From: a virus
Taxonomy: Duplodnaviria; Caudoviricetes
Direction: 5' to 3' (one strand)
IMG/VR virus record: IMGVR_UViG_3300032226_000526
Coordinates: 1 to 42,578 of that record
Length of the DNA stretch: 42,578 nucleotides
In this document: positions 1 through 42,578 of the stretch, piece after piece
How positions within the stretch are numbered: the stretch's first letter is position 1
Layout: the number at the start of each line of letters is the position of its first letter
The notes under the pieces: model-generated
What the model was told of the DNA's origin: nothing
What the model saw: the letters and a program-made list of their open reading frames with translations, nothing else
Databases searched by the model: none
Position numbers and translations under genes: made by a program

Positions 1-2
1 AA

Positions 3-101
3 GAGTACCAAATTTATTTGGCCTGCGCTGACGATGGCACAGGCCATTCAATCACTAACGGCAAACCATTAAAAACATACGAAGAGTGGCTCGCGTCCTG
101 A
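3..101 (+). CDS. hypothetical phage protein, C-terminal part (5' truncated by window)
   Basis: Open frame EYQIYLACADDGTGHSITNGKPLKTYEEWLAS* running from the window edge to TGA 99-101. Confidence 0.65.
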   Translation, partial: EYQIYLACADDGTGHSITNGKPLKTYEEWLAS

Positions 102-142
102 GCCACTGACCCAGTATAATGATCACATCAACAGGAGATAAT

Positions 143-349
143 ATGAGCTACGCTAAGATTTGGAACCCAACCGGCGACATCACGTTCGAGGTGCGCATGG
201 ATCCACTGGGCGCCGGTAAGTACGACGTGTGGGCAGTGCAAGGTGGTTATGCACGCAAAATCACATCAAACTGGTTTGCCGATCGTAAGGATGCAGAGGC
301 ATTATTTTTATCTAAGGATTACAATCAATGGATGGAGGAACTACAATGA
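143..349 (+). CDS. hypothetical early protein
   Basis: ORF 119..349; start moved to ATG 143 behind an AGGAG SD; TATAAT at 115-120 upstream. Confidence 0.75.
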   Translation: MSYAKIWNPTGDITFEVRMDPLGAGKYDVWAVQGGYARKITSNWFADRKDAEALFLSKDYNQWMEELQ

Positions 350-588
350 AAGCACTACAAGCATATATTAATCGCATAAACAAGCGTGCGCTTTATCCTG
401 TCAGTCTCGACAGCGCAGAAGATCGTAAGCGCATCGCGCGTCGTATTGACAACGAGCTGAGCCCTGAGAACCTAACCATGGACGGCGAGCTCTCACGCTC
501 TGAGGTCAACCGCAGGTATAATAATTTAATCCGAGTCGCTGAGCAGTTACAGAAACTCGATCCAACAATTCAATTTTGGGAGGTGTAA
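346..588 (+). CDS. hypothetical early protein
   Basis: GGAGG SD, ATGA overlap with previous stop; LSPENLTMDGEL motif. Confidence 0.75.
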   Translation: MKALQAYINRINKRALYPVSLDSAEDRKRIARRIDNELSPENLTMDGELSRSEVNRRYNNLIRVAEQLQKLDPTIQFWEV

Positions 589-589
589 T

Positions 590-817
590 ATGAGCACACG
601 ATATGAGGTACAGCAAGACACTATTTGCGACGGATGGACTAATACTTGGACTGAGTACGACGACGACAACAACGCCCAACCAATGACCTTTGACAGTTTT
701 GATGAGGCATTGGATGAGCTAAACGAGCACTTAAATGACTGCGATAAAGAGTACAAGCGTGGCAATATTGATGCCCCTTATGAACGTGATGAATTTAGAA
801 TTGTGGAGGTTAAATAA
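590..817 (+). CDS. hypothetical acidic early protein
   Basis: GGAGG SD, tight packing. Confidence 0.75.
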   Translation: MSTRYEVQQDTICDGWTNTWTEYDDDNNAQPMTFDSFDEALDELNEHLNDCDKEYKRGNIDAPYERDEFRIVEVK

Positions 818-1011
818 TGAACATTACAATGACAATCGAGCAGTACAACAAAATCAAAAAACTCGCAGATTTTGCCCAGTGGTACATAGACGAGCACTGG
901 GGTGCCTCAGGTAGTAAGGAAATTATTGAGCAGTGGGAAGCGGATCGTGACGAGGTAGAGCGTGGCATTAACGCTCTTGAAGAGGTAGACCAACAAATTC
1001 AATTTAGCTAG
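817..1011 (+). CDS. hypothetical early protein
   Basis: GGAGG SD, TAATG overlap. Confidence 0.7.
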   Translation: MNITMTIEQYNKIKKLADFAQWYIDEHWGASGSKEIIEQWEADRDEVERGINALEEVDQQIQFS

Positions 1012-1022
1012 GAGGAAACACA

Positions 1023-1196
1023 ATGAATAAGTACCGAGTTTACGCATCATACGTGGTCGAGCTGTACTACGACCTCGAGGCAGAGTCGACAGACGACGCA
1101 TACGACAGGGCGTACCATATTGACGTTGCGGACTACACCCGCACGGATATTGAGGATGGTTGGCAAATTGACAGGATAGAGGAGATCAAGGTATGA
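1023..1196 (+). CDS. hypothetical acidic protein (57 aa, not in ORF track)
   Basis: AGGAGG SD; MNKYRVYASYVVELYYDLEAES...IEEIKV*; fills the gap and overlaps the next ATG. Confidence 0.7.
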   Translation: MNKYRVYASYVVELYYDLEAESTDDAYDRAYHIDVADYTRTDIEDGWQIDRIEEIKV

Positions 1197-1462
1197 CACG
1201 CAAACACAGACTAGCATTTAACGCACTCAAAAAGATCAACGCACCAGTGTACGAGCGCTGTGACATTGAGAACTTTCAGATCAGCGCCGAGCATAATTTC
1301 GACCCCAAGTACGGCGACACATTGTGGGCAGATTATTATGAGGGCGACATGATGGGCAGTGACTGGGAGTTTGGCGTCAACCCACGCATTACTGAGACGT
1401 TAAACAAATACGGATTACACGCAGAATGGATCAACGCAGGCGAACTGGGAGTATACGAATGA
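1193..1462 (+). CDS. hypothetical early protein
   Basis: GAGGAG SD, ATGA overlap. Confidence 0.75.
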   Translation: MTRKHRLAFNALKKINAPVYERCDIENFQISAEHNFDPKYGDTLWADYYEGDMMGSDWEFGVNPRITETLNKYGLHAEWINAGELGVYE

Positions 1463-1734
1463 GCACAAACAATGTAGACAATTTAAGTGATCAAGAGGTA
1501 TCGCAAATAACCTTATACGCAAAAGGGTTAATCGAGGGCATCAGGGACGTCTTGCCAAAAGACAAAGCAGACCTTATACTCGAGGATTATTGGTACGCGT
1601 GGGACAACACAATTGACATGAACATTATGTACGATCCGCAATACAACAACCACGTGCTCTGTTTATACCCAGTGTATAATCAGGTACGTGATGATTCAAC
1701 ATTTCAACGATTCATTTTAGGTACAAGGGGATAA
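1459..1734 (+). CDS. hypothetical early protein
   Basis: ORF 1426..1734; start moved to ATG 1459 (GGGAG SD, ATGA overlap). Confidence 0.7.
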   Translation: MSTNNVDNLSDQEVSQITLYAKGLIEGIRDVLPKDKADLILEDYWYAWDNTIDMNIMYDPQYNNHVLCLYPVYNQVRDDSTFQRFILGTRG

Positions 1735-1735
1735 C

Positions 1736-2044
1736 ATGACATTCACATTAGCAGACGTAAACAACATCGAGTTTGACGAAGAGATCAGCGAGGCAGACTA
1801 CTACGCCTCCATACAGCGCGCAATTAACAGTGGTATGTGGTCACTCCAAGGATCGTATGGTCGCACCATGATGGAGGCAATAGAGGCAGGCAAATGCCTT
1901 TTAGGTCTCAAGAGTGCCAGTGACTACTGGGGCAACACAATCCCATCACGCCTCCAAGTACAGGACGGCACCAAGGGATCGTGGGAGTACGTAAAGCAAC
2001 ACAACGGCGTAGTATGGGCAAACAAAATGGCGGGGGTGAAATAA
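1736..2044 (+). CDS. hypothetical early protein
   Basis: 102 aa ORF in the packed operon; WSLQGSYGR motif. Confidence 0.75.
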   Translation: MTFTLADVNNIEFDEEISEADYYASIQRAINSGMWSLQGSYGRTMMEAIEAGKCLLGLKSASDYWGNTIPSRLQVQDGTKGSWEYVKQHNGVVWANKMAGVK

Positions 2045-2232
2045 TGGCTAACTTAACTAAAAACCAATTGGCATTACTGAGCGATATCTTGACGCAGTAT
2101 TGTGAGGACTGTGACACGTCGAAAACCACGGCGCACCTAGTCGACAACATATGGCATACAATCGCTGTAATGCACGGACTGATTGACGACGAGCACACCA
2201 CACCTAAATTTGAACCCGCAGAGGAGGAATAA
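2044..2232 (+). CDS. hypothetical early protein
   Basis: Start moved to ATG 2044 (TAATG overlap). Confidence 0.65.
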   Translation: MANLTKNQLALLSDILTQYCEDCDTSKTTAHLVDNIWHTIAVMHGLIDDEHTTPKFEPAEEE

Positions 2233-2234
2233 CC

Positions 2235-2441
2235 ATGGCATTCTATTACTTTGGCAACATAGAGTTTGGTGATTTTGTAAAAGGCGACGACCATCATCCG
2301 GTGGCGCTGATCCACGCAGTGCACGACACCCGTGAGTTTGCTACCGAGGACGAGGCAGACGACTACATGGTAGAGCAAGGGTTTGGCGGGTATGTTAACG
2401 CCGACTCTAAGAACATTGAGATATACTTTGCAAAGAAATAA
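2235..2441 (+). CDS. hypothetical acidic early protein
   Basis: GAGGAGG SD. Confidence 0.7.
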   Translation: MAFYYFGNIEFGDFVKGDDHHPVALIHAVHDTREFATEDEADDYMVEQGFGGYVNADSKNIEIYFAKK

Positions 2442-2456
2442 AAAAGTCTGTATAAT
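2428..2456 (+). promoter_or_regulatory. host sigma70-type promoter
   Basis: TTGCAA (2428-2433), 17 nt spacer, TATAAT (2451-2456), upstream of GGAGG SD and ATG 2477. Confidence 0.7.
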
Positions 2457-2476
2457 AAATTTTTAACGGAGGAATT

Positions 2477-2779
2477 ATGAACACAATCAACGTACCATCA
2501 TTTACAGCAGTACCTGCACGCACTGACGACATCGTCGACCAGTTGGGCGCAGTCAAGCAGGCAATCGACGAGCTCGAGGCGACAGCACGCAAGTTTAAGG
2601 CAGAGCTCATCAAGCGTGGCGTAGGCACCTACGAGGGCGCTAAGTTCTTTGCCGAGGTGCAACACTACGATCGTGCCACGATCAGTCCAACACTGGTGCG
2701 CAAGCTCAGCAACGACGAGTTCGTCAAGCAAGTAACAGAAGTAAAGGCAATTGACGCAGTAGTAGTTAAATTACTTTAG
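2477..2779 (+). CDS. hypothetical protein with N-terminal coiled coil
   Basis: GGAGG SD, own sigma70 promoter, 100 aa. Confidence 0.8.
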   Translation: MNTINVPSFTAVPARTDDIVDQLGAVKQAIDELEATARKFKAELIKRGVGTYEGAKFFAEVQHYDRATISPTLVRKLSNDEFVKQVTEVKAIDAVVVKLL

Positions 2780-2790
2780 GAGAATAAATA

Positions 2791-2958
2791 ATGCACGGAC
2801 TACAAACAATGGCTTACCTGAACTACCAATCTGCCGAACAGCAGAAGTTTATCAACGACATACTAACTAAACCACGCCCCCCTGAGAGAAATCTGCTCGA
2901 GGTGTGGATTGAATGGAAGAGAGAACAAAATGAGCAATTACAAGTACATTCTAATTGA
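2791..2958 (+). CDS. small protein starting MHGLQTMAYLN (55 aa, not in ORF track)
   Basis: AGGAG SD; N-terminus resembles that of the ORF at 33625..33777. Confidence 0.65.
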   Translation: MHGLQTMAYLNYQSAEQQKFINDILTKPRPPERNLLEVWIEWKREQNEQLQVHSN

Positions 2959-3109
2959 CGAGTTTGGCGGGGCTGTACGCAAGTTTGCGAGTAAGGTGGA
3001 GGCTACCCCCTACCTTACTGGCGAAACGCACCTAGAGCCCCTGCCAAAGGTCCCAAAATCGAATCTATACCAACAGGCAATGCTACTACTTGGGGAGGCA
3101 CCATTTTGA
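2930..3109 (+). CDS. hypothetical protein
   Basis: ORF 2909..3109, likely start ATG 2930. Confidence 0.6.
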   Translation: MSNYKYILIDEFGGAVRKFASKVEATPYLTGETHLEPLPKVPKSNLYQQAMLLLGEAPF

Positions 3110-3285
3110 TAGCAATAGGGTTTTTATTTGCATTGATATGTTTTTCTACATTACAGGAAGAATTTTCATTAGGCACATTCGGGTGGTTTATGGTGGGCGT
3201 CGTTATGATGCTACACAAACCAATTGGCGCAGTAATTTCAACATTATGGGGAGATCGCATTGAAAGAAAACGACATTCTAAGTGA
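3106..3285 (+). CDS. small membrane protein (59 aa, TTG start, not in ORF track)
   Basis: GGGGAGG SD, TTGA overlap; two hydrophobic segments (IAIGFLFALICF, GTFGWFMVGVVMML). Confidence 0.5.
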   Translation: MIAIGFLFALICFSTLQEEFSLGTFGWFMVGVVMMLHKPIGAVISTLWGDRIERKRHSK

Positions 3286-3832
3286 CTACCTGCAATCACT
3301 GTATGGCATCGAGCCGTTGACAGTTGAGGAAGAGCACGAGCTCGCCAAGAAGATTCAGGAAGGTGACGAGCGTGCGCTTGAGAAGTTAATCACGCACAAC
3401 CTGCGCTTTGTGGTCTACGTCGTACGTAAGATGACGGCGTGGAACCACGGCAAGGTACCAGTGGAGGATATGGTCGCCATGGGTAACGAGGCACTGCTTA
3501 CGGCAGGACGCAGGTGGGTGCCTAAGAACAACGCACGCTTTGCCACCTACGCCAAGACGTTTATTGAGAAGGGTGTACGGCGTGACCTAGACAACACGGC
3601 AAACATCATACGGCTACCGATTAACATCATGGAGCAAGTAAAGAAGTTGAACTACACCGAGCGCTCGCTATCCCAAGTACTAGGGCGTAAACCCAAGGTA
3701 AGCGAGATAGCCACGCTTATGAATGTCACAGAGGCCAAGGTGCACCAGTTGCAGGGGTATATCTCACGCGAGCCAATCTCACTTGACCACATCAACCAAG
3801 AGAAGTTTACCGAGGAGCACTTAGATGATTGA
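3260..3832 (+). CDS. RNA polymerase sigma70-family factor (regions 1.2, 2 and 3; no region 4)
   Basis: YLQSL..IEPLTVEEEHELA (r1.2); LITHNLRFVV, EDM..MGNEALL, RFATYA, IIRLP (r2); LGRKPKVSEIA..EPISLD (r3); stop follows soon after. Confidence 0.9.
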   Translation: MKENDILSDYLQSLYGIEPLTVEEEHELAKKIQEGDERALEKLITHNLRFVVYVVRKMTAWNHGKVPVEDMVAMGNEALLTAGRRWVPKNNARFATYAKTFIEKGVRRDLDNTANIIRLPINIMEQVKKLNYTERSLSQVLGRKPKVSEIATLMNVTEAKVHQLQGYISREPISLDHINQEKFTEEHLDD

Positions 3833-4172
3833 ACTAAACGAAATACAACAGAGGGCATACGCCCGCTTTATCAAGGCACGCGACCGAGTCGGACTGGGCG
3901 CGGTCAAGCCAAACAAAAACTACAGTTGGGTGCCACTATCCGACTACTCGGCGTGCGTGGACGTGGTGGGGCTAAACCATCCCCTATTCATACAGAACGA
4001 CGAGTGGTTAGAGTACAAGGAGGCGTTCTCGGCGTGGCTAGCAATCGAGCCCGAGTTTAGGCACCACGAGCGTATGCGCATGAGCAGGGGCGACTACGGC
4101 ACGCAGGACAGTTGGGAAGAGCGTGGCAACAAGGTAACAGACATCGTACACAAAATTAAGGAGGACAAATGA
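3825..4172 (+). CDS. hypothetical protein
   Basis: GAGGAG SD, 115 aa. Confidence 0.75.
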   Translation: MIELNEIQQRAYARFIKARDRVGLGAVKPNKNYSWVPLSDYSACVDVVGLNHPLFIQNDEWLEYKEAFSAWLAIEPEFRHHERMRMSRGDYGTQDSWEERGNKVTDIVHKIKEDK

Positions 4173-4363
4173 GAGTAATATCAACCGACATATTGGATAA
4201 GGACGGCAACCTCGAGCGCTTAGAGTTTTACGACGAGCTCGGTGGCTTTCAGTTTCAGGCCATGTGGGACCCAAACGACGAACAGACGGCAGACAAGCGC
4301 CGAGAGTTTAGGGAGTGGGCCGAGGGTATGGCTAGTAACATGGGGCACGAGGTGGTTAAATGA
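4169..4363 (+). CDS. hypothetical protein
   Basis: AGGAGG SD, ATGA overlap. Confidence 0.75.
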   Translation: MRVISTDILDKDGNLERLEFYDELGGFQFQAMWDPNDEQTADKRREFREWAEGMASNMGHEVVK

Positions 4364-4518
4364 AGATAAACGACGACTATGGCAAGGAGTCACGGCGCAA
4401 ACTGATCGAGCACGACCCCAAAATGGACAAGATGAGACGCAATGAGAATTTGTTGGTACTTTTCTTGTTTTTATACCTCGGGGGACACGTGATTTATGCT
4501 CTATTTTTCACATCGTGA
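4360..4518 (+). CDS. small protein with C-terminal TM helix (52 aa, not in ORF track)
   Basis: GAGGT SD, ATGA overlap; LLVLFLFLYLGGHVIYALFF. Confidence 0.5.
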   Translation: MKINDDYGKESRRKLIEHDPKMDKMRRNENLLVLFLFLYLGGHVIYALFFTS

Positions 4519-4702
4519 AACGAAACGAGCTAAGTCATTGATGTTTGACGGGCTCGCGGTACTTGCGGGGGTACTTTTACTATTTTTATATTTTTTTAAA
4601 AAAGAAAAATAAAGATAGAGGGTAAACTGGAATTAACCCCCGCAACCCCCGCATCCCCGTCGAACATCAAGGACTTACAGCAACTCATTTCACATCGTGG
4701 AA
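4506..4702. repeat. nested inverted repeats around an AT-rich core; putative replication origin
   Basis: TTTCACATCGTG(A/G)AA at 4506-4520 and 4688-4702; 22-bp inverted repeat 4531-4552 / 4656-4677 (2 mismatches); TTGCGGGGGT 4563-4572 / ACCCCCGCAA 4636-4645; A/T-rich centre; directly upstream of the primase-helicase. Confidence 0.7.
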
Positions 4703-4718
4703 TATTAGCACCTAAAAA

Positions 4719-4730
4719 TTTGCATTAGTA
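4719..4730 (+). promoter_or_regulatory. TTTGCATTAGTA phage promoter-like motif
   Basis: Exact copy 19 nt before the primase ATG. Confidence 0.7.
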
Positions 4731-4749
4731 AGTGTGAAGAAAGGAAACT

Positions 4750-7053
4750 ATGACAGATAAACCAATTTGCTTACCCGTGCAGTTTGCCACGATCCCCTTG
4801 GAGCTTAAACGCATCCCAAGGTGGGTGTTGTGGAGACTTGTCGAGGTAGGTGACGAGGGCAACAAAAGATGGTCCAAGCTACCGACGCAGGTCAGTGGCC
4901 AACCCGCCTCGTCAACCAACCCCGCAACGTGGACAGACTTTCCGTCCGCACAGCACGCCTACGAGGAAGACCCCGAGAAGTTTGCAGGTATCGGGTTCGT
5001 CTTCACATCGGAAGACAACCTCATCGGCGTGGACTTAGACGACTGCTATGACTACATCGCAGAGCGTTTCACAAATGATGCACTGCAACATATCTCTGAC
5101 GAGCTCCTTGGATACCACGAGATCAGTCCGTCCGGCACTGGCATCAAGATATTCACCCGCTCTGATCTAGCGCACGCCCACGTCGACCACAGCCAAGGAC
5201 TAGAGATTTACCCACAGGGTAGGTTCTTCACAGTCACCGGTCACTACCTAGGCGGTACGATACCAACCGAGGCGCAGGATCTCTCGGCGTTCATACCCGA
5301 GCGCGCACTGCACGTCACAGGTGACGCGTTTGCGGACTACGTGCCACCGGTCGAGGGCTACGACCTGCACCGAGTTGAGACCGAGCTACTATCCAAGCTC
5401 GACCCTGACTGCGGGTACACAGACTGGCTAAGCGTCGGGTTCGCTCTCTTCCACCAGTTTGGTGGGGACGTCGAGGCCTGTGAGTTGTGGGATCGTTGGA
5501 GTGCGCAGTCAGGCAAGTACTCATCAAACGGCTGTGAGTCGAAGTGGCGCACGTTCAAGAGTGGTGGCGCGACTCTACGAAGTATTATCTTTAAGGTTAA
5601 TCAGAAAGAGAGGGCGGATTCGCTTGCTCGGGGAGAGATAATACTCGACTCGGGCGCTATGAATCACGCACGCACCTTTCTCGACGCGCTCTACTCTGCG
5701 GAGGAAGGCTACCGGCTAGTACACTATGCGGAAGACTTTTTTATACACGCGGGCACGCACTACGAGATTATCGAGGAGGCAACGATCCGCTCGAGGCTCT
5801 ACGCGTTCCTTGATAAATGTAAGAAACCGGCCAAGGGTGGTGCCTTGGTACCGTTTAACCCGTCACCAGCGAGCGTCTCGGCCTCTATGGATGCGATTAA
5901 GTCGATTGTGCACCTACCTAATCATGCAAACACCAAGCCACCGATTTGGTTTGAAGAGTATCAGGCAAATAAGCCCGACGCGTCGAAGTTGATCAGCGTC
6001 AAGAATGGCCTCTTTCACCTAGAGGACAAGATCTTACTGCCACACTCGCTTGGGTTTTTTACACAGCACTCGCTACCATTCGAGTACGATCATAGCGCGA
6101 CCTGCCCGCAGTGGGACGCGTTTTTACAGTCGATATGGGACGATGATCAGGAGTCGATTGACGCACTGCAGGAGATGTTCGGCTACATCCTGTCGGGAGA
6201 CACGAGACAGCAAAAGTTTTTTAACATAATTGGTCCGCGACGTAGCGGTAAGGGCACGATCAACAAGGTGCTAGTCTCGCTATTTGGGCAACACAACACT
6301 GTCGCACCACAATTGGAGGAGCTCTGTGATACATTTGGCTTACAACCATGGCTTGGAAAACCCCTTGCCTCATTTACTGACGCTCGTGCACCTGAGCGTA
6401 ATCGTAGCGCTGTTGTTAGTCAGTTGTTGCGTATTGTGGGTGGTGATACTGTCACCGTTAATCGAAAAAATAAGGACGCATGGTCGGGCTATCTGCCGAC
6501 GCGTATTATCGTATACTCGAACGAGGCGTTGCAGTTAACCGAGAACAGTAACGCGCTCACCGGACGTATGTTGGTGCTTAAGATGAACAAGTCATTCTAT
6601 GACAAGGAGGACACCGACCTGTTCAACAAGCTGTCAAACGAGTTGGCCGGTATCTTTAACTGGGCAATGGCAGGACTTGATCGCAGACTGGCGCGTGGCG
6701 GGCACTTCGTACAACCACAATCCGGCAAGCAGTTGTTACTGTTGATGGAGCAGTTGGGTAACCCACTGAACTCGTTCGTTGAGGACACGTTCGTGTTTGA
6801 CCCAGTGTCACAGGTTAAGAAGGATGACGTGTTCTTGTGTTGGAAGAGGTGGGCTGTTAAACGTAGCCTACCCCCCGGATCTGAGATGTCGTTTAAGCGC
6901 AGGTTCTTAGCCGCGACACAAGAGAAACGCATTGAGACAGGCGAGAGCCGAGCAGATGGTGAGCGCGTGCCAATTTACCTTGGCATACGGTTTAACACAT
7001 CGGCCGGCGAGTACTTAAAATCAGTTGAAACATTTGAAACGGAAGGATATTGA
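4750..7053 (+). CDS. primase-polymerase / PriCT-2 / D5-P4-type SF3 helicase
   Basis: GVDLDDC, EISPSGTG, LEIY..GRFFTVTG (prim-pol); YTDWLSVGFAL..WDRWS (PriCT-2); Walker A GPRRSGKGT. Confidence 0.9.
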   Translation: MTDKPICLPVQFATIPLELKRIPRWVLWRLVEVGDEGNKRWSKLPTQVSGQPASSTNPATWTDFPSAQHAYEEDPEKFAGIGFVFTSEDNLIGVDLDDCYDYIAERFTNDALQHISDELLGYHEISPSGTGIKIFTRSDLAHAHVDHSQGLEIYPQGRFFTVTGHYLGGTIPTEAQDLSAFIPERALHVTGDAFADYVPPVEGYDLHRVETELLSKLDPDCGYTDWLSVGFALFHQFGGDVEACELWDRWSAQSGKYSSNGCESKWRTFKSGGATLRSIIFKVNQKERADSLARGEIILDSGAMNHARTFLDALYSAEEGYRLVHYAEDFFIHAGTHYEIIEEATIRSRLYAFLDKCKKPAKGGALVPFNPSPASVSASMDAIKSIVHLPNHANTKPPIWFEEYQANKPDASKLISVKNGLFHLEDKILLPHSLGFFTQHSLPFEYDHSATCPQWDAFLQSIWDDDQESIDALQEMFGYILSGDTRQQKFFNIIGPRRSGKGTINKVLVSLFGQHNTVAPQLEELCDTFGLQPWLGKPLASFTDARAPERNRSAVVSQLLRIVGGDTVTVNRKNKDAWSGYLPTRIIVYSNEALQLTENSNALTGRMLVLKMNKSFYDKEDTDLFNKLSNELAGIFNWAMAGLDRRLARGGHFVQPQSGKQLLLLMEQLGNPLNSFVEDTFVFDPVSQVKKDDVFLCWKRWAVKRSLPPGSEMSFKRRFLAATQEKRIETGESRADGERVPIYLGIRFNTSAGEYLKSVETFETEGY

Positions 7054-7190
7054 TGGATAACAAAGATGAGTTAATGTTTTACGCGGGTCTCGCGTTAATG
7101 GGCCTAGTGGCGCGCGGGGAGGCACCAAGCTCCGCGTCTCAGCAGGCGTGGCAGTACGCCGAGTTTATGATGACACACAAGCCACAATGA
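7053..7190 (+). CDS. small hypothetical protein (45 aa, not in ORF track)
   Basis: TGATG overlap; FYAGLALMGLVA..AWQYAEFM pattern common in small phage proteins. Confidence 0.6.
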   Translation: MDNKDELMFYAGLALMGLVARGEAPSSASQQAWQYAEFMMTHKPQ

Positions 7191-7834
7191 AGGCCATCGT
7201 AATCGCTACAAAAACCGCCCAGTGTCTGCCAGTTTTACTGGCAAGCATTGAGGCGTACGTGCCCCACGATGTAGTTACGTTTATCAGTGGATCACCGCAA
7301 CGTTGTAAAGACCGGAGTTCTTCAAACACACAAAATGACGGCAATACATTTGGAGAGTCATACAATGCAATTGTTAAGGAGGCATTTAAGTTGCACGATG
7401 AAATTATCGTGGTAAATGACGACGTGGTGTTGACGCCGTCAACGTACGCTAAGTTGACTGAGGACCTAGGGTTTTTGCATGGTCAGGGGCATAAAGTTGG
7501 CTGGCTTGGGGCCCGCAGTGATTTTACCCACCCAATCCAGCTCGTGCAAAATTTAGACCCAAACCTAATCCACAGAGCAAGTAGGGTATCACCGCTCTTT
7601 GCGTACGTTAGCCGGCAGGCGTGGGTAGACTACCCACCCATCAATTGGTACTCGGACGATATTCAATGCGCGGATATGGTGGCTAATGGGTACGAGCACT
7701 TTGTATCAAGGGCGTATGTGCACCACGTTGGCAGTCAAACAATTGGGCTGGACAACCAAAAGAATCACTTACAACCACGGGAGTGGATTCAAACAAATAG
7801 GCCCGACATGTACAAAAGATTTTATGAAGTTTAA
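7187..7834 (+). CDS. glycosyltransferase family 2-like protein
   Basis: GNTFGESYN, IIVVNDDVVL (DxD region), YSDDIQC, YVHHVGSQT; start moved to ATG 7187. Confidence 0.8.
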   Translation: MKAIVIATKTAQCLPVLLASIEAYVPHDVVTFISGSPQRCKDRSSSNTQNDGNTFGESYNAIVKEAFKLHDEIIVVNDDVVLTPSTYAKLTEDLGFLHGQGHKVGWLGARSDFTHPIQLVQNLDPNLIHRASRVSPLFAYVSRQAWVDYPPINWYSDDIQCADMVANGYEHFVSRAYVHHVGSQTIGLDNQKNHLQPREWIQTNRPDMYKRFYEV

Positions 7835-8069
7835 TTTTAAAAAAACAATTAAGCGCAATGGTTTTACCACTATTTTTGGTGGGGTGGGGTTGCCTCGCAC
7901 TGTTTTTGTTGATCCAAAAGGCAAGCCGGTATATCATAAACGAACTCGTATGCAGATGTACCGCAGGGCCTCGCAGGGGTGGCGTAACAAAACCTACACG
8001 CGCCTGTGCGCGTTAAAACTATATGTGCAGTTTGGCATACGTAAACCAGCAACACGATTTAGGAGATAG
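7824..8069 (+). CDS. basic hypothetical protein
   Basis: Likely start MKFNFKK at 7824. Confidence 0.55.
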   Translation: MKFNFKKTIKRNGFTTIFGGVGLPRTVFVDPKGKPVYHKRTRMQMYRRASQGWRNKTYTRLCALKLYVQFGIRKPATRFRR

Positions 8070-8070
8070 T

Positions 8071-8238
8071 ATGTACCACACAGTAAAGGAGTACGAAGAG
8101 GCAGTAAACCGAGTACCAATGACCGATGAACATATTAGAGAAATGATTACCACGTTAAACAAAACGAACAAGATGTGGAACATGCGTGACTTTGTTAGAA
8201 CAGTTGAAGAATATCATGGGATAAAAAATGAAAGTTAA
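8071..8238 (+). CDS. hypothetical protein
   Basis: AGGAG SD, ATG 8071. Confidence 0.65.
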   Translation: MYHTVKEYEEAVNRVPMTDEHIREMITTLNKTNKMWNMRDFVRTVEEYHGIKNES

Positions 8239-8404
8239 AATGATTGACCCGCCTAAGGGATGGCTGTATGGGTTTCCTAAAGAGATACCGGAGGACGTAG
8301 AAAACACCACGCAGTGGTTGATTGACAACGGATACCCCGAGAAGTTGATTAAAGACTTTGGGACCGCTTTTTATGTACGTGGATGGTGGAAGGAGATAGA
8401 ATGA
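8228..8404 (+). CDS. small phage protein (58 aa, not in ORF track)
   Basis: MKVKMIDPPKGWLYGFPK...WLIDNGYP. Confidence 0.65.
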   Translation: MKVKMIDPPKGWLYGFPKEIPEDVENTTQWLIDNGYPEKLIKDFGTAFYVRGWWKEIE

Positions 8405-8559
8405 ATAACGCCGTAGTCACGGAGCCAAGGCCATTTTTTTGCGGAGTCTACAAGTCAAAACCCCTTACAAATCAAGAGATTATCGGCATTAGAATGCAAA
8501 CCGAGGGCGACATAATTGCGTTTGCCCGCGCAATCGAAGAAAGGCACGGAATAAAATGA
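8401..8559 (+). CDS. hypothetical protein (52 aa, not in ORF track)
   Basis: AAGGAG SD; KPLTNQEI...FARAIEERHGIK; the C-terminal pattern also ends ORF 8071..8238. Confidence 0.6.
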   Translation: MNNAVVTEPRPFFCGVYKSKPLTNQEIIGIRMQTEGDIIAFARAIEERHGIK

Positions 8560-8747
8560 AACGTAAAAAAGAAAACTTTAAATTTACCATCAAGACAATC
8601 AGCGAGAACGAGGATGGCTCGGCTAATTGTGAGGTGGAACTAAACGACTACACCAAGGGCAAACTGATTGAGCTCGGCGTCATATCTATTTTAAAAGAAC
8701 ACATCGCACAGGAGAAAATGAAAAATGCAAAAGAAATTAGCGTTTAA
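8556..8747 (+). CDS. hypothetical protein
   Basis: ATGA overlap; ENEDGSA motif. Confidence 0.65.
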   Translation: MKRKKENFKFTIKTISENEDGSANCEVELNDYTKGKLIELGVISILKEHIAQEKMKNAKEISV

Positions 8748-9216
8748 TAAAAAATTGTTTTTGATTTTTGCATTAGTATTATTAATCCCAAGTGTATCCC
8801 TTGGTAATGGTATATCCGTATCGGCCTCGGAAATAGATAACCCCAGTGGGAGTCGTTGCCGCGTGGTGTTAACAGACTACCGACCAAACTCTAGCGTTAT
8901 GTATGTTGGGAATTGTGGTTGGACAGGATTAAAAGGTATTGGGGCCTACGTGCAGGCATGGAACCACTCAAACCATATCAAGGTAGTGCGTGGGCATTTT
9001 GAATCAGGCACCGTCCAGTCATTTGCCAAGGTTACATACATAAACAGACTAGAGGGCATAGTGCAGACATACGAGGAGAGTATGTTTATCACCAAGAATT
9101 TAAGGCAGTACGACCTAGCCGATTTAATATCCGACGCAAACCAATCCGGTTTGCATTTTAATAACACCGTGTTTGCTTATATTAAATTTGCAAATTACGT
9201 TGACATAAGAGAATAA
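8725..9216 (+). CDS. putative exported protein
   Basis: AGGAG SD; basic N-terminus plus hydrophobic stretch LFLIFALVLLIPSVSLG resembling a signal peptide. Confidence 0.6.
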   Translation: MQKKLAFNKKLFLIFALVLLIPSVSLGNGISVSASEIDNPSGSRCRVVLTDYRPNSSVMYVGNCGWTGLKGIGAYVQAWNHSNHIKVVRGHFESGTVQSFAKVTYINRLEGIVQTYEESMFITKNLRQYDLADLISDANQSGLHFNNTVFAYIKFANYVDIRE

Positions 9217-9217
9217 C

Positions 9218-9526
9218 ATGAAAAAATTATTAGGTGGGATCATTGTATTAGGCTTAACGGCCTGTTCGTCAACCCCACAAAAACAAGTATTCGCAGTTCC
9301 AACCAACGGACAAAATGTGCCGATCACATCGGTGGCTAACATACCGGCCATTTCGTTTGTGTACGAGCCCGACGTAACACAAATGAGTAGGCTACAGGTT
9401 ATTGATGCCACTCGTCTATGTGAAGACGCGGGCCTCAAAGCATCACCAGTAACCGCGCGCCGTAGAATTACAGGACAAACGTCGGACGTTATTGTTGATA
9501 TTCAATGTGTGCCACGGTACCGTTAA
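9218..9526 (+). CDS. putative lipoprotein
   Basis: MKKLLGGIIVLGLTA-C lipobox. Confidence 0.75.
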   Translation: MKKLLGGIIVLGLTACSSTPQKQVFAVPTNGQNVPITSVANIPAISFVYEPDVTQMSRLQVIDATRLCEDAGLKASPVTARRRITGQTSDVIVDIQCVPRYR

Positions 9527-9535
9527 GGAGATACC

Positions 9536-9670
9536 ATGATTAATATTATTGTAGGTTTTGCTCTAGGTTTTTTTGTTGCCACGATGGGGCTCACAGGGGT
9601 AGCACAAACTGTTGACAACGTCATTAATAAAATAAAAACAACCACCATCAAACTGGAGGAATCAAAATGA
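9536..9670 (+). CDS. small membrane protein (44 aa, not in ORF track)
   Basis: AAGGAG SD; MINIIVGFALGFFVATMGLTGVA. Confidence 0.6.
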   Translation: MINIIVGFALGFFVATMGLTGVAQTVDNVINKIKTTTIKLEESK

Positions 9671-9903
9671 CTAACAAAAAACCGCCGTTTAGTGTAGTGT
9701 TTGATGAGGGTGTGTTTGATGAGCTCGCAGAAGACTCAGACCTGACACAGGAAGAACTCGACGCATTTGTTGCTGGTATTTTTGAACTAGCAGAAAGTGG
9801 CGAGATCGTTAATTACTCCACACCAGTAGAGGAGTTACCCGAAGAAGAGCAGGCTGAGATCATTGATATGTTAAAGCACAAACAAAAGAAGACGAGGCAC
9901 TAA
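9667..9903 (+). CDS. acidic hypothetical protein
   Basis: GGAGG SD, 78 aa. Confidence 0.7.
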   Translation: MTNKKPPFSVVFDEGVFDELAEDSDLTQEELDAFVAGIFELAESGEIVNYSTPVEELPEEEQAEIIDMLKHKQKKTRH

Positions 9904-10424
9904 TGAAAAAGTATGACTACTACAAACTAGACGTTGGGTTTTATCCTGACGTGATGAAGGTTTGCTTTTCAAACAGTGTATTCCAGCAGATACTAAAAGA
10001 CCACAAGGTCACCATGAAGGCCGAGGCGTTAGACATCGGCGTAGCAGAGACGCACCTGATTGGTGATGGCCAAGATGGATTGGTTATCTTGGTGTTTAAC
10101 TTAGAGGCGCTTACCGACGGCATCGACGAAGTAATCGGCGCGATTGCGCACGAGGTCAGCCACGCAATTGATCATTTGGCCGAGTACATCGGCGAAGATG
10201 ATGGCATCAAAGGGGAGACGCGCGCCTATCTTAGCGAGTCACTGGTACGACAATTGTTTAAGATAACGATGGCGGAGAAAAACAACAATGCTAGAAAAGC
10301 AGATCGAAAAATATCTCGTAAAAAAGGTAACACAAAGCAAGGGGCTAACGTTCAAGTGGATATCCACAGTGGCGGGGGTGCCGGATCGGCTAGTGTTTCT
10401 GAACAATCAGGTCCACTTGGTTGA
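9903..10424 (+). CDS. HExxH zincin-like phage protein
   Basis: IAHEVSHAIDH..GETRAYL. Confidence 0.65.
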   Translation: MKKYDYYKLDVGFYPDVMKVCFSNSVFQQILKDHKVTMKAEALDIGVAETHLIGDGQDGLVILVFNLEALTDGIDEVIGAIAHEVSHAIDHLAEYIGEDDGIKGETRAYLSESLVRQLFKITMAEKNNNARKADRKISRKKGNTKQGANVQVDIHSGGGAGSASVSEQSGPLG

Positions 10425-10560
10425 GCTAAAGACGGGAACCGGCCACCTATCGCCTAGGCAGGTCTTAGTGTTTGACCAGCTCGGCGAAGCCGGCTTTCCG
10501 GTGTACATACTACGATCATACGAAGACATCGAGGAGTTTATCCGTGACGCGACCACCTAA
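10288..10560 (+). CDS. VRR-NUC domain nuclease
   Basis: LEKQIEKYL, AGVPDRL, LVELK, LSPRQ motifs; just upstream of the SNF2 helicase. Confidence 0.85.
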   Translation: MLEKQIEKYLVKKVTQSKGLTFKWISTVAGVPDRLVFLNNQVHLVELKTGTGHLSPRQVLVFDQLGEAGFPVYILRSYEDIEEFIRDATT

Positions 10561-11380
10561 ACCAACGGACTACAAACACGGAGATTTCCACCATCCCACC
10601 GGCAGAATTTTTTCCGGCTATACATGGCGACAAAATTTTTGGCATGCCAACCTGTATCACAGCAGGACTAAGGAAGAAGCACACATTGAGATAATGTATA
10701 ACAACGCACTTCAACGAGCCAGATTATATAAGTTACCGTTTGATATTGACATTGAGTACCTTAAGTCAATCAAGACAGATAGGTGCCCCATATTTGATAT
10801 GGAGCTATCGTGGGGAAAGATAGGGGAGGGCCACAAAAACATGGCAGCAAACTCCCCGTCGCTAGATAAAATAAAGCCGGAGTATGGGTACATAAAGGGC
10901 AACGTCTGTATTATCAGCAACAAAGCAAACACCATAAAAAATAATGTAAACTACGAAGAACTATACAAAGTCGCGGATTGGTTATACGAAAAAGAAAAGG
11001 ATGTAGAAAAAAATGTTAAACCGGAACAGCTTGCATCAATACCAAAAAAATCTAATCGAGCAAGCAAAGACGATCGACAACTTGGGTTTGTTTTTACCAC
11101 CGGGCTTGGGGAAGACAGCGACGACGCTAACGATTATCGCGGAGCAGTTCAAGGGGAAAACTCTTATCGTAGCGCCAAAGAGGGTAGCGGAGACAGTATG
11201 GGACACGGAGGCAAAGAAATGGAAACACCTGCAACACCTAAAGATAGCCAAGATCCTCGGGACACCGGCTCAACGGTTGACAGCGCTCGCGAGTTCTTCG
11301 AACGTGTACGTAGTCAATCTCGAGAACTTGATTTGGCTACTGGAACAGCCCGAGGCAGTATTCCAAAACCTAGTAATTGA
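10544..11380 (+). CDS. HNH-type (homing-like) endonuclease with C-terminal extension overlapping the helicase
   Basis: GTG start behind GAGGAG; CPIF...NSPSLDKIKPEYGYIKGNVCIISNKANTIKN. Confidence 0.75.
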   Translation: MTRPPKPTDYKHGDFHHPTGRIFSGYTWRQNFWHANLYHSRTKEEAHIEIMYNNALQRARLYKLPFDIDIEYLKSIKTDRCPIFDMELSWGKIGEGHKNMAANSPSLDKIKPEYGYIKGNVCIISNKANTIKNNVNYEELYKVADWLYEKEKDVEKNVKPEQLASIPKKSNRASKDDRQLGFVFTTGLGEDSDDANDYRGAVQGENSYRSAKEGSGDSMGHGGKEMETPATPKDSQDPRDTGSTVDSAREFFERVRSQSRELDLATGTARGSIPKPSN

Positions 11381-12353
11381 CGAGTCCAGCCGGTTTAAGG
11401 ACCCCAGCACCAAGCGATTTAAGGCACTTAAAAAGCATTTAAAGGGCTTCCAGAGGCGTTTAATCCTCACGGGTACACCTACCCCTCAGGGCATCGGAGA
11501 TCTCTGGTCACAGGTAGGCATATTGGACTTAGGGAGCCGTTTAGAGACGTCCTTGACCCGCTTTAGGGACAAGTACATGGAGCCGGACCAATTTAACCGC
11601 CATACACGCGTGGTATATAGCTGGAGGATAAAGAAGGGCATGGACAAGGTAATCCAAGACAAGATCTCAGACATTTGTTTTAGCCTGAGGGCCGAGGATT
11701 ATTTGACACTACCGAAATTAACTGAGCTGTATCACAAAGTAAACATAGCCCCAGCGGAACGTACACAATATGACACACTTAAAAAAGATATGGTCACCGA
11801 GCTTGGGACGGAAACGATCACGGCCCCCACTGCTGCCGCGCTCGCGGGTAAGCTCTTACAATTCACCAGCGGGGCAGTCTATTCCGAGGATGGTGAGTGG
11901 CACGAGGTCCATACGGCTAAGATGGAATTTCTTGAGTCGATCTTGGAGGAGTCCTCGTCCCCGACACTCATTTTTTATCACTTCAAGCACTCGCTTAGTA
12001 GACTCCAGGCTAGGTTTCCGGAGGCTGTCGTGCTTGATGATACCAACATACAGGCGTGGCGTGATGGTAAGATCAGAATTATGCTGGCGCACCCGCAATC
12101 AGGTGGCATTGGGCTCAACTTACAGTGTAACGTTGGAGAGACAGCGCAGACCGTGTGGTATGACCTGCCGTGGAGTTCAGAGAACTACATACAAGCCAAC
12201 GCACGGATCTACCGCCAAGGCCAAGAAAAACCGGTTATTATTCATCATCTGACCATAGCCGGCAGCATCGACGAACAAGTGGTCAAAGTATTGGACGGAA
12301 AAATAAATTTGCAGGACGCCCTGCTAAACGCCCTAAAATTTGCATTAGTATAA
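11013..12353 (+). CDS. SNF2-like superfamily 2 helicase
   Basis: LHQYQ, PGLGKT, VIDESS, LTGTP, GIGLNLQ, QANARIYRQGQ. Confidence 0.92.
   Translation: MLNRNSLHQYQKNLIEQAKTIDNLGLFLPPGLGKTATTLTIIAEQFKGKTLIVAPKRVAETVWDTEAKKWKHLQHLKIAKILGTPAQRLTALASSSNVYVVNLENLIWLLEQPEAVFQNLVIDESSRFKDPSTKRFKALKKHLKGFQRRLILTGTPTPQGIGDLWSQVGILDLGSRLETSLTRFRDKYMEPDQFNRHTRVVYSWRIKKGMDKVIQDKISDICFSLRAEDYLTLPKLTELYHKVNIAPAERTQYDTLKKDMVTELGTETITAPTAAALAGKLLQFTSGAVYSEDGEWHEVHTAKMEFLESILEESSSPTLIFYHFKHSLSRLQARFPEAVVLDDTNIQAWRDGKIRIMLAHPQSGGIGLNLQCNVGETAQTVWYDLPWSSENYIQANARIYRQGQEKPVIIHHLTIAGSIDEQVVKVLDGKINLQDALLNALKFALV
12339..12350 (+). promoter_or_regulatory. TTTGCATTAGTA motif upstream of the ACP gene
   Basis: Exact copy in the last codons of the helicase, 17 nt before the ACP ATG. 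Confidence 0.7.
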
Positions 12354-12367
12354 TATAAGGAGAAAAA

Positions 12368-12667
12368 ATGACAGACTTAGAACTTATAGAGCTAATGAAC
12401 GGGATTGTCAAACTGGCCAGGCCAGTGAGTGCTGACGATCTAAAACTAGACAGTCTGGATGTGTTAATAAAAGATACCGGACTAGATAGCCTTGATTTTT
12501 TGATGGTTGGCGTATATCTATCCGACGTGTACGGTGTGTCTGAGGAGGTAATTAAAGAGATGAAGATGACACCGGAGAGCACCGTACGTGATTTTGTTAA
12601 GTACATGCAAGACAATAAAACCAAAGAGCCTGCCAGTGTAAAAGAAGCCTTAGAAAGTATTCAATGA
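12368..12667 (+). CDS. acyl carrier protein (ACP-like)
   Basis: Small acidic protein with DTGLDSLD phosphopantetheine-attachment motif, ..LSDVYGV.. and TVRDFVKYM; AAGGAG SD. Confidence 0.85.
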   Translation: MTDLELIELMNGIVKLARPVSADDLKLDSLDVLIKDTGLDSLDFLMVGVYLSDVYGVSEEVIKEMKMTPESTVRDFVKYMQDNKTKEPASVKEALESIQ

Positions 12668-13773
12668 GCATTTATTTAACAGACTACCGCACAGCGCACG
12701 CGACGCACGTTGACCTCTTTGATGAGATGGTGTACCCACAACGGGCCTATTGGTTTCCTGAGCTGTTTGCAAAGAAAGACACGGGATTGATCTACGTGCC
12801 ACACAAACTAGCTGAGAAAGTTTTAGATGCGCGATTACTAAAATCCCTCCGCGATAGAGCCGGTAAGACTGCGTTTATTTTTGCTTCCGGAAATGCGCAC
12901 CTTGCCGGCATCAATCCATACGCTATCAAGAAAAGTCGTTTGACCTATGACTACAAACTGTTACCGCTCACGTTAACACAGGTCTACGCGGGGCGTATTG
13001 CTCAGTCGTGTGGCGCGGATGATCTTGTAGTAACCGACGCCAGCGCCTGCGCGTCTAGCCTAAAAGCTATGTCTGACGTGTTCCAGATAATGACATACCA
13101 AGGGTTTGATAGAGTGTGCGTGCTAGGTGTAGAAGACACCATCAACGACAAGGTATTGCATTTCTTTGGTGAGTCGGGCGCGTGCTTGACTGCCGACAAA
13201 GAAGAGCAGGGCATCAAACCATCGGCGTTTGATAAACACAACGGCGGGTTTTATATTGGGCAGGGCGCCGTGTTTGCCGTGTTTGAATCAGAGCGCGTAG
13301 CACAGAACGCACAGGCCAGGTTGTTGGGCGCGGGTGTGGCGAGCGAAAGAAGTACCAACGCTATTGGCCAACGAGACGACGGTGAGGGGTTTGTTAGGGC
13401 CTCGGCGCTAGCATTAAAGAACAGTAACACAAGCCCAGGGGAGATCACAATTGTTAAAACGCATGGTACAGGGACTAAGTCAAATAACGTGTCTGAGAAG
13501 GCGGCTTTACAGGCGCTGTTTCATACGCCGTTTGTTGCGACGTCATTCAAGCAAATCATAGGGCACACAATGGGCGCCTCGGGTTTATTAGAGACCTGCC
13601 TGTTGTTAGATAGTCTAAAGTCTGGTGTAGTGCCAGCTATACCAAACAGGACCGAGAATGACACAGTATTTTTATCTGAACCCATAACAATAAAACGCAA
13701 GCCTAAGATTTTGAGTCAAGCGGCCGGCATGGGAAACATTTACGCATCAGCAATTTTTGATACCCAAGTATGA
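12664..13773 (+). CDS. beta-ketoacyl-ACP synthase (divergent FabB/FabF-like)
   Basis: Catalytic Cys in SACASSL, His in THGTGT..N, His in FKQIIGHTMGASG; GFYIGQGA; ATGA-coupled to ACP. Confidence 0.9.
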   Translation: MSIYLTDYRTAHATHVDLFDEMVYPQRAYWFPELFAKKDTGLIYVPHKLAEKVLDARLLKSLRDRAGKTAFIFASGNAHLAGINPYAIKKSRLTYDYKLLPLTLTQVYAGRIAQSCGADDLVVTDASACASSLKAMSDVFQIMTYQGFDRVCVLGVEDTINDKVLHFFGESGACLTADKEEQGIKPSAFDKHNGGFYIGQGAVFAVFESERVAQNAQARLLGAGVASERSTNAIGQRDDGEGFVRASALALKNSNTSPGEITIVKTHGTGTKSNNVSEKAALQALFHTPFVATSFKQIIGHTMGASGLLETCLLLDSLKSGVVPAIPNRTENDTVFLSEPITIKRKPKILSQAAGMGNIYASAIFDTQV

Positions 13774-14081
13774 AGAAGATAACAATATACAAAGTCCGCG
13801 CAACGGCCCCGCGACTCAGCGATGAGGACCCAGACCCTATTGAGCAGGACGAGACAGAGGGTGTGTCGTCTAGCATCATTGAGGGCTGGCTACCCTGGGA
13901 TCCGGAGGATATTACTGACGTGCGTAGATTAGTTGAAGAGAAGTTACCACCCAAGCAAAAGTTTATTATAGACTCGTTTTTGGATGGGTTGACATATACA
14001 GACGTGTGCGTAACAGAAAAGTATTGGCGCTATCATTTTGCCAAAGGCGTTGAGTTAATCAGAAAGGAGCTAAAGCTATGA
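13770..14081 (+). CDS. hypothetical protein with sigma region-4-like C-terminal helical domain
   Basis: KLPPKQKFII..FLDGLTYTDV...AKGVELIRKEL resembles the sigma r4 pattern LP.RQR.I....Y..G.TY.EI. Confidence 0.5.
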   Translation: MKKITIYKVRATAPRLSDEDPDPIEQDETEGVSSSIIEGWLPWDPEDITDVRRLVEEKLPPKQKFIIDSFLDGLTYTDVCVTEKYWRYHFAKGVELIRKELKL

Positions 14082-14278
14082 GCCACTTTATTGTGGAGTA
14101 TTTATACAATGACAAGTACATGATGGAGACGCTGATGGGCGTCGAAGACATTGACCTAAGCCACAGTCGATTTGATAATTTGATGGGTGTATGGCAGTGC
14201 GAGACAATGGACGAGGTAACTACGATGCAGACACAGATACGGGAGATGAGAAATGCACGACGCAGTGAACAAGCCTAA
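14078..14278 (+). CDS. hypothetical protein
   Basis: AAGGAG SD, ATGA overlap. Confidence 0.65.
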   Translation: MSHFIVEYLYNDKYMMETLMGVEDIDLSHSRFDNLMGVWQCETMDEVTTMQTQIREMRNARRSEQA

Positions 14279-14456
14279 ACACTACACAGATCACCCCAGC
14301 GGCGTCGAGTGCATACAGATCACCGAGCATATGGGCTTTTGCCTTGGCAACGCAGTAAAATATATTTGGCGCGCCGACCTTAAGAATGACGCAATTGAAG
14401 ATTTACGTAAGGCGAGGTGGTATCTTGATAGAGAAATTGAACGGAGAATAACATGA
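14253..14456 (+). CDS. DUF3310 family protein (T7 gp1.7-like nucleotide kinase family)
   Basis: DAVNKPKHY, ECI, GFCLGNAVKYIWR, EDLRKARWYL. Confidence 0.85.
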   Translation: MHDAVNKPKHYTDHPSGVECIQITEHMGFCLGNAVKYIWRADLKNDAIEDLRKARWYLDREIERRIT

Positions 14457-14611
14457 TGACGAGTATTGGAGTAACACTATTAATCACAGGCATACTTGCC
14501 TATAGCGTGACGGATAATTTTAAGCCAGACTGTGCGCTTTGGAAGCGATTGGTTATCAATTGCATTATCGCAGTTGGCGTGCTGTTAACAATCGTGGGGT
14601 ACTTATTATGA
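14453..14611 (+). CDS. small 2-TM membrane protein (52 aa, not in ORF track)
   Basis: GGAG SD, ATGA overlaps at both ends, two hydrophobic helices. Confidence 0.55.
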   Translation: MMTSIGVTLLITGILAYSVTDNFKPDCALWKRLVINCIIAVGVLLTIVGYLL

Positions 14612-14850
14612 TTCAAGGGTTAACTATAACGGTAGACTGGGAGACCGCCGACGCAATTATGGAGGCACACCTACTAGACACGTATCACTCGTTAACTGAC
14701 AACATAAAAGTTTTAAAGTCTAAGAAGAAACTAAAAGACTTTGAAAAAGAAGACCTAGAACATTTTGAGCGTGTGCTTGAGGGTATTGAAATTATTGGCT
14801 CGTGGTATGTGTATAACTTTGACAAGAAGAAACGGAAGAAAAAGAAATGA
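14608..14850 (+). CDS. hypothetical protein
   Basis: Likely start MIQGLT at 14608. Confidence 0.65.
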   Translation: MIQGLTITVDWETADAIMEAHLLDTYHSLTDNIKVLKSKKKLKDFEKEDLEHFERVLEGIEIIGSWYVYNFDKKKRKKKK

Positions 14851-15140
14851 ACCTATGGAGCGAGTACGACCGGTTTGACCTGGAGCAAGACATCCTTAAG
14901 TGTGCACAGGTAGAGGATTACCTTGACGAGTTCTTACGGCAGTACCTAGACAAGGCCGAGCATATGTCAGAGGACGACGTGTATAACTACATCAGTGGAA
15001 TCAAGTATGCCTCAAAACTTCAAAATCAACGGCTGTGGGATGGCTTTGAGCAGATGGTGCACAATGGGCACTTTGTGCACTTAGCTAAATATAAACCAGA
15101 TGTAGACGTAGAACTTAAAATAAAGAAAGGCAAAAAATGA
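14847..15140 (+). CDS. hypothetical protein
   Basis: DRFDLEQDILKC motif; ATGA overlap. Confidence 0.7.
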   Translation: MNLWSEYDRFDLEQDILKCAQVEDYLDEFLRQYLDKAEHMSEDDVYNYISGIKYASKLQNQRLWDGFEQMVHNGHFVHLAKYKPDVDVELKIKKGKK

Positions 15141-15343
15141 GCGAGGAATTATTAGATGATTTTAACGTGACGTTGGAGTTTTCTGTAAAGGAAATTAACG
15201 CGTTGTTAAATGTGTTGGCGCAGGGATCATTTATTCAGGTTGTGGGGTTTATTACCGCAATCCAAAAACAAGCGGGACCGCAGGTTAAGCAGGCAAAGGA
15301 TAGCCTAGAGGCTGTTGAGAAAGCGCAGAAAAATGAATCTTAA
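15137..15343 (+). CDS. hypothetical protein
   Basis: ATGA overlap, 68 aa. Confidence 0.7.
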   Translation: MSEELLDDFNVTLEFSVKEINALLNVLAQGSFIQVVGFITAIQKQAGPQVKQAKDSLEAVEKAQKNES

Positions 15344-15545
15344 AGATTTGTTAAACCGGGCCGGTATCCGTAACGATGTCGATAAGGCACTGGCAGACAA
15401 AGAGGAGGCTAGGGAGAAAAAGATTCAAGAAATGGCCGGGGCAGTGACCCGCCTAGTTATTAACCAGTCAATTAAAGAAGCCAAGGCTCGCGCTGCAGAG
15501 CGCGACAGACTATTAATTAACCCGGATGGGGCGGAAAAGAAGTAG
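15333..15545 (+). CDS. hypothetical protein
   Basis: Likely start MNLKDL at 15333. Confidence 0.65.
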   Translation: MNLKDLLNRAGIRNDVDKALADKEEAREKKIQEMAGAVTRLVINQSIKEAKARAAERDRLLINPDGAEKK

Positions 15546-15547
15546 AT

Positions 15548-15559
15548 TTTGCATTAGTA
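15548..15559 (+). promoter_or_regulatory. TTTGCATTAGTA motif with GGGCG 14 nt upstream
   Basis: Exact intergenic copy. Confidence 0.7.
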
Positions 15560-15632
15560 GATATAGGGCTAGTAAGCTGTCGGGAGACACCCGAACGTCC
15601 TATTTTACATACACAAACACAGGAGATTTACA

Positions 15633-15890
15633 ATGAACCCATTTGAATTACGCTATGACTTACTCAAGACCTCCAAGGAGTTCTTAACCGAGCAGTATAA
15701 CGCTCAGCTAAAGGCCTGGGAAATAGCAGACGAGACAGGTAAAAAACTACTCGAGAAGGCCCCACAGTTCCCCAACATGCACGAGATCATTGACAACGCA
15801 ATCGAGATGAACAAGTTCATCAGCACCACGATCGAGGCACAATTGGTCGACGGCGTTAAGCGCTTTAACCGTATCACTGCAGTATTTTAG
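15633..15890 (+). CDS. conserved-looking phage hypothetical protein
   Basis: CA-rich leader plus AGGAG SD; MNPFELRYDLLK...P...EII..A..MNKFIS. Confidence 0.8.
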   Translation: MNPFELRYDLLKTSKEFLTEQYNAQLKAWEIADETGKKLLEKAPQFPNMHEIIDNAIEMNKFISTTIEAQLVDGVKRFNRITAVF

Positions 15891-15894
15891 TATT

Positions 15895-15941
15895 GGTTGC
15901 GACTTTTTTGAACCACTTTACAAAAAAGTCGCGACTTTTTT
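15895..15941 (+). terminator. long hairpin plus U tract (terminator or RNA processing element)
   Basis: GCGACTTTTTTG (15899-15910) pairs with CAAAAAAGTCGC (15921-15932), followed by GACTTTTTT. Confidence 0.55.
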
Positions 15942-15946
15942 ACAAT

Positions 15947-16027
15947 GGGGTAGGTAAAGTTTTGACGAGGGGCCAAGGCTAATATGCAACCCAGCGGACC
16001 ACGGGGCAGTACCGTGCTACTCCACCA
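15947..16027 (+). ncRNA. mini-tmRNA (tRNA-like domain only), Ala-type acceptor
   Basis: GGGGTAG/CTACTCC acceptor stem with G3-U70, A73 and encoded CCA; unpaired D-loop analogue ending TTTGAC; GGAC linker; T-arm CACGG-GGCAGTA-CCGTG. Confidence 0.75.
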
Positions 16028-16107
16028 ATTAATCATCGCGTCCATCGCTCTATACTTAACCTACCGGTTAGGTTTAGAGCTTTGGTGCATAACTTATGGA
16101 CTATTAT

Positions 16108-16263
16108 ATGGCAACTAAACCTGGCCTCTACGCCAACATTCAAAAAAAGCGTGAACGTATCAAGCAAGGATCCGGCGAAAAGATGCGCAAGCCCGGCACC
16201 GCTGGCGCCCCAACCAAGGACGCATTTATTCAGTCTGCAAAGACCGCTAAAAAACCAAAATAA
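16108..16263 (+). CDS. small basic phage protein (51 aa, not in ORF track)
   Basis: MATKPGLYANIQKKRERIKQGSGEKMRKPGTAGAPT..AF..SAKTAK, a recurrent phage peptide family; TAATG-coupled to the next gene. Confidence 0.75.
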   Translation: MATKPGLYANIQKKRERIKQGSGEKMRKPGTAGAPTKDAFIQSAKTAKKPK

Positions 16264-16655
16264 TGACAACTAAAAAAGCAAACCCGTCTAAGTACGACCC
16301 GGCCATGTGTGATCGCATGATCGAGCTTGGTAAGCTGGGCGCGTCACAAAAAATGATATGGTCTGACCTGAGCATATCAAAAGGCACCGCGGAGACTTGG
16401 AAGAAGAAGCACCCGGATTTTGCCGAGGCCTTGGACCTTTCCTTGGTCCACGCACAGGCGTACTGGGAACGTGAGCTACTGGCAAACGTCGACAACAAGG
16501 GATACAACAGCCGACTGGCCGAGATTGCGTTACGTGGCCAGTTCCAGCAAGACTACCGAGAGACGCGGGACACTAAAATAGAAGCGAAGATCGAAGCAAA
16601 GATCGACTTCCAAAAAGAGATAGCCGATTTGATTTCCGCCCTAAAGTCCCAATAA
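16263..16655 (+). CDS. terminase small subunit-like HTH protein
   Basis: PSKYDPAMCD..IELGKLG...ISKGTAETWKKKHPDFAEAL..A.AYWE pattern. Confidence 0.65.
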   Translation: MTTKKANPSKYDPAMCDRMIELGKLGASQKMIWSDLSISKGTAETWKKKHPDFAEALDLSLVHAQAYWERELLANVDNKGYNSRLAEIALRGQFQQDYRETRDTKIEAKIEAKIDFQKEIADLISALKSQ

Positions 16656-16680
16656 AAATAAATATTCAGTTTTGACCAAA

Positions 16681-16706
16681 AAAGGCCCTACGGGGCCTTT
16701 ATTTTT
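16681..16706 (+). terminator. rho-independent terminator
   Basis: AAAGGCCC-TACG-GGGCCTTT followed by ATTTTT (UNCG loop). Confidence 0.8.
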
Positions 16707-16715
16707 GCATTAGTA
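16704..16715 (+). promoter_or_regulatory. TTTGCATTAGTA motif
   Basis: Exact copy overlapping the terminator U tract, upstream of DUF2800. Confidence 0.7.
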
Positions 16716-16745
16716 TATATACCTAAACAGAATTGAAAGAATAAG

Positions 16746-17879
16746 ATGACCGCACACGCGCTATTAAGCGCCTCCGGATCTAAACGATGGCTAACATGTA
16801 CGCCAAGTGCCAGACTAGAGGCAACACTCCCCGAACCAAAGAAAAATTCAGACGCATTTGATTTTAGCCAAGAGGGCACTACCGCCCACTCACTGGCTGA
16901 GATAAAACTTCGCCAGCATTTTGGACAAATTGGAACCGAGGAATATGAGACAGAATATGACACAATTAAAAACACACCCTACTACAACGACGATTTCGAG
17001 GCTAACGTCGATAATTACGTTCTATATGTACGCTCTCAGATCGGTGATGGTGACACCCCGTTATTTGAGCAACGCGTGGACTTCTCTGACTGGGTGCCTG
17101 ACGGATTTGGTACGGCCGACGTGGTTATACTTTCTAAGCACGCCATTCGTGTCATCGACCTCAAGTTTGGAAAGGGTGTGTCTGTCTCCGCGATCGACAA
17201 CACCCAACTACGATTATATGCGCTGGGTGCTTATTCCAAGTTTAAAGAAGAGTATCCGGACATCAAAGAAGTATCCTACACGATCCACCAGCCTCGCCTG
17301 GACAGTATCAGTACTGATGGCACCACCGTTAATAAACTCATAGACTGGGCCAGTTACTTTGTTAAACCTAAAGCAAAAAAAGCATGGAGCGGATCCGGTG
17401 AGTTTATTCCCGGCGACCATTGTCAATTCTGCCGTGCGAAAGCGCAATGCAGAGCGCGTTCTGACTTCAATACGGAGCTCGCTAAGCAAGAGTTTAGAGC
17501 GCCGCCCCTTTTAGACGAAGAAGAACTAGCCAACGTGCTAGCCAAGGCACAGGACCTACGGACCTGGGTAGCGGACGTTGAAGAGTACGCGCTTGAGAAA
17601 GCAGTTAGTGAGAACAAGCTACCGACTGGCTTTAAATTATCGACCACGGTAACGCACCGCAAGATCACGGACCAGCTACTAGCTGTTGAGGTATTAAAAG
17701 ATAAAGGTGTGCCAGAAGAACAGCTCTGGGAATCACCAAAGCTAAAGTCAATCGCGACACTAGAAAAGCTAAGACCAAAGGGCCAGGTTGTGGCGTGGTT
17801 AGGTGAGCTAGTGCAGCGACCAGAGGGTTCACCCAAACTGGTCCGCGTCCAGGAGACTGCAACGGAAGACTTTAAATGA
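16746..17879 (+). CDS. DUF2800 family PD-(D/E)xK (Cas4-like) exonuclease
   Basis: HALLSASGSKRWLTC, EGTTAH, FGTAD, VIDLKFGKG, NTQLRLYALG, HCQFC..KAQC. Confidence 0.9.
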   Translation: MTAHALLSASGSKRWLTCTPSARLEATLPEPKKNSDAFDFSQEGTTAHSLAEIKLRQHFGQIGTEEYETEYDTIKNTPYYNDDFEANVDNYVLYVRSQIGDGDTPLFEQRVDFSDWVPDGFGTADVVILSKHAIRVIDLKFGKGVSVSAIDNTQLRLYALGAYSKFKEEYPDIKEVSYTIHQPRLDSISTDGTTVNKLIDWASYFVKPKAKKAWSGSGEFIPGDHCQFCRAKAQCRARSDFNTELAKQEFRAPPLLDEEELANVLAKAQDLRTWVADVEEYALEKAVSENKLPTGFKLSTTVTHRKITDQLLAVEVLKDKGVPEEQLWESPKLKSIATLEKLRPKGQVVAWLGELVQRPEGSPKLVRVQETATEDFK

Positions 17880-18019
17880 GCACCTGGCTAATAGCGGGGA
17901 TGGGCCTCGTGTATTTTATTGTGGCGATTGATCAATTTATGAAGGGCGGCATTGGTACGGGTATCATGTTTATAGGTTACGCGGTTGGCAACGTGGGGCT
18001 TGTACTTGTCGCAAAATAG
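17876..18019 (+). CDS. small membrane protein (47 aa, not in ORF track)
   Basis: MSTWLIAGMGLVYFIVAID...FIGYAVGNVGL. Confidence 0.65.
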   Translation: MSTWLIAGMGLVYFIVAIDQFMKGGIGTGIMFIGYAVGNVGLVLVAK

Positions 18020-18020
18020 C

Positions 18021-18278
18021 ATGAAGGTTAAATTTTATAACGCAGAGTTTGATATACCGGAATTAATGATTGACAAGTACATTAAAGACTTTAATGGATT
18101 ATCTGGGCGCGGTCTTCGGCACGAAGTTAATATACTTCGCAACTCAATTGGCAGTATACTTGACGTGGTGGCGGAAGATCCTGAGATGCTACACGAGCCA
18201 GAGTACTTAGTTGATTTTATTCAAGCGATGGCAATGAAGAAAGCGATGGAGAAACATGGAATATTTTATGACGCATGA
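18021..18278 (+). CDS. hypothetical protein
   Basis: Likely start MKVKFY at 18021. Confidence 0.65.
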   Translation: MKVKFYNAEFDIPELMIDKYIKDFNGLSGRGLRHEVNILRNSIGSILDVVAEDPEMLHEPEYLVDFIQAMAMKKAMEKHGIFYDA

Positions 18279-18402
18279 AAAGAAGTTATCACAAGAAGAA
18301 CTATCAAAGATTCAAGATACCCAAGAGCAAACACTTGCAGATTATTACAGAAGACGTCTAGAATATTGGGATTATCATATTGTGAAAAATATAAGTGAAT
18401 AA
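18268..18402 (+). CDS. small hypothetical protein (44 aa, not in ORF track)
   Basis: Open frame MTHEKKLSQEEL...KNISE* filling the gap. Confidence 0.4.
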   Translation: MTHEKKLSQEELSKIQDTQEQTLADYYRRRLEYWDYHIVKNISE

Positions 18403-18403
18403 T

Positions 18404-18415
18404 TTTGCATTAGTA
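18404..18415 (+). promoter_or_regulatory. TTTGCATTAGTA motif
   Basis: Exact intergenic copy upstream of the SSB gene. Confidence 0.7.
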
Positions 18416-18420
18416 TATGT

Positions 18421-18465
18421 AGTAAAGGGTAGACGAACTGGCCCCTATTGAAGTCCAGTTCTACA
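18421..18465 (+). ncRNA. structured 5' leader (H-type pseudoknot candidate) of the SSB gene
   Basis: AGGG 18426-29 pairs with CCCT 18443-46, and GAACTGG 18435-41 with CCAGTTC 18455-61, interleaved. Confidence 0.5.
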
Positions 18466-18482
18466 GGTATAAAGGAATCAAA

Positions 18483-19004
18483 ATGGCTCAAGCCACTACT
18501 AAAGTAAAAGTTGTAACTGGTAAAGTGCGTTTCTCGTACGCGCACGTATTTCAACCCGCCTCCTCAATCGAGGGTGGTACACCAAAGTACTCTGTATCAA
18601 TCATTATCCCCAAGTCTGACAAGGACACCATTGCACGCCTCACAAAAGCATTTGAAGAGACCAAGGCCGCGGCGTCTGCATACTTCGGCGGCGCCGTACC
18701 TAAGAACTTAAAGGGTGGCCTGCGTGATGGCGATGCAGAGAAGGACGACCCAGCGTACGCAAACAGCTACTTCATCAACGCAAACTCGGCACAAAAGCCG
18801 GGCGTCGTAGATCAAGACCTTAACCCGATCATTGACAGCAGCGAGTTCTACAGCGGGTGCTATGGCCGCGCATCAATCACGTTCTACCCATACAATGCAC
18901 AAGGTTCTAAGGGTATTGCGTGCGGTTTAAATAACGTGCAGAAGTTAGAAGAAGGTGAGAAGTTAGGTGGTAGCACAACAGCAGCAGCCGACTTCGCAGT
19001 TTAA
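18483..19004 (+). CDS. DUF2815 family single-stranded DNA-binding protein
   Basis: VRFSYAHVF, KYSVSIIIPK, LRDGD, FYSGCYGRAS, GIACGLNNVQK, ..ADF C-terminus. Confidence 0.9.
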   Translation: MAQATTKVKVVTGKVRFSYAHVFQPASSIEGGTPKYSVSIIIPKSDKDTIARLTKAFEETKAAASAYFGGAVPKNLKGGLRDGDAEKDDPAYANSYFINANSAQKPGVVDQDLNPIIDSSEFYSGCYGRASITFYPYNAQGSKGIACGLNNVQKLEEGEKLGGSTTAAADFAV

Positions 19005-19019
19005 GTAGTATAGTAGTGC

Positions 19020-19056
19020 AAGGGAGTGCCCGTAGAAACTGCGGCCTCCCTTTTTT
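19020..19056 (+). terminator. rho-independent terminator
   Basis: AGGGAG..CCGTAG-AAA-CTGCGG..CTCCCT followed by TTTTT. Confidence 0.7.
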
Positions 19057-19085
19057 ATCAACCCATATAACATAGAGAACAATAA

Positions 19086-20960
19086 ATGGATCAGTACCAA
19101 GAATACATTGCCGCCAGCAGATACGCCCGCTTTCAAGATGATAAACAACGCCGAGAGACCTGGGCCGAGACAGTAGATCGCTACGTAGACTATATTTTTA
19201 CTAGAACACCGGCGATACAAGATAAGACAGAATTACGAAATGAAATTTTTGATGCTATCCATAACCTAGATTTAATGCCGTCCATGCGCGCCATGATGAC
19301 GGCAGGAAAGAGTGCCGATCGTGATAACACCTGTGTCTATAATTGCTCGTATCTCCCGGTGGATGACCCCAAATCGTTCGATGAGGCGATGTTTATATTG
19401 TTATGCGGAACAGGAGTCGGCTTCTCTGTCGAGTCTAAATACATATCCAATCTGCCAGAAGTGCCTGAGAAACTTTTCGAGTCTGAACACACCATCGTCG
19501 TCCACGACTCCAAAGAAGGATGGGCAAAATCACTCCGCCTGCTTATTGCAAATCTCTACGCAGGCGAGGTCCCTAAGTGGGACGTCTCTTCCATCCGACC
19601 TGCCGGAGCAAGACTCAAAACATTTGGCGGAAGAGCTTCAGGGCCGGAACCATTAGTCGACCTGTTTAAGTTTACCGTAGCTACATTTAAGCACGCGGCG
19701 GGCCGTCGTTTGAACTCGTTAGAGTGCCACGACCTGATGTGTAAAATTGGTGAGGTAGTTGTCGTGGGTGGCGTACGTCGCTCGGCAATGATCTCATTGT
19801 CTGACCTTGACGATGAAAGGATCCGTCATGCTAAAGCTGGACCCTGGTGGGAGACTGCACCTCACCGTGCACTCGCCAATAATAGCGCGGTGTATAGTGA
19901 GACTCCTACCGTTGGAAAGTTTATGGAAGAGTGGCTATCTCTATACAATTCACACAGCGGAGAGCGTGGCATATTTAACCGTGAAGCTGCCAAAAATACC
20001 GTTGCTAAGTATGGACACCGTGATCCTAACTTTGAGTTCGGAACTAACCCCTGCTCAGAAATTATTCTTCGGCCCTACCAATTTTGTAACCTTACGGAGG
20101 CAGTGGTAAGATATGATGACACTGAAGAAACGCTTCTTAGAAAAGTACGAATCGCTTCAATTCTTGGCACAATCCAGGCCACTTTTACAAAGTTTCCGTA
20201 TCTGCGCAAAGTGTGGCAACGTAACACCGAGGAAGAGAGATTGTTGGGAGTGTCGCTTACAGGCATTTACGACAACCCTCTACTAACAACACAGGGAGAC
20301 AAACTAAATGAGTTACTATCACGACTTAGAGAGGAAGCTCGAAGAGCCAATGAGGAGTACGCAGCTCTGCTCGGAATACCTAAGAGTGCTGCGATCACTT
20401 GCGTTAAACCATCCGGAACCGTCAGCCAACTTGTTGATAGCGCATCTGGAATACACCCAAGACATAGTGCGTTCTATATCCGCCGAGTTAGAGGAGATAA
20501 AAAAGACCCTCTTACACAATTCTTAATTAACCAAGGAGTGCCGAGTGAAGACGATGTTTACAAACCTACTCAGACAACTGTGTTCAGTTTTCCGATTAAA
20601 GCCCCAGCAGGAATCACAAGATCCGACGTTACCCCAATGGATCATCTCTCCCTCTGGCTCACATATCAACGACACTGGTGTGAGCATAAACCTAGCGTCA
20701 CGATCTCCGTCGAAGAAAAAGACTGGCCAACAGTCGGCGCGTGGACCTGGGAAAACTTCAGCGAAATCTCAGGGGTCTCGTATCTCCCGTACGACGGCGG
20801 CACCTACCGCCAAGCCCCGTACGAAGAGTGCACCGAAGAAGAGTACAACGAGCTCAAAGCCAAAGTCCCAACGATCAACTGGAACGAGTTCAAAGAAGTC
20901 ACAGACAACGTCGAAGGCGCGCAACAGTTAGCCTGTACCGCAGGAAGTTGCGAGATATAA
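19086..20960 (+). CDS. nrdJ: class II (adenosylcobalamin-dependent) ribonucleotide reductase
   Basis: YNCSY, GTGVGFS, GGVRRSAMISL, TNPCSEI, CVKPSGTVSQL, C-terminal ACTAGSCEI; no nrdB beta subunit adjacent. Confidence 0.92.
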   Translation: MDQYQEYIAASRYARFQDDKQRRETWAETVDRYVDYIFTRTPAIQDKTELRNEIFDAIHNLDLMPSMRAMMTAGKSADRDNTCVYNCSYLPVDDPKSFDEAMFILLCGTGVGFSVESKYISNLPEVPEKLFESEHTIVVHDSKEGWAKSLRLLIANLYAGEVPKWDVSSIRPAGARLKTFGGRASGPEPLVDLFKFTVATFKHAAGRRLNSLECHDLMCKIGEVVVVGGVRRSAMISLSDLDDERIRHAKAGPWWETAPHRALANNSAVYSETPTVGKFMEEWLSLYNSHSGERGIFNREAAKNTVAKYGHRDPNFEFGTNPCSEIILRPYQFCNLTEAVVRYDDTEETLLRKVRIASILGTIQATFTKFPYLRKVWQRNTEEERLLGVSLTGIYDNPLLTTQGDKLNELLSRLREEARRANEEYAALLGIPKSAAITCVKPSGTVSQLVDSASGIHPRHSAFYIRRVRGDKKDPLTQFLINQGVPSEDDVYKPTQTTVFSFPIKAPAGITRSDVTPMDHLSLWLTYQRHWCEHKPSVTISVEEKDWPTVGAWTWENFSEISGVSYLPYDGGTYRQAPYEECTEEEYNELKAKVPTINWNEFKEVTDNVEGAQQLACTAGSCEI

Positions 20961-21030
20961 AAAGTTTACCGATCGGGAATAATTTAATAAAAAGTTAGCA
21001 AAAATAAGAAAAAGTTACCGATCGGGAAAT
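20959..21030. repeat. two direct copies of near-palindrome TTACCGATCGGGAA
   Basis: 20966-20979 and 21015-21028, each preceded by AAAAAG(T), in an A-rich intergenic region. Confidence 0.8.
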
Positions 21031-21050
21031 ATTTCACATGGTGGTGATTT

Positions 21051-21075
21051 GGGGAGCTTTGGCTCCCCTTTTTTT
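21051..21075 (+). terminator. rho-independent terminator
   Basis: GGGGAGC-TTTG-GCTCCCC-TTTTTTT. Confidence 0.85.
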
Positions 21076-21084
21076 GCATTAGTA
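21073..21084 (+). promoter_or_regulatory. TTTGCATTAGTA motif
   Basis: Exact copy overlapping the terminator U tract, upstream of the DNA polymerase. Confidence 0.7.
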
Positions 21085-21119
21085 TAATTGCCGATACGTC
21101 GGACAGCCTAAGGAGCGCT

Positions 21120-23039
21120 ATGATTTTTTCGATTGACTTTGAAACACGCAGTAAGGCCAACCTGCCAGACGTAGGCCTTGACATCTACGCCAACGACCCC
21201 ACAACAGAAGTGTTGTGTATTGCGTTTGGCACCGCACCAGAGAACGTACAAGTTTTTAAACCAGATAGAGGATTTGGTTTACTAAGGATACTAAACCACG
21301 TCCGCAACGGCGGCAAGATCCAAGCGTGGAACGCCATGTTTGAGTACGCTATCTGGAACTGCGTCTGCGTGCCTAAGTACCACTGGCCGGTATTAAAGCT
21401 CGAGCAGTGCATTGACACCATGGCCGTAGCCGCGGCCAATAATATACCACAGGGCTTGGATGAGGCCGGCGCCTTTACGGACGCTAAGTACCAGAAAGAC
21501 CCTATTGGAAAGAGGCTTATTCAGAAGCTCTGTAAACCAAATAGCAAGGGTGGCTTTAATGACGACCCCGAGCTATTAAAGCAGCTCTTTGATTACTGTG
21601 CCCAAGACGTACGCACAGAGATGGCCATAGGAAGCGTTTTAAGGCCCCTGGAAGACGTCGAACAGGAAGTCTGGACCCTCACCCAGCGGATCAATACAAG
21701 AGGCGTTCCTGTGGATCCTAGAGAGCTCCACAACGCCTGTTTGGCCGTGGTAAAGGCACAGAATGCCATTGATAATGAATGCTTCGTTTTGACTGGTTGT
21801 AAGCCCTCAGAGAGAGCCAAATTACTGGCTTGGGTTAACAAGATGATGATTGAGCCGTTGCCAGATTTAACAGCCGAGACAGTAGAGAAAACACTTAAAC
21901 TGGGCCACCTATTTAAACCCCTTCGTAGGGCACTGGAGCTAAGACAAGAGGGGAGCCAAACTAGCGTGGCTAAGTACGCTAAAATGTTGGAGGTACAACG
22001 TGAAGGAAGAATCAGAAATACGCTTGTCTATCATGGGGCTAGCACTGGGCGTTGGGCTTCTCGTGGTGGACTTAACCTACAGAATATCGCTCGGCCTAAT
22101 CTATCCGATGAAGAAATTGAGAGATGTATACCTCGAGTTTTTGATCAGGCGACTGGTAGCATGGGAGAGCTATCCTCTCTTGTTCGAAGTGGAATCAAGG
22201 CGCCGGATGGAAAAACCTTTGTGGACGTTGATTTCTCGTCTATTGAGAACCGAGTAGGTGTCTGGCTTGCAAACCAAAATGATAAAGTAGAAATGTTTAG
22301 GAAGGGATTAGATGAATACAAAATGTTTGCCTCGCAGTCGCTCTACCGAGTGCCTTACGAAGAGGTTACAAAAGATCAACGACAAGTTGCTAAGTCCGCT
22401 GTACTTGGGGCAATGTTTGGGCAGGGTGCAAAGGGTCTTGTCCGCTATGCGGAAGGAATGGGAGTCAAGCTCGACGAGCCACAAGCAAAAAGCGCCGTAG
22501 ATAACTACCGTACGTCGTATGCCAAGGTCAAGGAGTTGTGGGGGATGTGCGAGAGCGCGGCGATCCAGGCTGTAGAGAACCTGGGTTCGCCGTTCGCGGC
22601 GGGTGGAAAGATTACATTGAAGTGCGTGAAGGGTGCGTTATGGATGCACTTACCGAGTGGTAGGCTAATCTGTTGGCAAAGGCCACAGCTCGAGTTGCTC
22701 ACTACACCCTGGGGGAGTGAAAAGCTCGGTGTTACGGTTCATAGCCAGAATACTTTTACCCGGCAGTGGACCAGGAACGCCATCATCGGCAGTAGTATCT
22801 TCCAGTCCGCGGTACAGGGTACCGCCCGTGATTTTCTTGCCGTGGCTATGCTTAACCTTGATAAAGCCGGTTACGAAGTGATTAACAGCGTGCATGATGA
22901 AGTCTTACTCCTCGTTGAAGAACAAAACGGGGAGTCCGCAATGGCCGACGTAATCCGTATTATGACTACACCACCGTCGTGGGCTCCCGATTTTCCTCTC
23001 GCAGCGGAGGGCTGGCACGGCAAGCGTTACCGTAAGTAA
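21120..23039 (+). CDS. polA: family A DNA polymerase with 3'-5' exonuclease
   Basis: IDFET (ExoI), AWNAMFE, YCAQDV, TGRWAS..LNLQN, DFSSIENR (motif A), RQVAKSAVLGAMFG (motif B), VHDE (motif C). Confidence 0.93.
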   Translation: MIFSIDFETRSKANLPDVGLDIYANDPTTEVLCIAFGTAPENVQVFKPDRGFGLLRILNHVRNGGKIQAWNAMFEYAIWNCVCVPKYHWPVLKLEQCIDTMAVAAANNIPQGLDEAGAFTDAKYQKDPIGKRLIQKLCKPNSKGGFNDDPELLKQLFDYCAQDVRTEMAIGSVLRPLEDVEQEVWTLTQRINTRGVPVDPRELHNACLAVVKAQNAIDNECFVLTGCKPSERAKLLAWVNKMMIEPLPDLTAETVEKTLKLGHLFKPLRRALELRQEGSQTSVAKYAKMLEVQREGRIRNTLVYHGASTGRWASRGGLNLQNIARPNLSDEEIERCIPRVFDQATGSMGELSSLVRSGIKAPDGKTFVDVDFSSIENRVGVWLANQNDKVEMFRKGLDEYKMFASQSLYRVPYEEVTKDQRQVAKSAVLGAMFGQGAKGLVRYAEGMGVKLDEPQAKSAVDNYRTSYAKVKELWGMCESAAIQAVENLGSPFAAGGKITLKCVKGALWMHLPSGRLICWQRPQLELLTTPWGSEKLGVTVHSQNTFTRQWTRNAIIGSSIFQSAVQGTARDFLAVAMLNLDKAGYEVINSVHDEVLLLVEEQNGESAMADVIRIMTTPPSWAPDFPLAAEGWHGKRYRK

Positions 23040-25964
23040 TTACTTAGGTATGGAATAGTAGCGGTCTCCAATTTTTACCACCTTGGAGCCGCGCTCTTTT
23101 TCAGACGCCTCGGCCTTATCAAATGTCTCGTGTGCCTTACCCTTGAGCATTACATAACTATCTCTTGGTAAATCTTTTAGCGTGCGCTCATCATCTGATG
23201 TCGGCGCAACGGATCCCCAGTGACCCAAATCTTCTCCGGTACCAGTTGGGCCCATACCGTACGCCATAGCAGTTTTATAATCGTAGTCTGAGCTTTCAGG
23301 ATTAAACTCAGCGCGGCCACCGTTTGCTTTTCCTTCAACAACCTTCTTAACAGGCGTTGGGTAGAACAGTAGACCAACGTCGTCATTGGCGTAGCCCTTA
23401 TAGCCTGCCTGTTTAATTAAACGCTCTAGCTCGTTGAGTTGTTGTTTCTCATCAACCTGTTGAATGCCTTGACTCATTAGATATGGGTCAAGGCTTTTTT
23501 GTTTAGCGATTGCAGACAATCCTAGTGGATCCTCATGCAGCGGATAAATATTTTCTGCTGTTCCCTGGTACTTGTGTGGGCCCAGTCCTTGCTCTGGTTT
23601 AACGCCAGGCTTGTCTACATAAAAGTAAGAGCGTGGCTTGATATCTGGTGCGTCTGTCAGACGTGATGCCTCCGCGCCCTTGATGCCTTTACCATACATG
23701 CGTGGGTCTAGTTGGCTAATTGATGGTGCGTTGGAGAAGTGTACAAACGGTAGTGACTTAGCGTGCTCTAACATTTTACCAATTTTACCACCACCAGCAA
23801 AACCTTGGTAGTTAATATCAATCTGCTCTGGTGGCAGGATCAATGGCTTCTGTGGTGCGTACTTAAACTGCTGACCTAACTTAACAAGCTGATCGTTAAT
23901 AATAGATGGGTCACCACCAGATTTTATTAATTGCTCACGTTGAGTTTTTAGTTGGTTCATTGCATTGATTAACTCTTCGTTCATGCCAGAGTAGCTCACT
24001 AAAGAGTTTTGGCCTCGCGTCTCAGTCGCCGCCGCTAAGCGCGCCAGTGGCGAGTACATCTGTGAGTGTGCGCCGTAGGCTAGCTCTTCACCTTTGGGGC
24101 CAAACGACGCGCCAGTGGTGCCGTGACCAAAGTAATCATGCACGGCCCTGAACTGTTCGTTTGCCTCTTTGCCAAGTGCTGGGTGTGGTTCACCACCCTG
24201 GAACACTGTTAGCTGTTTATTTTGTAGTGCATCCTCAAGCATCTCCTTAGAGCTCTTGTATGCCTTCTCACCGGTTGGGTCAAACGATAACTTAACGCCT
24301 GATCCTTGGAGTGCCTGGAACTGACCGCCTGTCTCCTTGGCCATCTGCTGGTAGGCTGCCTGGGTTAGCTCGTCATAGTTAGTGGCACCAGATTTTCTGA
24401 CAAGGTCTGGGTTCATCTGCAGGTACTGCTTAAAGATTTGCTGTTTTACCTTTGGGTCAACGTTTTCAGATGATAGCATCTCAAACGCTCTAGCCACCGG
24501 TGTCTGTTTTTGTGCCGATGATACCGGCATTTTTTTAATTGCGTCTAGGTTAAATTTAGGCGCAATCTTTTTTGCCAGTTCAACCGCGGCGTTTACCTTA
24601 CCACCACCAGCATATTTTTTACCAGGAAAATCTGTAAGATTTAAGCGCGGGTCATTCCAGTCTGTTATCTCTAAGTCTTTACGTGGCGCTAAAATCAGCG
24701 GGCCGCTCTGTAATTTTTCTTCTGCCTTAAATACTGGTAGTCCGGTGCTTTTATCATAGAACTGGGAGTGCTTGCGTGGGTCCATGCCAATCTGTGTATA
24801 GCGAGGATCTTTTAACATTTCGGCCATCATGCGACGAACCTCGTCGTCTGGCGTGCCTTGATGAATGCCTTTAATTTGAGCCTTTGGAGTTTTGTCTGTT
24901 CCCATTTTAGCGCCCATTGGTGTAAGTGCCTGTGGTTTGGTGCCAAGGCCTACACGCACAAACGTATCTGGTGATGAATAAAACTCAACATCTTTAAGGT
25001 GTCCGGTTCTGCCGTAACTAATTGGCTTACCAGTGGCAGCATCGTGTGTTGTGTCAACGTACACACCTTGCCGGGTATACGCTGGAATATCTAAACGATT
25101 ACCAACGCGCATACCCACCGGCACCGGGGCCAGTGCCTTAGGTTGTTTGTCTGATGATAATGCGTTTCTGATCTCGTCATCGGTATAGTTTGGTGGTAGC
25201 TCTTTCCACTGACGAATTGGCAAAAATTGATTTGCAATGCGAATACGCTCTTCTTGACTGATGTTGCCCTTGAGGTACTCTTCTAGTGCCTGAGCTACTT
25301 TGGGATCTTGACCGTGTGGGTGTCTGGCTAGCGCTTTACCAAGCTGAGCCAAGGTACCAACCTTACCACCGGGCGCGTAGCCAACGGGGCCACCCTTGGC
25401 CTTCATAAAGTCTGGTGACTCAGCGTCTTCTGGGTTGAACTTGGCAAACTTGCCACGGATGTTTTTTGGTTCAAAGACACCGACGTTAGGTATACCACCT
25501 TCCATCACATGGAAAGTATCGTAACCTGAGCCTCGTAAGTATTCCAAAAAATTGGGGTCTTCAATGTATCTCCATTTACCCCCCAACAATCCTTTTTTAA
25601 TATCTTTTGGTTCATACCAATCACTACCCTGAAACCCTTTTGCCATATATTCTTCAACAATCTGTTTACCTTCGGGAGTATGGGGGTCCCATTGCTTACC
25701 TAAGTTTACATTAACTGGGTACATAGTAGCACCAGTTTTATACTCAGGCTTTGTCATTTTCATAGGTAAAAATGATTCAGCAAAATCTGGATCGCGTGTA
25801 ACAAACGTGACGTCCGGGGTTTCTATTCTCCTGGGATCAGGATTTTTTGATGAATCAAATGCTTTAATCTTATTTGACGGGCTGCCGTGGTAAAAGCCGC
25901 CGGTGAATTTTTTCTTAAACGCCTCGACGGCTGCCTTCATTTGTGCAGGTGTTAGCTTTGGCAT
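23040..25964 (-). CDS. large multidomain (polyvalent-like) virion protein with ADP-ribosyltransferase-like and zincin-like modules
   Basis: YHGS..F..TFVT..A...GYD..VFEPKNI (ART-PolyVal-like); FRAVHDYFGH; HFS..SYFY..GYKGY; modules separated by AxGG motifs. Confidence 0.75.
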   Translation of the reverse strand: MPKLTPAQMKAAVEAFKKKFTGGFYHGSPSNKIKAFDSSKNPDPRRIETPDVTFVTRDPDFAESFLPMKMTKPEYKTGATMYPVNVNLGKQWDPHTPEGKQIVEEYMAKGFQGSDWYEPKDIKKGLLGGKWRYIEDPNFLEYLRGSGYDTFHVMEGGIPNVGVFEPKNIRGKFAKFNPEDAESPDFMKAKGGPVGYAPGGKVGTLAQLGKALARHPHGQDPKVAQALEEYLKGNISQEERIRIANQFLPIRQWKELPPNYTDDEIRNALSSDKQPKALAPVPVGMRVGNRLDIPAYTRQGVYVDTTHDAATGKPISYGRTGHLKDVEFYSSPDTFVRVGLGTKPQALTPMGAKMGTDKTPKAQIKGIHQGTPDDEVRRMMAEMLKDPRYTQIGMDPRKHSQFYDKSTGLPVFKAEEKLQSGPLILAPRKDLEITDWNDPRLNLTDFPGKKYAGGGKVNAAVELAKKIAPKFNLDAIKKMPVSSAQKQTPVARAFEMLSSENVDPKVKQQIFKQYLQMNPDLVRKSGATNYDELTQAAYQQMAKETGGQFQALQGSGVKLSFDPTGEKAYKSSKEMLEDALQNKQLTVFQGGEPHPALGKEANEQFRAVHDYFGHGTTGASFGPKGEELAYGAHSQMYSPLARLAAATETRGQNSLVSYSGMNEELINAMNQLKTQREQLIKSGGDPSIINDQLVKLGQQFKYAPQKPLILPPEQIDINYQGFAGGGKIGKMLEHAKSLPFVHFSNAPSISQLDPRMYGKGIKGAEASRLTDAPDIKPRSYFYVDKPGVKPEQGLGPHKYQGTAENIYPLHEDPLGLSAIAKQKSLDPYLMSQGIQQVDEKQQLNELERLIKQAGYKGYANDDVGLLFYPTPVKKVVEGKANGGRAEFNPESSDYDYKTAMAYGMGPTGTGEDLGHWGSVAPTSDDERTLKDLPRDSYVMLKGKAHETFDKAEASEKERGSKVVKIGDRYYSIPK

Positions 25965-28262
25965 TTAGCACTTCCACTTACGCAGAGCTTTATTGATACG
26001 TGAGTCTGGATCGTTTGCTGTCTTGCTAGACGTTAGCTTTTTCTTCATCCCACCCATCCTGGCGCAGAATGACTTTTTACGTGAGCCACCCTCTGGCTGT
26101 GGTGCCTTTAGCTCACCGCCAGTCTCGCGCTTGTACGACGCGCGCCCCAGTGCGTTCAAGCCACCCGATGGGCTCTTGCCCTCAGAGCGCTGCCATGCCG
26201 GCGTTGTAGAACCGCCTTCTTTTTTGCCTGCGCGTTCTTTACCCATCAAAATTAAATCTCTTGCGTTTTCTGGTGATATACCTAAGCGTTTAGCAGCCTC
26301 AGCTATTTGAATTGCTTGAAGCTCTAGTTTACCGGCACCAATGGCCGTCTTAACTCCGGTCTGTGGTGAACCAGCTCCCCACATAATAGCTTGCGCAGGA
26401 ACAGACTCTAGGTCCATAGCACCAGCAACATCTTTTTTCCACCAGGGAGCTAACTGCTGCAGCTCGGGTGTGGACACACTGGCAGAAACTTCTTTGCTTG
26501 TGCGAACATCCGGTAAACCAATCATGCGGCTCCAGTGCGCATCACCAACCGGTAGATCTGTTTGAAAACCAAGCTCGGGAACACTGCTAGCCTGAATGTA
26601 TGGTGGCGCCTTAGGACTAATCATGCCGTGCTCACCGGTTTCCATAAACTTTCGTTGTGACTCCGACGCACGTTGATGTCCAACACGACCAGGTATGCCA
26701 ATCATATCAGCAGGTATACCTTCAATTAAAGGTTTGTCACGTAATCCACCATACTTAATCCAATCAGGCATTCTTCCCTGCTCGGCCAGCCAGTTAGCAG
26801 CCGAGGCTCGGTTAAACTCAACAGGCACTGGTAGGTTAGGCGACTCAATACCTCCAAACGTATTCAATCTATGATACATCTGCTTGGCCTTTTCTTCACC
26901 CATTAGTTCAACCATACGGTGGTACTTAGGGTCCATGGTGTACCAGGCGTGCATACCTTTGTAAAGCTCAGGCGCGTTTGTTTTTACTTCACCAAGGACA
27001 TCAATCAATCGTTGTGTATTGCGCGGGTTCATCACTGCTTCTGCGGCAGCGGAGCCCTTAGGATTTTTTGACGCACCGGGTATAAAACCGGGCACATTAC
27101 CTTGACGCTGAGACATCTCAAACAAATCATCCCGAGTAACACCAAATAAACGCTTAAGCATTGGATCTTCCGAGGCAACGCGTGCTGCGGCCTCCTGAGC
27201 GATAATATCAGGACGCTTATAAATGCCGGGGAACTCATTACGGAGTGGGTTTGTCACTGTCTGTGCGTTTACTGGTGCCATATTACCAAAGCTCATGCCA
27301 GGTGACATTTTAGCTGCAACTGACTTAGCCAAGGTTTTGGCTCTACCTAATTTACCACCTCCCTCAGCTAAATGGACCAGTCCCCCTTTTTTCATAGGGA
27401 CGGGCATTTGTTGTTCTTGTTGCTGTGGCTGTGCCGCGGCGGGTTGTTGTGACTTGCGTTTTAGGTAGTCAAGGTATTGGTTTAAACCTTCGGCGCCGGC
27501 GCTAATTGCCGCGCCACCGTACCGAGCGGCGGGGTGTGGGAAAAATGACGCACCAGCACCGAGCGTGCCAATTGCACTTAGCCCGCTACCAACAACGTCA
27601 CCTTGTTTCAGACGGTTGTATGTGTCAGCGCCCTGGTATCCAGCGGCACCACCAGCCAATGCACGGCCAAGCCATGGCACGACGCCAGACTGTGCGGCGC
27701 CACCTAAGAATGTGCCGGCTGTTTTAACCGGGCCGTAGATAGCCTTATCTATTAATCGAGACATAGCAGACGCCGGGGGTGCAGGAGGGGGTGCGGGAGG
27801 TGCGGGAGGTTGTGCGCGGGTAAAGCCGGGATATTTTTTATGTAGATCGGCCTCTCTACGAACGCGTTTAGCGGCCTCGTTTTGAGCCTGGCCATAGTTT
27901 TCCCAGTTCTGAACGCTTTGCTCAATGGTAACGCCGCGTGGGTTAAATGGCGTGCCAGATGGTGTGGCTACCTTAGCGGCTGGGGCCGTAGTTGTTGGGG
28001 CCTTGTTAGATTGAACGGCCTCAACGCCTTTGTTTACTAATGGGCCAACTACCTCACCAGCAATTGCACCACCAATCGTTGGGTTTAACACGTTAATAAG
28101 GTCTGCGTCGCTAACCTGTGATACCGAGGTCTTACCCCCCGGAACACCTTGTTGGGATTCCAATGTACGAATGTAGTCAGCAATTTGTTGTGCGTCTTCT
28201 TTGTTGCCGGCCGCATCGGCCTGCATCAACGCATCATAGGCTCGCTCTAACTCTTTATCCAT
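25965..28262 (-). CDS. multidomain virion protein; central HhH-GPD glycosylase-like module and C-terminal DUF6321-like module
   Basis: AWY..ESP..PK..GDAHWSR..QAIMW; terminal AWQRSEGKSPSGGLNA..SFCARMGGMKKKLTS..SRINKALRKWKC. Confidence 0.65.
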   Translation of the reverse strand: MDKELERAYDALMQADAAGNKEDAQQIADYIRTLESQQGVPGGKTSVSQVSDADLINVLNPTIGGAIAGEVVGPLVNKGVEAVQSNKAPTTTAPAAKVATPSGTPFNPRGVTIEQSVQNWENYGQAQNEAAKRVRREADLHKKYPGFTRAQPPAPPAPPPAPPASAMSRLIDKAIYGPVKTAGTFLGGAAQSGVVPWLGRALAGGAAGYQGADTYNRLKQGDVVGSGLSAIGTLGAGASFFPHPAARYGGAAISAGAEGLNQYLDYLKRKSQQPAAAQPQQQEQQMPVPMKKGGLVHLAEGGGKLGRAKTLAKSVAAKMSPGMSFGNMAPVNAQTVTNPLRNEFPGIYKRPDIIAQEAAARVASEDPMLKRLFGVTRDDLFEMSQRQGNVPGFIPGASKNPKGSAAAEAVMNPRNTQRLIDVLGEVKTNAPELYKGMHAWYTMDPKYHRMVELMGEEKAKQMYHRLNTFGGIESPNLPVPVEFNRASAANWLAEQGRMPDWIKYGGLRDKPLIEGIPADMIGIPGRVGHQRASESQRKFMETGEHGMISPKAPPYIQASSVPELGFQTDLPVGDAHWSRMIGLPDVRTSKEVSASVSTPELQQLAPWWKKDVAGAMDLESVPAQAIMWGAGSPQTGVKTAIGAGKLELQAIQIAEAAKRLGISPENARDLILMGKERAGKKEGGSTTPAWQRSEGKSPSGGLNALGRASYKRETGGELKAPQPEGGSRKKSFCARMGGMKKKLTSSKTANDPDSRINKALRKWKC

Positions 28263-30130
28263 TATGGGGTTGTCCTAGGAGGATATTTATTTAACAATGA
28301 AGCGCCGGGGTGTTTAGGAGCTGCTGAGGCACCCTTTATCTGAACTTCGGAATCTAAAATTCCGCGTAGTTCTTTTTCGTATGCCGCGACTTTATTTTCG
28401 TATTCTTTCGATGTCCTAAACGCGTCAAAGTCTAATGGCTCGCCGGGTTTTTTAGTGCGGCGATACATTTGACCTAACTCGTTATCTAGGTTTGCCCTGG
28501 CAACTAACATACGCTGGCGTTTAATTAATAGCTCGGGGGTATCTGCCAACGATCCGGCGATACGCTCAAACATTGAACGCTCAAAGTCAGAGACGGAGCC
28601 CTGGCCCTGTGATAGCTTAGATGCCTCGAGTGCGCCCTTTGCCAAGTTCTGTGCAATCTCACGACGGGCGTTAATCGCCTTTTGATTTGTGCCGGGCATG
28701 GTTAACAACAACGCATCTTCAATTGTCTTAATACCAATCGCGCCGGATGGTGTGTTTAATCCGTCACGTAAAATTGTCAATATTGCATTAGTAACCCCAG
28801 GTTTAGCAATGATACCTGCCGCCGTTGGATTATCTAATACAAGTTTTTCTACACGCTCTGCAGATGTCTTGCGCTCAGAGACAGAAGCCGGCTCTGTAAC
28901 CGTCTCAAATGAGAGCTGTGCCTTTTGAACGTTCTCTGCCGCGCCTTTAGCTTGTTGTTCACGAAAGGTAGTTCTTATTTTACTCTCAGTTTCTAATTGC
29001 TCTGGCGTAGGTCTTGGACCCTTTGCCGCCGTCGTGGTGGGCGTTACAGCCGCCGGTGCGGCCGGTGCCTTCTGACCAGACTCAAACTCGGTGATTGCCT
29101 CGTTTACACGCTTACGTGCCTCTTCTGTGTTTGGAATTGGCGCGGTTGGCTCGATGCCTAGCTTACCGGCGATAAACTTGGCGTAGTTGGCGGTAGACTC
29201 TGGGCTATTACCCGGAGCAGTTGCCGGCGACCAAGTCTCGGCTAACATGGCCGGGGTGATAATGTTGACGTCACCAAAGCGCTGCTTAACCGCCGGGCTT
29301 TGACCACTTAGCTTTACCTTAGTGTCTTCGTCGAGCGCTTTTTGTCCGGCCTCTAATGTGTTAAACTTTAAGAACTCGCCGGTCTTAGGATCTTTTAAAT
29401 TACCTGGGTTGTTGTTGCGCATGCTTACCGGCTGGCCAGATTTATCTGCTGGCGCGCTCTTTAATGCTTGCTGAGTCTCGGGAGCATCTTTGTATAGGTT
29501 TGGATTGGCACGATACTCACGCACTGAAATAACTTTGCGGGTAAATGAGCCATCTGGATTTTCAACAACAACTGGCACCTTGGGAACATCCATCTCAGGG
29601 TTGGCGGATACCTCTGCCTGTTTTTGTGCCCAGGTGTTATATATTTTATCGTACTCTTCTTGCGTTCTGGCGTTTAATAACGCGCGTTTAATCTCAGGTG
29701 GTATTTGAACTCCACCGGCCGCTGGAGCTGCGCCAGCACCACCCTCACCACCACCAAGTTCCATGGCTCGACGTTTTTCAAATGCTTGTTGTTGTGATTG
29801 TGCGGCCTTGTATGCGGCCATCTGTGCGCGCATGTCAAACAGTTCTTTGGCCTCTCGGGCTTTTTGTTCGTCGCGAGCGGCAAGGCCCCTCGTTGGCCCT
29901 TCAAGGCCGCCGGACGCCCAAGCCGCGGCATCTTTTAATCCACCTGTAAATAGACTGAACGCGCTTTCGCGTTGGTCAATCATGCGCTGCATGTTTTCTA
30001 AAATGCCTTGTGTCTCGGTGGAGTCAAGGGATAGCATCCCCTTAGGCGTTATACCAGTTTTACTCGTCGGTGCAGTTACCGGAATAGAACTAAGACCGGT
30101 GATGTTGTTTTCTGTTGTCTCGTTTGCCAT
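28262..30130 (-). CDS. internal virion/ejection protein with lysozyme-like domain
   Basis: MRNNNPGNLK..F.TLEAG..AL..WSP..GN..NYAKFIAGKLG motif; helical Ala/Gln/Glu-rich remainder. Confidence 0.65.
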   Translation of the reverse strand: MANETTENNITGLSSIPVTAPTSKTGITPKGMLSLDSTETQGILENMQRMIDQRESAFSLFTGGLKDAAAWASGGLEGPTRGLAARDEQKAREAKELFDMRAQMAAYKAAQSQQQAFEKRRAMELGGGEGGAGAAPAAGGVQIPPEIKRALLNARTQEEYDKIYNTWAQKQAEVSANPEMDVPKVPVVVENPDGSFTRKVISVREYRANPNLYKDAPETQQALKSAPADKSGQPVSMRNNNPGNLKDPKTGEFLKFNTLEAGQKALDEDTKVKLSGQSPAVKQRFGDVNIITPAMLAETWSPATAPGNSPESTANYAKFIAGKLGIEPTAPIPNTEEARKRVNEAITEFESGQKAPAAPAAVTPTTTAAKGPRPTPEQLETESKIRTTFREQQAKGAAENVQKAQLSFETVTEPASVSERKTSAERVEKLVLDNPTAAGIIAKPGVTNAILTILRDGLNTPSGAIGIKTIEDALLLTMPGTNQKAINARREIAQNLAKGALEASKLSQGQGSVSDFERSMFERIAGSLADTPELLIKRQRMLVARANLDNELGQMYRRTKKPGEPLDFDAFRTSKEYENKVAAYEKELRGILDSEVQIKGASAAPKHPGASLLNKYPPRTTP

Positions 30131-30138
30131 AATTATCT

Positions 30139-31257
30139 TTAGAATTGATTATCTAAACCAAAACTACTATCACCGTTCTCAAGACCTTCACCACCGCCAA
30201 AATTAAGACCTCCTCCTCCGGTATCAATATCAAGACCACCGCCGCCAGTATCAAGACCGCCACCGCCTGAATCTTCATCGGTGTTACCACCAGTTGGTGC
30301 ATTACCAGAATCAATCAAATTACCATCTTTATCAAATCTTTCATAAGACCCATCTGCATTAGTTACTAAACGATTTCCAGTTGCGTCAATTACTAATTTA
30401 CCACCACCACCAGCTAAATCATAGGTACCAGCACCTAAGCCAGCACCTAAGCCAGAACCCGCATAACTGCTGCCGGTAATTCCTTTAAATAATTCAGGTA
30501 TACCACCCTTAATGCCAAGGTCTGATAATAGTTTATTTGTGCCGGCAACTGACCCACCCACTGCACTAGCAATCGCAGCAATTTGCTGAAGCGGCGATAG
30601 CTGGGTAGTGTTTTTCTGTGTGGTGCCTACCTGCATTGAGCCAATAATTTTAGCTAGTGCCGATGATGCAAGCAACGGATCGGCCTGTTGTGTTTGCCCC
30701 AATGTCGTAGCTGTATTAATTCCTTTTTCAGCGACACTGCCAAGATTTGTGGCGGCATTTACACCAGTCTGTTGGTTTTGTAGTGCGGCTTGCATTTGAT
30801 CTGCAAACAATTTAGACTGTGCATCAGTTAGTGCCTTGTTTGCGGCTGTCTGTGTGCGCAGACTTCCAAACTGTCCAGATGCCGTCCCGGCCGCTGTAGG
30901 GACCGCCATAAGGTCTGGGGCTAACTGATTTAACTGTTGGTTTTGTGCTTGAAATAAACCACCAAGGGCGGTGGATGTGTTGGGGGTAACCTGGCCGGTT
31001 GTTGCGTCAGTAATCCAAGGATTAGCCGCGCCGGTACCGATTTGATTAAGTGTGCCTTGTGCTTGCGTAAAAGGATTAGTACCAGTGCCATCTAGTTGCG
31101 ATATGGCACTTCCGGCAACTGTGTTAGCGAGTGCTGGAACTTTAGCCCCAGCAGTGGTTGCGCCGCTCACTAAATCTTGTTGTGCCTTATCATACCACGA
31201 AGGCATCGTGGTTGATTGGGTCGCTTGGTTTGTGGTAAAATTACTGAATCCGGCCAT
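30139..31257 (-). CDS. putative DNA ejection/pilot protein
   Basis: Gln/Ala/Gly/Thr-rich, T..MPSW N-terminus, GQFGSLR, Gly-rich tail; position after tail genes. Confidence 0.55.
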   Translation of the reverse strand: MAGFSNFTTNQATQSTTMPSWYDKAQQDLVSGATTAGAKVPALANTVAGSAISQLDGTGTNPFTQAQGTLNQIGTGAANPWITDATTGQVTPNTSTALGGLFQAQNQQLNQLAPDLMAVPTAAGTASGQFGSLRTQTAANKALTDAQSKLFADQMQAALQNQQTGVNAATNLGSVAEKGINTATTLGQTQQADPLLASSALAKIIGSMQVGTTQKNTTQLSPLQQIAAIASAVGGSVAGTNKLLSDLGIKGGIPELFKGITGSSYAGSGLGAGLGAGTYDLAGGGGKLVIDATGNRLVTNADGSYERFDKDGNLIDSGNAPTGGNTDEDSGGGGLDTGGGGLDIDTGGGGLNFGGGEGLENGDSSFGLDNQF

Positions 31258-31258
31258 A

Positions 31259-33154
31259 TTATTTCTTCGCTTTTTTGTTTGCTTCTAACAAATAACCTAA
31301 CGCCCCTTTGCTATCTGGTGGTAGCTTTTTGGGGTCCGCTTTGCGCTTGTGGTCACGAATTGCACTTAAGAACTCATCTAATATTTTAGCGCCACTGTCG
31401 TTACTTCCATTACCTAAAGAGGATACTACATCAGCTGGAATTACAAATTCTCCATTTGCCAGCATTGCTGGAATGCTATCGCTTGTGCCGTCACCGTTTC
31501 CTTTGACGTAGCGATTACCGATTGAGTTTAATCCACCCTCACTGTAAAACTCTGGCTCATGGCCTGGAACATTGCCACCCTCAGCTAATTTAAATATTTT
31601 ACCGTACGGGTACCCTGGCAAAGTAAAGTCAATTTTTGCTTTTGTTAGGCTAGGAACCAGCTTCATAATTTTGTTGTTTGAGCCAGTAAACTGTGACGGT
31701 GTGTCGCCGGCTATGTCATACACGCCCGGCTGGTCTTGTGTAGAAGTAGACCCACCCGTAGCAAACAAACCAACGTTTTCGTCAGGCTGTCCCTGAGACA
31801 CTTCACCAAAGATACTAAACTCAGGGTTACCACTTGCAATTCCAGGTGTCAATGACGAGCCTAAATAATTAACGCCGGTCGTTGTGGCGTCTAAACCTGC
31901 GGGGGTAGTTGTTGTGCTCTTTGGACTTCTTGTCCCCCGTATTGCCTTACTATATTTTGCCGCCTTAGATAACGCGCCCTTTATTGAGGGGAAGTTAAAC
32001 TTAAAGCCAGTTGGTGATGTTTCGTCTGGAGTTTCTTCGTAAGTGTCTGGATAAAAATCTTCATCTGTTGACTCTGTAAAATCAACAACGTCGCCATTTG
32101 CGTCGGTTGTTATAGTAGAGCCGTCGTCAAATGTTGTAGTCTTTAATCCACCAGAGTCACCTGTTTGTGATGTGACACTGCTCATATCAAAATCTTCGCC
32201 GGTGCCAGTATTCATAACACCGCCGCTCATATCAGAATATGGATCTCTATATTCAGATAAAGCATCTAGCGGGGATTCTTCTTCTAGAGATGGTTCTTTG
32301 GCTAAGACATCTAGCGGTGACTCTTCTTCTACAGATTCGGTTAGTGTTGGGTCTGGCAGAGGTTCTAAATTTTCGGACCCGGGCGGTGCCGCCGTTACCA
32401 ATACGTTTGAATCTGTTGACGCCGTTGGCGCGTACGGTGACACGCCGGATTGATCTGCGTCCATTTGACCCTGCGCTATGGCATAGGCTTCCTCTGGAGA
32501 AAACCCAGAGTCTATAGCGTCTTTAAATATTTGTGATGTAGTTAACGGGTCTGTTGTTGGAGATGTAATGTTAGCTAGCTGTTCTTGCCCTTCAGCTAAA
32601 TTAAAATCTTCGCCGGTGCCGGCATTTGTAAAACCGCCACTCGTATTAAAATCTTTTACAGCATCTTTAGCAAATGATGTTGCACCAGATACAATTCCAG
32701 TGGCCAAGGCTTGGTTTATATCACCGGTTTGCGCGACTGTGGATATTGTTTTATTGAGGCCCTGGTCAATAATGTCGCTGCCTGTTGTTAGGCCTAATTC
32801 ATTAACTACACCCTGGGTGGCAAAGTTAATTGCAAAATTTGTCGCGAGATTTACAGGGTCGGCGCCTTGGGCTAGTTGCGAGGCGGTGTTAAGTATCAGA
32901 GCCGCCTCGGCTGTTGTGGCACCGGCCCACAGGTAAGGGGCCGCGTACGGCGCAGCTACGGCGACCGCAATTAAAGGTAGCGCCTTTACCGGGTCTTCTA
33001 TGATCGCTTCTACTGTTTTTCCTACGGACTTGGCAGTGTCTTCAACTACCTTACCTACGTCTTTAGCAACGTCAGCAATAACGTCACCAACGGCACCAAC
33101 CGCATCACCGACGGACTCAAAGGCGTCTGATACGGCTTCTACAACGGCTGCCAT
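31259..33154 (-). CDS. internal virion protein with acidic linker and C-terminal GxGTSDSIPAMLxNGEFV domain
   Basis: Hydrophobic segment LPLIAVAVAAPYAA; C-terminal FATGG, LAEGG, YSEGG then VKGNGDGTSDSIPAMLANGEFVIPADVV. Confidence 0.7.
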   Translation of the reverse strand: MAAVVEAVSDAFESVGDAVGAVGDVIADVAKDVGKVVEDTAKSVGKTVEAIIEDPVKALPLIAVAVAAPYAAPYLWAGATTAEAALILNTASQLAQGADPVNLATNFAINFATQGVVNELGLTTGSDIIDQGLNKTISTVAQTGDINQALATGIVSGATSFAKDAVKDFNTSGGFTNAGTGEDFNLAEGQEQLANITSPTTDPLTTSQIFKDAIDSGFSPEEAYAIAQGQMDADQSGVSPYAPTASTDSNVLVTAAPPGSENLEPLPDPTLTESVEEESPLDVLAKEPSLEEESPLDALSEYRDPYSDMSGGVMNTGTGEDFDMSSVTSQTGDSGGLKTTTFDDGSTITTDANGDVVDFTESTDEDFYPDTYEETPDETSPTGFKFNFPSIKGALSKAAKYSKAIRGTRSPKSTTTTPAGLDATTTGVNYLGSSLTPGIASGNPEFSIFGEVSQGQPDENVGLFATGGSTSTQDQPGVYDIAGDTPSQFTGSNNKIMKLVPSLTKAKIDFTLPGYPYGKIFKLAEGGNVPGHEPEFYSEGGLNSIGNRYVKGNGDGTSDSIPAMLANGEFVIPADVVSSLGNGSNDSGAKILDEFLSAIRDHKRKADPKKLPPDSKGALGYLLEANKKAKK

Positions 33155-33615
33155 TATTTACCAAGCCTTTCACCAAGAATTAATGTTACTTGAATCTGAT
33201 TGTCTTGTGTCTTAGCAACGGTGTACCCCATCTGTGGGTTCTGTAGTTCTTGTTCTTCGCGGCCAATAATCTTAAATACGTTTAATACAGAAGGATCAGA
33301 AAATTGTGTTTTTAATCCTTTAAACCCATCAGAAACTGCTTGGTCAACAAACTTTTTGCTATTCTCTACAAAGTTTTGCGCGGTATCAGCGTTTAAAGCC
33401 CGGAACATACCATATTCTGGTTTGCTTTCCGAGCGGTGGATAATAAAAATTGTGTTACCAAAGCGGTAAATTACTGCGCCCTTTATACCAAGCTCACTAA
33501 CAAAAGTTAGATATACCTGTTTGAATGAGTAGGGCGAGCGCGTATTTTCAGACGCGATCTTTACGATTTGGTCTGTTGGCAGCTCTTGTTGGTTGCTATC
33601 GACCATCTCGGCCAT
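33154..33615 (-). CDS. hypothetical protein (structural operon)
   Basis: AAGGA SD; TAATG-coupled to the next gene. Confidence 0.75.
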   Translation of the reverse strand: MAEMVDSNQQELPTDQIVKIASENTRSPYSFKQVYLTFVSELGIKGAVIYRFGNTIFIIHRSESKPEYGMFRALNADTAQNFVENSKKFVDQAVSDGFKGLKTQFSDPSVLNVFKIIGREEQELQNPQMGYTVAKTQDNQIQVTLILGERLGK

Positions 33616-33624
33616 AGTAATCCT

Positions 33625-33777
33625 TTACTTAGAAACTGCTGCTCTTGCGGCTAGGGCCTCTTCTACAACCTTTTGGAAGGCTGGGCTAACAGCGTTTGTG
33701 TCAATCTTACGATTAGCCAGAATTGCGTCAGCAACTGCTTTGTCGTTTAGATATTTCATGGTTTGTTGGCCGTGCAT
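33625..33777 (-). CDS. small protein starting MHGQQTMKYLN (50 aa, not in ORF track)
   Basis: AAGGAG SD; own TTTGCATTAGTA motif upstream. Confidence 0.7.
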   Translation of the reverse strand: MHGQQTMKYLNDKAVADAILANRKIDTNAVSPAFQKVVEEALAARAAVSK

Positions 33778-33808
33778 ACTATCTCCTTTGGTTAAATACT
33801 TCTACTTA

Positions 33809-33820
33809 TACTAATGCAAA
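33809..33820 (-). promoter_or_regulatory. TTTGCATTAGTA motif with GGGCG 14 nt upstream
   Basis: TACTAATGCAAA on the + strand, intergenic. Confidence 0.7.
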
Positions 33821-33843
33821 AATAATCAGTTTGTCGCCCTAAA

Positions 33844-34095
33844 TTAAGTGCTTGGACCATTTAAAATAAAACTAAGTGCAGAGGCCCACTCCTGCCACGT
33901 CTCAAACGCCTCTGGGTCTGGCACTGGGTAGCTTTCAAACGTAGTCAACTGGCTAATGTTTTTAGCAACCTGTTTCCAATTATCCTCAATGTCATACATA
34001 ATTGGCTCCTCACTAAAGTAGTGTAGGAAGTTACCGTTCCAATCTTCCCAAGACATATACTCTGGGTCGATTGGGAAAAAACTCTGGGTACTCAC
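33844..34095 (-). CDS. Trp-rich hypothetical structural-region protein
   Basis: 83 aa; WEDW, NWKQVA, PDP..F.TWQEWA. Confidence 0.75.
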   Translation of the reverse strand: MSTQSFFPIDPEYMSWEDWNGNFLHYFSEEPIMYDIEDNWKQVAKNISQLTTFESYPVPDPEAFETWQEWASALSFILNGPST

Positions 34096-36227
34096 GGTCT
34101 CTCGTCGCCGTACTCTGCCGTAATTAACAAACGGCCCATCTCAAAATTACCGTCCAGTACGTTAGACTCAAACTTTAGTCTCATCTCGCGGTGCTCTACG
34201 CGCAGGTCAATTTTGCCGGTGTCTGGGTCAAAGTAAAAAGGCCCAGAGTTTTCTATATCACCACGGGCAAACTTACGACCAAGAATAGTCATTCCCATAG
34301 TACCAGACTGAACAAAGTCCGGCTCAATACGTCGTAGGTGCATCCTGCGGTTTACACCGGTTGCGCTGTCTTGGGCCGGTATACCACCAACCCAGCTAAT
34401 GTCGCAGGTTGTAATACTTGAGGTAATTGCAAACTCTTGGTTAAACGTGATTGCGTTTGTGCCAAACTCATGCTGCCAAAGTGGGTACCCACCCTCGATG
34501 TAGTACACCAAATTACCGGCAACAAGAGCCGGGTTAAAATTTGTGTCTACCGTAATTAACGTCACACCCGTTGGGTTAGTCGCCGCTATGGCAGACGTAA
34601 ATAAAAACTGACTAGTTACTACCTTGTAAACCGTTGGGTTGCTACCGCTAGATGTGGCAATGTAGTCACCGGCACCAAATGTAACTGACACGTCTCCGGT
34701 TAAATAAATTTGGTTAGAGTTTAAAGCTGGTTGGCTGGCGGGTTTGGCAATTACAGTAAACGGCGGGCTAAATGTGTTTATATCTTCCCAGCTAGCCCAT
34801 ATTGGCGTTGGGAAGATTTCTGTGGTATAACCACATGATCTGCGTGATCCAGACGCACTTCCAGCGTCGTACCAAATTTTATCTTTAACGTTGTATATGA
34901 TTGCGTCGGTGCATTCTGTTGCATCGCCACGGGGATAAAAAAACCAGATCTCATTATACCGAGGTACTTTAGTGGCCCATACCTTTTGGCGCTGTACGAA
35001 ATTGAGGTTATCAAATAGCCAGTTTACGTTTTTATCATTTGGCAGTACAGAGACCGCACCGTTATATAGGTAGAATCGGTCAACACCCATCCAGTAAAAT
35101 ATACCATCCATCTCAACAAAACACGAGGATGATATGGTTGAGATCTGGCTAGAAATAATATCATAGCGCCAGTACAGCGGATTCGTGCCAGTAAACGAGA
35201 CACGAATCAAACTATCGGTTGCCCAAAACATTCCGGATGGTGAGTTAGTACCACCACGCACGGGTATGCCTCTAACAATCTTAGACGAGGCCATGTTGAC
35301 CTGGTTAGCGGTTGCTCCATTCCAGTCAGTAATTGTCTGCTGGTTGTACGTTGTTAGTGTTGTATTGGTTGCGACGTTGTTGTTGGCAATAAAACCGTCT
35401 GATCCATACACAAACGTAAATGGGTACAACACACATACGCCGCCGTCTACTACAATTGGGCGATAGGTTGGGTTTTGCCCACCAGTATCTGCTAACCCTT
35501 GAAAGCTCCATTGGTTTGAAGCATTTGGTAACAAGCTGCCGGTTAGTACTTGGGTCTGAATGGCGTTGTCAATATTTGCTAAGTTTAGGCCTGGGTGAGC
35601 CAACACTTGTAACGAACCGCCAGCGGGAGAGTACTGTAAATCAAACTGCCACAACAGATTTGCATCAGCGGTAAATGTTTCATCATACAACGACACCGTT
35701 GTTGGTGACCCAGCAATACTAGATGTCGTTACAATTACCGTAGTATTTGGTGCCGTATATGATGAACTAATTACTGTTGTCTGTGTAGCTGTGTTATTAC
35801 TAAAAATAACTTTCATGCCTGCGGGAAATGCCGCGGTTACATTGCCTGCTACAACAAACTGACTGACGGTATTAGATACTAAAGTAAATGGAGAATAGCC
35901 TGGTAAAATATTTACAGTAAGCGGACCACTGCCAACACCAAATGTAGTGCCTGTTGTAAATACTTCTAAACCATATTGGTTACCAACGAATACGTAATTA
36001 ACGCCATTGTACGAGTTGGCAATCATGCCTCGTGGAATACCAGTAAACGTTGCAAACAGTTCACGATAGCCACCCATTTTCTTAGGCACACCACGTTGAA
36101 AACGGCACCACTCTCCGTCACTAAAATCCCGCGACTCAAATACTGTACCGTCTCGTTTTATACCTGGCTGCACGCCAAGTGTATATACCAGATTATACTG
36201 ATCTGGTAACTTGTTTTCTCCGGCCAT
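34092..36227 (-). CDS. tail tubular/nozzle (head-stabilisation, P22 gp10 / T7 gp12-like) protein
   Basis: 711 aa beta-rich; PGIKRD, W.RF..G.PKKMGG, FYWMG..FYLYNG.V, NEIWFFYP; position after adaptor genes. Confidence 0.65.
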   Translation of the reverse strand: MAGENKLPDQYNLVYTLGVQPGIKRDGTVFESRDFSDGEWCRFQRGVPKKMGGYRELFATFTGIPRGMIANSYNGVNYVFVGNQYGLEVFTTGTTFGVGSGPLTVNILPGYSPFTLVSNTVSQFVVAGNVTAAFPAGMKVIFSNNTATQTTVISSSYTAPNTTVIVTTSSIAGSPTTVSLYDETFTADANLLWQFDLQYSPAGGSLQVLAHPGLNLANIDNAIQTQVLTGSLLPNASNQWSFQGLADTGGQNPTYRPIVVDGGVCVLYPFTFVYGSDGFIANNNVATNTTLTTYNQQTITDWNGATANQVNMASSKIVRGIPVRGGTNSPSGMFWATDSLIRVSFTGTNPLYWRYDIISSQISTISSSCFVEMDGIFYWMGVDRFYLYNGAVSVLPNDKNVNWLFDNLNFVQRQKVWATKVPRYNEIWFFYPRGDATECTDAIIYNVKDKIWYDAGSASGSRRSCGYTTEIFPTPIWASWEDINTFSPPFTVIAKPASQPALNSNQIYLTGDVSVTFGAGDYIATSSGSNPTVYKVVTSQFLFTSAIAATNPTGVTLITVDTNFNPALVAGNLVYYIEGGYPLWQHEFGTNAITFNQEFAITSSITTCDISWVGGIPAQDSATGVNRRMHLRRIEPDFVQSGTMGMTILGRKFARGDIENSGPFYFDPDTGKIDLRVEHREMRLKFESNVLDGNFEMGRLLITAEYGDERP

Positions 36228-37489
36228 TAGAACGTCCCACCACTGATGGACCCCGCGTTAAATGCTGCAGGTGTTGATACTTGGGGGCTCAACGTGTTGG
36301 TATTATCAATCGTTAACATATTAGTTGAGTTGGCTGATAGACCAAGCACATTAGTTCCGACTAAGTACATACCCGTGTTGGTGTTGTTAGTAAAAGAGTG
36401 TGACGGTGCCGCGGCGGTTCCATTAATTGCAAGGAATATATTGGTCGTTGTTTGGCTAATAACATACAAGAAATTGCCGTCGCTTAGCACTAAGGCGACA
36501 GCGCCGTTCGCTAAACTAATTGGCGTCTGCAGGCTTCCAGATACTTGGAACGTGATATTGTACCCAGTCTGACCTGTGTCGTTAACCAACACGTACAGCT
36601 GCGTCGTAGCTGGAAGAGTAACAGCCAAAGTAGCTGCTCGTGTGCCGGATAGCGCGACATACGTCTGAATAATTGGGGCGTATGATACTAAACTAAAAGT
36701 GTTGACAAGAATAGAGTCTACATCATATGATGCAGACGTGAATGTTACATTAGACGGCGCCGCCAAACCAACGGTAAAGAAGTTGTTGGTTGACTGTTGG
36801 AACAGAATAAAACCTGACTCCGCCGGGTTTACACCTAATGTTGAGCCGCCGTTAATTAACGACGCGCCCTGTGGTGCAAATGTTAACGTGCCAGTTCCGG
36901 TATTTCTAAATGCAATAAACCAACCCGCCGTTAAACTGGCTGCCGTTGGTAAGTTAATAGTGTTGTTACCGGCGGTCCAGATAAATGTGCTGGCACGGCT
37001 GGCGTTGGTAATGGTTGGTGGAGATGACACCTCAATAATGTTTTGTGTGGTGTTTAGTTGGCCAGAAAGAGCTACTAAACCAAGGCCGGCTAGTGAAGCG
37101 GCATCAGCAGATGATGTACCAGTACCAAACGTAACGTTTTGCCAGACACCAGCAGAGGTTGTATTACTAGATAAGTAAAAGTATTTAGATACACCGGCGG
37201 CAATTGAAACCGATCCAGTGCCTGCAAAATCTTGTACAGTAAACGCTACAGCACCAAAGTTACGGATTAAAATATCTGCGCCGGTGGTGCCTTGGTTTGC
37301 CTCTGGCAGTTTAATTATTAAACTGGCGACAGATGGTGTGGCGTCAATAATACGCGCGGCGGGGACTTGATCTGGGTTTACAACGGCTGGCCAATAGAGC
37401 TGTACGTTTGCGCTAAAGCTAAGCGCATAGTATGACACGTCGGTTGGTTGTACAACTGTTCCGGTAAACGGTGATGTAAATATTGGCAT
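36227..37489 (-). CDS. tail fibre/spike-associated structural protein
   Basis: Beta-rich, Thr/Ser/Ala-rich; INLPTAASLTAGW and GTAAAPSHSF..NTNTGMY fibre motifs. Confidence 0.6.
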   Translation of the reverse strand: MPIFTSPFTGTVVQPTDVSYYALSFSANVQLYWPAVVNPDQVPAARIIDATPSVASLIIKLPEANQGTTGADILIRNFGAVAFTVQDFAGTGSVSIAAGVSKYFYLSSNTTSAGVWQNVTFGTGTSSADAASLAGLGLVALSGQLNTTQNIIEVSSPPTITNASRASTFIWTAGNNTINLPTAASLTAGWFIAFRNTGTGTLTFAPQGASLINGGSTLGVNPAESGFILFQQSTNNFFTVGLAAPSNVTFTSASYDVDSILVNTFSLVSYAPIIQTYVALSGTRAATLAVTLPATTQLYVLVNDTGQTGYNITFQVSGSLQTPISLANGAVALVLSDGNFLYVISQTTTNIFLAINGTAAAPSHSFTNNTNTGMYLVGTNVLGLSANSTNMLTIDNTNTLSPQVSTPAAFNAGSISGGTF

Positions 37490-37492
37490 AGT

Positions 37493-38113
37493 TTATGGTT
37501 CCTGGACCGTAGTATTTCTATCAATACGACGCGAGTTGTCTTCTTTTTTCAACGCAGCTAGTGACTCAGTGTAGTACCCCTTCCACACAGGCAGTTTGTC
37601 CAAGGCTTTTAAATACCCTTGGGCCTGTAGTAAGGTACCAAACAACATCGCCTGTGGGCACTCGCGCGTGAACAAGTTTGTTTGATTACTATCGTCTAGT
37701 GGCTGGATTAGGCTATAATATATAATTTCTACTGGGTAGTCATCATCTGGCTTTGGTGCAAAGTTCCAGTTGTTGTAATCATACTCACCATAATACTTTG
37801 GTTGTCCATTTGCGGATTCCGATTGGTACTGTGCAATGTAATCTTGTGAGCGCAATAACATAGGCGCACCATTAACTTTCATTGACACCGTTTTACGCCA
37901 ACGGGCCGGCTTTGCCAGTACGTCTACATTGGTGGGTAATGTGGTCTCCACTACAGTTAATTGTAGTAGTGATTTTAACTCGGCGGCAATTGCGGCCTCA
38001 GCCAAACCAATTAGGCTAGGTATCTGTGCAACAAATTCAGCGTCGTCACGTTCCATGTAACGCTGGACGTCCTCCACCAGATTGCTGTAGGTCATTACGT
38101 ATGCGCCGCTCAT
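37493..38113 (-). CDS. head-tail adaptor (tail tubular A-like) protein
   Basis: MTYSNL..V..Y, I.LAE..I, GQPKYY, FAPKPD..Y, LFGTL..A..YLK. Confidence 0.65.
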   Translation of the reverse strand: MSGAYVMTYSNLVEDVQRYMERDDAEFVAQIPSLIGLAEAAIAAELKSLLQLTVVETTLPTNVDVLAKPARWRKTVSMKVNGAPMLLRSQDYIAQYQSESANGQPKYYGEYDYNNWNFAPKPDDDYPVEIIYYSLIQPLDDSNQTNLFTRECPQAMLFGTLLQAQGYLKALDKLPVWKGYYTESLAALKKEDNSRRIDRNTTVQEP

Positions 38114-39189
38114 CGTGTGTAGTAGCTTATGTTAGGTTGGAAGTAGATTGGTGACTTGTCACGCTCTTCTTGCGCTGCGTCGTATTCTAGTTTAGTGGCC
38201 TGTGTCTCTAAGTACTGTACACGGTTTATATCAATCTGTGGTAATTGTAGCGCTAGTTTGTGTGATAGGCTGGCCTGGATAGAACCAATCCAGCGGTTTG
38301 GTAAATACAATTCATTTGTTAACGAGCCAACGTCTGGCATCTGTGTCTCTACAATTAATTGAAAGACTTGGTAGTTATTGTTTGGTACGGGCCACAAATA
38401 CATACGTGGCTCGATCAGACGATCAAACCAGTACTGCAATGTGCGCTGGCTGGGGAATTGTTTATTGGGAAGGCTCCAGTAGTCATTACGGTTTAATCTG
38501 GCCATGGGAATAACTTGCTGGCTCTGCGCAAACTGGATGGCGCGCAACGAGAATGTTGCGGCTGCGTTTCGGTTTTTTAATCTAAAGTAATAGAATGGTT
38601 GTGTGGCGTTAATGCTAAAGTATGCCCATTCACGATCAGCCAATGTAGTGGACGGGAATGATTCCCACACCGTCCAGTTTGTTCCGTCGTCACTAACTTC
38701 AAAGTCTAACGTATAGGTTGCCGTTGTGCCTGGGCAGTACGCATTAAACCCAACGTAAAACAAACGGGTTTGGTTGCTGTATGCTGCACCAAAGAAGTTA
38801 TTTTGTAATGTTGTGGTTGCAAAAAGATCTAGTGTATCGTTTGCGTCTTGATCAAACAGGTTAACCACGTTTACGTTTGACGTTGGGATTAGACCGCTGT
38901 ACGCTGGGTTAGTAATGTATACCCAGTTTGCCTCACGCACGTCAATCGTGCTCTCGGGTAATGAAACCCACTGCGCATTTGTTGGCGCGCCGATGACTTT
39001 GTTTTCTAAGAGCCACAGGTTAACGCCGCGGTTAGATAGGTTTTGTAAGATGTAATACAGAGCCTGTTTACCTGCGTCAACATACTCGGGCGTCATCTCT
39101 TCTGCCGTTTTACCAGCATCACGATAGGCGTACGAGATCAACTGATCTATGTTGATTTTAGTCTGGTTAGTTGTACCAGAGTATGACAT
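38110..39189 (-). CDS. head-tail adaptor-like protein with inserted discoidin-like beta-sandwich
   Basis: SGTT..I..AY, NRGVNLW, YWSLPNK, MYLWPVP; insert containing EVSDDGTNW..YYFRL. Confidence 0.6.
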   Translation of the reverse strand: MSYSGTTNQTKINIDQLISYAYRDAGKTAEEMTPEYVDAGKQALYYILQNLSNRGVNLWLLENKVIGAPTNAQWVSLPESTIDVREANWVYITNPAYSGLIPTSNVNVVNLFDQDANDTLDLFATTTLQNNFFGAAYSNQTRLFYVGFNAYCPGTTATYTLDFEVSDDGTNWTVWESFPSTTLADREWAYFSINATQPFYYFRLKNRNAAATFSLRAIQFAQSQQVIPMARLNRNDYWSLPNKQFPSQRTLQYWFDRLIEPRMYLWPVPNNNYQVFQLIVETQMPDVGSLTNELYLPNRWIGSIQASLSHKLALQLPQIDINRVQYLETQATKLEYDAAQEERDKSPIYFQPNISYYTR

Positions 39190-39192
39190 AAA

Positions 39193-39360
39193 TTAACGTC
39201 CCCTGCCGGATGGGCGTTTAGTTACTTGTTGTGGAAGGTTTGGCTTTGCCTTGCCGGCTTTGATAAATTCCTTGCCAACCTTTTTGGGGATGCCAATGGT
39301 TGACTTACCAGCCGCTGCGGCGTACATCGCCTTCTGTTGCTGTTTAGACTCTATTGGCAT
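39193..39360 (-). CDS. small basic virion-region protein (55 aa, not in ORF track)
   Basis: [26 protein letters not shown]. Confidence 0.7.
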
Positions 39361-39361
39361 A

Positions 39362-40099
39362 TTAGCAAGTCTTTCCGCCTTTTTTGCGGTTGATTAGACT
39401 GCCTAATCCACTACCCATGCCACCTTTTTGTGCGGCTGCTGCGGCTGCTGCCTCTTGTGCATCTAATTCTTGTTGTTGCATTGGGCTTAGCATGGCGCGG
39501 TTTTTAGCGCGGTTGGCTAAACGCATTTTTTCTGTATTAGACATTACTTGACCCATGGGGTCAACAGTCATGCCGCCTGTATTCATTTTTTTTACTTCGC
39601 CACCTTTTTTAGCGTAGCCCATCTTGTTGCGTACGTTAGTTGGGAGTTTGGCTAGGCCAGGGTTCTCTTCTGTGTCAACAGATTTTAATGAGCCACCCTC
39701 AGCACACTTTTTTGAGGAACCACCCTTCTTCATCATTGGGGGAGGTGTCATGCCCGTATCTAGGCTCATTGTTGGTGCTGGCTCGGCAATGTTTGACATC
39801 GCTGGCTTAGTAGCTGCCTTTGACGGTGCCTTAGCTTTTTTGGTTTTTCCGCCGGCTTTGTAGCGACCTACGCAACCGCCTTCTTTCTTCATACGACCAC
39901 CATTTTTTAGCTTAGACAGGTCAGTCTTCTCATTTTCGTGTGACTGCTTGTCGTGCATAGAAAACGCCTTCTTCACTACTTTTTTATCTTTGGCAGTGTC
40001 TTCGCTCATCTCTGATTTTTCAGAGTGGCGTGACTTATATTTAACAGCGCCGCCTTCTTTAAAGCACTGCATTTTTGGTGATGATTTAAAGCCGTCCAT
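39362..40099 (-). CDS. Lys-rich protein built of short segments separated by about 10 [K/A]xGG motifs
   Basis: FKEGG, LKNGG, KKEGG, YKAGG, MKKGG, CAEGG, AKKGG, MNTGG, AQKGG, RKKGG. Confidence 0.8.
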
Positions 40100-40130
40100 G
40101 GTGGTTCCTTCAGGTTAATGGTTCTATATC

Positions 40131-40142
40131 TACTAATGCAAA
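40131..40142 (-). promoter_or_regulatory. TTTGCATTAGTA motif with GGGCG 14 nt upstream
   Basis: TACTAATGCAAA on the + strand, intergenic. Confidence 0.7.
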
Positions 40143-40153
40143 ATTAAGGGTAA

Positions 40154-40687
40154 TTACGCCCCGGCTAAAAATAACGATTTTTCTATTTGTCTACGTTTTT
40201 TAAGGACCGGCGGGTTGCTCCAATTAAGAAACGCTTCTCCTGCCTTGTGCACGTTGCCCTCGTTAAAGTGCTTAACAACCTCAGAGCGGGCCATGTTGTC
40301 TGGTCCAATGTTATGGCACAGGCTCATCAAGGCGTCAATCTGGTGCCGTTTGGGAATGCTGTTTAAAGCCGATTCTAGGGCCGTAGAGCACTTTTCTAGG
40401 TCCCGGTGTAGGATACCTATCACCTCGGCCTCAGAAAGCTCCCTATGGAGCAAATGAGCGTCCCTTTGGCGTATTAGGTGGCCAATGCCGGTCGTCCACT
40501 TGCCTCCGTAGTCCTGGTAGGCGCGGTAGCGCTTTCCCTCAAAGTGTTCAATTAATTCAACGGTTGAGTCCGCAACCCACTGAAATGGGGTGTGGGCCAC
40601 AGCCCATTTAGCTAGGGGGTCGTGAAAACACGCGCCCCAGACAAGCGCAATCGCGCAGGCGTACACCGCCAGGTGATGTCGTAACAT
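40154..40687 (-). CDS. GH24 phage lysozyme with N-terminal hydrophobic (SAR or signal-like) segment
   Basis: FEG....YQD..GKWTTGIGH (E-x8-D-x5-T), DALMSL.HNIG, L..RR..E..LF. Confidence 0.88.
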   Translation of the reverse strand: MLRHHLAVYACAIALVWGACFHDPLAKWAVAHTPFQWVADSTVELIEHFEGKRYRAYQDYGGKWTTGIGHLIRQRDAHLLHRELSEAEVIGILHRDLEKCSTALESALNSIPKRHQIDALMSLCHNIGPDNMARSEVVKHFNEGNVHKAGEAFLNWSNPPVLKKRRQIEKSLFLAGA

Positions 40688-40712
40688 AGAGTCTCCTCGT
40701 TAGTTTGCTATA

Positions 40713-40724
40713 TACTAATGCAAA
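40713..40724 (-). promoter_or_regulatory. TTTGCATTAGTA motif
   Basis: TACTAATGCAAA on the + strand between the two endolysin genes. Confidence 0.7.
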
Positions 40725-40730
40725 TTTATG

Positions 40731-41165
40731 CTAAGAAAAGGCTCTCGTGCCTGTTTTGTCGATAATAAGCGCCTGCTTACGAGGCGCGGTGTCTTTAGTG
40801 TTTGGGACGCTGGCGTGTGTCCAGGATCCAAACTCTTCAATAATCTGGTCAAATGGTATTCCTCCATCAATGCAGGCTTGGACCACCTCTTTGGGTGTCA
40901 TGCCGGGGACTCTGATATCGGCGGCACAACCTAGCCTATGCTGGCTAGTGTCCTTGCTACCGACAGAGTCGTTGACTGATTTAGAACGAAACGCTGAGTT
41001 TACAAGGATCGGCTTGTTTAGTAGCGATCTGATTTGTTCCAATAACTCTGCGGTGCGTACTAGGTTAGCCGTCTCGGTGGCGTTGGGCGTGTTGTCTAGC
41101 CCTTTGCGTTGTGCCACCTCAGATGCGGTTAGTTCTTCTAGTGTAAAGTTAGGGCTTAGGTTCAT
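40731..41165 (-). CDS. peptidase M15A family endolysin
   Basis: LSPNFTLEEL, NSAFRS..N..VGS..TSQH..G.AADI, WTHAS. Confidence 0.88.
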   Translation of the reverse strand: MNLSPNFTLEELTASEVAQRKGLDNTPNATETANLVRTAELLEQIRSLLNKPILVNSAFRSKSVNDSVGSKDTSQHRLGCAADIRVPGMTPKEVVQACIDGGIPFDQIIEEFGSWTHASVPNTKDTAPRKQALIIDKTGTRAFS

Positions 41166-41562
41166 TCTTTTTACTCCGAATCTCGGTTATTTTCTCCAGG
41201 CTACGTGACCCAAAATACGCCCCGAAGACGAGCATGCCCCAGTTTCCGAGCAGAGTAACATAGGACTCGTTGGCGTTGAGTCCAAAGGCGGACATCATCG
41301 CAAATACAAAGTAGCCACCAAGGATCGCTATGAGCGCCATGGGGCGAATATTTTTAGACAGCCAAGAGTCAGACGACATGTCAGACTTCCAACGATCTGA
41401 AATATTGTTCTGCTCGTTCATGTCGGCGTTAAGCTCGGCTAGCTTGCCCTCTTGCTGGAGCTTGATGAGCTCTTGTTGTGCTTTGGCTTTAGCCTCTGGG
41501 TCTGGGATTAGCTTGTCAATTATCTTGGTGCCAATGTCAAACAGCGCTGTGATCGGGAACAT
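41149..41562 (-). CDS. holin (3TM, GTA-holin-like)
   Basis: IIDKLIPDP, RW.SDM.SDSWLSKNIRP, two TM helices, YFGSRSLEK. Confidence 0.8.
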   Translation of the reverse strand: MFPITALFDIGTKIIDKLIPDPEAKAKAQQELIKLQQEGKLAELNADMNEQNNISDRWKSDMSSDSWLSKNIRPMALIAILGGYFVFAMMSAFGLNANESYVTLLGNWGMLVFGAYFGSRSLEKITEIRSKKNEPKP

Positions 41563-41568
41563 TATTTC

Positions 41569-42012
41569 TTACCCCTTATAGCCCCATACAACGTACCAGG
41601 CAACGAAACCAGCGACAAAAAAACAGTAGAGCTGAACTCTACGAATTTCGTGTAGGTCTTTGTTAAACAGCTTTTCATTTTCTTTTTTCTCCTTTAAGAG
41701 ACGCGCCTTGATGACCTGTATGTCATCCCACGCCTTGGGGCCATAGTTTTTAATTACCTCGGCCTTCATCTTTTGCTCGAGGCGTTTTACTTCCTCGATG
41801 ATTTTAAACTCGTCAAACGCTTTTAGTATGGTCTGGTCAACGTGAAACCGCTGTGCCTTGGCGCGCTCTTGGGCGCGTTGTTGGGCTAGGTCGATTGCTT
41901 CTTTTTGTACGTTAGCGATGCTGGCGGATAGTTCCTTACTCACGCCGCGGGCGGAGTCTAGGGAACCGCTAAGAGATTTTGCTCCTTCTAAAAAGCCAAG
42001 TGGATCTGACAT
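41569..42012 (-). CDS. coiled-coil protein with C-terminal TM helix
   Basis: 147 aa; YGPKAW motif; hydrophobic C-terminus. Confidence 0.7.
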   Translation of the reverse strand: MSDPLGFLEGAKSLSGSLDSARGVSKELSASIANVQKEAIDLAQQRAQERAKAQRFHVDQTILKAFDEFKIIEEVKRLEQKMKAEVIKNYGPKAWDDIQVIKARLLKEKKENEKLFNKDLHEIRRVQLYCFFVAGFVAWYVVWGYKG

Positions 42013-42024
42013 TATTCATTTTTA

Positions 42025-42195
42025 TTAGTGTAGTTTTACGAGTAATGCAATCATGGTTGCTATAATAAACCCTACCGAACCGACCAAAATCTGTTCGATG
42101 CGTTTTAGTCGTGCGTTAATGCCGGCGTATCGCTCGGCACAGACTGCCTCGTGGGCGGATAGCGCCGCTTCGTTTTTGTCAATTAGTTCGGTCAT
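42025..42195 (-). CDS. small membrane protein, XhlA-like (56 aa, not in ORF track)
   Basis: HEAVCAERY..I..RLKRIE followed by a C-terminal TM helix. Confidence 0.7.
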   Translation of the reverse strand: MTELIDKNEAALSAHEAVCAERYAGINARLKRIEQILVGSVGFIIATMIALLVKLH

Positions 42196-42227
42196 ATTGT
42201 TTTATTAATTAGAATAAAAAGTTTCAT

Positions 42228-42578
42228 TTATACATCCCCTGTGTTTGTTGATGGGAACGCGCGAGTGGGTACGTTTGTGCCGGGCCAAATAATACGTACG
42301 GCGCCGCCACCACCCTGGCCTGGATTTGGAGCTGCCTGCCCGGCTCCACCACCGTAAGCTCCACCGGAGTTATAACCTCCGGTTGCGCCACCAGATCCGC
42401 CTCCGCCACCATTTCCTGATGAACTAGGAGCGCCAGAAGTGCCGCCTGCACCGCTAGTGCCCTGACCCAAGATGCCAACGCCGCCGCCGCCAGCACTGCC
42501 ATTGCCGCCGCCACCACCACCACCGCCGCCACCTAAACCCGCAGATCCGTTAGAAGTTGAGTTTACCGCGCCAAGCCC
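42228..42578 (-). CDS. glycine-rich tail fibre-like protein, C-terminal part (5' truncated by window)
   Basis: Frame open to the window edge; poly-Gly repeats ending GGGAVRIIWPG..RAFPSTN. Confidence 0.75.
   Translation of the reverse strand, partial: GLGAVNSTSNGSAGLGGGGGGGGGGNGSAGGGGVGILGQGTSGAGGTSGAPSSSGNGGGGGSGGATGGYNSGGAYGGGAGQAAPNPGQGGGGAVRIIWPGTNVPTRAFPSTNTGDV

Follow-up and report, generated by a model that had tools for sequence, protein, structure and literature searches.

Tag-less tmRNAs, which retain nothing but the tRNA-like domain (TLD), have already been published from Mycobacterium phage DS6A and from plastids and mitochondria. The 2025 tmRNA database, as described in PMC11915505, counts 9 genes of the "standard, no CDS" kind in a total of 97,179, with DS6A named as the phage case. 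The DS6A gene (JN698994, 28478-28560) specifies a one-piece RNA of 83 nt (PMC4131195, PMC11915505). RNA of this type inhibits the endogenous tmRNA in E. coli, perhaps via SmpB titration (Mao 2009, cited in PMC11915505 and PMC4131195), and the inhibition is described as independent of alanine charging (PMC4131195). SmpB binds the TLD and protects tmRNA (PMC3929946, PMC2481249, PMC3895274), and according to accounts of earlier work the TLD and SmpB alone produce polyalanine in vitro in a template-free manner (Shimizu and Ueda 2006, cited in PMC3929946 and PMC2481249). In E. coli tmRNA, U17, G19, and A334 are reported to touch SmpB (PMC8363625).

The tag-less tmRNAs of jakobid mitochondria (RF02544; PMC3590771), also named in a preliminary description of the present locus, and of Mallomonadaceae plastids are described as having no coding region and retaining the alanine identity, and the gene of Jakoba libera as being in one piece and of alphaproteobacterial descent. 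The alphaproteobacterial two-piece tmRNA (RF01849, RF04321) has a GGCRGUA T-loop, AG in the D-loop, and a 5' P2a strand followed by an AAAG-type internal loop; its gene is circularly permuted and includes a tag frame. Full-length phage tmRNAs are also known (Melnitz, PMC9004378), and those of Melnitz, CcrBL9, and RpAliso are permuted and keep the tag frame. Neither a large phage class of TLD-only genes nor a phage form with the alphaproteobacterial elbow was found in the literature covered, which leaves most subscription journals outside its scope, and database supplements may list more phage cases. The alpha-elbow phage form and the size of the class are what the present analysis adds.

The window, which is the whole stretch of 42,578 nt analysed here, is a linear record of a freshwater phage and is 66% complete. 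Judged by comparison with its relatives, the segment 15947-16027 on the + strand is a genuine tmRNA TLD of 81 nt without a tag frame, as indicated by its sequence, its fold, its covariance model score, and the occurrence of the same 81-nt family in 33 IMG/VR stretches. The 5' strand of the acceptor stem (15947-15953) carries G3 of the G3-U70 alanine identity pair, and is followed by an unpaired D segment (15954-15965), in which AG (15958-15959) replaces GG and UUUGA matches the SmpB-contact region of tmRNA. On inspection of the sequence, the D segment was read as 13 nt terminating in UUUGAC, followed by P2a, and a GGAC connector precedes the 5-bp T-stem. A P2-like arm (15966-15996) sits where the tag-coding domain would be, and begins with the P2a helix (15966-15972 with 15990-15996) containing a tandem A-G/G-A. 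The GAC connector (15997-15999) contains the equivalent of E. coli A334, and the equivalents of U17 and G19 are also present. The T-arm (16000-16016) bears the alphaproteobacterial-type loop GGCAGUA (16005-16011). The 3' strand of the acceptor (16017-16027) consists of the pairing part (16017-16023, with U70 at 16021), the discriminator A (16024), and an encoded CCA (16025-16027). The preliminary description had named the acceptor, the G3-U70 pair, the D segment, P2a with its tandem G-A, the GGAC, and the T-loop, and all of them were found where it placed them on the + strand.

The RNA of the window shares with DS6A the G3-U70 pair, A73, a D segment ending in GAC, P2a, an A-rich internal loop, and a mini-hairpin, and both genes are intergenic, unannotated, and without a tag frame. 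P2 is closed on itself and the RNA is in one piece, as in DS6A. The two differ in the elbow and the 3' end: the elbow of DS6A is standard (GG, UUCGAUU) and its gene does not encode CCA, whereas the window has the alpha elbow (AG, GGCAGUA) and an encoded CCA. The P2 of the window's RNA is also weaker, and its host is likely alphaproteobacterial. The GGCRGUA T-loop and the D-loop AG are those of permuted alphaproteobacterial tmRNA (RF01849/RF04321). However, in contrast to the permuted order (3' half, intervening sequence, 5' half with coding piece), the 5' half lies upstream, and the one-piece gene is tag-less; the gap between its two halves is 29 nt. The features of standard tmRNA (RF00023), namely the mRNA-like domain, resume codon, tag frame, stop codon, and pseudoknots, are absent from the 81-mer. 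Organellar tag-less tmRNA is the only tmRNA of its organelle, whereas the phage RNA would be present alongside the host's own full tmRNA.

The minimum free energy fold of the 81-mer agrees with the proposed shape, with pair probabilities of 0.97-0.99 in the acceptor and T-stem and 0.53-0.57 in P2. Its folding energy does not differ from that of shuffled sequences (z -0.03), and the element is therefore not provable from a single sequence. Of the searches proposed in the preliminary description, ARAGORN found 0 genes in the window. Rfam at the gathering score gave no match to the element, and elsewhere in the window only the DUF2815 RNA, which lies at 18426-18485 (+) upstream of the gene for an ssDNA-binding protein. 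At low stringency, the 3' half alone was aligned by the alpha_tmRNA model (10.8 bits, E 0.35; far below 50), and neither RF00023 nor, at E<=10, RF02544 matched the element.

A strict pattern retrieved 33 stretches from IMG/VR, every one 81 nt long, comprising 6 distinct sequences including the window. A loose pattern, which imposes GAC and leaves pairing free at acceptor positions 5-6 and T-stem positions 1-3, retrieved 117 stretches (99 distinct) from 18 of the 64 IMG/VR parts, corresponding to an estimated total of about 430, and had 0 matches in 36.4 Mb of shuffled phage DNA. ARAGORN called one of the 99 distinct members a tRNA and none a tmRNA. All 7 acceptor and all 5 T-stem pairs form in 94 of 106 phage parses, compared with 10/113 GTDB matches (7/7 acceptor). 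Once parses were restricted to those with 7/7 acceptor pairs and no fewer than 4/5 T-stem pairs, 103 distinct phage sequences, drawn from a part of the collection, remained. Their length ranges from 64 to 88 nt (81-83 nt in 68), and CCA is encoded in 49; the connector is GGAC in 95 and AGAC in 8, its GAC being fixed by the pattern. A tRNA lies within 300 nt in 15/103 members, always on the same strand. A metagenome scan limited to the alpha elbow returned 60 stretches, with 42 parses, 40 of which were fully paired. Tag-less tmRNAs are not rare in uncultured phages; the rare phage examples mentioned in the preliminary description exist, as the papers on DS6A attest (PMC4131195, PMC11915505), but their rarity is not upheld by 103 distinct members and about 430 estimated.

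The GTDB scan, which served as a negative control, found 120 loci (113 distinct) that are by sequence almost all 3' ends of ordinary tmRNAs, and its estimate of 1800 is no count of the TLD-only class. The sole true TLD-only gene among these loci (L221:1998-2078, - strand; 66.2 bits) stands beside a tRNA in an Actinomycetota metagenome bin, perhaps in a prophage.

In BLASTn against cultured phages, the window's element had no match, with only short chance matches at E up to 10, and two other alpha-elbow members had none. The five cultured-phage matches examined comprise one TLD-only gene, three 3' halves of permuted full tmRNAs, and one attachment-site relic. The TLD-only gene is an unannotated one of Streptomyces phage LuckySocke (L503:491-571, + strand; 75.1 bits) within a tRNA cluster, and matches resembling it occur in GiJojo, Shaeky, Alone3, and pSt2308. 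The three full permuted tmRNAs (L500, L501, and L502) are likewise unannotated and belong to Caulobacter phage CcrBL9, Ruegeria phage RpAliso, and Pseudomonas phage SM1; the T-loop of the CcrBL9 tmRNA is UGCGAUU, of the Caulobacter type. RF00023 recovers 5 of 10 TLD loci tested, missing DS6A and all 3 loci with a GGC T-loop.

A covariance model was trained on 13 unrelated phage sequences with the window's family left out. It scores the window's element at 58.0 bits (E about 4e-13), with the runner-up site in the window at 13.5 bits, and matches 100/100 sources at 45.9-97.5 bits (training rows included). DS6A scores 63.5 bits. Among 80 GTDB control loci, the TLD-only gene mentioned above scores 66.2 bits, one other 49.1 bits, and the remainder <=41.7 bits. 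In the 100-row alignment, which was fitted to the model and whose rows had been selected beforehand by their acceptor and T-stems and not by P2a or P2b, 95.3% of cells are paired, compared with 67.8% after shuffling and 44.5-53.8% in slid registers, and two-sided changes occur at 17/23 pairs. Both strands of the acceptor covary across the class. The unfiltered stems are also paired across the class (P2a 91%, P2b 85%). This covariation, together with the score of DS6A in the same model, bears out the earlier suggestion of a tmRNA cut down to its TLD.

The middle of a typical class member runs from P2a through an asymmetric, A-rich loop to a 3-bp hairpin, as in DS6A, and two-sided changes were observed at all 3 pairs of this P2b equivalent. 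In the window's own family, P2b has only 2 bp, which are invariant, with a pair probability of 0.57. Because the middle is structured in the class and in DS6A, the 17-nt loop of the window's RNA is probably structured as well. Rather than the plain loop of the preliminary description, it is likely to form a 5+2-nt internal loop and, beyond it, a mini-hairpin like that of DS6A, in which 2 bp (15978-79/15986-87) close a loop of 6 nt. The loop was also considered as the vestige of a tag frame, in view of UAA/UGA variation and of a GCA with A at -4, and this was rejected: the GCA frame has no stop before the 3' end, and the loop is unconserved, with a resume-like motif in 26/103 members.

The alanine identity is almost never lost. 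With G3 fixed, replacing U70 by any other base in the pattern gave 5 stretches in the whole collection, versus about 430 estimated with U70 and A73; of these five, three are copies from a single degenerate family and two fold poorly, and all score <=29 bits. Replacing A73 by another base gave 0 matches in the whole collection, again with G3 fixed. The alanine identity of the phage class is under selection, and it is chiefly this that points to a role for charging. In three loci (L153, L154, and L157), a TLD-like fold combines G3-C70 with a G55 T-loop and lacks CCA; it represents a degenerate or non-alanine variant.

The usual elbow contact of tRNA is G18-U55. With the window's family counted once (98 rows), G55 in the T-loop is accompanied by AG in the D-loop in 18/18 rows, and U55 by GG in 74/80 rows (the remainder being 4 AG and 2 unassigned). 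These counts ignore kinship, and the D-loop site was chosen after trying several offsets; one fixed offset gives 12/18. The co-variation is consistent with an exchange of the G18-U55 contact for A-G. In a tree built without the elbow columns, which leaves too few columns, the alpha elbow needs 13 changes for 18 sequences, versus 16.8 when shuffled (2 of 500). The AG/GGCRGUA combination is the Rfam alpha consensus and is present in host genes too. Consistent with the preliminary description, which called GGCRGUA alpha-typical, the alpha T-arm pattern was found in 92/121 genomes of Alphaproteobacteria (the class of a Paracoccus genome; 91/120 without the unpublished genome G345), versus 0/301 of Burkholderiales (the order of an Aquabacterium genome), 0/61 of Actinomycetota, 0/61 of cyanobacteria, and 0/5 single genomes from other phyla.

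The T-loop had also been taken to hint at an alphaproteobacterial host, and two phage proteins agree with this. The best 15 cultured matches of the ribonucleotide reductase (64-66%) are all from phages of Alphaproteobacteria, and the best cultured matches of a virion protein are 62-kb Caulobacter phages (38%). On the other side, the best cultured matches of the DNA polymerase (33-36%) are phages of Ralstonia, Pseudomonas, Achromobacter, and Enterococcus, and RpAliso has a full tmRNA with a standard T-loop despite its alphaproteobacterial host, which counts against equating elbow with host. An alphaproteobacterial host is nevertheless likely for the window's phage. A beta-ketoacyl synthase gene (Pfam; 12368-13773, +) gives no host clue, its closest record being an uncultured spring phage; a 99-aa ORF ahead of it resembles acyl carrier protein by eye.

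The RNA gene is flanked by an 85-aa ORF (15633-15890), whose homologues have no informative names, and by small ORFs preceding the terminase small subunit (16263-16655). Among close relatives, in which the upstream ORF is at least 82% identical, the RNA gene is present in 33/47 (2 cut by contig ends) and absent from 14/47; it occurs in 0 of 33 more distant loci. Two relatives (L356 and L382) have the upstream hairpin and the downstream small ORF in common and differ by the RNA gene, which is therefore a discrete cassette. Other relatives have tRNA-Thr, -Ala, or -His before the same downstream gene, and one contig holds two loci with a tRNA-Thr 5 nt upstream. The RNA gene is thus an optional cassette in a slot that holds tRNAs in other relatives.

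A terminator-like 15-bp hairpin with a U6 run (15896-15941, +) closes the upstream gene and ends 5 nt before G1. It is not part of the cassette, because it also occurs in relatives without the RNA gene. Such hairpins lie upstream in just 10/103 members, 4 of which are the window's family, and are not general. The promoter-like motif TTTGCATTAGTA occurs 10 times in the window (+ strand: 4719, 8767, 12339, 15548, 16704, 18404, and 21073; - strand: 33820, 40142, and 40724), mostly immediately upstream of genes, and its nearest upstream copy (15548-15559, +) is a candidate source of a read-through precursor. The phage encodes a sigma-70-type factor (3260-3832). A sigma-70-like site at 15917-15946 was rejected as a promoter of the RNA gene, because its -10 box ends at G1 and transcription would begin inside the stem. 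Contigs from freshwater RNA libraries cover the gene in 6/6 runs examined (20 listed), 5 of which include a contig that spans the hairpin; these contigs come from close relatives, possibly include DNA, and do not make RNA ends visible. One of them (X9) stops at 16030, 3 nt beyond CCA, but the others continue, and its end is therefore no evidence of an RNA end.

We lean, with modest confidence, towards the view that the phage RNA is an alanine-charged, SmpB-binding competitor of the host tmRNA that lowers tagging. A read-through transcript would undergo an RNase P-type 5' cut in the manner of tRNA processing, the host AlaRS would alanylate the RNA, and the host SmpB and EF-Tu would bind it. The host is taken to supply SmpB because none was found in 5/5 related phage records searched, of which one bears the TLD and is 97% complete, and one is 100% complete without the RNA gene beside the upstream ORF. 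The RNA would then enter the A-site and transfer its alanine, perhaps repeatedly as poly-Ala, like the synthetic TLD in vitro. It and the full host tmRNA would compete over SmpB and over ribosomes that have stalled on broken mRNA, and alanine would be added without a proteolysis tag. As a result, ssrA tagging would fall, phage proteins would be spared in infection, and unprotected host tmRNA would possibly be lost; a benefit of reduced tagging to the phage is a presumed part of this proposal. The host would be alphaproteobacterial, with the elbow of the RNA matched to the host tmRNA. This reading is favoured by the architecture and model score in common with DS6A, by the inhibition and the polyalanine synthesis reported in the papers cited above, by the conserved alanine identity, by the pairing and two-sided changes across the class, by the joint variation of the two elbow sites, by the lack of SmpB in the related records, and by the RNA-library contigs over the gene. 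Inhibition of trans-translation, which the preliminary description had put forward, has its published precedent in the DS6A-type RNA. Counting against this reading, 14/47 close relatives manage without the gene, and a terminator-like hairpin lies 5 nt upstream. Moreover, the inhibition reported for DS6A-type RNA needs no charging, and so does not by itself explain the conserved G3-U70 and A73, whose conservation agrees no less well with rescue being useful.

With charging, SmpB binding, and A-site entry unchanged, the purpose may instead be ribosome recycling without tagging, as proposed for mitochondrial tag-less tmRNA, for instance where the single-stranded coding part of the host tmRNA falls to nucleases of host defence. 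This is the main rival, though we regard it as unlikely. The strict conservation of G3-U70 and A73 speaks for it, as do the jakobid tag-less tmRNA, described as thought to free stalled ribosomes (PMC3590771), and the tRNAs in the slot (-Thr, -Ala, and -His) and beside 15/103 members, which look like a translation-support kit. However, no frame with a stop codon is present, so chain release would require another factor; the sole in vivo precedent in the sources cited is inhibition, and a literature search for tmRNA cleavage during phage infection found none. A pure SmpB sponge or decoy, never active on the ribosome, whose tRNA-like features serve processing or stability or bait sensors of tmRNA or tRNA, is quite improbable in our view. 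Uncharged versions are reported to inhibit as well, and CoCoNuT defence systems have predicted SmpB-like tmRNA-binding domains according to PMC11090510; yet in a sponge G3-C70 or a different discriminator ought to be acceptable, and these are nearly absent (5 and 0 matches). For the decoy of tRNA-targeting defences put forward in the preliminary description, no support was found. The idea that the element is no stand-alone tmRNA at all (but an unusual tRNA-Ala, a permuted two-piece tmRNA's acceptor piece, or the relic of an integration site) is largely refuted and has very little probability left. It drew on a tRNA-Ala(UGC) in the same slot of one relative (L472), a UGC triplet in the window's arm, and the alignment of the 3' half with downstream sequence by the Rfam alpha model. 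However, the RNA has no D-stem or anticodon arm and does not form the cloverleaf of tRNA-Ala (RF00005), the UGC lacks an anticodon stem and U33, and ARAGORN calls a tRNA in 1/99 members. Within the window's 81-nt family, the DNA 3' of CCA is of two unrelated types, and a coding piece is therefore excluded. Both acceptor strands covary, unlike those of the 3'-only relic by the integrase of phage Shandong1 (15.9 bits), and a tyrosine integrase is absent from 5/5 related phage records.

With 103 distinct sequences and an alanine identity almost never lost, the tag-less tmRNA is a selected and recurring phage gene, and one that annotation tools overlook. The existence of a standard-elbow and an alpha-elbow form offers a ready-made swap experiment for host specificity; the unannotated copy in the cultured phage LuckySocke makes a knockout feasible. 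Whether the phage RNA acts by inhibition or by tag-free rescue, it bears on the role of tag-less tmRNAs in organelles. A broader and tentative proposal, which we consider somewhat unlikely, is that many phages carry a tag-free rescue RNA tuned to the host lineage, which with the host SmpB adds untemplated Ala or poly-Ala and overrides ssrA tagging. If true, phages would control protein quality control by an RNA route that has gone unrecognised, the RNA would be a model in bacterial cells for what the tag-less mitochondrial tmRNA does, and the alpha elbow would mark adaptation to the host SmpB or ribosome.

Two further features of the slot were noted. A 34-codon hydrophobic ORF (16014-16118, +) has GTG as its sole near start, which falls in the T-stem of the RNA and would be removed by RNA processing; alleles of this ORF elsewhere have their own ATG right after CCA. 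In more distant relatives (L397, L400, L406, and L411), the same slot, immediately 3' of the homologue of ORF 15633-15890, holds another stretch of about 120 nt, conserved but non-coding, which is possibly a structured RNA.
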